DNA from: Octopus vulgaris
Taxonomy: Eukaryota
Assembly (NCBI GenBank): GCA_951406725.2
Contig: OX597819.1
Location: 42,470,001-42,534,000, forward strand
Direction: 5' to 3'
Length of the DNA: 64,000 nucleotides
Positions within the stretch are counted from its first letter, which is position 1, and each line of letters starts with the position of its first letter. Below the pieces are notes generated by a model that was not told the origin of the DNA, ran no database searches, and saw only the letters and a program-made list of their open reading frames with translations. Positions 1 to 64,000 of this stretch are shown here, piece by piece. The position numbers and the translations under genes are program-made.

Positions 1-1611
1 ATGACGTTTGTGGTTGTATAAAAGGGTTTGTTGTTGAAAATCATGTGAATAAAAGTGATTATACTTCTATGAAACAAACTATTTCAGCACCTCTTTTTAC
101 AATTACTAATAAATTCAATTATAAAAATATAATAATGATTTTTTAAAACACTGATTGGCCATGAGAGCCCTCCTGAGTAAAACAGGGATTAAGGTGGTTC
201 ATAGGTGAGACATGGTTGAGTAGCACTGGGTTAGATTATGAATAGAGGGATAGACATAGGTGATATAGTGATTTCATGCAGGCATGGCATGAATTTGATT
301 GTTGATCGCCAAATTTCACTTAACAGTTCAACAGCACTTTTCTCACGCTAAAACAATAGTTTTTTTCTGTGAGTGACAGTAGTTACATTTACCAGAGTCC
401 TTATATAAGCAGAATAATGTCTTTTTCACTTGACCCTCCTGCCCTCTTCTCAGCCACCAAAAGTTAGAATTGAGATAACAGGTACCACCAACGAAATCTA
501 TTGTTCTCAAGAGAGAGATACATGTGCTTGCTTATCCACACACACACAAGCACACATAATTTCTGTTTGGAATCATTGAACATAAACTGATGACTATTGA
601 CCTTTCAATAAGGGCTTGAATGGATTGAGAGGCATATGATAAACTGGAGAAGGAAGCAAGGAGTTAAACTCTGCCTTATTAGTTGCTCATTGGTGAAATA
701 GCATAAAAAATATTGGTTATGGTTAAGATTTCTTAATTAATGAAATTTTTCATATAGAAAGCCAATTTGTCAATATCAGTTTCTATATTACTGTATGCAT
801 CTTTAGTGAAATGATGATGAAATCTCCTACAATATGACTATGTGAATTGCTGAAATTATGATATATTGTAAATTTCACGAATATTTGAATGACAGGAAAG
901 CTATCCTGTTTCATAACATGCAGATTATTTTTCCAAAAACATTTGATTAATTGGTTGTGTTTGTTTGTAAAACAGGGGAATGCCTCAAATTTTAGAGGAA
1001 GTGGTTAATTGATTAAATTGATCTTATTACTTGGCCGGCACTTTTTATCAACCATGAAAGGAAGAGAAACAAAGTTAGCCTCAACAGGATTTGAAACTAG
1101 AATATAAAGAGATGGTGGAAATATTGGAAAGTATTTTTCCAACACTCTAACAATGTGCCTCTCTACCATCTTAAGTTTAATAGAATGAAATCTGTGAATG
1201 AATTTTGATGAATTTCTTGTGTAGTTTTAATGAAATTGGTCTTACATTGCCTGCATTTATATCTTTCCTGAGTCATGTAAAAGTTTCCATTTGCATAATA
1301 CTTGGCTGTAATATAAATGGTTCACAGAAAGAATTGCTACTTGTTACTTCAAATAAAGAGTAGTGAACTGATATTAAAACCAAAATTTTCCTTTTGCTAC
1401 TATTAGGATATTTATAATTTTTACTTTCAGGGTTAAAAAATGAATGGTTATACTTATGGGTTTACATGTGGACTTTTGTTTATTTTATATCCTTCTATAT
1501 GTTGGATATACAAATTTCACGAAGCGGGGATAGACGCAACTGTCTTCAGACAATCTACTTCAGATTACTCCACTAAACACAATATTCCAATAAATATAAA
1601 CTCTGAACATC

Positions 1612-2260
1612 GAGATCTCCCAGGAAAAAAAATTTGCTTTTATTTTGATGCAACAGGCCCCCAATATTTAGTAAAAGTATTGGGGTGACAACTGTGCAGG
1701 CTTTAGGGGAGGCCATCCCATGTCTGTTGACTGTGGCGGTCTTGCATAGTGGTGGGCAAGGTTACTTCTTTGTGCCTGGCGCAGCCAGGTTAGCTGCTGG
1801 ACAATCCTTTGCACTATGCACAAAAAAGACTCTTGCTCAGCTGCTGCATTGCGCAGAACATCTGAGGAGCACACTTCTTTTCTGAATGTTTTCCTGGGAG
1901 ACATTTCTTGCCTTAGTAAAGTTCTTCTCTTTAAGGCCCCTGTAGTTCTGGTGGGGTGTCGGGTGGACAAACCAGCAGTTTTTGCCGTTCTCCCCATGCC
2001 AACATTTGCCCTGCAGGTAAAATTTACAGGTTCTTGGGTACCTTCTAGATTTCTTCTTTCCTGTAGGGTTTTGGGTAGCATTGGGTCCTCTGTTGTTTGT
2101 TTGGTGGGTTGGGGTTTCAGTTTTGGTTATTTTGCCTTTGTTTTTGTTTTCCGTCCTCCTTTTTTTCTTCTGTTTTTCTAATTTCTCATTTCTTTGTAGG
2201 ACCACTGGTACATAGGGGCTTCCAGTTACTTCTCCCTTGGCTCCCTATCCTCCCCTATCC
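1612..2260 (-). mobile_element. LINE 5' fragment (CR1/L2-like): ORF1 remnant with a CCCH-type zinc finger, running into the start of the AP endonuclease
   Basis: The 1837..2205 ORF has CKFYLQGKCWHGENGKNCWFVH. Further downstream on the minus strand it reads PILLLNI.GLLHQNKSKFFFLGDL (frameshifted), resembling an APE N-terminus. Stops are present. Confidence 0.55.
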
Positions 2261-2409
2261 TATATATATATATATATATACATATAAAAATTTAGATTCA
2301 AACGAATATGGTACTTAATTTAGATGCACCAGAATTCTGTATGGTGTTATCCATATAAATCCGTGGGGTGATTGTAATCAAACTAAGCAACAAGAATGAC
2401 TCCGGTAAT

Positions 2410-2495
2410 TTGGTACGATCGTTTCGTACAACATCATTTTATTAAATGTTGTAAGTATTACAACAGTTTTAAAATGCTGAGCACTCATCAGCCAA
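2410..2495 (-). ncRNA. Type I hammerhead ribozyme motif (Penelope-like) HHR-1
   Basis: Minus strand: UUGG-CUGAUGA-GUGC...(hairpin UGUUGUAA/UUACAACA)...GUAC-GAAA-CGAUCG-UA-CCAA. Stem I UUGG/CCAA, palindromic stem III ACGAUCGU. Confidence 0.8.
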
Positions 2496-2940
2496 TTATA
2501 GAGGTTTTCTATTAATACAAGTGGCAACATTATAGAGAAGGTAGATATATAGACAAAGATGTGGATTTAAATTTTAAGAACATTTGAGGTAGTGGAGCCC
2601 ATCAACTGACTGGCTAAAATTCAGTTGTTCCAGACTACTGTAAGGTTCTGAGAGGGAAGAACAAATGAAAGGAGACAATAAAGATTTTCTATTTATAGAA
2701 ATGAGGTAAAGGGGATGACAGAGCTCCATATAAAGGAATTTATGTAGAAAACAGGATTGTCACAACTAAATGCCAATTACTACTATTTGATGAACAGATT
2801 TGGCGTTAGGAGAACTAGGTCAATGTCAAGTGGTCACAATAACATTCACAGAGAATGCAGAGACCTTACAAACCCTATGAACATCATCACAACAGTTGGT
2901 CTATAAGTTCTGAGTACTTTGACACGTTAGAATATGTAAT

Positions 2941-3076
2941 GACTAGTGGTTACATGATAATATGCGTTGACGTATAAGAAGATATTTCTGATATCTCCTA
3001 TTATTTATGTGTAGATCAAACATTTTTTCGACCTCGTTTGTAAGATTAGGAAGTAAAGAAATGGTGGTTAAAGAAA
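2941..3076 (+). repeat. Partial 5' LTR of a degenerate Gypsy element
   Basis: About 135-bp direct repeat (GACTAGTGGTTACATGATAA...GAAATGGTGGTTAAAGAAA) with a second copy at 5917-6055; the two flank gag-pro. Confidence 0.65.
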
Positions 3077-3239
3077 CAGGCAATAGAACTCTGTCTATTC
3101 TCTGTCAGTGTATTCGATACCGTAATGTTCGCGAATTAGAGAATCTTCCTTCCACTAGCAGTTACAATTTTATTTATTGATCCTCTTTTGCTTCTAATCG
3201 TTGCCTTGCTTTGTAGACGTCACTGCCCATCGGACAGCG

Positions 3240-4650
3240 TGGCAACAGTCCCATTCAATGAAAGTCTCACCCGACAAGGTCCGTCACCCCGTCATCGCCG
3301 CAGCTGTAAGTAACGAGGAGTGACCTTACTTTGAACTGAGATGTTAAGACTACACACAAGCCATTGGACTTAGGTGTAACGACGTAGTCTTCCAGTTTCT
3401 CAAATTCTGAAATGAAACCTTTAGAAAAGATCTCATATGGACGTTCGGTGCACTGGCCTTCAGCGATGAGGGAACAGACCTCACTCACATTAAGTCCATG
3501 GCTGTCCGCCAAGAAAATGTGATGGGCGTTCGTGTGCAGGTATAGCAAATGCGCCTGGATCGAGACGAACCTGTTGGGAGATTTGATGCATGCCTTCGAT
3601 GGCAGTCATGTGTCTGTAACTTTGAAGTTGAATGCCGCTGGGAGGTCTTGTATGCCACGATTGATTACAGCGACGTCATAGTTCGCGATGCTCTTGTATG
3701 TGTGTTGGAGGACGAGGAGATACACCTTGACACCATCGGTGACTCCAAGTAAGAGATGACCTTGGAAGAAGCCTCGATGTACGTCGAGAAAAAACTGCAA
3801 AACGCTCAGCCAGCCACTTCTTGGGCCACAGCACTTCCTCAATCATCGCGGCCTCCAGTTCATATAGGCAGCAGGTGCAGCGTTTGGGCAATAAATGCGG
3901 CAAACCCATGATACACCCACCTCAAATCCCAGCAGTCACTGCAGAAAACACAATTACAGACGTCATGTACAGGAACGCGTGAAGAAATGTTCCGCCTACA
4001 ACCACAAATAGGCTACGTGTGGCATCCTGTATCACAATGAGAATGTCTTCCACCGATAACGCCGTCTTCATCGGCAGGTTCCAACCAACGCAGCTGTCAC
4101 GGAAGACCACGCATCTGCAATATTCGACAGCCTATGGCTTCTGGTCGACCTCCCTAACGAATCCTCTACTCAAACTATAATTCTTGACCACCATATATAT
4201 AATGAACCCTGCTACTCGTGGGGGAAAAGTTCTTCCGATCCCCATCCTTTTATCACTAACTTAATTCAAGCAGACACACTTTCCACGAAGGCATCGGGTT
4301 TCGCCACTTCCCTTTCACGACCGACCCAAGTTATCCGTCACAACGCTATGGCAGACACTGGATGCCAGTCGTGCCTAGTTGGACGAAGTCTATGGAAACA
4401 GGGCCTGGACCAGCGTCAATGTAAATTGGTCAAGATAAAAATGAGTGCTGCTCACAGCAGCTCCATAGATATCAACAGTGTCCTGACCCTACGAATATCT
4501 GGGACTACTCCATCATCTGCGAAGTGCACGACCCGTCTATTTACGTACATCATTCCTTCAAGTGACAAACTTTTTCTTTCCAAGGAAGTGTGTTCCACCC
4601 TCGTGTTCTTCCTCTCAACTTCTTCAGAATTGGCGAAAGCTGTGTGAATG
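3240..4650 (+). pseudogene. Decayed Ty3/Gypsy gag + aspartic protease
   Basis: Plus-strand reading gives KVRHPVI..YFELR..FRKDL..AVRQENVM..QMRLDRDEPV..DYSDVIVRDALV..EDEEI (gag), then decayed zinc knuckles (SHCRKHNY..KKCSAYNHK*ATCGILYH), then the protease motif ADTGCQSCL at 4348. Many stops. Confidence 0.8.
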
Positions 4651-4745
4651 TAGTCATCATGATAGAAACATCTCGAAACGATGTTATCTACTTCGTATTC
4701 ACATCGATTGGAAAAAGAGACAACTAACCCTAAACCTCACTATAA

Positions 4746-4749
4746 CACA

Positions 4750-4788
<39 letters not shown>

Positions 4789-4853
4789 ACACACATACAT
4801 ACATACATACATACATACATACATACATACATACATACATGCATACATACATA
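4746..4853. repeat. (CA)n/(CATA)n microsatellite
   Basis: Visible simple repeat. Confidence 0.95.
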
Positions 4854-5402
4854 CGTTCTGTTGTGTAGAAAGGAAACGATTCAATGTATCTATCAGAAAA
4901 GGGCAGATCCTTATCCCATTTAATACCCATTTAATATTTGTGTTGGCGTACGGGACCGCAAAAATTGGGTATAGAGTAGTTTATAATTATGCCCATCGTT
5001 TTTAAAGGGAGATTATATTTAAATAATTGCCATTTCAAAGTAATGGCAAGAGTTGTGTTTCTTGTCGATTAAGGGAGGTAATTTGAAGTGTTTGGCACTT
5101 CCCCAACGTTGATTGTTAGAGTTACCTCCCTTACAGTGGGATTTATATTTTTGAATTTTTAAGTGAGATTTTTACCTTGAAATATCGTAAATGTGTCTTA
5201 AATTTGGCAGGTATGATATATATGGACCCAAGGGTATAGAAGTGAAATCAACTCAGACGGAAATTGAACTCAGCACATAGAGTCTGACCAAATACAACTC
5301 GTATCTTTCATTATACATAGACACACAAACATACATGTGTGTGTGGCTCTCTGTCTCTCTCTCTCTCTTTATATATATATATACAGATATAGATACACAT
5401 GC

Positions 5403-5437
<35 letters not shown>

Positions 5438-5830
5438 GTGTATATATGTATATATGTATCTGCATGTGTGTGTGTAGTGTTTCCGTGAAGGTTTGTGTAT
5501 GTGTGAACGTCTGTGCGTTGGGCGTCTTGTATACGTGCGTTTGTATCTATGTGTATGTGTGTTTGGGTGAGGTTTAGGGTTAGGGCAATAGGGTTAGTTG
5601 TCTCTCTGACTCTCGTACACGATAACTTCGACATAGGTCCACATTGTTCGTCTTACGGCTGCTACTCGTCTTTCACTTTGTCGCCTCCATCTCTGAACTT
5701 TACTCTTTTCTTTTCTAATAAGTCTTGTTCCTTTCGTGAAGTAGAAAACATCTTGTTATATTAGTAACAAATATTCAATCAAGCCCTATTCCCTAATACA
5801 ATAGCAGGGATGTAACCAAGGAAGGCAACA

Positions 5831-6055
5831 TGTAGTTATTCTACTGTTTACCATAGGATATAGCGATTTCCTGTTACACGTATTTGTGAAGATATTATGT
5901 TTACATTATGAAAAGGACTAGTGGTTACATGATAACATCCGTTGTCGCATAAGGAGAAGATATTGCTGATATCTCCTGTCATTTATGTGTGGTTCAAAAG
6001 TTTTTTTCGACCTTGTTTGTGAGATTAAGAAGTAAAGAAATGGTGGTTAAAGAAA
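5831..6055 (+). repeat. 3' LTR (truncated) of the Gypsy element
   Basis: Purine-rich AAGGAAGGCAACA precedes TGTAG; contains the direct repeat of 2941-3076. Confidence 0.6.
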
Positions 6056-6079
6056 TATCTATATATAAATATATATATA

Positions 6080-6435
6080 TACTAGCAGTATCGCCCGGCG
6101 TTGCTCGGGTTTGTAAGGGAAATAACTATATAAGCATTTTTAGAGAGTTATAGCAAAAAATGCATTAAAAATGGAACAAAAAATGATGGTAAATTTTTTT
6201 TTAAATCGTTGACTCAGTGTCTTCAAGCCATGAAGTCGTTGTTCTAAAAGAACGCTGGTCTCCTTGACAACGCTTTACGACGTTGATTTCCTTACACTCC
6301 CTTCCCCACAGCTTCACGAGGGAGGGAAGAAGGGGAAGCAACGCAGGTGCAGCTGTGACCATGGACGCCAACTCCGCCGCCATCGACACACGAAAAATTA
6401 TGCATTAAAATGGAATAAAAAATGATGTTAAATTA
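6080..6435. mobile_element. Helitron/Helentron-like non-autonomous fragment
   Basis: Terminus ACTAGCAGTATCGCCCGGCGTTGCTCGGG (CTAG plus GC hairpin) next to (TA)n. Confidence 0.5.
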
Positions 6436-6437
6436 TT

Positions 6438-7030
6438 TTGAATTACGCGTGCTTTCAGTGGTGTTCACTAATGTGTTCACTAATGACCACCACCGAAAGC
6501 GCGCGTAATTCAAAGTTTTTCACTTTGATATCATCACGTGAGAAAAAATTTCTAGCATGAGGGAGTAGCTAAAAAAAATCTGTCGGATGGAGTTATATAT
6601 GGTTATGTAGAAAAATGGTTTCAATTAGAAAAGGAACATTTCTAGAAAATAGTAAATTGAAGTGTGAACAAATTATTGATATATTATATTAATTGGACAA
6701 AAGAAGCAACTTACAGAGCATAGGTATCACATTTATTTTTAAACTGAACTTCATTTGTTTTATTTTTGTATATTTTTATATTCTAAATAATTTGCAATTT
6801 CAAAAAATATATTAATTTTGCGTTTTTTAATTTGATAAATTCTACGGAATAATTTTGCGCGTTATATACATTCGCGTTTGTGTAAAAAAAATTATTATTT
6901 AAGTTTTATAAATTATTTACTTTGTTCAAAAAATATTATTAATATTAATTAATTTTCAAGAATTATTTAATCGATATAATTAATTCATTAATTTTATTCT
7001 GTAAAATAGTAATTAATTCATTTATCTGTA
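6438..7030 (+). mobile_element. Internal fragment of the GG-TIR element family seen intact at 61470-63189
   Basis: Shares GTTTCAATTAGAAAA..CATTTCTAGAAAATAGTAAATTGAAGTGTGAAC and downstream AT-rich blocks with 62036-62940. Confidence 0.7.
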
Positions 7031-7144
7031 AATCGCTATGTTGTCATTCAGGCAGCTAGAAATAGCAGCCAGATTTCCCTCCAATAACACTTTATTGTCT
7101 TAAAAAGCAGAAAGGTATCTAAAAAATTCGTTTTTTTTTTGTTT

Positions 7145-7485
7145 TTGAGGTCAGGGGTCAGGTTACTTGATTCCACGCAAAAAATCTGATTTTTTTTATT
7201 CCATGTGAAAATTCCGGGGGGGGGGGTGTTACCCCCCTTTCCGGACCAAAATATGGGATTTGCAGCATATTAGGAGGTCAGGGTACTTGATTCCACGCAA
7301 GAAATCTGAGGTTTTTTTTTTTTCCCCTTGTGAAAATTCCGAGGGGGGGTTACCCCCCCTTTTTTTCCGGAGCAATTCCGGACCAAAATATGGGATTTGC
7401 AGCATATTAGGAGGACAGGGTACTTGATTCCACGCAAAAAATCCGAGTTTTTTTTTTTTTTTCTTAGTGAAAATCGTGCGGGTGT
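7145..7485 (+). repeat. About 2.5 tandem copies of a ~130-bp unit (TACTTGATTCCACGCAA...GGACCAAAATATGGGATTTGCAGC); related copy near 48630-48695
   Basis: Direct repeats near 7160, 7280 and 7420. Confidence 0.75.
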
Positions 7486-7570
7486 TAATCTGTATTTTTA
7501 CCCTTAGTTGTGCCCATGACTTGGTGTTTGCTTCTTTCATGGGTATGAGTAAGTATCTCATTTATTTCTT

Positions 7571-7639
7571 TTACCACATGTATCACTGACGAAGAGAGGG
7601 CTCTTAGTAGCTAACTCTGAAATCGGTCCGATATGGTAA
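7571..7639 (+). ncRNA. Type I hammerhead ribozyme motif HHR-2
   Basis: UUACCA-caug-UAUC-a-CUGACGA-AGAG..CUCU-GAAA-UCGG-UC-c-GAUA-UGGUAA. Bulged stem I, stem II AGAG/CUCU, GUC site. An A.C mismatch next to the core suggests partial decay. Confidence 0.7.
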
Positions 7640-7889
7640 GAATGGAATTTTTTAGAAATTTCTGTCGACCTTTATTCGAGTAGCGTGCGTATTGTGAAAA
7701 AACTATATGGTTAATGGACAATATGTCCAATTTTTCGGCATATTTGGCATTAGAAATTTTTTTTCCCTTGCCCTCATTTATGAATTATATAAATTTAACC
7801 GTTAAAGGTATTTTTTAATATGCTGGCCATTGATAAAATTGTTTTCGAGAAAATATTTTTTTTTCGAAAAGAATTTTATCCTCACATTT

Positions 7890-7920
<31 letters not shown>

Positions 7921-7945
7921 GTATGTATAAATATATATACTATTC

Positions 7946-8540
7946 TGCTGTTGGCCCTTATAGATTCCCCGCTAGTCTCCTGAAGGAATGTAGACACCAA
8001 CTTGCAGTCCCTCTAACCAACCTCTAGAGAAATTCATTAGACTCAGGTTATATACCGAAACAGCTTCTATCCCAGTCTGTCATCCTGGTTTTCAAATAGG
8101 GAAACATCCCTCACAGTCAACTATCGCCCAATCTCACTCACCTTCCACATCATCAAAGTGTTTGAAAGAGTGTTAAGATCAAAGATAGCTGACTTCCTGG
8201 AGACCCACAAACTCTTAAATGCAAATCAGCATGGCTTTCGCTGTGGCAGGGACTCTCTAACACAGCTCTTACACCACATTGAGGATATACTTAAAGCCTT
8301 GAGAACAGGTTCGAATTCTGATGTCATATACCTTGACTTCAGTAAAGCATTCAACAGGGTTGACCATAGTATCCTACTCTCAAAATTGGCAAATGTTGGA
8401 ATACATGGAAAACTTCTACACTGGATTAAGTATTTCCTGGCGAATAGAACACAACATGTTATAGTCGACGGAGTCCACTCAAGCCCAGCAAAAGTCACCT
8501 GTGGTGTCCCTCAGGGGACTGTCTTGGGCTCGCTACTCTT
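7946..8540 (+). mobile_element. LINE (CR1/Jockey-group) reverse transcriptase fragment
   Basis: NQHGFR, VIYLDFSKAFNRVDH and GVPQGTVLG motifs; stops and frameshifts upstream; ends before YADD. Confidence 0.9.
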
Positions 8541-8542
8541 TG

Positions 8543-8805
8543 ACTGGCTTGACTAGCTTCCGTGCCGGTGGCATGTAAAAAGCACCAACCAATCATGGCC
8601 GCTGCAAGCCTTCCCTGATACCTGTGCCGGTGGCACATTAAAAGGCACCCACTACACTCACGGAGTGGTTGGCATTAAGAAGGGCATCCAGCTGTAGAAA
8701 CACTGCCAGATCAGACTGGAGCCTGGTGCAGCTTCCTAGCTTCCCACACCCCGGTCAAACGGTCCAACCCATGCTACCATGGAAAACGGATGTTAAACGA
8801 TGATT
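8543..8805 (+). mobile_element. RTE 3'-UTR/tail repeat; other copies at 15201-15498, 26660-26910, 37320-37485(-), 60025-60215 and 62290-62702
   Basis: TGGCACGTAAAAAGCAC repeats ...CCGTCCAACCCATGC...CGTTAAACGATGATG; same architecture as the tail of the LINE at 42180-42682. Confidence 0.85.
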
Positions 8806-8899
8806 ATATATATATATATATATATATACAATTTTGTGTACGAGAGTAAATGTACATAGGTATATGTGTATGGATATATATATATATATACACACACAA

Positions 8900-8934
<35 letters not shown>

Positions 8935-9248
8935 AACACAGACACACACATGTATTTACTGGTTGGTGGGGTGAAGAAAAGAAAAATAAGAGACAGGAAG
9001 AGATGAAGGGGAGTTACATGGACAGTGAAGAGCTCACGCACACAAATGCACACACACTCAAATGTACACATACGTCCACACACCACGCATACATATGGCT
9101 ATGTGCAGTACATAGCGATACATGCATGCGCCCAGGTACACACACGCAGAGAAAGACGCAAGTAGGAAAATAGACATAATGTGGGAATTTAAGAGTCTGT
9201 AGAGTCAGGAGCATTCATGTGCAGGAATTTGACAGGGGCTGTGTAGAA

Positions 9249-9408
9249 GATTATCCATTATGAACTGCTTGAACAGAACCAAACGGTCAACGCGGAACTC
9301 TATGTTCAACAGATGGAACAACACAACATGGCTATTCAAGAGAAAAGACCTAATCGGCAGCATGGAGTTCTTCTGCTTCATGACAACGTCTTCCCTCATA
9401 TCACCAAA
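9249..9408 (+). mobile_element. Mariner transposase fragment (central catalytic part)
   Basis: IIHYELLEQNQTVNAELYVQQMEQ..IQEKRP..VLLLHDN. Confidence 0.8.
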
Positions 9409-9435
9409 TTCAGATAGAGAGAGAGTTTTTAAGGA

Positions 9436-9466
<31 letters not shown>

Positions 9467-9500
9467 TTATCTATCTATATATTTCTCTCTCTGTCTCTGT

Positions 9501-9621
<121 letters not shown>

Positions 9622-10169
9622 AATAATATAATAAATAAATAAAATATATGCATATATATACATACATATATGTACATACTTACATCTACATGTATATATA
9701 CATGCATATATATATATATGAATACAGGACACCACAAATAAACGTAGAACACAACGAGAGATGAAAACATAAAATCAAACAAGGAAACAGACTTTTTTTA
9801 ACAACGAAAAAACAAGGAAACGGACTTCTTTAAAACAACGAAAAAACAGAGTACAGAACAAACAATACAAGGAAAATTCTCCTTCATCAGCTGCCCCTGG
9901 TTCGACTCAATGCGTATTTCGAAGGTAAGGGCAGAACACGGCCAGGCCGAAGCAGTCCTTCCTGCAAAAGGAATTAAATAAAATTCTTTTGCAGAGGGGT
10001 AAAACAAGTGACAAGAACAGGACGTAAAAGCAATACAAATGAAGAAAAAACAGTAGAAAAAACAGTACAAATAAAGAAACAGGACAGGGAACCAACAATA
10101 AGGGCTTTTTTTGCCTAGACGGTGGAAAAATTAGTTAGAACGCATGTGAAAAATCGGCTTGCAAAGGAC

Positions 10170-10188
10170 ATATATACATGTATATATG

Positions 10189-10277
<89 letters not shown>

Positions 10278-10430
10278 ATGTGTGTATATATATATATATA
10301 TACATGTATATTTATGTGTATATATTTATATATATATACATGTATATATGAGTATATATATATATATATACATGTATATATGTATATATATATATATATA
10401 TACATGTATATATGTGTGTGTGTGTATATA

Positions 10431-10477
<47 letters not shown>

Positions 10478-10518
10478 ATATGTGTATATATATATATATA
10501 TACATGTATATATGTGTG

Positions 10519-10549
<31 letters not shown>

Positions 10550-10663
10550 ATATATATATATATACATGTATATATATATATATATATATACATATATATA
10601 TACATATATATATATACATATATATATATATACATATATATATATACATATATATACATATAC

Positions 10664-10712
<49 letters not shown>
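10170..10712. repeat. Long (TA)n-derived low-complexity tract; similar tracts at 39228-39445 and 39828-40166
   Basis: Visible simple repeat; source of the many YI-rich spurious ORFs. Confidence 0.95.
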
Positions 10713-10715
<3 letters not shown>

Positions 10716-10762
10716 ATAATAATAAAGGGTAAAATTAATTAATCAATTTATAATTAATAATC

Positions 10763-11197
10763 TCGTTCTGGCCATCCAGTTGAGTTCGATGAAGAGCGAT
10801 TAAACCAACTTTTGCACAAAAATTCAATCGACAGGGAACTGGCAGAGAAAATGGAATGCTCCCACACTGCTATAGAGAAGCACCTTCATTCAATGGGAAA
10901 GGTGCAGATGTATGGAGGATGGGTTCCGAAAGCTTTAAGTGACAACAACAAAAATCAATGAACCACAATCTCTGCTGGTTTGCTTGCTCATCACCGCTCA
11001 ACTCATGGACACAAGCAACGATTTCTTTACCGAATCGTCACTGGCGACAAAAAGTGGTGCCTGTACATCAATACGAAGCAGGAAAGGAATGGCTTAGCTC
11101 TGGTAAACAAGCGACACTGCACATGAAACAAGATCTCCATCCGCATAAAATGATGTTGTGCGTATGGTGGGACTGGGAAGGGATTATCCATTACGAA
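10763..11197 (+). mobile_element. Mariner transposase fragment (HTH, WVP linker and first catalytic D)
   Basis: RSGHPVEFDEERL..ELAEKMECSHTAIEKHLHSMGK..WVPKALS..FLYRIVTGDKKW..MLCVWWDWEGIIHYE, with frameshifts. Confidence 0.85.
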
Positions 11198-11754
11198 TAG
11201 AATAGAAGGTAAAATTGTATGTGCATCTACACATATTAATGGATGGCCGTTGACTACTCATGAGTAATTCATATATATATATATATATATATATAGGTGA
11301 GGGTCCAACTTGACTCTGCCTGAGATTTGAAACCAAATCCACTGGCTTATTGCTTGTCAAAACGAGCAGGATCCACAACACTAGTTGATTGATGAGAAAA
11401 CACTCCACACCCTAGGACCTGTACTGGTCGAAGAAAGGTCAGACCTTTGTTTAAGGCTTGACCTACATTACTAAACATAGCCTATATAATAGAGAGAATT
11501 TTCTATCTGTTCCTCTTATGCCTCAGGTAAACAAATAGATATATGTAAATAACACTTCTTGGTGTTAATTCTTCTATGTTCACTGGTTACTTTGACGCTA
11601 GAACCTTGGAGTGTTATATATGTACACTACATTTAGTTGTGGGCTATTTCATATTGATTGATATGGCACATCACATGCAGTTCACTACATATATATACAC
11701 ATATATATGTATACATACATATATATATATATATATGTATGTATACATAAAGAT

Positions 11755-11967
11755 GGCGAGCTGGCAGAAACGTTAGCACGCCGGGCGAAATGCGTAGCCG
11801 TATTTCGTCTGCAGTTACGTTCAGGGTTCAAATTCCACCGAGGTCAACTTAGCCTTTCATCCTTTCGGGGTCGATAAATTAAGTACCAGTTACATACTGC
11901 AGTTGATCTGATCAACTTAATCCGTTTGTCCCCTCTGTGTTTAGCCCCTTGTGCGTAGTAAAGAAAT
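11755..11967 (+). mobile_element. tRNA-derived SINE family S1; other copies at 20500-20888(-), 23217-23385, 56508-56960 (both strands) and a degenerate one at 960-1170(-)
   Basis: GGCGAGCTGGCAGAAACGTTAGCACGCCGGGCGAAATGC head with B-box-like GTTCAAATTCC; many dispersed copies. Confidence 0.85.
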
Positions 11968-11984
11968 ATATATATACACACACT

Positions 11985-12384
11985 CTCTTTACATGTTTCA
12001 GTCATTTGACTGCAGACATGCTGGAGCACTGCCTTTAGTCGAGCAAATCGACCCCAGGACTCATTCTTTGTAAGCCTAGTACTTGTTCTATCAGTCTCTT
12101 TTGCCAAACCTCTAAGTTACACGGACGTAAACACACCACCATCGGTTGTCAAGCAATGTTGGTGGTCAAATACAGACACACAAACATAAACACTCACATA
12201 CATATATATATACATATATACAACAGGCTTCTTTCAATTTCTGTCTACCTAATCCACTCACAAGGCTTTGGTCGACCTGAGGCTCTAGTTGAATACACTT
12301 GCCCAAGGTGCCATGCAGTAGGAACGAACCCAGAACCATGTGGTTGGAAAGCAAGCAACTTACCACACAGCCACTCCTGTGCCT
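11985..12384 (-). mobile_element. tRNA-derived SINE family S2; other copies at 15896-16335(+), 23405-23793(-), 26196-26603(-), 27296-27645(+), 34603-34985(+), 38318-38690(-) and 53127-53280(-)
   Basis: GGAGTGGCTGTGTGGTAAGTAGCTTGC...GGTTCAGTCCC head, internal microsatellite, tail GGTGCTCCAGCATGGCCGCAGTCAAATGACTGAAAC. Confidence 0.85.
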
Positions 12385-12386
12385 AC

Positions 12387-12420
<34 letters not shown>

Positions 12421-12779
12421 GTTCATATACATATAAGTATATATATGAGAGGTACTGGTATCTAGAAGACCCAATGAGTGGCAGGTAAGGCTAAGGAAGT
12501 GCAATGGACAGACCCTAGTTAAACTCTTGGTTCGATAGTGATATGAGTGAGGAGTTTAATGTGGGTCTTGTATTAGTCTGAGCATGCATGTGTATGTATA
12601 TATGTGTGTGTTTAAATGTATGCATATATGCACATGCATATGTACATGTTTGTGCACATATGTCATTATACCTTCTTTCTTCCTTTCTGATTCCTACCCA
12701 TCACATACGTTTATTTACAGAAATTTGACATCCTTGTATTCTTCCTTCCTTTTAAATTTTACTACTACATGCATGGTTG

Positions 12780-13216
12780 GGATCTTTTCGGTTTGAATGA
12801 CAGTTTTTAAAGTAATTTCCATGTAACTAAACACTTTTAAACTTCGTATACTGGTAGAATGTGTTTATAAAACATCTTTTTCTCTGGGCTTTATTGAGAA
12901 AATTCTATAGTTTGTAAGATATTTGTTGTTTTTTTTTCTTCAATTTCTGCAATTTCAACCAATCAATGACGTCTATTGAGGTAAAAAAACATTCTGTGCC
13001 ATATGAATATGTCCCTTGTTTAAGAAACAGATTGGGTTTATTTACATTTCTGAAGAAAAAAAGATACCCTCCCCCCACCCCTAACCCTAATCCTAAATGA
13101 CCAACCCTAACCCTAAAACAGATTGAAATGCAATAGATCGATACTAGGGTCATAATTATTGGTGACAATTTCATATGACACCGCTAGAAAAAACTGCCAT
13201 TCAAACCGAAAGATCC
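12780..13216. mobile_element. MITE with GGATCTTTTCGGTTTGAA TIRs and 8-bp TSD; duplicate at 24168-24604; partial copies near 31700-31920, 33360-33505, 48040-48195 and 63851-64000
   Basis: TIR pair with TSD CATGGTTG at 12772-12779 and 13217-13224. Confidence 0.85.
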
Positions 13217-13504
13217 CATGGTTGTACTAATGGCATCAAAAAGGGCTCATGCTTCCCACACCATTACCGTAAGCTTTATTCCAAACAACGATCGGTGGTG
13301 CTCTTTCAGTTAATTTTGTGGGGAAACTTGTGGCGCAGTAATTCCTCTCCTCATTTCCCACCTTGCAACACATCGCTATGTACCTAGTTTGGCCACATCG
13401 TTAACACACTAACATTGTATTTGGTTCCATGTATTCCCTAAGCATGTACAGAATGCAACATCTAAAGCATTTGTGCCTGACCCATATGCCTCGGGAGTAA
13501 GGTA

Positions 13505-13610
13505 CAACGGTTTGCCTCCTTTAACGACCAATCCAAAATCTTCTCCTCACTCTGGTTTGAAATTTGTCTTCCTCTTCATATTTTTGTTTCTTACAAGATG
13601 AGGATGCCTT
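13505..13610 (-). mobile_element. hAT (SPIN/Buster-like) transposase N-terminal relic; duplicate near 24890-24995
   Basis: Frameshifted KKQKYEEE..FKPE*GEDFGLVVKGGKPL resembles the start of GTF2IRD2/SPIN-type transposases. Confidence 0.4.
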
Positions 13611-14158
13611 CTTCCTTTGCAAATTTTTTCACTGATACCTTGTAAATGAAATTTCTGTCCAAAGTCTACCAAATAGATTCGTAAAGTTGAACGGTCTGTA
13701 TTTCACTGGCACTCGGTCAGTTGCGACGATACAGTTTCCAGTTGATACATTCAACCGAGCAGCCTGCTCGTGGAATTAACGAGCAAGTGGCTGAGCACTC
13801 CACATAGACATGTAACCTTCCCACCCCCTTTAATCTCATATGCATTTCGATATCGGAGATCACAATTTTGGTCAAAAGACACGTTTTCAAAATATCAATT
13901 TCCCCTGCTCCACCCCAATTTTTTTCATTCTTACTCTCTGGCTGAGCAACATGTCCTTCAGAATCTGATTTCTGGGCAATTGCCAAGATATCTATTTAAT
14001 AGTTTTTTTTCCATCATCGCTGCTGGCCGAATTAATTTCCACCCATCACACTCATTTCCTTACCAGTGGAATAATTTGTACTGACCGACCATGAGATGTG
14101 CTGAAGGATTTACTTTGTCTTCTTATCATGTGTGTGTGTATATATATTTATATATATG

Positions 14159-14470
14159 TGGAGGCGCAATGGCACAGTGGTTAGAGCAGCGGACTCGCGG
14201 TCGTAGGATTGCAGCTTCGATTCCCAGACCGGGCGTGGTGAGTGTTTATTGAGCAAAAACACCTAAAAAGCACCACGAGGCTCCGGCAGGCAATGGTGGC
14301 GATCCCTGCTGTACTCTTTCGCCGCAACTTTCTCTCACTCTTTCTTTTGTTGGCCTGCTCACTTAGCCAGCGGGGTGGCGTCATTTGAAGGCTAAAACAA
14401 TGCGAAGCGCGTTGTGACCAGTGATGTGTAGCAACATCTGATAGCCTGGTCGCTCACATGATCAAGTGAC
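14159..14470 (+). mobile_element. tRNA-derived SINE family S3; duplicate at 25546-25820; related head at 47277-47585
   Basis: TGGCACAGTGGTTAGAGCAG (A box) ... TTCGATTCCCAGACCGGGC (B box). Confidence 0.75.
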
Positions 14471-14481
14471 ATATATATGTA

Positions 14482-14830
14482 CTAGCTTAAAAGCTGCCCT
14501 ATTGGATGGCTTTTAAGCTAACCCCTGTGGAGTGCTCTTGATTGGGCCTTCAGGCATTGAGTACATATTAAATTTTATTAAACTAGACCAATATTTCTCA
14601 AACAATTTTGAGTTTTCATCAAAACAATGATTGCAAAGCTGCATGACAAAAACAACGTTTTTGGTCTTCCCATTCAGGGCCAGTGCAAATAGCTTCCCAA
14701 CCCTTGAACAACAAACATAGAACTGGCCGTGAGAAAAGCAGGGTCCCATCAGATGAAGCCCAGGTACTTTTGATGATTGTCCTTGGGACTTATTGATTAA
14801 TATTGCATAGAAACTGAAGTCTTTTGAACT
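14482..14830 (-). mobile_element. Helitron 3' end with PIF1-helicase C-terminal relic
   Basis: [27 protein letters not shown] (helicase motifs V/VI), then hairpin AGCTTAAAAGC..GCTTTTAAGCT and terminal CTAG. The helicase part is deleted in the duplicate (near 25862). Confidence 0.85.
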
Positions 14831-15671
14831 CAAAAGGAAAATCTGGAGGAATTAAGGGGATTCCTGGAATTAAAACTCTTTCTCCCTTTCTTGGACCAGT
14901 AAGGATCTCTGCTTCCAAGTGATTCTCATATTTTTTATACTTTTGGTGAAGTTTTCAGTTGGGAATCCAAGATATCAGGATTACAGGTCCAGACTCGCCC
15001 TGGAATATTCTTAATTCACTCATGGATTCACCCTGATTACAAAATGGTATCATATGTTGGGCTATGGCCTCTAGGAGTAAAGTCGAAAAAGTGTGACACA
15101 CTGATATTCGCATTTATAGTATTAGATATGCATACATACACACACATGAATATACATATGTGCATGTGTATATATATATACATACATACATATATATATA
15201 TGCTGGTGGCACGTAAAAAGGACCATCCGATTGTAGCCATTGCCAGCCCCGTCTGGCCCCCGTGCCGGTGGCATGTAAAAAGCACCATCCGATCGTGGCC
15301 GTTTGCCACCTGTGCAGGTGGTATGTAAAAAGCACCCACTACACTCACGGAGTGGTTGGCGTTAGAAAGGGCCTCCAGCTGTACAAATACTGCCAGATCA
15401 GACTGGAACTGGTGCAGCCTTCTGGCTTCCCCACCCCAGGTGAACCGTCCAACCCATGCTAGCATGGAAAACAGACGTTAAACAATGATGATGATGATAT
15501 ATATATAAATAAGAAAATGGAGGAACAAATTCATTTCGATCATGAACTTACGGATATTACAATTTCACATTATTTATTAATTATACAAATGAGAACATTA
15601 AAATCGAAAAAAAACAATATACATCAATAGGCAAAAAAATAATAAAAATAAAAATATTACAAATAAACTGC

Positions 15672-15802
15672 TCCTTACAGCTGTTTCAGCCTATGGTCAA
15701 AAGTCAATCCAACTTAAATTGCCTATGGATGCCATTGTAACATAGTCCTAGGCATTAAAGATTATATTTGTATGTTTAAATAACCAAAGGCTCGTCAGAG
15801 GA
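15672..15802 (-). ncRNA. Type I hammerhead ribozyme motif HHR-3a (long stem II loop)
   Basis: UCCU-CUGACGA-GCCUUUGGU...ACCAUAGGCU-GAAA-CAGCUG-UA-AGGA; palindromic stem III. Confidence 0.75.
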
Positions 15803-16059
15803 TATACATAACTAGAAAAGTATAATAATAATAATATTGCTATATAAAAAACATGCTTCACATACTACCCAATAAAAACAAGAAAAAAATTATATATAGG
15901 AGTGGCTGTGTGGCAAGTAGCTTGCTTACCAACCATATGGTTCCGGGTTCAGTCCCACTGCGTGGCATCTTGTGCAAGTGTCTTCTACTATAGCCTCGGG
16001 CCGACCAAAGCCTTGTGAGTGGATTTGGTAGACAGAAACTGAAAGAAGCCCGTCGTATA

Positions 16060-16132
<73 letters not shown>

Positions 16133-16880
16133 CTGTGTTTGTCCCCCTAGCATTGCTTGACAAATGATGCTGGTGTGTTTATGTCCCCGTTACATTAGCG
16201 GTTCGGCAAAAAGAGACCGATAGAATAAGTACTGGGCTTACAAAAGATTAAGTCCCAGGGTCGAGTTGCTCGATTAAAGGCGGTGCTCCAGCATGGCCGC
16301 AGTCAAATGACTGAAACAAGTAAAAGAGTAAAGGAGTATATATATATATATATATATGTATGTATATATAAAGCGCACAGCGTAAACTGTAAACTGGTTA
16401 GCATTAGGAGAATACATCCAAAGAAACCCAAACAAATCGGACCAGAACCTAGTGCAGAACTATGGCTTGCCACCTCATGTCACAGCTTATGCCAGCGTAT
16501 AGATAAAATTATCGCTAAAGAATGATGATAATGATAACGTCTACAGTGATGAAAGTACATAGACAAAACCAATTTCAGTTTAATTCAGTTTTTATTCATT
16601 ATTCCCTTTTCTTTATTCTCTCATAACAAATTCCTCATAAATCCAGCATGACCATCTTCAGAAATCAAAGTCTTTGCTGAATTTGATGTTGACATTGATG
16701 AAACTGAAGTTGATACCATGAAATTTGAAGAGATAAAAAAAATCCTTGTCTCTTTGCAGAAAAACTAGAAGTAATTTTAGGCATGTTGTAATAAATTTTA
16801 ATACTTATAGTCACACTTGCGTGTGTATACTCATATGTCTACTTAAGTGGGATTTCCGTGAGAATGATTTACCACAGATA

Positions 16881-19379
16881 TCACAGATAAGGTTTCTCCC
16901 CTGTATGAACAGGCTGATGTCTAGTTAAGACACCTCCTTCAGAGAATGATTTGCCACAAGGATATGGTTTCACTCCTGTATGAATGCGCTTGTGTCTAGT
17001 CAGGTTACTTTTAGTAGTGAAAGATTTACCACAGATATTACAATGATATGGCGTCTCTCCTGTATGTGTACGCTTGTGAAGAGTTAAATGGCAATTTTCA
17101 GAAAACGATTTACCACAAATATCACAGTGATATGGCTTCTCTCCTGTATGAATACGTCTGTGACTAGTTAAACTACTATTTCGGGAAAATGATTTACCAC
17201 AGATATCACACTGATATGGTTTTTCACCACTATGAATAAATTTGTGATTAGTCAAATGACTATTTCTAAGGAATGATTTACCACAGATATCACACTGATA
17301 TGGTTTTTCACCACTATGAATACGTCTGTGATTATTTAAAGTACTGCACTGAGAAAATGATCTGCCACAAATATCACACCGATAAGGTTTTTCCTCGGTG
17401 TGAATATGTTTGTGTCTAATCAACTGGCTATTTGTAGAGAATGATTTACCACAGATATTACAATGATACGGCTTCTCTCCTGTATGAACGCGCTTATGAT
17501 TAGTCAAATGACTGTTTTCAGTGAATGATTTACCACAGATATTACACTGATATGGTTTTTCACCACTATGAATACGTCTGTGTTTATTTAAAGCACTGAT
17601 TTGAGAAAATGAATTCCCACAGATATCACAGCGATATGGTTTTTCCTCAGTATGAATATGCTTGTGACTAATCAAAGAGCTATTTGTAGAGAATGATTTA
17701 CCACAGATATCACACTGATATGGTTTTTCACCAGTATGAATAAATTTGTGACAAGTCAAATGACTATTTCTAGAGAATGATTTACCACAGATATCACACT
17801 GATATGGTTTTTCCCCAGTATGAATACGTCTGTGATTAGTCAAAGGACTTATACTAGAGAATGAAATACCACAGATATTACAACGATATGGCTTCTCTCC
17901 TGTATGAATACGTCTATGATTATTTAAAGTATTGTTGTGAGAAAATAATTTGCCACAAATTTCACATGCATATGGTTTTTCCCCAGTATGTATACGTTTG
18001 TGATTAATCAAAACGCTATTTGAAGAGAATGATTTACCACAGATATTACAATGATATGGTTTTTTCCCATTAATACATTTGTGACTAGTCAACTGACTAT
18101 TTCTAGAGAATGATTTACCACAGATATTACAACAATATGGCTTCTCTCTTGTATGAATATGTTTGTGACAAGTTAAAGTACTATTTTGAGAAAATGTTTT
18201 ACCACAGATATCACAATGATACGGCCTCTCTCCTGTATGAATACGTTTGTGGCAAGTTAAAGCACTATTTTTAGAAAATGATTTACCACAGGTATTACAA
18301 TGATACGGCTTCTCTCCTGTATGAATACGTTTGTGTCTCATGAAGTCACTACTTGTAGAAAATGATCTACCACAGATATAACAATGAAATGGCTTCTCTC
18401 CTGTATGAATACGTATGTGTATAATCAAGTCACTACTTCCAGAAAATGATTTACCACAGATATTACAATAAAATGGTTTCTCACCGGTATGAGTACGTTT
18501 ATGCTTAGCCAAGTCACCACTTTGAGAAGATGATTTACCACAGATATCACACTGAAATGGTTTCTCTCCTGTATGGATTCGTCTGTGACGAGTTAACATT
18601 CCACTTCCAGGAAATGATTTACCACAGATATCACACTCGTATGGTTTTTCCCCAGTATGACTACGTACGTGATAAGTTAAGTGAGAATTTTGGGAAAACG
18701 ATTTACCACAGATATTACAATGAAATGGCTTCTCTCCTGTATGTGTGCGTGTGTGTGTAGTCAACTGACCACATTGAGAAAATGATTTACCACAGATATT
18801 ACAATGATATGGCTTCTTTCCTGTATGACATGGCTTTTCCACTGTATGAATACGTTTGTGACAAGTCAAAGATCCACTTTGAGAGAATGATTTACCACAG
18901 ACATCACAGTGATGTGGTTTCTCTCCTGTATCAATGCACTTGTGTTTGGTTAAGACTCTTTCTTCAGTGAATGATTTACCACAGACATCACAGTGATGTG
19001 GTTTCTCTCCTGTATCAATGCACTTGTGTTTGGTTAAGACTCTTTCTTCAGTGAATGATTTACCACAGACATCACAGTGATGTGATTTCTCTCCTGTATC
19101 AATGCACTTGTGTTTCGTTAAGACTCTTTCTTCAGTGAATGATTTACCACAGACATCACAGTGATGTGGTTTCTCTCCTGTATCAATGCACTTGTGTTTG
19201 GTTAAGACTCTTTCTTCAGTGAATGATTTACCACAGACATCACAGTGATGTGGTTTCTCTCCTGTATCAATGCACTTGTGTTTCGTTAAGACTCTTTCTT
19301 CAGTGAATGATTTACCACAGATATCACAGTGATATGGCTCTCTTACTTCAGGGTTTTTTCGTTTAATAAAATGATTCAT
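16881..19379 (-). CDS. ZNF-A: tandem C2H2 zinc-finger protein (~29 repeats, ~22 canonical), single coding exon
   Basis: CxxC-x12-HxxxH with TGEKPY linkers; first ATG at 19379; acceptor TTTCAG at 19824; five degenerate N-terminal repeats; last finger frameshifted. Confidence 0.9.
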
Positions 19380-19949
19380 TACGAGAGAATAATTTTTCAA
19401 ACATATCACAATGATAGTGTTTTTTTCATTTCCATGAATATGGTTGTGTTCAGTTGTATCACTATTTTCAGAGATTAATTTAATGCTAGATTTCTTTCAT
19501 CTGTGATCTTACTGAATATCTAAAACACAAGATGTAAACTGCTAACTCATTTGAAAAGTTATCAACACTTAATTAATCTGTAAATTGATTATCTCCTCTA
19601 CATTTCAGACAGTGAAGGCAAAAAAATATTGTTGTTAATTGCATTGTCCAGAAGAAATATTTTCCCATAGTTTGATGAAGATTTTATTCATATAAAAAGG
19701 TTGATGTATTGATGAACGTGCCTTATAAAAATATGGTCTTCCTTTAATCCATGAAAGTCAATAAAAATACCAGAGGTACATCTGAATGAAGAAATTTCTT
19801 TCGTGTCAACATGAAGTGATATTCTGAAATAGAAAAAGAAGCAGTAAGGTAAAGAAGAAGAAGCAGTAGAGCGCTGGGTTTCATTGAATCGACCTACACT
19901 CTTCCGCCAAATTTCAGACATTGTGTCTCATGTACTAAAGATTCTTTTC

Positions 19950-20494
19950 GGTTAATATCTAGATCTGCACCCGGTGGGAAAAATGAGATCCGCACCCGGT
20001 GGGAAAAATGGAAACGAAAATGTGTAACAGTTGTAAGGCATCGTATATTGAAGGAATATGACGAAAAAAAAGCGCGCTGACAAACGGGGGGGGGGAGGGG
20101 GCTCGGAAAATTGCCTACGATTTAAAGAAAAATTTACCATCAATTTTCACCATTGTGTTTCTGATTCGCGACCCCATGTCGAATTTATCGATTTTTTTCA
20201 GAACTGGGGGAACTTTTCAAAATTTTCGCTGCGTTAGTTTTGAATTATGACATTGGGCTATGTGTGTGAAATGCGTTTAAACACCTGTTACACATATTTT
20301 TTTCCATTTTTGCCTCTACGGTTGATCCTGGGAATTTCCCGCGCCCCCCCCCCCCCCCGTTTGTCAGCGCGCTTTTTTCCCGTCTTATTCCGTCAATATA
20401 CGATGCCTTACAACTGTTACACATTTTCGTTTCCATTTTTCCCACCGGGTGCGGATCTCATTTTTCCCACCGGGTGCGGATCTAGATATTAACC
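19950..20494. mobile_element. Foldback MITE with ~150-bp TIRs (GGTTAATATCTAGATC...) and 8-bp TSD
   Basis: TSD TTCTTTTC at 19942-19949 and 20495-20502. Confidence 0.85.
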
Positions 20495-21469
20495 TTCTTT
20501 TCTACTTCAGGCACAAGGTCCGAAAATTTTGCGGCGGGAGCCAGGCGATTAGATCGATCCCAGTCTACAACTGGTACTTAATTTATCGACACCGAAAGAA
20601 TAAAAGGCAAAGCGACCCCGGCGGAATTTGAAGTCAGAACGTAAAGACACACGAAATACAGTGCTAACGTTTCTTATTTCTTTATTGCCCACAAGGGGCT
20701 AAACATAGAGGGGACAAACAAGCGGATTAAATCGACTCCAGTGCGTAACTGGTACTTAATTTATCGACCCCGAAAGGATGAAAGGCAAAGTCGACCTCGG
20801 CGGAATTTGAACCCAGAACGTAACTGCAGACGAAATACGGCTACGCATTTCGCCCAGCGTGCTAACGTTTCTGCCAGCTTGTCGCCTTTAAAGTACTAAA
20901 GATTGATATCATCATCATCACTATTACTATTTTATGCACCCGAAACGAATGAAAGTCGAAGTCGACCTCAGCGGAAAGTCCTCACTTCAAATACGGCCGA
21001 GGTCGATTTTGCCTTTCATCCCTTTCGGGAAATACTGAGTTCTATGTATTCGACTGGCAAAATTTGAAACGATTATTAGTATAACCTTAAAAGAAATCCT
21101 CGCCAACTTACCGATTAATCAACAGGACAACGTTTATTAATGTGACAGCCTTCATCACATTAACCATAGTAAAATGATAGTCCTCTCATTTTACAAATTA
21201 ATTATGCTACATTACTCTGATCTTACTAATTAATTATACCACAATACTCTCATTTTACAAATTAATTTACTTTATATCACATGTAACAGTTGATAATAGG
21301 TTTTCATAAACAACAAATTAACATTTCCCTTCGAAAGTTATTTAAGACGAGCAAACATATTTCCCTATTGTTATGCCTTCCAAATAATTACTGTAACATC
21401 GAGAGGTTCACATAATTCTATAATTTACATTATTATTATCATTACAGCCTTAAAGAAAATCTTGGTCAA

Positions 21470-21615
21470 CTTACCGTATTCAGATATAAACAACAAGTCA
21501 GTGATCAGTAATTAAGCACCTTAATTAATAATTTACCAGGACCGCGTGGTTTGGAGTATTGTAGAAGTTATTTCCCTTTATATTGTATTTCCTCAATTCT
21601 CCCATAGATGGCGCT
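21470..21615 (-). promoter_or_regulatory. Type-A promoter and non-coding exon 1 of ZNF-A
   Basis: GCGCCATCT..TATAAAGGGAAATAACT..CTGAATACG|GTAAGTTG; homologous cassettes at 32021, 47851 and 63520. A second donor lies near 21110. Confidence 0.6.
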
Positions 21616-22304
21616 TCCGACTGGAGGGGGTTTGTTGGCCCTGGCCTCTGCATTTTTTGTAGGCATTCTCTTTTCTGGATGACCTCTTGTCGTTTAACCG
21701 CAGTTACTCACAAGTTCTTTGCTGGTACGGCCATCACCTAATGGTCACCGACTGTATAGAGATCCAGCATGAGACTCCCAGTAATATCCTTTACCTGTCT
21801 TATCACTTTCACTCTCCTTTTGATATTCACAACTTGAAGCTCTGCCATATTGAATGAATAAATGTAAGTTGTCAGAAACTCCAAACGGATGATTTGATTT
21901 GAGTGTTGAAGGCTTGTGTAGAACCAGCCACACTTTTTAGAAGTGATGATAGCAAGAATATGGTCACAATACTAAAAACAACACAACTCAGGTTTTTTCT
22001 TTAAAAGTTTTCATCTCCTAGACAAGCTGCTATAAGCTGGAGAGCCTAGTCTACTTTATGAGTCAGAATTGTACTGATAGTACAGCCCTGTTAAGGAGAC
22101 CCTCACAACCAAAGACCTGGTTTATATAAGTTTCCCTCTCCTAAATAATATACCTTCACCAAGGTTAAGGAGTCCCATCTGCCCCCTAATATATGGAATT
22201 AAATACCTTCACTTTATTTTATAAAAATAGAAGGTAAAATGGTATGTGCATCTACACATATTAATGGATGGCCGTTGACTACTCATGAGTAATTTATATA
22301 TATA

Positions 22305-22770
22305 TTTGTTGTGCAAGATTTTTTATGTGAAGTCGTGTGTTGAAACAGATATTGTTATATTTCGGAATGGTCATTTCGCCAGTTCAGCCAATAAACACAT
22401 GAACAAAATGAGAATAAACAAAAACAACAACAACAAAAACAAATTAAATGAACGTATATAAACAGAAGATACAAATATTACAGGCATCACCCCACACACA
22501 CAACATAACTAAACATAGATTCACATAGAGATATAAGCATGCACAAATGAAGACATACAATAGACATACAAAATGGCTGACCATTAGTAAGGAGAGACAC
22601 AGGAATAAGAAAGAAGAAAACAAAGGACCACTGATGTGGTCACAGGAGTGTGACGAAAGATTAATGTAAAAAATAAATAACACTGAAGCAAAATAACACC
22701 AAATATATAGTGCTTGTGTTTTTATTGGCTAAACTGGCAAAATGACCATTCCGAAATATAACAATATATA
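22305..22770. mobile_element. Insertion into (TA)n with ~45-bp inverted ends, present only in duplication copy 2
   Basis: TATTGTTATATTTCGGAATGGTCATT..GCCAATAAA and its reverse complement at 22720-22767; absent at 11270-11295. Confidence 0.6.
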
Positions 22771-25700
22771 TATATATATATAGGTGAGGGTCTAACTTGA
22801 CCCTGCCTGAGATTTGAAACCAAATCCACTGGCTTGTTGCTTGTCAAATCCACAACACTAGTTGATTGATGAGGAAACACTCCACACCCTAGGACCTGTA
22901 CTGGTCAAGGAAAGGTCAGACCTTTGTTTAAGGTTTGACCTACATTACTAAACATAGCCTATATAACAGAGAATTTTCTATCTGTTTCTCTTATGCCTCA
23001 GGTAAACAAATAGATATATGTAAATAACACTTCTTGGTGTTAATTCTTCCATGTTCACTGGTTACTTTGATGTCAGAACCTTGAAGTGTTATATATGTAC
23101 ACTACATTTAGTTGTGGGCTATTTCATATTGATTGATATGGCACATCACATCCAGTCCACTACATATATATACACATATATATGTATACATACATATATA
23201 TGTATGTATACATAAAGGCGGCGAACTGGCAGAAACGTTAGCACGCCAGGTGAAATGCTTAGCCGTATTTCGTCTGCAGTTACGTTCTGGGTTCAAATTC
23301 CACCGAGGTCGACTTAGCCGTTCATCCGTTTGTCTGTCCTTGTTTGTCCCCTCTGTGTTTAGCCCTTTGCGGGTAGTAAAGAAATATATGTATATATACA
23401 CACTCTCTTCTACATGTTTCAGTCATTTGACTGCAAACATGCTGGAGCACTGCCTTTAGTCGAGCAAATCGACCCCAGGACTCATTCTTTGTAAGCCTAG
23501 TAGTTATTCTATCGGTCTCTTTTGCCAAACCTCTAAGTTACACGGACATAAACACACCACCATCGATTGTCAAGCAATGTTGGTGGTCAAACATAAACAC
23601 GCACATACATATATATATATACATATATACAACAGGCTTCTTTCAGATTCTGTCTACCTAATCCACTCACAAGACTTTGGTCGGCCCGAGGCTATAGTAG
23701 AATACACTTGCCCAAGGTGCCATGCAGTAGGAACAAACCCAGAACCATGTGGTTGGAAAGCAAGCAACTTACCACACAGCCACTCCTGTGCCTACATATA
23801 TATATATATATATATATATGTTCATATACATATAAGTATATATATATGAGAGGTACTGGTATCTAGAAGACCCAATGAGTGGCAGGTAACGCTAAGGAAG
23901 TGCGATGGACAGACCCTAGTTAAACTCTTGGTTCGATAGTGATATGAGTGAGGAGTTTAATGTGGGTCTTGTATTAGCCTGAGCATACATGTGTATGTAT
24001 ATATGTGTGTGTTTAAATGTATGCATATGTACATGTTTGTGCACGTATGTCATTATACCTTCTTTCCTCCTCTCTGATTCTTACCCATCACATACGTCTA
24101 ATTTACAAAAATTTGACATCCTTGTATTCTTCCTTCCCTTTAAATTTTACTACTACCTGCATGGTTGGGATCTTTTCGGTTTCAACGACAGTTTTTAAAA
24201 TAATTTCCACATAACTAAACACTTTTAAACTTCGTATACTGGTAGAATGTGTTTATAAAACATCTTTTTCTCTGGGCTTTATTGAGAAAATTCTATAGTT
24301 TGTAAGATATTTGTTTTTTTTTTTCTTCAATTTCTGCAATTTCAACCAATCAATGACGTCTATTGAGGTAAAAAAACATTCTGTGCCATATGAATATGTC
24401 CCTCGTTTAAGAAACAGATTGGGTTTATTTACATTTCTGAAGAAAAAAAGATACCCTCCCCCCCACCCCTAACCCTAATCCTAAATGACCAACCCTAACC
24501 CTAAAACAGATTGAAATGCAATAGATCGATACTAGGGTCATAATTATTGGTGACAATTTCATATGACACCGCTAGAAAAAACTGCCATTCAAACCGAAAG
24601 ATCCCATGGTTGTACTAACGGTATCAAAAAGGGCTCATGCTTCCCACACCATTACCGTAAGCTTTATTCCAAACAACGATCGGTGGTGCTCTTTCAGTTA
24701 ATTTTGTGGGGAAACTTGTGGCGCAGTAATTCCTCTCCTCATTTCCCACCTTGCAACACATCACTATGTACCTAGTTTGGCCACATCGTTAACACACTAA
24801 CATTGTATTTGGTTCCATGTATTCCCTAAGCATGTACAGAATGCAACATCTAAAGCATTTGTGCCTGACCCATATGCCTCGGGAGTAAGGTACAACGGTT
24901 TGCCTCCTTTAACGACCAATCCAAAATCTTCTCCTCACTCGGGTTTAAAATTTGTCTTCCTCTTCATATTTTTGTTTCTTACAAGATGAGGATGTCCTCT
25001 TCCTTTGCAAATTTTTTCACTGATACCTTGTAAATGAAATTTCTGTCCAAAGTCTACCAAATAGATTCGTAAAGTTGAACGGTCTGTATTTCACTGGCAC
25101 TCGGTCAGTTGCGACGATACAGTTTCCAGTTGATACATTCAACCGAGCAGCCTGCTCATGGAATTAACGAGCAAGTGGCTGAGCACTCCACATAGACATG
25201 TAACCTTCCCACCCCCTTTAATCTCATATGCATTTCGATATCGGAGATCACAATTTTGGTCAAAAAACACGTTTTCAAAATATCAATTTCCCCTGCTCCA
25301 CCCCAATTTTTTTCATTCTTACTCTCTGGCTGAGCAACATGTCCTTCAGAATCTGATTTCTGGGCAATTGCCAAGATATCTATTTAATAGTTTTTTTTCC
25401 ATCATCGCTGCTGGCCGAATTAATTTCCACCCATCACACTCATTTCCTTACCAGTGGAATAATTTGTACTGACCGACCATGAGATGTGCTGAAGGATTTA
25501 CTTTGTCTTCTTATCATGTGTGTGTGTATATATATTTATATATATGTGGAGGCACAGTGGTTAGAGCAGCGGACTCGCGGTCGTAGGATTGCAGCTTCGA
25601 TTCCCAGACCGGGCGTGGTGAGTGTTTATTGAGCAAAAACACCTAAAAAGCACCATTAGGCTCCGGCAGGCAATGGTGGCGATCCCTGCTGTACTCTTTC

Positions 25701-27068
25701 TTCTGTTGGCCTGCTCGCTTAGCCAGCAGGGTGGCGTCATTTGAAGGCTAAAACAATGTGAAGCGCATTGTGACCAGCCATGTGTAGCAACATCTGATAG
25801 CCTGGTCGGTCACGTGATATATATATGTACTAGCTTAAAAGCTGCCCTATTGGATGGCTTTTAACTGAAGTCTTTTGAATTCAAAAGGAAAATCTGGAGG
25901 AATTAAGGGGATTCTTAGAATTAAAACTCTTTCTCCCTTTCTTGGACCAGTAAGGATCTCTGCTTCCAAGTGATTCTCACATTTTTTATACTTTTGGTGA
26001 AGTTTTCAGTTGGGAATCCAAAATATCAGGATTACAGGTCCAGATTCACCCTGGAATATTCTTAATTCAACCTGATTACAAAATGGTATCATATGTTGGG
26101 CTATGGCCTCTAGGAGTAAAGTTGAAAAAGTGTCACACTGATATTCGCATTTATAGTATTAGATATGCATACATACACACACATGAATATACATATTACT
26201 CTTTACTCTTTTTACTCGTTTCAGTCATTTGACTGCGGCCATGCTGGAGCACCGCCTTTAGTCGAGCAACTCGACCCCGGGACTTATTCTTTGTAAGCCC
26301 AGTACTTATTCTATCGGTCTCTTTTGCCGAACCGCTAAGTGACGGGGACGTAAACACACCAGCATCAGTTGTCAAGCAATGCTAGGGGAACAAACACAGA
26401 CACACAAACATATTCACACACATATATATATACATATATACGACAGGCTTCTTTCAGTTTCCGTCTACCAAATCCACTCACAAGGCATTGGTCGGCCCGG
26501 GGCTATAGCAGAAGACACTTGCCCAAGATGCCACGCAGTGGGACTGAACCCGGAACCATGTGGTTGGTTAGCAAGCTACTTACCAAACAGCCACTCCTGC
26601 GCCTATGTGTATATATAAATATATATGTGCATGTGTATATATATATATATATATATATATGCTGGTGGCATGTAAAAAGTACCATCCGATCGTAGCTGTT
26701 TGCCAGCCTCGTGTGGGACCTGTGCAGGTGGTACGTAAAAAGTATACCCACTACACTCACGGAGTGGTTGGCGTTAGGAAGGGCCTCCAGCTGTACAAAC
26801 ACTGCCAGATCTGACTGGGCCTGGCGCAGCCTTCTGGCTTCCCAGACCTCAGTTGAACCGTCCAACCCATGCTAGCATGGAAAACAGACGTTAAACAATG
26901 ATGATGATGATATATATATAAATAAGAAAATGGAGGAACAAATTCATTTCGATCATGAACTTACGGATATTACAATTTCACATTATTTATTAATTATACA
27001 AATGAGAACATGAAAATCGAACAAAACAACATACATCAATAGGCAAAAAAATATTACAAATAAACTGC

Positions 27069-27200
27069 TCCTTACAGCTGTTTCAGCCTATGGTCAAAAG
27101 TCAATCCAACTTAAATTGCCTATGGATGCCATTGTAACATAGTCCTAGGCATTAAAGATTATATTTGTATGTTTAAATAACCAAAGGCCTCATCAGAGGA
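27069..27200 (-). ncRNA. Type I hammerhead ribozyme motif HHR-3b (paralogue of 3a)
   Basis: UCCU-CUGAUGA-GGCCUUUGGU...ACCAUAGGCU-GAAA-CAGCUG-UA-AGGA; intact core. Confidence 0.8.
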
Positions 27201-28107
27201 TATACATAACTAGAAAAGTATAATAATAATAATATTGCTATATAAAAAACATGCTTCACATACTATCCAATAAAAACAAGAAAATAAATTATATATAGGA
27301 GTGGCTGTGTGGCAAGTAGCTTGCTTACCAACCATATGGCTACGGGTTCAGTCCCACTGCGTGGCATCTTGTGCAAGTGTCTTCTACTATAGCCTCGGGC
27401 CGACCAAAGCCTTGTGAGTGGATTTGGTAAACGGAAACTGAAAGAAGCCCATCGTATTTGTCCCTCTAGCATTGCTTGACAACCGATGCTGGTGTGTTTA
27501 TGTCCCCATTACTTAGCGGTTCGGCAAAAAGAGACCGATAGAATGAGTACTGGGCTAACAAAAGAATAGGTCCCAGGGTCGAGTTGCTCGATTAAAGGCG
27601 GTGCTCCAGCATGGCCGCAGTCAAATGAATAAAAAAAGCAAAAGAGTATATATATATATGTATATATAAAGCACACAGCATAAACTGTAAACTGGTTAGC
27701 ATTAGGAGAATACATCCAGAGAAACCCAAACAAATCAGACCGGAACCTGGTGCAGAACTATGGCTTGCCACCTCATGTCACAGCTTATGCCAGCGTATAG
27801 ATAAAATTATCGCTAAAGGATGATGATAATGATAACATAAACATTGATGAAAGTACATAGACAAAACCAATTTCAGTTTACCCTTTTATTCATTATTCCC
27901 ATTCCTTTATTCTCTCATAACAAATTCCTCATAAATCCAGCATGACCATCTTCAGAAATCAAAGTCTTTGCTGAATTTGATGTTGACATTGATGAAACTG
28001 AAGTTGATAACATGAAATTTGAAGAGATAAAAAAAAATCCCTGTCTCTTTTCAGAAAAACTAGAAGTAATTTTAGGCATGTTGTAATAAATTTTAATACT
28101 TATACAG

Positions 28108-29601
28108 TCACACTTGTGTGTGTATACTCTTATGTCTACTTAAGTGGGATTTCCGTGAGAATGATTTACCACAGATATCACACTGATAAGGTCTCTCCCC
28201 TGTATGAACAGGCTGATGTCTAGTTAAGACACCTCCTTCAGAGAATGATTTGCCACAGATATTACACTGATATGGTTTCTCTCCTGTATGAATACGCTTG
28301 TGAACAGTTAACTTGCAACTTTGAGAGAATGATTTGCCACAGATATCACAAGGATATGGTTTCACTCCTGTATGAATGCGCTTGTGTCTAGTCAGGTGAC
28401 TTTTAGTAGTGAAAGATTTACCACAGATATTACAATGATATGGTGTCTCTCCTGTATGTGTACGCTTGTGAACAGTTAAATTGCTATTTTCAGAAAACGA
28501 TTTACCACAGATATCACAGTGATATGGCTTCTCTCCTGTATGAATACGTCTATGTTTAGACAAGTTTCTATTACAAGGAAATGAGTTACCACAGATATCA
28601 CAATAATATGGTTTCTCTCCAGAGTGAACGCGCTGGTGATTACTTAAGCCACTACTCTGAGAGAATGATTTGTCACATATATCACAGTGATATGGTTTTT
28701 CTCCAGAATGAATACGCTTATGATTAGCCAAGTGACTATTAGAAGGGAATGATTTACCACAGTTATCACAACGATATGGTTTCTCACCCGTATGAACACG
28801 CTTGTGAATAGTTAAACTGCCATTTTCAGAGAATGATTTGCCACAGATATCACAAGGATATGGTTTCACTCCTGTATGAACAGGCTCATGATTAGTCAAC
28901 TGACTTTTAAAAGTGAATGATTTACCACAGATATTACAGTGATACGGCTTCTCTCCTGTATGAATACGCTTGTGACTAGTTAAATTGCAATTTCCAGAAA
29001 ACGATTTTCCACAGATATTACAGTGATACGGCTTCTCTCCTGTATGAATACGTTTATGTTTAGACAAGTTGCTACTACAAAAGAATGATTTACCACAGAT
29101 ATCACAATGATATGGCTTCTCACCCGTATGAATACGTTTATGATCAGACAAGTGGCTACTACAAGAGAATGATTTACCACAGATATCACAGTGATATGGC
29201 TTCTCACCTGTATGAATACGTGTGTGCCTTTTTAAGTGACTGGCATCAGAAAATGATTTACCACAGATCTTACAATGATATGGCTTCTCTCCTGTATGAA
29301 TGCGTTTATGACTAGTTAAAGTGCTCTTTTCAGAAAAAGATTTATCACACAAATCACAATGATATGGTTTTTCCCCAGTATGGCTACGTCTGTGACTAGT
29401 CAAGTGACCAATTCTAGAGAATGATTCACCACAGATATCACACTGATATGGCTTCTTCCCTGTATGTATACGTTTGTGAATGGTGAAGTGAGTTCTTCGA
29501 GAGAATGATTTTCCACAGACATCACAGGAATATGGTTTCTCTCTTGTATCAGGGTTTTTAGATTTTATTAAATTACTCATTCTGAGAGAATAATTTCTCA
29601 T
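28108..29601 (-). CDS. ZNF-B: C2H2 zinc-finger protein, 17 fingers
   Basis: Uninterrupted finger array ending HTQV*; ATG at 29601 or 29580; acceptor at 29982. Confidence 0.92.
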   Translation of the reverse strand: MRNYSLRMSNLIKSKNPDTREKPYSCDVCGKSFSRRTHFTIHKRIHTGKKPYQCDICGESFSRIGHLTSHRRSHTGEKPYHCDLCDKSFSEKSTLTSHKRIHTGEKPYHCKICGKSFSDASHLKRHTRIHTGEKPYHCDICGKSFSCSSHLSDHKRIHTGEKPYHCDICGKSFFCSSNLSKHKRIHTGEKPYHCNICGKSFSGNCNLTSHKRIHTGEKPYHCNICGKSFTFKSQLTNHEPVHTGVKPYPCDICGKSFSENGSLTIHKRVHTGEKPYRCDNCGKSFPSNSHLANHKRIHSGEKPYHCDICDKSFSQSSGLSNHQRVHSGEKPYYCDICGNSFPCNRNLSKHRRIHTGEKPYHCDICGKSFSENSNLTVHKRTHTGETPYHCNICGKSFTTKSHLTRHKRIHTGVKPYPCDICGKSFSQSCKLTVHKRIHTGEKPYQCNICGKSFSEGGVLTRHQPVHTGERPYQCDICGKSFSRKSHLSRHKSIHTQV

Positions 29602-30614
29602 ATATATCACAAAGATATTGTTTTTTCATTTCTATGAATATTTTTGTGTTCAGTTCAGTTCCTATTTTCAGGGAATAATTTAATGCTATGTTTTTCAGCT
29701 CTGATCTTACTTAATATCTAAATTAGCAGGTGAAAACTGTCAAGTCCTTCGTAAAGTTATTCAACTTCTAAAGCAATCACCTCCTCTACATTCCAGACAG
29801 TGAAGACAAGAAAAATATTTCGCCGTTGTTTGACATAGATTATATCAATATAAAAAGGGCGATGTATTGATGAAGGCTCCTTATAAATATATCATCTTCC
29901 TTTAGTCAATAAAAGTTGATAAAACTATCAAAGGTACATCTCAATGAAGAAATTTCTTTCAGTTCAACAAGGTGGGATATTCTGAAATAAGAAAAGAAGC
30001 AGTAAGATAACGAGTGAAAGATAAATGATATAGTAATTCAACATTGCAAATATTACAGGATCAACACTGTCATTCATTTAATGCCTAGTTTCACATGGGT
30101 CAGAATTCACTGAGGTGTTGAAAGACTGGTATGCCTAAACATCTAAAACCACCACTGAAAAGTTTTGTTTTTTAATGAAACCCACGTTTTCGGCTATGGA
30201 GATTACAATTCTGAAAAATAATTCTTTTAAGAACTTGCAAAATCCCGATTTCAAAATTTCAATTACCCACACCCATTTCTTCACTTTTCACTATCTTCAG
30301 AAGTTTTTGGGGGAGAAAATACTTAGAGAAATACGGAGCTTATGATTCTGAAAAAATTTGGTTGCAAAATTTCAACTTTTCAGGAAAAACAAAAAATTAC
30401 AAGAACCTCCTGCACTCCCGAGTCTACGGCCTACTAGCAGGCTACACACATGCTAGAAATAACAGCCAAATCAAACAAAAACTCTTAGGCATTTTTGTAC
30501 ATACTCTGTATCGATTGCTCTGCTCTATCAATCTGTGCCTAACCCTTGGATAACATTGGTGGCATTGAAAGGCTAGACTGGTATGCATAGGTCACTGCGG
30601 TTCTTCAATAAACA

Positions 30615-31221
30615 GGTACTACTAGCGAAGACTGGACACGGTCCGCACTAGCTAGTCGTAAGTAATCGATCCTACAATGACTTGCGCGTATGCAAATGAG
30701 TTGTGTTGTAGGTTGGAAGACAACCAATGGATCTAATTAATGATCAAGACGTGGGGGGGGGTTAGTGTAAATAAACAAACAAGAAAATATGCGCACATAC
30801 ACACACACATATATATATACTCACATACACACACACACATATATATATATATAATGATGTACCTACTATGGATGCTGTCCAAAAACTAAAAACTAGTAAA
30901 AGAATATATCACACATAAACACATATATAATATCTATTTGTATCGGTGTGTATACACACACACACATGATTAAAAATTAAGAATATGAAAACTAAAAGAA
31001 TATATCACACACATTTTATTTGATTTGTATAAAAAAATCATATACATTGTTCTAAGAAATAATTTATTTACTTTTTTTTTTAAATTCTTTTATTCTATTC
31101 TGTAAAATCAACTCATTTGCATACGCGCAAGTCGTTGTAGGATCGACTACTTACGACAAGCTAGCGCGGACGCGCGACTGTGCGTGTGCGAGCACCGGGT
31201 CCAGTCTTCGCTAGTAATACC
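30615..31221. mobile_element. GGTACTACTAG-TIR MITE (Merlin/MULE-like); family members at 31578-31700, 32265-32587, 32841-33604, 44237-44919 and 60845-61353
   Basis: TIRs GGTACTACTAGCGAAGACTGGA / TCCAGTCTTCGCTAGTAATACC; the family makes 9-bp TSDs. Confidence 0.8.
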
Positions 31222-31299
31222 CAATTTTAATTTTGTTGATCCGTTGCAAGACGTTGCGGCATTCTGGTAAAAACAGGAGAGAATACATTGTCAGATGGT

Positions 31300-31520
31300 A
31301 CTTACTGTGAGAAGGGCCTCGCGACACCATGTGTTGGGAGTCGAAGCAAAGAGAGCCAGCAGCATCAGTTCTAGGGCAGTGAGGGACCTGACTTGCCAAA
31401 AGGAAAAGAGGAACAGTTAGGGCTATTGAGTTCCTTTATACGTCTTTCATAATTTCCATTAAAAGCTGTTGTGCTTTGCACATGCGTCGTCGCTGCCTGA
31501 TTTGTCTCTTTCCGGTTTTT
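31300..31520 (-). promoter_or_regulatory. Type-B (TATA + TCT/TOP-like) promoter and exon 1, facing ZNF-B
   Basis: Reverse complement of 43815-44033: CCGGAA, TATAAA (31435-31440), CCTCTTTTCCT (31401-31411), donor GTAAGT (31300-31305). Confidence 0.55.
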
Positions 31521-32020
31521 TTTTATGTTTAGCCCTGAGACAATCCAAGGAGACACGACGAGAATGCTACGTTGTTGGGTACTACTTGAGAACAGGGGTC
31601 CCGGTGCGCGCACTTGCGTACACGCGCTTGTTAGTCGTGACTAGTCGATCCTTACTTTGTGTTTTTGTGTGGCATTTTACTTTATTAAAAAAATTATTGG
31701 ATGTTTTCGGATTGACCGGCAGATTTTTAAAATTATTTCTACGTAACTAAAAAATTTTAAACCTCGTAAGATCTTCAAAATTTTTTAGTTACCTAGAAAT
31801 TATGTTAAAAACTGCCGTTCAAACCGAAAAGATCCACCTCGTATACTGGTAGAATGTGTTTATAAAACATCTTTTTCTCTTGGTGTTCTTGGGAAAATTC
31901 TATGGTTTGTAAGATATTTGGTCTTAATTATTTAAATTATAGATTAGGGTATCTACGAGATACCACCGTGCTGAAAATAGCAGCCATGATCCGACTCTAA
32001 GGTGGTTTCTAGCGCGTAGA

Positions 32021-32150
32021 GCCATCTCGGGGAGAATCGGAGAAATTTAATCGTTTAAAGGGGAATAACTTTTACAGCAGTGGAAAATTTAAATATTCCT
32101 GGTGATTTAATATCGGGCACTGATGCATGAGAATACGGTAAGTTGATAAA
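32021..32150 (+). promoter_or_regulatory. Diverged type-A promoter and exon 1, facing ZNF-C
   Basis: GCCATCT..TTTAAAGGGGAATAACT..GAATACG|GTAAGTTGATAAAGATT (donor at 32138). Confidence 0.5.
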
Positions 32151-32637
32151 GATTTATTTTAAGGTTGTAATAAGAAAAAGTAACATTAAGGTAATTTCCT
32201 ACATGATGTTCGTAAAATGATATAAAAATGTGATCTCAAAACGTATATTTCATTAAAACATTTCGGTACTACTAGTGAACAGTGGTCTCGGTGGGCGCAG
32301 TCGCGCTATCTAGTCGTAAGTAGTCGACCCTAGAACGGCTACCTAGAAAAGTAAATAAAACACAAAATAAATAAATTTTGTAAACAAAATAAATAATTTT
32401 TTTAAACGAAGTAAATAATTTTTGTTAAACAAAGTAAATATAACACAAAAACAAGAAGTAAATAATTCTTTAAACAAAGTAAATAAAACACAAAAACAAA
32501 GTAAGGATCGACTAGTCATGACTAGCTGGCTGCGGATGCGCGAGTACGCGAGAGCGCGCACCGGGACCACTGTTTGCTAGTAGTACCTTAAAATTGTTTT
32601 TGGTCCTATTTAGTGAATCTTTATTCTTCATTTACGG

Positions 32638-32834
32638 CAGTGCTTTTCAAACTTTTTGCTGAAGCGGAACCCCAAGGAAACATTCCACTGGCTCGAGGAA
32701 CCCCTGTGCAATGATTTAATAGTCTTATGCACACATATCTGCACAGGAGAATTAAAAATTACTGCCGATTTTAGCAGTTTTGTAACTTCTTGCGGAACCC
32801 TAAGGTTCCGTGGAACCCTGGTTGAAAACCACTG
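32638..32834. mobile_element. hAT-type MITE
   Basis: CAGTGCTTTTCAA / TTGAAAACCACTG ends; 8-bp TSD ATTTACGG at 32630-32637 and 32835-32842. Confidence 0.9.
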
Positions 32835-32840
32835 ATTTAC

Positions 32841-33604
32841 GGTACTACTTAAGAAGAGTGATCAGTACTACTAGCGAACAGTGGTCCCGGTGCGCGCATC
32901 CGCGCTAGCTAGTCGTGACTAGTCGATCCTACAACGACTACCTAGCAAAGTAAATAAAACCCAAAATAAATCATTTTTGTTAAACAAGGTAAATAAAACA
33001 GGGCGATCTTACGGTGTAAGTACCAGATACATTTCAAAAAAGTGTTTTTTTTTTATATATGGGGGGTTAGGGTATGTGGCGATGCTTCGGTATATGTACA
33101 CACGTGACTTTGTTTACATTTCTGAAGATAACAGAAACCCTTTTCTCCTACCCCTAACCCATATATATAAAAACACTTTCTCGAAATGTATCCGGTACTT
33201 ACACCGAAGTTATGCCAAACACAATTTAAATAAAACACAAAAACACAAAGTAAGGATCGACTAGTCCGCACCGGGACCACTGTTCTCATGTAGTACCGAG
33301 TGGTCCCGGGGCGCGCACTCGCGTATCCGCGCTAGCTAGTCGTGACTAGTCGATCGTTACTTTGTTTTACAAACTATAGAATTTTCTCAATAAAGCCAAG
33401 AGAAAAAGATGTTTTATAAAAACATTCTACCAGTATACGAAGTTTAAAAGTGTTTAGTTACGTGGAAATTATTTTTAAAAAACTGCCGCTCAAACCGAAA
33501 AGATACATTATTTATTTTGTGTTTTATTTACTTTGCTAGGTAGTCGTTGGATCGACTAGCCAGCGCGAGTGTGCGCACCGGGACCACTCTTCTTAAGTAG
33601 TACC
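32841..33604. mobile_element. Composite GGTAC-TIR MITE with 9-bp TSD and nested MITEs
   Basis: GGTACTACTTAAGAAGAGTG / CACTCTTCTTAAGTAGTACC; TSD TTCATTTAC at 32627-32635 and 33605-33613; empty site near 44132. Confidence 0.85.
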
Positions 33605-35550
33605 TTCATTTACATGTAACCCACGTCTAATCACCATATTACCAACCAAACAATGAAGACAATCATATACCCACTAAAACTCATCCTCTGCTGGTCTTTT
33701 ATTATGCTAGAAATAGCAGTCATCACATGGCTTTTATCCTAAGACCTGTAGCATGACAAAGAAAGCTATCTGTAGTTTTAGGTACATGTATTTGCTTTCA
33801 AACCAAGTGGTCCTGTGTTGACCCACACTATGTGGCATCTCGACAAAGTGCCTTCTACTATAGCCCTGGGCCAACTGAAGCCTTATCCTCATGGAGGCGA
33901 TGTTCTTTCTTTCCAATATTCTGTGTAAATATGTTTGGACTTGGTGGAATATCATTTTACTTGGAAACAGATGAGGATTGGCAACAAGAAGGGCATCCAG
34001 CTGTAGAATATCTGCCTCAAGCTCGGAAGAGGGGATGTTAAAATGCTGACAATGATGATGGTCTTGTTCAGTAAAAGAGCTTTTACATAGATCACACAAG
34101 CTGCTGGAAATAGCAGCCAAATATTTCTCTAAATTATAAATAAAGGATATTGAACCATGTATTTGCTTTCAAAGCAAGTGGTCCTGTGTTCATCCCCACT
34201 ATGAGGCATCTAGACAAAGTGCCTTCTACTATAGACCTGGGCCAACTAAAGCCTTATGAGGGAATTTGGTGCATGGAAACTTTCATTCCTACAATTATGT
34301 GTGTGTCTTTGTGTTAGAAGTAACATGCAAATGGCTGCGTGTTCTACAGACATGTGGACCCTTAACATAGTCCTCAGGAGCATCCAGCATGACATACAAT
34401 ACGACAAGGATGGCCCTTTGAATTACAGCTGCAACGTATTTTTGCCAGCTGAGTGGACTGGAGCAATGTGAAATAAAGTGCCTTGGGGACACAGTGTGTC
34501 ACTGGGTATCAGACTCACAGCCTTGCCCTAACCATTAGACCATGCCACTTTACAGGGGAAACAATTTAAAGCAAAGAAACAATGAGGAAAATATAAATAA
34601 ATAGGCATAGGAGTGGCTGTATGGTAAGTAGCTTGCTTACCAACCACATGGTTTCGGGTTCAGTCCTACTGCATGGCACCTTGGGCAAATGTCTTCTACT
34701 ATAGGCCCGGGCTGACCATTGCCTTGTGAGTGGATTTGGTAGACGGAAGCTGAAAGAAGCTCGTCGTATATATGTGTATATATATATGTATGTGTTTGTC
34801 CCCGCAACATCGCTTGACAACCAATGCTGGTGTGTTTACGTCCACGTAACTTAGTGGTTTGGAAAAAGAGACCGATAGAATAAGTACTAGGATTACAAAG
34901 AATAAGTCCTGGGGTCGATTTTCTCGACTAAAGGCAGTGCTCCAGCATGGCCGCAATCAAATGACTGAAACGAATAAAAAAAAAATAGAGAAATGTAAAA
35001 ACAATTCACCCATGGACAAAATGTTGAAAAAGTTTCAATGTCTCAATGGATTCTGGTCCGTACAAACGTAGACATTTAATGGATGAAAGTTAATGTAATG
35101 TTTGCCATGTTGAATTATTATGTCATTTAACCATCCATCTTCTCTTTTCTTATTGTATCTTTTCCTATTTCAGAATATCACATCCGATGATTTTATTCCG
35201 CATCATCAATTAAAGGAAGACGAGGCATTTACAAAGCACTTTCATCAATAAATCAACTACTTTATATAAGTAAAAATCTATGATAAAGAATTGGAAAATA
35301 TTTCTTCTGGACAATAGAATTAACAGCAACGTTTTCTTGTCTTCACTGTGTGGAATGTAGAGGAGATGATTGCATTACAGGTTAAATAAACTTGATTAAC
35401 TTTACAAAGGACTTGACAGTTTTCATCTGTTTTGGATATTAAACAAAATCAGAGATAAAAAAATATAATATTAAATTATTCTCTGAAAATAGTGACACAA
35501 CTGAATTCTACCGTATTCATTGGAATAAAAAAGACATCTTTGTGTCATGT

Positions 35551-36480
35551 ATGACAAATTATTCTCTTAAAATGAGTAATGTAAATAAACCAAAAATCCC
35601 AGATACAGAAGAGAAGCCTTTCACCGAAGAAAGAGTCTTAACTAAACAGAAATGCATTCAGACAAGGGTGAAACCGTATCACTGTAATGTCTGTGGTAAA
35701 TCATTCTCTCAAAGTATTGTGTTGACCCGTCACGTACGCACGCATACAGGGGAGAAACCATTTCATTGCAATATCTGTGGTAAATCATTTACTCAGAGTG
35801 GTGACTTGATTAAACACAAACCTACACATACAGGAGAGAAACCATTTCATTGTGATATCTGTGGTAAATCATTCTCTAGAAACAGTCAATTGACTAGGCA
35901 CCGACGTGTTCATACTGGGGAAAGACCTCATAAATGTGACATCTGTGGTAAATCATTTTCTGAAACTAGTAAGCTGACTATTCATAAGCGTATTCATACC
36001 GGGGAAAAACCATTTCACTGTGATATCTGTGATAAATCGTTCTCTGAATCGGGTCACCTAAATATACACAAACGTATTCATACGGGTGAGAAGCCGTACC
36101 CTTGTGATATCTGTGGTAAATCATTCTCTCGACGTGGTGACTTGAGTAAACACAAAACTACACATACAGGAGAGAAGCCATATCAGTGTGATATTTGTGG
36201 TAAATCATTTGCTGAAAATAACGCTTTAATTATTCACAAACGTATTCATACAGGAGAGAAGCCATATCATTGTAATATCTGTTGTAAATCTTTCTCTCAA
36301 AAAGGTCACTTGCTTAAACACAAGCGTACACATACAGGAGAGAAAGCATATTTTTGTAGTATCTGTGGATCCTCATTCTCTAGAAATAGTCACTTGACTA
36401 GTCACAAAGGTATTCATGCTGGAGAAAACCCATATCAGTGTGATATCTGTGGTGAGTCATTCTTTCCAAAACGCCACTGA
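35551..36480 (+). CDS. ZNF-C: C2H2 zinc-finger protein, 9 intact fingers plus a truncated last finger
   Basis: Finger array; acceptor at 35172; TGA inside the final finger. Confidence 0.88.
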   Translation: MTNYSLKMSNVNKPKIPDTEEKPFTEERVLTKQKCIQTRVKPYHCNVCGKSFSQSIVLTRHVRTHTGEKPFHCNICGKSFTQSGDLIKHKPTHTGEKPFHCDICGKSFSRNSQLTRHRRVHTGERPHKCDICGKSFSETSKLTIHKRIHTGEKPFHCDICDKSFSESGHLNIHKRIHTGEKPYPCDICGKSFSRRGDLSKHKTTHTGEKPYQCDICGKSFAENNALIIHKRIHTGEKPYHCNICCKSFSQKGHLLKHKRTHTGEKAYFCSICGSSFSRNSHLTSHKGIHAGENPYQCDICGESFFPKRH

Positions 36481-36496
36481 AGTACAGATGTGAGTA

Positions 36497-37018
36497 CCGT
36501 AAATCCTCGAGTATAATCCGCAGTTTTTTCCCAAAATGTAAAGGTCAAAATCCCTAGTGCATCCTATATACGAGGTTAAAAATGAAAAATATTTTCTAAG
36601 CAATGTCCGAGTCTCTATTTGCTGTCCGGCAATGTTTATTCAGACGCATTTTGTGATGTCGGGCGTGAAAATACCTGAAGCTAAGCCTGAAAGCAATGAA
36701 GCCATAAAAGAATCGCCCGTAACTTGCAGTAAGCAACATTTATTAAAATAAAAGTATTCAGAACACAGAATAACATGTAACAAAAACAATTTGCAAACAT
36801 ATCTACATTCCCATATAACAGTTAAGAACATCACCATTATTGTATTACCCATGCACGGAAGTGTTTGTTCGACTAGGTGCTGCTGGCTTAATTACGCACA
36901 ACTCAAGTTAGAGAAGAGGTGTGTATTATACACAAGGTTTAGGTTTTTCAGAGGTACAGCCCCCTAAAAATCCCCTGTGTATTATATTCAAGGGCGGACT
37001 ATACTCGGGGATTTACAG
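36497..37018. mobile_element. Tc1/mariner(pogo)-type MITE
   Basis: TIRs CCGTAAATCCTCGAGTATAATCCGC / GCGGACTATACTCGGGGATTTACAG with TA TSD; empty site in the ZNF-D paralogue near 46415. Confidence 0.9.
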
Positions 37019-38197
37019 TATTCATACACAAGTGTAACAATATCAATATTTATTACAGCAGGAAAACGATTATGAATATTTTGTGTTAAAAGACAAGGTT
37101 TATTTATCTTCAAGTTTGATGTTATCAACTTCAGTTCCATTAATGTCAATATGAAATTCGTGAATATGGACCTCGTTATCATGTGTATATGGAAATATAT
37201 GAACACAGCCATGCCATTGATTCCCAAAGATGATTGTGCTGGATTTTTCAGGAATTTATTCTGAGGGAATAAAGGAATGCGAATAATGAATAATAATTCA
37301 GTTTGGCTTTGTTCTCTTTTCATCATCATCATCATCATCGTTTAACGTCCGCTTTCTATGCTAGCATGGGTTGGACGATTTTGACTGAGGGCTGACGAAC
37401 CAGATGGCTGCACCAGGCTCCAATCTTGATTTGGCAGAGTTTTTACAACTGGATGCTCTTCCTAACGCCAACCACTCTGAGAGTAATCCAAGTCATAGTG
37501 GAAGAATAGTTAATAACACAGATGTGTTGTAGTTCACTGTAGCTGTTGCAGACATGTTCCTTACCGATGAGCAAAAATGTTACACCTTGCAAAACAACTG
37601 TTTTGATCAGGTAAATAGAGCTAGTAATTAGAAATCAGAACTTCCCATAAAAACAGAACATGGTGCCAGATGACTCAACCGACCTGATTTCGCCAGGAAA
37701 GTGAGTAGCTTCTGCTCTCATTAATAGGGTGGTTAGGAGACAAGACAAATGGAGAGAGAAGTGGAAGGGAGAAAATAGGGCATGGTATGATAACAGTTAT
37801 ATCTTTATAATGGGCAAGAAGCTGAAACTAAGGGTTGTACATATCTACATTGTTTCTGAAATGGTTGACAAGGGTTCCTTGAAGTAGACAAAAAGATATT
37901 TCGATATACACTTGTACACATATAGACATAGACTGATACATATACTGACACACATATATGCACATACTCGTATACATATGTACACAATAGCAAAACACAG
38001 ACATGTGTTGTGTGTATTTGGATATATACACATGCATATGTATATGTATGTATGTGTATATATATATATACGCAAACACATGGCAGGCACTCTTATACTA
38101 ACATATATGTCTACTTATTTAGATATACGTACATAGTTGCGCCTCCACTATGTATATATATTTATGTATATATATTTATGTATATATATTTATGTGT

Positions 38198-38268
<71 letters not shown>

Positions 38269-38695
38269 CACATATATATGTGTATATATATATATGTGTG
38301 TGTGTGTGTGTATATATTTACTCTTTTACTTGTTTCAGTCATTTGACTGCGGCCATGCTGGAGCACCGCCTTTAGTCGAGAAAATCGACCCCAGTACTTA
38401 TTCTTTGTAAGCCCAGTACTTATTCTATCGGTCTCTTTTGCCGAACCACTAAGTGACGGGGACGTAAACACACCAGCATCGGTTGTCAAGCAATGCTAGG
38501 GGGACAAACACATACACACACAACACATATATATACGACAGGCTTCTTTCAGTTTCCGTCTACCAAATCCACTCACAAGGCAATGGTCGGCCCGGGGCTA
38601 TAGCAGAGGACACTTGCCCAAGATGCCACGCAGTGGGACTGAACCCGGAACCATGTGGTTGGTTAGCAAGCTACTTACCACACAGCCATTCCTAG

Positions 38696-38830
38696 CCTGC
38701 GCTCTTAACCACTATGCCATATGCCCATGGGCATATGGCGTAGTGGTTAAGAGCACAGGCTACTACCCTCAAGATTCAGAGTTCGATTCCAGGCAGTGAC
38801 CTGAATAACAATAACAATAATAATAATAAT
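38696..38830. mobile_element. Short tRNA-like SINE with a head-to-head inverted duplication and (AAT)n tail
   Basis: Palindrome 38696-38760 centred on GCCCATGGGC; A box TGGCGTAGTGG, B box GTTCGATTCC. Confidence 0.65.
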
Positions 38831-38897
38831 AGGCGCAGGAGTGGCTGTGTAGTAAGTAGCTTGTGTATATATATATATATATGTGTGTGTATATATA

Positions 38898-38966
<69 letters not shown>

Positions 38967-39154
38967 ACCGGAGTAAACACATAAATGTGAAACAAGGTGG
39001 AAAAAAGAGTACTCAAATACCAGTGGTAGAGTAATATGCTTTATTTTAAGCAGCAGAAAATTCAACAAAATCTGTTACTCTGAGTTTCTAGAATCAGTTT
39101 TCATCAGACAGCTTTTTGCTAGAATCAGTTTTCATCAGACAGTTTTTCTAGCAA

Positions 39155-39199
39155 AAACTGTCTGATGAACGGCAACGAGAAACTCAGAGTAACAGATTT
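39155..39199 (+). ncRNA. Minimal type I hammerhead motif HHR-4; inverted damaged copy at about 39068-39115(-)
   Basis: CUGU-CUGAUGA-ACGGCAACGA-GAAA-CUCAGAG-UA-ACAG. Stem I CUGU/ACAG; the base of stem II is mismatched. Confidence 0.7.
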
Positions 39200-39548
39200 T
39201 GTTGAATTTTCTGCTGCTTAAAATAAAGTATATATATGTATATATATATATATGTATATATATGTGTATATATATATGTGTATATATATATATGTATATA
39301 TATATATGTGTGTATATATATGTACATATATATATATATGTATGTATATGTATATATATATATATGTATATATATATATGTATGTATATGTATATATATA
39401 TATATGTATATATATGTATGTATGTATATGTATATATATATATGTATGGTTATCAGTAATAATAAAAGGGTGAAATTAATTAATTAGGGATAATTATCAA
39501 TTACACCAAGTAGATTTCGGTATGTAAAAGCCCCATTCGGGGAAAATT

Positions 39549-39827
39549 TAAGTAATACTAAGTAATTAAGGGTTTAGCACGAATTGCCTCACCAACACAC
39601 CGAATTTAGAAATAGCAGTCAAAGAGATATAGCTATTCCTTCTACTAAAAGGGGGATCTCAGTAAAAACACAGCACTTAGTCTGTGTTTGCCTTTTAAGT
39701 GCTGTGTTTTTACTGAGATCCCCCTTTTAGTAGAAGGAATAGCTATATCTCTTTGACTGCTATTTCTAAATTCGGTGTGTTGGTGAGGCAATTCGTTGCT
39801 AAATCCTTAATTACTTAGTATTACTTA
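39549..39827. repeat. Near-perfect ~130-bp inverted repeat with a 16-nt loop
   Basis: Arms 39549-39679 and 39696-39827 are reverse complements with about two differences. Confidence 0.95.
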
Positions 39828-40081
39828 TATATATGTATGTATATATACATATAAGTGTATGTATATATATATATATATGTGTATATATGTATATATATAT
39901 GTATATTTATATATATGTGTATATATGTATATATATATGTATATTTATATATATGTATGTATATGTATATATATATATGTATATATATATATATGTGTAT
40001 ATATGTATATATATATATATGTATATATATATGTATATATATATATGTATATATATATATGTATGTATATATATATATTTA

Positions 40082-40166
<85 letters not shown>

Positions 40167-40170
<4 letters not shown>

Positions 40171-42682
40171 CCATTAGTGCAAAGAAACAGGCCTGGAGGG
40201 ATGGGGGTAGCAGGGAACTGTACCAGGTAGCCAAAAGGGAGGCTGGGCGGCAGGTATACATAGCCAAAGATGTAGCAGAAAAGAAGAAGTTTGCCAATGT
40301 CCAGCAACGTGAGGACCAAAGAACTGAGGTATTTCGGATTGCTGGACAGTGTGTGAGAGAAAATAGTGATGTTACAGGAGAGAAATGTGTCCGCATGGAT
40401 GATGGGGCACTTGCTTTTAATGATGGTGAAAAGAAAGAGGCTTGGCGAAGCCATTATGAAAGACTGCTGAATGTGGAGAATGAATGGGAGGAGGAGAGCC
40501 TGCCAAATGTTGACCCAGTAGAGGGACCAGCTATCCGAATAGACAGCTCCCTTGTAGTTAAGGCAATTAAGGGTATGAAACCAGGTAAAGCCCCTGGCCC
40601 ATCAGGAATCACTGCTGAGATGCTTAAAACAGCTGGTTATGTGGGTTATGGCCTAGTCACCCGCATTGTAAACCAGGTAGTTCATAATGGAGTCATACCC
40701 AATGACTGGCGTAGCAGCACCATAGTCAACTGCTACAAGGGTAAGGGTGATGCTCTAGATAGAAATAACTACGGGGGTATTAAACTGTTGGATCAGGTGA
40801 TGAAGGTCTCAGAGAGGGTCATAACCCATCTCATTAGGGAGAGAATTTGCTTAGATGAGATGCACTTCGGTTTTGTGCCGGGTAGAAGCACCACTGATGC
40901 TATATTCCTGGTCCGACAACTGCAGGAGAAGTACCTAGCTAAAGATAAACCCCTCTACATAGCTTTTGTGGACTTGGAGGAAGCCTTTGACAGGGTCCCC
41001 CGATCCCTTAGCTGGTGGTCGATGCGGAAACTGGAGATTGACGAATGGCTAATAAGGGCTGTACAGGCCCTATACAGAGAGGCTGTCAGCAAGGTTAGAA
41101 TTGGCAATGAATATAGTGAAGAATTCTGGGTAGAAGTCCCCTTTTATTCATCATAGTCCTCCAGACAATAACAGAGGAATTAAAGACAGGTTGCCCCTGG
41201 GAGCTCCTCTATGCTGATGACCTGGCTCTCATAGCAGAATCACTACCGGAACTAGAAAAGAAATTTTGGGTGTGGAAGCAAGGGTTAGAATCAAAGGGCC
41301 TTAGAGTAAATGTAGCAAAGACCAAAGTTATAGTAAGCAGAAAGGCGAACTCAGCACACACACCCTCGGGCAGGTGGCCCTGCTCGATCTGTAGGAAAGG
41401 TGTAGGTAGAAACTCCATAAGATGTACCCGGTGTAAGCTATGGACGCATAAAAGGTGCAGCAACATCAAAGGGAAATTAACTGATAAGATAGCTTTCATG
41501 TGCGGCAGATGCACAGGGACAATAGACACCACAGATACTCAGGAAACAGATTCCATCACACTCCAGGGGGAGAAACTAGAAGTAGTTGATAGTTTCCGCT
41601 ACCTGGGTGACCAAGTTAGTAGTGGAGGTGGATGCTCAGAGTGGTCACCACTAGAATATGAATAGCCTGGGCAAAGTTTAGAAAGCTCCTACCCCTACTG
41701 GTGACAAAGGGTCTCTCGCTCAGAGTGAAAGGTAGATTGTATGATGCATGTGTGCGAACTGCCATGCCTCACGGTAGTGAAACATGGGCTGTGACTGCAG
41801 AGGACATGCGTAGACTTGAAAGAAATGAAGCTAGCATGATCCGCTGGATGTGTAATGTCAGTGTGCATGCACGGCAGAGGGTAAGCTCCCTGAGAGAAAT
41901 GCTGGACATAAGAAGCATCAGATGTGGTGTGTAAGAGCGACGCTCGCAATGGTATGGTCATGTACTGAGGATGGATGAGGAGAGATGTGTGAAGAAGTGC
42001 CGCTCCCAAACAGTTGAAGGTATCAGGGTGAGAGGTAGACCCAGGAAGACATGGGATGAGGTAGTCAAGCATGACCTCAGAGCGTTGGGCCTCACAGAGG
42101 CAATGACGAAGGACCGAGATCTCTGGAGATATTCTGTGACTGCAAAGACCCAGTCTGCTTCCTGCACCAGTCCCGCATAGCCTTTGCCCATTCAAAGTAC
42201 CTTGGATTCCAGAACATCCTGCTGTGCTTGAGGAGACCTATTGAGTCAAGTACATGAACATCAAAATAAATATCAATAGAAATAGTAGTTGTGATACCTA
42301 TGCCGGTGGCACATAAAAAGCACCATCCGAATGTGGCCGATGCCAGCACCGCCTCGACTGGCTTCTGTGCCGGTGGCACATAAAAAGCACCATCCGAACG
42401 TGGCCGATGCCAGCGCCGCCTTGACTGGCTTCCGTGCCGGTGGCATGTTAAAAGCACCAACCGATCATGGCCAATGCCAGACTCCCCTGGCACCTGTGCC
42501 GGTGGCACGTAAAAAGCACCCACTACACTCGCGGGGTGGTTGGCGTTAGGAAGGGCATCCAGCTGTAGAAACACTGCCAGATCAGACTGGAGCCTGGTGC
42601 AGCCCGTGGCTTCCCAGACCGCGGTCGAACCGTCCAACCCGTGCTGGCGCGGAAAACGGACGTTAAACGATGATGATGATGA
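40167..42682 (+). mobile_element. 5'-truncated RTE-clade LINE (RT pseudogene, 3' UTR and (GAT)n tail)
   Basis: [37 protein letters not shown] at 41209, FRYLG, GSETW; deletion near 41136, frameshifts and stops; flanked by (TA)n. Confidence 0.93.
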
Positions 42683-42708
42683 TATATGTACATATATATA
42701 TATCTATA

Positions 42709-42779
<71 letters not shown>

Positions 42780-43518
42780 AAATATGCAAACACACTTGGG
42801 CAGGCACTCTTATTCTAATATATGTGTCTACTTATTTACGTACATGTACATAGTTAATTCCTTGTTCAGGTACAAGTGGTGGTGGTGGGACGCGCACACC
42901 TACACCGATATCTGTATGCAAAGGGCATGTTTCAGTATCCACCTACTAAATCCACTCACAAGGATTCAGTTGGCCTGAGGCTATATTACAAGACATTTCT
43001 TTAAAATGCCATGCATTGGGACTAAACCTCAAACTATGAGGTTAGGAAGTAAGCTTCTTAACACACAGCAGTACCTGTTTATATTCATTTACAATATTGT
43101 TACAGGTAATCCTTGACGTTAATGTATGGTCATACAAAAACTCATGACATAGGAAAAACTTCCGCCCGTCCCCACACCATTTTCTCCGGAATTTATTAAG
43201 TTTTGTAATTGTTGTTGCCAAAAACACCCGTTTTCGGATACGGAGGTTCAGGAAAATTGGTATTGGGAAATTCCCCTGTTTCCCCCCTAACTACTTCAGT
43301 TTTGACTTTTTTCCCCCAACACTTTTTCAGAATCATAATGTGCGTATTTTCCCGCATACTTTTTTTTTGGGGGGGGGTTGTGAAAAAAGTTTAAAATGCA
43401 GGGAATGGGGTCGGGTGGGGGTGGGTGGGTTCTAATTTAGAAATGTCGATTTTTGCCGATTATTTTGCAGATTCGTATTCCGACAGGAAAAGGGGGAGGC
43501 GGTCGACAAAAACATTTT

Positions 43519-43676
43519 GGCGATCCTTCGGTATAGGTACCGTAAGTTGCTTTGCTTACATTTCTGAAGGTGACAGAAACCCTTTTCTCCCAACCCTAAC
43601 CCCCATATATAAAAAAAAAAAAAAAAAAACTTGAAATGTATACGGTACTTCCTGTACCTATACCGAAGTTACACCA
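43519..43676. mobile_element. Small GGCGATCCTTCGGTATA-TIR MITE; other copies at 33002-33207 and 44430-44589
   Basis: Inverted ends; TSD AATTATTT around the 44430 copy. Confidence 0.6.
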
Positions 43677-43814
43677 AAATTTTTTAAAGGGTGTTTTTGG
43701 GGGGTGACGGTCTTAGAGATGGTATCGAAGTTGACCATGATGAAATCGAGATGTACAACAATGTAGCATTCCCGTCGTGTCCCCTTGGATTGTCTCAGGG
43801 CTAAACATTAAAAA

Positions 43815-44033
43815 AAAACCGGAAGAGACAAAGCAGGTAGCGACGACGCATGTGCAAAGCACAACAGCCTTTAATGGAAATTATGAAAGACGTATAAAGG
43901 AACCCAATTGCCAAGACTGTTCCTCTTTTCCTTTTGGCAAGTCAGGTCCCTCACTGCCCTAGAACTGGTGCTGCTGGCTCTCTTTGCTTCGACTCCCAAC
44001 ACATGGTGTCGCGAGGCTCTTCTCACTGTAAGT
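43815..44033 (+). promoter_or_regulatory. Type-B promoter (ETS-like CCGGAAG, TATA, TCT/TOP-like initiator) and exon 1 of ZNF-D
   Basis: TATAAA at 43893-43898, CCTCTTTTCCTTTT at 43922 (about 30 nt downstream), donor GTAAGT at 44028. Confidence 0.6.
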
Positions 44034-45554
44034 ACCATCTGATAATGTATTCTCTCCTGTTTTTACCAGAATGCCGCAACGAATCAACAAAATTAAAATG
44101 GTTATTGGTCCTATTTAGTGAATCTTTATTCTTCATTTACATTGCAGCCCACGTCTAATCACCACATTACCAACCAAACAATGAAAGCAATCTTATACCT
44201 GCTAAAACATATTCAGAAGTGAGGATAACGAAATTGGGTACTACTAGTGAACAGTGGTCCCGGTGCGCGCACTCGCGCTAGGTAGTCGTAAGTAGTCGAT
44301 CCTACAACGACTTGCGCGTATGTTTGTATTTCAAGGCTGAATACATATCAAAGAAAATTAAATATTTTTCGAACAAAGTAAATAAAATGCAAAGGAAATA
44401 ATTTTTTAAACTAAGTAAATAAATTATTTGGCGATCCTTCGGTATATGTACACACGTGACTTTGTTTACATTTCTGAAGATAACGGAAACCCTTTTCTCC
44501 CACCCTAACCCTCATGCAGACCCCCCCCCCATATATAAAAAAAAAACACTTTCTTGAAATGTATCCGGTACTTATACCGAAGTTATGCCAATTATTTTTA
44601 TAAACAAACTAACGTTAGGTTTAGGGTTTAAAAGTCCTAGGATTGGCTACTTACGTCTAGCTAGTGCGGATGCGCGAGCCCAGCACCGGGACCACAGTTT
44701 GCTAGGAGTATCTATGGTTCTACTAGCAAATAGTGGTCCCGGTGTGCGAACACGCGCATCCGCGCCGGCTCGTCATGGCTAGTCGATCCTTACTTTGTGT
44801 TTTTGTGATATTTACTTTGTTAAAAAAATTATTTACTTTGCTAGGTGGTCGTTGTAGGATCGACTACTTACGACTAGCTTGCGCGTGTGCGCGCACCGGG
44901 ACCACTGTTCGCTCGTAGTATATATATATATATATATATATACACCTTTCTGGTGGTATAGATTACGATTATATCGGAATTTGTTTGGAAAAACTTTTCT
45001 TCTCCCTTTTAAACAAATTCAGCTGAGTGGACTGAGGCAATGTGAAATAAAGTGCCTTGGGGACAGTGTGCCACTGGGTATCAAACTCACAGCCTTACTA
45101 TAACAATTGGACCATGCCACTTCACAGGGGAAACAATTGAAAGCAAAGAAAAAAATGAGGAAAATATAAATATTGCGCCTATAGACAAAATGTTGTAAAA
45201 GTTTCAATGCCTCAATGGATTCTGACCCATGCAAACGTAGACATTAAATGGATGACAGTGTTGATGTTGTAATATTTGCCATGTTGAATTATTATGTCAT
45301 TTAACCATCCATCCTCTCATTATTACTGCATCTTTTCCTATTCCAGAGTATCACATCTGATAATTTTGTTCCGCTTCATTGATTAAAGGAAGGCAAGGAA
45401 TTTACAAAGGACTTGACAGTCTACATCTTCTGTTTTGGATATTCAGCAAGATCGGAGATGAAAGAAACATACCATTAAATTATTCTCTGAAAACAGTGAC
45501 ACAACTGAATGCAAACGCATTCATTGGAATAAAAAAGACATCTTTGTATCATGT

Positions 45555-46400
45555 ATGACAAATTATTCTCTTAAAATGAGTAATGTAAATAAACCAAAAA
45601 TCCCAGATACAGAAGAGAAGCCTTTCACCGAAGAAAGAGTCTTAACTAAACAGAAATGCATTCAGACAAAGGTGAAACCGTATCACTGTAATGTCTGTGG
45701 TAAATCATTCTCTCAAAGTATTGTGTTGACCCGTCACGTACGTACGCATACAGGGGAGAAGCCATATCATTGCAATATCTGTGGTAAATCATTCACTCAG
45801 AGTGGTGACTTGATTAAACACAGACCTACACATACAGGAGAGAAACCATTTCATTGTGATATCTGTGGCAAATCATTCTCTAGAAACAGTCAATTGACTA
45901 GTCACAGACGTATTCATACTGGGGAAAGACCTCATAAATGTGACATCTGTGGTAAATCATTTTCTGAAAATAGTAAGCTGACTATTCATATACGTATTCA
46001 TACCGGGGAAAAACCATTTCACTGTGATATCTGTGATAAATCGTTCTCTGAATCGGGTCACCTAAAAATACACAAACGTATTCATACGGGTGAGAAGCCA
46101 TACCATTGTGAGATCTGTGGTAAATCATTCTCTCAACGTGGTGATTTGAGTAAACACAAAACTACACATACGGGAGAAAAGCCATATCATTGTAATATTT
46201 GTTGTAAATCTTTCTCTCAAAAAGGTCACTTGCTTAAACACCAACCTACACATACAGGAGAGAAAGCATATTTTTGTAGTATCTGTGGAACCTCATTCTC
46301 TAGAAATAGTCACTTGACTAGTCACAAACGTATTCATGCTGGAGAAAACCCAAATCAGTGTGATATCTGTGGTGAGTCATTCTTTCCAAAACACTACTGA
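45555..46400 (+). CDS. ZNF-D: C2H2 zinc-finger protein, 8 intact fingers; tandem paralogue of ZNF-C
   Basis: Near-identical to ZNF-C minus one finger; acceptor at 45345. Confidence 0.88.
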   Translation: MTNYSLKMSNVNKPKIPDTEEKPFTEERVLTKQKCIQTKVKPYHCNVCGKSFSQSIVLTRHVRTHTGEKPYHCNICGKSFTQSGDLIKHRPTHTGEKPFHCDICGKSFSRNSQLTSHRRIHTGERPHKCDICGKSFSENSKLTIHIRIHTGEKPFHCDICDKSFSESGHLKIHKRIHTGEKPYHCEICGKSFSQRGDLSKHKTTHTGEKPYHCNICCKSFSQKGHLLKHQPTHTGEKAYFCSICGTSFSRNSHLTSHKRIHAGENPNQCDICGESFFPKHY

Positions 46401-46845
46401 AGTACACATGTGAGTATTCATACACAAGTGTAACAATATCAATATTTATTACAGCAGGAAAACGATTATGAATATTTTTGTTAAAAGACAAGGTTTATTT
46501 ATCTTCAAGCTTGGTGTGATCAACTTCAATTTCACCAATGTTAATATAAAATTTATGAATATGAACCTCGTTATGTGTATATGGAAATATATGAACACAG
46601 TAATGACCTTGATTCCTGAAGATGATTGTGCTGGATTTTTCAAGAATTTATTTTTGGAGAATAAAGGAATGGATATAATGAATAATAGTTTTAAGTGTCA
46701 TTGATTTTGTCTCCGTTCTGTTTTCATCATCATCATTATGCTTTAACGTCCATTTTCTTTGCAGGCATGAGTGGGGAAGTGTGACATGAGCCTCCCAAAC
46801 AGAGTGCTGCTCTGGTTGTTTGCCCTTAAATATACATGGCATTTT

Positions 46846-47184
46846 TCTATATATAAACGGTAAAATGTCTGTCTGTGTGTGTGTCCTTTATACAAATCCA
46901 CAATTTTTCAGTTAGAGGGCTCGCACTTTCTATGGTCATTCAAAACCGCCCAAGGATGGTCGTGCACATCTTTACATTTCCCCAGTCACCCTGCAAAGCC
47001 ATTAAAAAATCAATAGAAGTGACTTTTTTGTGAATTTTCTATCCAAAACCCAATCAAAATACCCAAAACTTGCCAATTGAATGCCAGCTAGCTGTATTTG
47101 ATTGGTCGGAGATTTGGACAGTATTTGAGTGTATGTATGCATGCACTAGCACTATGACCTGGCGTTGCCAGATCGTAGTGCTAG
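46846..47184 (+). mobile_element. Non-autonomous Helitron
   Basis: 5' TCTATATATAAA; 3' hairpin ACTAGCACTATGA..TCGTAGTGCTAG ending in CTAG; absent in paralogous 3' regions (near 51935 and 56225). Confidence 0.85.
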
Positions 47185-47850
47185 TATTTTATATATATGC
47201 CTGTTCAACGATCGTAAGTGCATGAGACTAGAAGTAGCTCTTTCATTTATGTATTTAATTTGATGTATTTGTGTGTGAAGGCGCATGACTCAGTGGTTAG
47301 AGTGTCGAGTTTACGATCGTGAGGTTGTGAGTTTGAATCCCAGACCGGGCTGCATGTTGTGTTCTTAAGCAAGACACTTTATTTCAGGTTGCTCCAGTTA
47401 ACTCAGCTGTAGAAATGTGTTGTGACATTACTGGTGCCAAGCTGTATTGGCCCCTTTGCCTTGGGAAGCCGGTATGCATGAGCGACTGCTGGTCTTCCAT
47501 AAAAACCACCTTGCCCAGACTTGTGCCTTGGAGGGGGACTTTCTAGGTGCAATCCCACAGTCAGTCATGACCGAAGGAGAGTCTCAATTTGTGTGTGTAT
47601 GTATGTGAACAGGAAATCAGATTCTTTAATTTACGAGATAAAATAATTGGTTTATCGTAATCAAAATTCAGAGTTACATTGATACACTAAAATTGAAAGC
47701 AGTCTGAGCAAAATTAAAGGGTGCTCAGTTTGGGAATGAAAATGCCTAGATGCAAATAATCTGGTGAAAATTTGAAGAAAAAAAAAGTGAAGGGAATTTG
47801 TTGCTAGAATGAGACAAAGGAAGACAAAAACGAATTGAACCAGTCTGTAC

Positions 47851-47992
47851 CGCCATCTAGTGTAGAATTGAATACAACCATATAAAGGGAAATAACTTAT
47901 AGAACACTTCCAACAATGTGCAAATCAATTATTTATTGAAGTGATTTATTACCGGTCTCTGCCTTGCTGTTTATATCTGAATACGGTAAGTT
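47851..47992 (+). promoter_or_regulatory. Type-A promoter and exon 1 of ZNF-E
   Basis: CGCCATCTAGTG, TATAAAGGGAAATAACT (47881), CTGAATACG|GTAAGTTG (donor at 47986). Confidence 0.6.
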
Positions 47993-49840
47993 GATAAAGA
48001 TTTACTTTGAGGCTGTAAGTATGATACTACTACATTTCTGGGATCTTTTCGGTTTGAACGGCAGTTTTTCCTAGCGGTGTCATACGAAATTGTCACCCAT
48101 AATTATGACCCTAGTATCGATCTATTGCATTTCAATCTGTTTTAGGGTTAGGAGCATTTTTTTCTTCAAAAATGTAAATAAACCCAATCTGCTTCTTGAA
48201 CCCTGCTGTACTCTTTCACCACAACTTTCTCTCACTCTTTTTTCCTGTTTCTATTGTACCTGCATTTCAAAGGGCCAGCCTTGTCACGCTGAATCTCCCC
48301 GGGAACTACGTTAAGGGTACACGTGTCTGTTGAGTGCTCATCCACTTGCACGTTAATAAATGAGCTGCGATGTCACTGGTACCAAGCTGTATCGGCCCCT
48401 TTGCCTCTCCCTTGGATAACATAGGTGGCATGGAGAGGGGAGGCCAATATGCATGGGCGACTGGTGGTCTTCCATAGACAACCTTGCCCAGACTTGTGCC
48501 TCGGAGGGTAACTTTCTAGGTGCAATCCCATGGTCATTCATGACCAAAGGGGGTCACAACAGGTGGTGGTGGTGGGGGTCTGGTTTCCCATCCCACCATT
48601 AATTTGCCAGTTTGTGGCTCATTACAAGATCAGGATACTTGATTCCATGCAAAAAATCCGGTTTTTTTTTTCCTTAGTGAAAATCGTGCGGGTGTACTTC
48701 CTAATTATACGTGTGTGTGTGTGTCTCTGTGTTTCCCCTCCCTGCCACATAGCACTTGATTATGGGTGTTTGTTTACATCCCTGTGACTTAGAGGCTGGG
48801 CAAATGAGATTGATAGAATATGCACCTTTCTTAAATATCAACTGGAATTGACTCATTTGACAAAACACTTCAAAGAAGTATTCCAGCATGGCCACAGTCC
48901 ACTGGGTGAAACAGTAACTGGCACTCTGTGTTTTAGTTTATCTAATCAACTAAAAAGCCTGCTCATGGAATTAACATGCAAATGGCTGAGCATTCCACAG
49001 ATATGGGGACCCTTAATATCGTCTTCAAGGAGGCACAGCATGACACAGATGGTGAGAAGACTGGCCCTTTGAATTACAGGTTAAACTCATTTTTGACACC
49101 TGAGTGGACTGAGGCAAAGTGAAATAAAATGGTTTGGGGACACAATGTGTGACTGGGAATTGAACTCACAACCTTACAATTGGAGGCATATACCCTAACC
49201 ACCTAGCCATGCCACTTCACAAGTGAAATGAGAGGAAAACAGGTAAATATTTAGAGAAATGTTAAAACGATTCATCTATATACAGAATGTTGTAAAACTT
49301 TCAAAGCCTCAATGGATTCCGACCCATGCAAACATAGACATTAAATGGATGACAGTGTTGATGTTGTAAGATTTGCAATGTTGAATTACTATGTCGTTTA
49401 AGGATTCTCTTTATCTCACTGCTTCTTTTTCTATTTCAGAATATCACATCATATTGACGTTACAGAAATTTCTTCATTTAGACATGCCCCTGATATTTCT
49501 GTTGACTTTCATCAATTAAAGGAAGATCATATATTCATAAGGCACATTCATCAACTTCTTTGTATGAATAAAATCTTCAACAAATGATGGGAAAATATTT
49601 CTTTTGTACGATGGAATTGATAGCAACATTCACTTGTCTTCACAGCCTGGAATGTAGTGGAAGTGATTGCTTGGTTAATTAAGCTTGGATAAGTTTACAA
49701 AAGTTTTAACTGTTTACATCTGCCGTTTTAGATATTAAGCAAGAATACAGATGAAAGAAACACAGTGTTAAATTATTCTCTGAAAATACTGACACAACTG
49801 AACACATAGAATTGAAAAAATCATTATCATTGTGATACGT

Positions 49841-51001
49841 ATGAGAAATTATTATCTTATAATGAATGTTTTAAGAAAACCAAACAAACCTGATTCAAGT
49901 GAGAAGCCATATCACTGTGATATTTGTGGTAAATCATTCACTGAAGAAAGAGTCTTAACCAAACACAAGTGCATTGATACAGGAGAGAAACCACATCACT
50001 GTGATGTCTGTGGTAAATCATTCTCTCAAAGTGGTTCCTTGACTATTCACATACGTACACATACAGGAGAGAAGCCATATCATTGCAATACCTGTGGTAA
50101 ATCGTTTTCTCGAAGAGGTGACTTGTTTAGACACAAACGTACACATACAGGAGAAAAACCATATCATTGTGACATCTGTGGTAAAGCATTTTCCGAAAAC
50201 AGTCACTTGACTAGACACAAACGAATTCATACTGGAGAAAAACCATATAAGTGTGATATCTGTGGTGAATCATTTTCTCATAATAGTTCTTTAACTAGTC
50301 ACGAGCATATTCATACAGGAGAGAAGCCATATCACTGTGATATCTGTGGTAAATCGTTCTCTCTAAATAGTAACTTGACTAAACACAAACTTACACATAC
50401 AGGAGAGAAAGCATATCATTGTAATATCTGTGGCAAATCATTCTCTAGAAATAGTAACTTGACTAGTCACATACGTGTTCATACTGGGGAAAAACCATAT
50501 CAGTGTGATATCTGTGGTAAATCATTTTCTCAAAATGGCAGCTTAAATTGTCACAAACATACACATACAGGAGAGAAGCCATATTGTTGTCATATCTGTG
50601 GTGAATCTTACTCTCGGAGTGATACCTTGGCTAAACACAAACTTTCACACACAGGAGAAAAGCCATATCATTGTGACATCTGTGGTAAATCCTTGTCTTC
50701 TAGTAACTTGACTAGTCACAAACGCAGTCATACTGGAGAAAAACCATATCAGTGTGATATCTGTGGTAAATCATTTTCTCAAAATAGCGACTTAACTCGT
50801 CACAAACGTATTCATACAGGGGAGAAGCCATATCATTGTGATACCTGTGGTAAATGTTTCACTCAAAGTGGTGAGTTGATTAAACACAAACTTACACACA
50901 CAGGAGAGAAAGCGTATCATTGTAATATCTGTGGTACGTCATTCTTTAGAAATAGTAACTTGACTAGTCACAAACGCATTCATATTGGTGAAAAACCATA
51001 A
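49841..51001 (+). CDS. ZNF-E: C2H2 zinc-finger protein, ~13 repeats, with three decayed fingers after a premature TAA
   Basis: Finger array; acceptor at 49438; in-frame relic fingers at 51002-51214. Confidence 0.88.
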
Positions 51002-51711
51002 CACTGTGATACCTGTGGTAAATCATTTTCTAAAAACAGTCTCTTGCCTTGGCACAAACATATTCATATTGGCAAAAAACTATATCATTTTCATATCTGT
51101 GGTAAATCATTTTCTCATAATAACACTTTAACTAGTTGCAAACGTATTCATACAGGACAAAAGCCATACCATTGTGATATCTGTGGTGAGTCATTCTTTC
51201 CAAAACACCACTAAACTACACATGAGTATTCATACACAAGTGTAACAATATCAATATCAAAATTTATTACAACAGGACAACAATTACGAATATTTTGTCT
51301 GATAAAAGACCGGGTTTATTCCTATTCAAACTTGACATTATCAACTTCAATTTCATCACTGTCAATATGAGATTCGTGAATATCAACTTCAATACCATGT
51401 AAATATGAAAATATATCAACACAGAAATGGCTTTGATTTTTGAAGATGATTGTGCTGGAATTTTTGAGTTATTTGTTATGAGTGAATAAAGGAATGAGAA
51501 TAATGAAAAAAAGTCTTAAATGACTTTGATTTTGTCTTTGTTGTTTTCATCATCATCATCTTCATCATCATCATCATCCTCTAACATCCATTTTTTGCGT
51601 CCATCTTCTATGCAGGATTGGATGGGAAAGTGTGACATGAGCTGGCAAGCCAGAGTGCTGCTCCACGTTCCTGTCAGATCGGAGTTGGTTTCTCTGGCTG
51701 TATGCCCTTAA

Positions 51712-51922
51712 CCCTTTCAATACCAACCTGGCTCTGGCTTTGTAGTACAAATGTCTTGTTTTCATAAATTTTGAATTAAAATCTTCCACCAAACTTTAGT
51801 CACAATTTATGTTCCTAACACTAGCTTAATGATACCTAAGTTATTTTACTAAATTCTTTGTTATATCTAAAATAATTGAAGGAAACACAGAACATCTCAA
51901 AATAAATACAGTAATGAAGGGG
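51712..51922. mobile_element. piggyBac-type MITE
   Basis: TTAA|CCCTTTCAATAC ... GTAATGAAGGGG|TTAA; paralogous empty sites near 46826 and 56240. Confidence 0.85.
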
Positions 51923-52719
51923 TTAAGATACATGGCGCATTTTATAAATATTCCTGTTCAAGTATCATAACAGTATGAAACAAGTAGTAGTGCTTTCAGT
52001 TGTGTATTTAATTTGATATGTATATATATATATATATATATATATGTATTTGTGTGAACATGATATCAGTCTGACAACTAAAATATATGAATAGAAATCT
52101 TGTATTTTGAGTATATTTTAATGTGAGGCAGAAGCATGGACTCCCTTCTACGAAGAAATAGAAAAATTGAAACTTTTTCGCATGTGGTGTTTGCTCAATA
52201 TATGCAACAAAATGGCAAGATAAGACATTCAATGTAAAAATCTTAGTAAAATGAACTCATTTACATACAGCCAATCAGAGCTCTCCTTGGCCTTGTTGTC
52301 AAGTTAACAAACACACTCTACCAAATACACTCAAGATGAAGAAAGGTGTTTTAAGTCGACCGATCACCAAGTTATGCCACATTTTAAAAGGTGACAAGTA
52401 ATTGGATAGATTTGCATCTGTACCTATTATCAGATTTTGTTAGGGCCCCATATTGGTAAATGTGTGGATGGGAAAAATATGAGTAGAGGGTGATGTGCTA
52501 GCAACCCTCTCCCCTTACTGTTTTACAAAATAAATAACTACGCAGAGGCAGCCATGGTTGAAACAAGCATTATTAAAAGAGAAAAAGAAACATGGTCATT
52601 CCTTACTCAAGTGACTGTATCTTATCGCTCATCACTTGTTATGTGCTTAGGAGAATATTAGATTTATAAGACCTAAAATTCACTCTTATAAATTTGATAT
52701 TTTCCTATCCTTCCTTTAT

Positions 52720-53120
52720 ACCGTTTCCTATATGCTATTCACATCTGCACTCGGTCTGCTTAGGAGGTTGTTGTGTCCTAGCATATGTGCTGCTTCTTTT
52801 AGTTTTCGTATATTCCTGTGGTGTTCTCAGTCTATTATTTTAACTTCATCCCACAGAGGGAGGTGGTCTCCATTTTTCTATACATGATCAGCTATACCCG
52901 ATTTATCAATATCTCCCTGTGTCACAGCTTTGCAATGTTCCTCTACCCTTATTTTGAGGAGACGGCATGTTTCACCTTTGTATAACCTACCACAGCTGCA
53001 TGGGATGGAGTACACGAAGTTTTTGGTCATATTCTCTTCTGGTGGTAGTTTTACTTGAAGGAGATATTTGCGAAGTATTGTGTTACTCTTGAATACTGCC
53101 CTGATGTCATGGAATAGCTG
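52720..53120 (-). mobile_element. Penelope-like element GIY-YIG endonuclease fragment
   Basis: NFVYSIPCSCGRLYKGET.R.LK.RVEEH...SGIADHV..WDEVKII..RKLKEA. Confidence 0.85.
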
Positions 53121-54187
53121 TAGACATACTCTTTTACTTGTTTCAGTCATTTGACTGCGGCCATGCTGGAGCACCGCCTTTAGTCAAGCAAATAGAACCC
53201 AGGACTTATTCTTTGTAAGCCTAGTACTTATTCTATCAGACGCTTTTACCGAACGGAGACGTAAACACACCAGCATTGATTACGCATATAAATACAGACA
53301 AATATGTACATAAACACATACATACATGTATACTTACACACTTCCACTTATGCATACATTCACAAGAATAAACAAAATATATGACACGTATATAAAGTCA
53401 TAATGCTGTCCATGGCTGACCGTAGGTTCAAGAACCAACACAGGGAAGGATCTGGGTGTAGTGTAGTATAAATAACACTGTCTCAACTGGTAGAGTCAAT
53501 ACGAGTCCTATACTGTTTGTGTAAAAAATCCTAAATGCTAAATTTCACTCATAATTTACCTGAAAATCTTTACCAAATGTAATTGATTTGTTCGACAATA
53601 AAAAAAACGTATCTGAAACAATGAAAACGAACCTCAACCCATCTGTGTCATCATTTATATATCTATGTTTGTGTATATATACGTGTGTATTCTCTCTTCT
53701 CCACCTTAATTCATCTGTCCCTCTTTTCCTCTCTCTTATCCTCACACGTGACTGACTGACCGATTGCTGGCCTTTCGTGCATAGCAGTCGTCACGGCAAG
53801 ACATTTTCTTCTCTCTGCCCTAAGGCATTTTTCTAACATGCCAGCTCAAAGTTTACTCGTCCTGTTGAAAGACGCCTGTCTGTAACGTCCTGTTTTTGTT
53901 ATTATTATTATCATTATTGTTTTTATGTATTTTTGTATTCTTATTCGTGTAACATCATCCGTTTTTCCGTCCTTGTTTTGTATACATTCGAGGCTTTCTT
54001 CCAAGGAATCTAATGCGCTTGGCTTAGATTTTCCTTTGGGGCTGGCCAGATCGGAGCAATCTCACGATTAGTCAGCCGAAATTGCGAGGATGATCCGGTT
54101 CTTGACTGAAGGCTTCGAATGTCCCGTCCGTGTTTTTTGCATCATCTTCTAAATGTTTTGCGTTCTTGTCCCAGTTTGTATCTTTTT

Positions 54188-54221
<34 letters not shown>

Positions 54222-54582
54222 ACAAATTGAGATAGGAGTTGTAGGTGCAACCATCCATGGGATAACATATATCCAATATACTGCTAGTGAAGTACCCAAC
54301 AAAGTAATACATAAATGTTAAGAATTGCGATGCAATTAATTCATTTACTGTATTATATGGGCAAAGGTAAAATGTTATACCACAAATTAATAATACAAAA
54401 TAAGAAAATGGAGAAACACATCTTAATCAATGATCAACTACCAGATGATGCCCAATCACATAATTTATTAAACCACTATATATGAACATTAAGGTCAAAC
54501 ATAATAATATAGAACAAAACAATGTACATGAAAGAGTAATATGATACAATAAGTTCAGTATGTATAAGTGAATATAAACTAC

Positions 54583-54709
54583 ATCTTACAGCTGTTTCGG
54601 CCATGCAGATATTGGTGTCTCATTATGCTCATATTATCCATGTGTGATAGGTCAATATGTAGTTATAAATGAGACACTTACAAAAATATCCCAAGGCCTC
54701 TTCAGAGAT
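54583..54709 (-). ncRNA. Type I hammerhead ribozyme motif HHR-5 (extended stem II)
   Basis: AUCU-CUGAAGA-GGCC..GAUAUU..GUGUCUCAUU..loop..AAUGAGACAC..AAUAUC..GGCC-GAAA-CAGCUG-UA-AGAU. Confidence 0.85.
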
Positions 54710-55544
54710 TATGAAATACAAACTAAATTAAATATGAATATCAGAGGAGGTACACCCATACAAGAGTGGGCACATACCCATAATATATAATATACACATA
54801 CATATGAGTGCATATACCCATACTCCTATACATATACATAATAATATAAATCAATATACATACAGCGGTGGTGCCCCAGCATGGCCGCGGCCTTCGGGCT
54901 AAAACATTTTTTTTAAGGATTTATACATATGTTCTATATTCAATGTTACAGTTAGTCAACATAATATTATGATATTACAATGTAGAAAACATACACATAT
55001 TCATATTCAAATGCAGATATACAAAGTCAAGAGTACATTATATTAAGTTACAAAATGTCATTAATATTAACATCTACAAACTAAATTAAATATGAATATC
55101 AGAGGAGATACACCCATACAAGAGTGGGTACATACCCATAATATACACATACATATGAGTGCATATACCCATACTCCTATACATATATATATACATAATA
55201 ATATAAATCAATATACATACATATGTTCTATATTCAAGTAATATTGTTGTTGTTTTTGCTATTATGTTGCTAAACATGTGATGCATATATTGTTTTGCTG
55301 GTATTAATGTTATTAATAATAATAATGATGATATTAGTAGCAATAGCGATAATGATAATAGTAATGATGTTAATATTAATAATTTTGTAACTTAATATAA
55401 TGTACTCTTGACTTTGTATATCTGCATTTGAATATGAATATGTTTTCTACATTGTAATATCATAATATTTCAATGTATGCATGTTTGAAGAAGACTTGAA
55501 GTTAAAGTGAGTAAAAGAAAGTAACAAAGAAGCTGCATCTATTT

Positions 55545-55960
55545 GCAATGGATGTGTGAAGAGAATTTGAGTCCAGAAATGGATTTTGCAATGAAGTCAC
55601 AATGGGGACACTGAGGATTTTGATGGTGCAAATGTGTCTATCGGTTGCAGGATATAGGTCTGCTATTTTTCATCAACTCAAATTCTTCCCGACATCATGA
55701 CACACTTTACACCATACAGATGGATCTAGGCAATGGCTTTCTCAACATGTCAAATCAATCTGCATAGATTTTATTGATTGCTTCAACTTATCCTTACACG
55801 TAAGGACAGGTCTTCCTCTGCCATGATATCCCGCTACTAGTTGACCTTACAGAAGAATTTTTGGAAAGCGATCATTTTCCATTTGAAAAACATGTCCTAA
55901 CCATCTGCACTGAATTTTCATCAATATGTTTTGTATACTGGACATATCACATTTTCCTAA
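55545..55960 (-). mobile_element. Old RTE/BovB-like LINE C-terminal fragment
   Basis: RWLGHVFQMENDRFPKILL*GQL..GRGRP.L..KD...CPHCDF..H. Confidence 0.75.
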
Positions 55961-57124
55961 GATTTTTACATTTGATGCCTTAACTTACCATTTTGTTGCA
56001 TACATTGCGCAAACACCACATGTAAAAAAAGTTTAAAGTTTTTTTTTTATTTCTCTCTAGAAGGGAGTCCATGCTTCTGCCCCATACAGAACTATGGTCA
56101 AAATACAAGGAATGTATAAATCGGGTTTACACACACATACATATATATATCGAAAGAAATCCACAACGGAAAGAGCTACTATTCATTTCATACTACAACA
56201 ATACTTGAACAGGCATATTCATAAAATACGCCATGTATGTTAAGGGCATACAGCAAGAGAAACCAAGCCAAATCTGACTGGAACACGGAGCAGCACTCAT
56301 GTCACACTGTCCCACCCTTACCTGTGAAGAAAATGGATGATGATGATTATGAAGAAAGCACAACAAAGACAAAATCAATGTCACTGAAAACTTTTATTCC
56401 TTATTCTCATACCTTTATTCTCTCAAAATAAATTCCTCAAAAATCCAGTACAATCATCTTCAGAAATCAAAGTCATTGCTGTGTTGATATATACATTATA
56501 TTGAAGAAGGCGGGGAGCTGGCAGAAACATTAGCACGCCGGGCGAAATGCGTGGCCGTTTGCCGTTACGTTCTGAGTTCAAATTCTGTTGATGTCGACTT
56601 TGCCTTTCATCCTTGCAGGGTTGATAAATTAAGTACCTATTTCTTTGCTACCCAAGCAGGGCTAAACACCGAGAGGACAAACAAATGGATTAAGTCAATT
56701 ACATCGAACCCACTGCGTAACTGGTCCTTAATTTATCAACCCCGAAAGGATGAAAGGCAAAGTTGACCTTGGCGGAATTTGAACTCAGAACGTAACGGCA
56801 GACAAAATACGGCCATGCATTTTGCCCGGCGTGCTAACGTTTCTGCCAGCTTGCCACACTAAATTAAGTACCAGTTACGCACTGGGTCGATGTAATCGAC
56901 TTAATCCATTTGTCTGTCCTTGTTTGCTCCCTCCATGTTCAGCCCCTTGTGGGTAGTAAAGAAGCAGATACATTATATTGAAGTTGTTATTCATGAATTT
57001 CATATTGCCATCCATGAACTTGAAGTTGATAACATCAAGCTTGAAGAGGAATGAACCCTGTCTTTTAGCAGACAAAATATTCATAATTGTTGTCCTGCTC
57101 TAATAAATTTCAGTTTTCATAATG

Positions 57125-58363
57125 TTACACTTGTGTATGAATACTCACATGTGTACTTAAGTGTCCTTTTTGAGAGAAACATTTACCACAGATATTACAA
57201 TGATATGGTTTCTCCCCAGTATGAATACGTTTGTGACAAGTAAAAGTGCTACTGTTAGAAAATGATTTACCACAGATGTCACAGTGATATGGTTTTTCCC
57301 CTGTATGAATACGTTTGTGACAAGTAAAAGTGCTACAATTAGAAAATGATTTACCACAGATGTCACAGTGATATGGTTTTTCCCCAGTATGAATATGTCT
57401 GTGACTAGTCAAATGACTATTTCTAGAGAATGATTTACCACAGATATTACAATGATATGTTTTCCCTCCTGTATGTGTAGGTTTGTGTCTAGACAAGTCT
57501 CCACTTTGAGAAAATGATTTACCACAAATATCACAGTGATATGGTTTCTCTCCTGTATGAATACGTTTGTGACAATTTAAAGTGCTTTTATGAGAAAATG
57601 ATTTACCACAGATATCACACTGATATGGTTTTTCCCCAGTATGAATACGTCTGTGATTAGTCAAGGGACTTTTACTAGAGAATGAAATACCACAGATATT
57701 ACAATGATATGGCTTCTCTCCTGTATGAATACGTTTGTGATTAGTTAAAGAGAAAATTTGAGAAAATGAATTACCACAGATATCACACTGATATGGTTTT
57801 TCCCCAGTATGAATACGCCTGTGATTAGTCAAAGGACTCTGACTAGAGAATGTTTTACCACAGATATTACAATGATATGGCTTCTCTCCTGTATGAATAC
57901 GTTTGTGTGTAATGAACTCACTACTTCTAGAAAATGATTTACCACAGATATCACAACGATATGGTTTCTCTCCTGTATGAGTATAATTGTGACTAGTTAA
58001 AGTGCTATTATCAGAAAATGATTTACCACAGATATCACAGCGATATGGTTTTTCCCCAGTATGAATGCGTTTGTGCCTAGTCAAATTATTATTTTCAGAG
58101 AATGATATACCACAAATGTTACAATGATATGGCTTCTCACCTGTATGAATACGCTTGTGGTGAGTTAAAGAGCTATTATGAGAAAATGATTTACCACAGA
58201 CGTCACACGGATATGGCTTTTCCCCAGTATGGATACATTTATGACTAGTCAAATCATTTTCAGAAAATGATTTACCATGGATATAAGAGTGATATGGCCT
58301 CTCTCCTGCATCAGTGTTTTTTGGTTTATTTAAATGATTCATCATGAGAGGATAATTTGTCAT
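57125..58363 (-). CDS. ZNF-F: C2H2 zinc-finger protein, 13 intact fingers
   Basis: Finger array ending HTQV*; acceptor at 58770. Confidence 0.92.
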
Positions 58364-61300
58364 ACATATCACAATGATAGTGTTTATTTCATTTCTGTGA
58401 ACATGTTTGTGTTCAGTTGTGTCATAATTGTCAGAGAAAAAATTAATGCTACATTTCTTTCATCAATGATTTTACTTAAAATCTAAAACAGAAAATGTAA
58501 ACTGTTAACTCTTTCATAAAGTTATTCAACCTCAAACTTTAAAGGAATCATCTCCTCTACATTCCAAATAACGAAAACCAGTAAATGTTGCTGTTAATTA
58601 CATTGTCCAGAAGAAATATTTTCCCATCATTTGTTGAAGATTTTATTTATACAAAAAAGTTGATGCGTTGATGAATGTATGGTCTTCCTTTAATTGATGA
58701 AAGTCAATAAAAATATCAGAGACGTGTCTGAATGAAGGAATTTCTTTAACGTCAACATGATGTGATATTCTGAAATAGAAAAAGAAGCAGTGAGATAAAG
58801 ATAATTATTAAACGACATAGTAATTCAACATTGCAAATATTACAACATCAACACTGTCATCCATTTAATGTCTATGTTTGCATGGGTCAGAATCCATTGA
58901 GGCATTGAAAGTTTTACAACATTCTGTATATAGACGAAGCGTTTCTACATTTCTCTAATTATTTATCTGTTTTCTTTCTCTTCCCTCCTTTCACTTGTTT
59001 CACCTGTGAAGTGGCATGGCTTAGTGGTTAGGGTATTTCACTCACAATTGTAAAGTTGTGAGTTTGATAAACAGTGGTGCAATGAGTCTCCAAGCCATTT
59101 TATTTCACTTTGCATCAGTCCACTCAGGTGTCAAAAATGAGTTTAACCTGTAATTCAAAGGGCCAGTCTTCTCACCATCTGTGCCTCCTTGAAGACTATA
59201 TTAAGGGTCCCCATGTCTGTGGAATGCTCAGCCATTTGCATGTTAATTCCATGAGCAGGCTTTTTAGTTGATTGGATAAACTAAAACACAGAGTGCCAGT
59301 TACTGGTTCACCAAGTGGACCGTAGCCATGCTGGAATACTTCTTTGAAGTGTTCAGTCAAATGAATCAACTCCAGTATATATATTTAAGTTTGATACATA
59401 TTCCACCAGTCATATATGCCCAATCACTAAGTCACAAGGATATAAGCAAACTAATGCCCATAGTAGAAGTGCTTTATGGCAGGAAAGGGAGTCAAACACA
59501 GATACAAACACACATAATTCCGTAAATGATACACTTTCCATGTAGCAAATCCCCTCACAAGGCTTTAGTTGGCCCAGGGCTATAATGGAAGACACTTGGC
59601 CCAGATACCACACAATGGGAATGAACACAAGACCACTTACTTCAAAAGCAAATACATGGTTCAATATACTTTATTTAATATTTCAGAAATATTTGGCTGC
59701 TATTTCTAGCAGCTTGTGCAGCCTATGTAGAAGCTCCTTTACTGAACAGGACCATCATCATTGTCATCGTTTTAACATCTCCTTTTCCATGCTTCATTGG
59801 ATCAGATGGTTTATGTAGAGGCAGATATTCTACAGCTGGATGCCCTTCCTGTTGCCAATCCTCACCTGTTCCCAAGTGAAGTGATATTCCACCGAGTTGA
59901 AACATGTTTACACAGAATATGGGAAAGAAAGGACATAGCTTCCATGATGGTGACAATCATTTACAAGCATCACAGAATGTCAAGAAGACAGAAACACACA
60001 TACATGTATATTTACGTGAGTATATGTGCTGATGCCATGTAAAAAGCATCCCCCCTCCACTCTGTAAAGCGGTTGGCATTAGGAAGGGTACCCAGCTGTA
60101 GAAACCCTGCCAAAGCAGACAGTTATGCTTGGTGCAGTCCTCTGTCTTACCAGCTTCTCTCAAACTGTGAAACACATGCTAGCATGGAAGACAGACAATA
60201 AATGATGATGATGATATATGCAAAACAGTTAACAAGAACCCCACGATACGGAATTCCTGCTGAGATGGAGTGATGGTCACAAATTGGATTTGGTACTTGC
60301 ATATCTATGGTATCCTAAAAGCACTTGAATTTTACAAAGTTGTTTTCTTTTACTGTGAGCTCTGTGTCTTTGTACTGAACCATTTTTCGGGTGTTCTTAC
60401 ACGGGGTTGTGTCTTGATTCTCAAGTCTATTTTCCTGTTTCTGCGGATTGTCTTACTTTTATGATTAATCCCACAGATAAATGTATCTAAAACTAAAGAT
60501 AGCCTTGTTTATCAAACTATAGATCTTAGGATAAAGCCATGTGATGACTGCTAATTCCTGCATACTAAACGACCAGCAGAGGATGAGCTGCTTTTAAATT
60601 TGTTTCAAAGACAGTAGAAAAGTTTATCCCAACAAATTCCGATATAATCGTAATTTATATCTCCGGAAAGGCATTTCAAAAAAAATTTCATCGAAAAACA
60701 ATTATGAGGAAAGAAGACCGAGGTGTGTGAATTATTCGAAACTCTTCTATATCCCACCGTCTCCGAAAAAGTTTTACACAACAAATTCGTATGTAATCGT
60801 AATCTACACAATCTGAAAAGTATTATCATCGTAATCTACATCATGGTACTAGTCGCGCACACTGGACCCGGTGAGCGCACATGCGCAAGCCAGTCGTAGG
60901 TAGTCGATCCTACAGTGACTTGCGTGTGCAAATGAGCTGATTGGCGCAACACTGCAAAAACTAAGTTAATAGCGAGCCCCTACTGAAGCTTAGGAAATAT
61001 TTTTCAACGATATACGGTGTATATTATTTTAAAGACAATTGCGTTTTTTTTTTTCGTTACAAAACAATTAGAAGCATTGAAAAAAAAGCAAAGCAACGTT
61101 AAGGACAGTCAAACATTTTTTTTTCAAAGTAGACCACTACAGGCGACAATTCACTAGTCTACGCGACTTGTACCAACAAATTAAATAAAAATAACACACT
61201 ACGGGTGTAAAAAAATTATTTATCTTGTTTAAAAAAAAAAACATCTATTAATTTGCATATGCGCACTCGCGCTAGGTAGTCGTTATAGGATCGACTAATC

Positions 61301-61469
61301 ACGACTAGCCATCTCGGATGCGCGCACCGGAAGCACTCATCTTAAATAGTACCCCGTTAAAGGTATATGGTGTGCTTGTAATCGATTTTCTGCTCGCCTC
61401 AAACAATGCTGGTCCTGGGCCAAAATTTCAAACCATCATCATCACTATTACTAATATAACCTTAAAGTA

Positions 61470-63189
61470 GGTACTTGTCAATTGTCGTGGTCCCGGTTTT
61501 GCACACGCGAATTCGCGCGCGCCATATCAAAATGAACAACTTTGAATTACCCGGTGGTGGTGCTGGTGGTGGTGTGAGGTTCTAATTTTTTTTCTGATCT
61601 CTCTTTGCCCCCCCTAGATGGAGGTGTGGTGGGGAGACAGATGAAAGATGTTTCATTCTCTACTATATATGTATATCTATATCTATATCTATATATATAT
61701 ATTTCTTAAACCTACACGATATAGTCTATAAATTTGGGATGTTTTTGAAAGATAATATATTTTGTCATCAGAATATATATACTTTCTCACACTACAATTA
61801 AGATATATTTATTTTAAATCGTTCATCTTTTCCCGCGACAACAAAAATTGGGCGCGAAAATTTTTCTAAATATTAGCTGAATGAACAACTGAGATAAAGA
61901 GGGGGCAAAGAGAGATCAGAAAAAAAATTAGAACCTCACACCACCACCACCACCACCACCGGGTAATTCAAAGTTGTTCATTTTGATATGGCTCAAAAGG
62001 CATTATGGACTTTTAAATGGAGATTGAGAAAAATTGTTTCAATTAGAAAAGCAACATTTCTAGAAAATAGTAAATTGAAGTGTGAACACAGCACCTTACA
62101 GAGTATAAGTATATGACATTTATTTTTAAAATTTAACTTAATTTGTTTTATATTCTAAATAATTTGCAATTCCAAAAAATATATTAATTTTGCGTTTTTT
62201 AATTTGATAAAGTCTACGGAATAATTTTGCGCGTTTTTTTATAAATTCTACGGAAAGAATTTAGTGCGAAAAATTTATACACAAAGACCTGTTGAGGCAA
62301 GCGAAGTTGATATCGAACCTCATCCCACGACAGGCACCCATGCCAACCCCCTTTGCTTGCGAAGACATGTTGGGGCAAGTGTGGCACCCGGCAAATGCCA
62401 GGACCCCTGGACTGGTGGTACGTAAAAAGCACTATCCGAATCGTGGCCGATGCCAGAGCCGCCTCGACTGGCACCAATCCGACCGTGGCCGTTGCCAGCC
62501 TCGCCTGGCACCTGTGCGGGTGGCATGTAAAAAGCACCCACTACACTCTCGGAGTGGTTGGCGTTAGGAAGGGCATCCAGCTGTAGAAACATTGCCAGAT
62601 AAGACTGGAGTCTGGTGCAGCCTTCTGGCTTCCCAGATCCCCGGTCGAACCGTCCAACCCATGCTGGCATGGAGAACGGACGTTAAACGATGATGATGAT
62701 GAGAAGAAATTAATTCATTAAGTTTACCAAATTATATACGTCTGTAAAAAAAAAAAAAGTTTCACAAATTATATACGTTCGCGTTTGTGTAAAAAAAATT
62801 ATTAACCAAGTTTTATAAATTATTTACTTTGTTCAAAAAATATTATTAATATTAATTAATTTTCAAGAATTATTTAATTTATATAATTAATTCATTAATT
62901 TTATTCTGTAAAATAGTAATTAATTCATTTCTCTGTAAATCCGCGAGGAAAGCGACTATGTAATTTTTTTGTGTAAAATTGAAAATGTTATATATACACA
63001 CACACACACACATATATTTTTAGTGAAATCCAACACCTTTTTTTTTTAGGGGGGGGGTTAACGCGCACGCGCGAATTCTGCACTGCGCATGTCACCTCGT
63101 AGGATCTCGAATATCGAGTACCTACGTCTGGCGCGCGCGCGCGCGAATTCGCGTGTGCAAAACCGGGACCACGACAATTGACAAGTACC
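61470..63189. mobile_element. 1.7-kb non-autonomous TIR element (Merlin/MULE-like) in a ZNF-F 5' intron
   Basis: About 50-bp TIRs GGTACTTGTCAATTGTCGTGGTCCCGG; 9-bp TSD CTTAAAGTA at 61461-61469 and 63190-63198; internal inverted repeat and a nested RTE tail. Confidence 0.9.
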
Positions 63190-63517
63190 CTTAAAGTAAG
63201 TCTTTATCAACTTACCGTTTTATCAGTGCCTCATTAACAAACAAGACAACACTAATTAATGTGGTATTCTCTAATAGGTTTCCTCTCATTTTACTAATTA
63301 ATTATGCTACATTACTCTGATTTTACCAACGAATTTCTTTTATATTACATGTAATTTTCATAAACAACAGGTCGCATTAAGACGAGGAAATATATTTTCC
63401 TGATGCTGTTCTGCTCTCGCTTCGAAATAATTACTGTGGAATAGAGAGGTTAACATAACTCTGTTATTTACATTATTATCATTATCACCTTTATAGCCTT
63501 AAAATATATCTTTGTCA

Positions 63518-63665
63518 GCTTACCGTATTCAGATATAAACAACGAGTCGGTGGTCAGTAGTTAAGAACCTTAATGGATAATTGAAATGGCGCTTGTTTCA
63601 AGTGTTGCAGCAGTTATTTCCCTTTATATGATTGTATTTTTTTAATTCTCCAATAGATGGCTCTA
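63518..63665 (-). promoter_or_regulatory. Type-A promoter and exon 1 of ZNF-F
   Basis: GCCATCT (63655-63661), TATAAAGGGAAATAACT (near 63628), CTGAATACG|GTAAG (63523); second donor near 63215. Confidence 0.6.
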
Positions 63666-64000
63666 CTAACTGGTTGGATTCATTTCAGTGTTTTTTCTTT
63701 CTCTAATTCTGTGAACAACTTCACCTTCACCTTCACATTTCCACCAAGTGATTCGAAGAAGGTGTAGTCAAGACACATCCCCGTGTAAGATCACCCGAAA
63801 AATGGTTAGGTACAAACACACAGAGCTCACAGTAAAAGAAAACAACTTTGGGATCTTTTCGGTTTGAACGGCAGTTTTTCTAGCGGTGTCATATGAAATT
63901 TGTCACCCATAATTATAACCCTAGTATCGATCTATTGCATTTCAATGTTTTAGGGGTGGGGGAAAGGGTATCTTTTTTTCTTCACAAATGTAAATAAACC

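Follow-up and report, generated by a model that had tools for sequence, protein, structure and literature searches.

ZNF-B and ZNF-C, two divergent zinc-finger genes of Octopus vulgaris, are separated by DNA that carries two predicted first exons and two MITEs, which raises the question of how this DNA came to be arranged as it is and which first exon each gene would use. We analysed a window of 64,000 nucleotides (contig OX597819.1, termed C6 here) that holds six open frames with C2H2 zinc fingers, 2/6 of them confirmed by Pfam. In both genes a single large exon, preceded by a conserved acceptor, contains the coding sequence. The first-pass annotation of the window had proposed that a transposon-generated inversion swapped the promoters of the two genes, with donors GT at 31305 (minus strand) and 32138 (plus strand) and acceptors AG at 29982 (minus strand) and 35172-35173 (plus strand); all of these splice sites are present at these positions (Table 1). 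The predicted donors are upstream of the two breakpoints, which leaves both first-exon modules and both coding exons intact.

Table 1. Features of the ZNF-B/ZNF-C locus and of the unbroken LTR upstream of ZNF-D (window coordinates)
Feature	Position	Strand	Detail
ZNF-B open frame, 17 C2H2 motifs, one large exon	28111..29625	-	
ZNF-B exon 2, predicted acceptor AG	29982..29983	-	sequence; region common to paralogues
ZNF-B first intron, surviving 3' part	30008..30614	-	paralogue L082
MITE1, complete Merlin-type element, 607 bp	30615..31221	+	3' end at 31221; without second copy of own TSD
9-bp target duplication, inverted copy, left breakpoint	31222..31230	-	sequence, flank-pair scan
Solo LTR, 5' part ('promoter B')	31222..31571	-	TATAAA 31440-31435, pyrimidine tract near 31410, donor GTAAGT from 31305
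Older Merlin-type end with nested second MITE family	31578..31920	+	
A-type predicted first exon (donor GT 32138) and intron stub	32016..32264	+	B' lineage, not ZNF-B's
MITE2, complete Merlin-type element, 323 bp	32265..32587	-	5' end at 32587; without second copy of own TSD
9-bp target duplication, second copy, right breakpoint	32588..32596	+	sequence, flank-pair scan
LTR, 3' remainder	32597..33678	+	interrupted by MITE stack and 197-bp element
ZNF-C exon 2, predicted acceptor AG	35172..35173	+	sequence
ZNF-C open frame, 9 C2H2 motifs	35443..36477	+	309 aa from Met common to paralogues
Unbroken solo LTR upstream of ZNF-D	43762..44206	+	single 9-mer 44093-44101

The segment between ZNF-B and ZNF-C is inverted

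The proposed geometry, a reversed left part and a right part that resumes at 32588, was confirmed by self-comparison of the window: 31216-31577 matches 44106-43756 on the minus strand (91.7%) and 32588-32635 matches 44093-44140 on the plus strand (95.8%). The 9-mer CAATTTTAA at 31222-31230 returns in inverted form as TTAAAATTG at 32588-32596. As had been claimed, the two copies abut the ends of two MITEs, and they are the only occurrences in the window. The MITE termini are flush with them, GTAATACC ending at 31221 and GTAGTACC at 32587. We scanned 94 kb (the window and 30 kb of flanks) for such flank pairs, and among the 153 pairs given by 18 family ends this was the sole exact 9-base inverted pair; at the random rate of 58 in 2,000,000, about 0.004 would be expected. 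The same 94 kb held no other split-TSD event for MITEs of the GGTAC family. One inverted flank pair with 1 mismatch was found for a second MITE family and was rejected as two insertions, each with a similar direct TSD.

A paralogous divergent pair of genes, B' and C', is located on contig C29, with C' being 94.8% identical to ZNF-C. Between B' and C' the homologues of 34104-32588 run directly into those of 31224-32264; the counterpart of 31222-32264 has the opposite orientation, the 9-mer occurs once and no MITE is found at either breakpoint. The region upstream of ZNF-D is likewise unbroken. Compared with its paralogue, segment 31222-32587 is thus inverted; the C29 arrangement bears out both the flip and its direction, as originally suggested. 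One orientation of the segment was found on C6. A MITE stack ending at 33604 is common to C and C' and absent from D, so that the inversion is younger than the C/C' split. Both 9-mer copies carry one same base that differs from D and C', as would be expected if one sequence was duplicated. An assembly artefact, in which the segment was placed backwards between two repeats, might be suspected in so repeat-rich a region. However, a mis-join inside repeats gives hybrids and not a new 9-bp inverted duplication in unique sequence, and the shared base that sets both copies apart from both paralogues also speaks against it; we consider such an artefact very unlikely.

The DNA between the two promoter modules is nearly all transposon-derived. 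The older Merlin-type end at 31578-31920 is also present at the C29 paralogues and thus predates the inversion. A reading of 31578-32587 as one composite element that had captured exon A was rejected, as the 31578 end is common to C29 paralogues that do not carry MITE2. Directly upstream of the A-type exon, 31925-32000 is the end of another dispersed element with at least 40 genome matches, many of them inverted pairs. In the LTR remainder, a Merlin-type MITE stack reaches to 33604, and its 9-bp TSD (32627-32635/33605-33613) is interrupted by a later insertion: an element of 197 bp (32638-32834), presumably hAT-like, which has short inverted termini and is flanked by an exact 8-bp TSD, lies two bases inside the left end of the Merlin MITE and is absent from the C29 paralogue. 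Elsewhere in the window, a duplicated repeat block of ~1.1 kb (12387-13561 and 23795-24949) flanks ZNF-A on both sides.

MITE1 and MITE2 are intact elements of a Merlin-type family

MITE1 is colinear from end to end with an intact copy elsewhere in the genome (L135, 81.6%), and the same holds for MITE2 (L052, 84.5%). The arms agree in 24 and 23 of 26 bases within each element and in 20-21 of 26 bases with the other element, and in each of the two the same subfamily tag is found on both arms. MITE1 and MITE2 are non-hybrid, intact elements. No reciprocal TSD was found in a comparison of 30606-30614 with 32256-32264. In MITE1 the transposase-tail sequence points to 31221, and in MITE2 it points to 32265. 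This would make 31221 the 3' end of MITE1 and 32587 the 5' end of MITE2, and would place the elements in direct, facing orientation before the inversion; the assignment depends on tail matches that are AT-rich (66-88%) and involve two partial elements. Today the two MITEs are inverted relative to each other. Patches of 30-155 bases are 70-80% identical between them, and the longest exact common run is 15 bases.

Swapped-looking TSDs are also produced by ectopic recombination. A crossover between two inverted MITEs, one at the 9-mer and one joining 30614 to 32264 after a deletion, would also place the TSD copies on different elements in inverted orientation, and the present inverted arrangement and patchy similarity of MITE1 and MITE2 would suit such an exchange. 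However, it predicts reciprocal hybrids and a second swapped TSD pair. We found elements that are colinear with intact relatives and have matching end tags, and a single TSD pair; the 15-base run and the need for a separate earlier deletion weigh against a crossover as well, and we regard it as unlikely. Staggered double-strand breaks followed by end joining, with the MITEs inserted later at the breakpoints, can be considered too, since such breaks can yield inversions with flanking inverted duplications, as described in the relevant part of PMC8225341. Two later insertions would then have to be exactly flush and both without their own TSDs, and the length of the duplication would have to equal that of the family TSD, which makes this course of events most improbable.

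In a census of MITE2's family we fetched 29 loci, 3 of which had no clean ends. Exact TSDs of 8 bp were found in 5 and of 9 bp in 7 of the 26 scored copies, 21/26 had a TSD within one mismatch at either length, and TSDs of 10-12 bp were seen in 0/26. The earlier claim that the family makes 9-bp TSDs elsewhere in the window rests there on one clear case, that of the interrupted MITE stack; genome-wide, it stands as 8 or 9 bp. Merlin elements are defined by terminal GG, 8- or 9-bp TSDs and TIRs of 24-462 bp in the part of PMC8101967 used here; a five-base end motif associated with Merlin does not occur in that part and was left unused. The present family agrees with the superfamily in its terminal 5'-GG, in TIRs within this range, in its TSDs of 8 or 9 bp and in a DDE_Tnp_IS1595 transposase (PF12762) with the same ends, pieced together from two loci: at L121 a family end stands directly upstream of a decayed PF12762 frame, and at L195 a family end is joined to a homologous 3' tail. 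PF12762 has at least 150 matches in the 2.8-Gb genome. Among 32 of these loci, family arm matches were found in 5 and exact 8-bp TSDs with other TIRs in 5; a complete autonomous partner with both ends was found in none of the 32, and the partners seen there are decayed remnants only. Judged by these characters, the MITE1/MITE2 family belongs to the Merlin type.

Five transposase loci (L185, L186, L198, L199 and L202) represent other Merlin families and have intact TIRs and exact 8-bp TSDs around the transposase match, which suggests recent Merlin activity in the genome. In addition, a Merlin-type MITE end is repeated in tandem together with its flank in the first intron of C' (~13 copies of 37 bp; L003:454-950, C29), and more Merlin-type MITE stacks without matching TSDs are located in the introns of ZNF-D and ZNF-F (window 44237-44922 and 60845-61353).

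'Promoter B' is a split solo LTR

The module named 'promoter B' in the first-pass annotation is present in the inverted segment as proposed, but its nature had been missed: by its sequence it is a solo retrotransposon LTR, which the breakpoint cuts in two. The sequence has 30 genome matches with a sharp common start. At two loci, two direct copies flank frames that match DUF7041 and rve (L127) or RVT_1 (L128), so that paired direct repeats surround retroelement coding remnants; in the Pfam scan of these frames, 3/16 gave matches. After the repeat follows a primer-site-like motif, common to 4 distinct loci, which may match tRNA-Trp. A purine-rich flank and one 4-bp TSD were read by eye.

Solo LTRs are elsewhere used as promoters and first exons. 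The copy studied here is like them in its sense orientation upstream of a gene, its TATA-like box and its strong splice donor; it differs in that promoter activity is predicted and that an inversion afterwards handed the LTR to another gene. All three full gene-linked copies (B, D and C') have TATAAA and a GTAAGT donor. Among 14 dispersed LTR loci (two identical), GTAAGT occurs in 0, GTAGGT in 10 and TATAAA in 1. The three gene-linked LTRs share one ancestor, so that the association counts as one event and has no statistical weight. Between ZNF-C and ZNF-D no A-type donor motif was found, which leaves the LTR as the only candidate of these two types for ZNF-D. Extra conservation of the part from TATA box to donor was not significant (13/147 vs 32/223 variable sites, p 0.14). 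The LTR resembles CsRn1-like Gypsy elements, with which it shares, as far as the relevant part of PMC2582038 describes them, the 4-bp TSD and the primer-site-like motif after the LTR. No report of an octopus case of an LTR-derived zinc-finger promoter was found in the literature covered (mainly open-access, supplements excluded). Three zinc-finger genes of one clade on C29 (L046, L047 and L048) have a truncated version of the same LTR without the donor region upstream, and at L046 an A-type donor lies further upstream of it.

The native promoter of ZNF-B is lost or displaced

The surviving intron of ZNF-B (30008-30614) matches L082 with 90% identity; L082 is free of a MITE at the corresponding point and extends ~1.1 kb further, up to an A-type donor of its own. 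A tree of 22 A-type modules pairs the piece in the window with B' (100/98) and places the donors reached by the sister introns of ZNF-B in another clade (100/99). The outer flanks at 30614 and 32264 thus stem from two different gene lineages, from which it follows that DNA between the elements was lost or displaced. On this evidence the A-type piece belongs to a third gene lineage and not to that of ZNF-B, whose own promoter is lost or displaced, with no A-type promoter of its own nearby. Two parts of the first-pass annotation need correction here: a reciprocal promoter swap between two genes is not supported, as the A-type piece groups with a lineage other than that of the ZNF-B intron, and ZNF-A, named as the paralogue of ZNF-B that uses promoter A, is not its closest paralogue. 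The exon-2 tree does not resolve the order of the 8 rows of the ZNF-B clade.

Most of what is missing from the native intron and promoter of ZNF-B (L082-type sequence, 91% over 990 bases) was found ~43 kb away on C6. This half (L105:9882-10000 and L106:1-854, C6:42543882-42544854; 91% to L108) stands before a different zinc-finger gene and behind stacked MITE ends, and no TSD links it with 30008-30614. It would be a copy from a paralogue, or else the half that was displaced from ZNF-B's own module. It possibly reflects an earlier promoter shuffle, and an earlier rearrangement may explain part of what looks like a deletion. A search of C6 with 487 bases of the B' intron gave dispersed-repeat matches only and none near the window (the query is partly repeat; 40/60 candidates were scored).

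Contig C29 carries duplicated acceptor-side intron pieces and an A-type promoter that is 92.5% identical to that of ZNF-A with no matching gene body adjoining (L108:1129-1265 and 5637-6236; L112:5298-5378 and 5888 onward; L111:1690-2791). These pieces are signs of further module shuffling on C29.

Reversed-ends transposition is the probable source of the inversion

In reversed-ends transposition, as defined in the part of PMC8225341 that concerns us, the facing 5' and 3' ends of two direct elements are used, the DNA up to the target is inverted, a TSD marks the breakpoints and the intervening DNA is lost. The locus fits this definition in its geometry, its TSD, its non-hybrid elements and the lineages of its flanks: the inverted segment reaches from one element to a new target and has an element at both breakpoints, a TSD of family length is divided between the two breakpoints and directly abuts the element termini, a 5' end and a 3' end appear to have been used (from AT-rich tail matches to two partial elements), and intervening DNA is lost, given that the second TSD copies are absent and the flank lineages differ. 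We judge it probable (about 0.75) that the inversion arose from one reversed-ends transposition event. This origin had already been suggested in the first-pass annotation and is now backed by the uninverted paralogue, the non-hybrid elements and the 3'/5' end geometry.

In such an event MITE1 and MITE2 would have been in direct orientation beforehand with their 5' and 3' ends facing, a Merlin transposase would have joined the MITE1 3' end and the MITE2 5' end to a staggered cut inside the solo LTR, and the DNA between the elements would have been cut out. The excised DNA would have included the two lost TSD copies at the least; the body of a B'-like gene was probably part of it, and the native promoter of ZNF-B perhaps also. 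Alternatively, the same chemistry could have drawn the two ends from homologues or sister chromatids, as in hybrid-element insertion, or several transpositions could have followed one another in this cluster; the same junctions would be expected, and with a displaced promoter half 43 kb away there is a hint of multiple events. However, no duplicated flanking segment was found in 94 kb of the contig and a single event in cis is sufficient for the inversion, for which reasons we hold these variants to be quite unlikely.

The outcome of a single reversed-ends event would be a one-time germline scar and not a switch. An invertible switch has identical inverted recombination sites and both orientations; here, the longest exact match is 15 bases and one orientation is present on the contig. 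Re-inversion through the flanking MITEs, which had been considered possible, is not supported and is unlikely because the elements share so little exact sequence. If the inner ends took part in another reversed-ends event, the modules would be deleted and not flipped.

After the inversion ZNF-B would start in the LTR, with a TATA box, an exon of ~105 nt and the donor at 31305, and ZNF-C would start in the A-type exon that remains from the lost gene of B' type, with the donor at 32138. We put the chance that both of these predicted new pairings of promoter and gene are transcribed slightly above even, and an effect on gene regulation is plausible. The ZNF-C branch has 5 nonsynonymous changes against 6 synonymous ones (pN/pS 0.21, p 0.012), and the ratios for D and C' are 0.66 and 0.43. 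The ZNF-C branch looks constrained, more so than D or C'; its low pN/pS may predate the inversion.

Discussion

Inversions that arise by ectopic recombination between transposon copies are reportedly known from Galileo in Drosophila. The octopus locus resembles these in having transposon copies at both breakpoints with exchanged TSDs, but differs in its non-hybrid elements, its single TSD pair and the DNA missing at one junction. Reversed-ends transposition is known mainly from genetic screens and transgenes with Ac/Ds, P, impala and Sleeping Beauty (PMC8225341, in the part drawn on here), and both the mechanism and the re-pairing of parts of paralogous genes have been described in maize (PMC8225341 and PMC1592236, in the parts relevant here). 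The octopus locus agrees with maize Ac/Ds in its two direct class II elements with facing 5' and 3' ends, the inversion from element to target, the TSD split over the breakpoints, the loss of DNA between the elements and the re-paired regulatory and coding parts of paralogous genes. In contrast to Ac/Ds, which are hAT elements, it involves two non-autonomous Merlin-type (IS1595-type DDE) MITEs of different subfamilies; furthermore, it would represent an old natural event in an animal and not a product of a genetic screen, with a target inside a solo LTR.

No report of Merlin elements rearranging DNA by alternative transposition was found in the literature covered, which was mainly open-access with supplements excluded; among the papers listed, a fungal review (PMC6679389) was alone in mentioning both Merlin and alternative transposition. 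The locus is probably a well-preserved scar of a known mechanism in a transposon superfamily for which we found no such report. As a natural scar of Merlin MITEs in an animal genome it would extend reversed-ends transposition to another transposase superfamily.

A wider reading, for which we see some grounds but which we consider doubtful, is that Merlin MITEs accumulated in the first introns of this C2H2 zinc-finger family work as a promoter-shuffling machine. It starts from the fact that the whole protein is encoded in exon 2. If true, alternative transposition would repeatedly re-pair interchangeable first-exon modules, one of them LTR-derived, with intact coding exons; the present locus would represent a single clean case among repeated events, with a second, displaced promoter half 43 kb away, and a mechanism would be given for the regulatory switching predicted among cephalopod C2H2 paralogues. 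That prediction, made for C2H2 duplicates in PMC12513265, comes with no rearrangement mechanism in the part of that study considered here. The inversion would offer a concrete route for it: ZNF-B and ZNF-C should each show the expression of the module that they now face.
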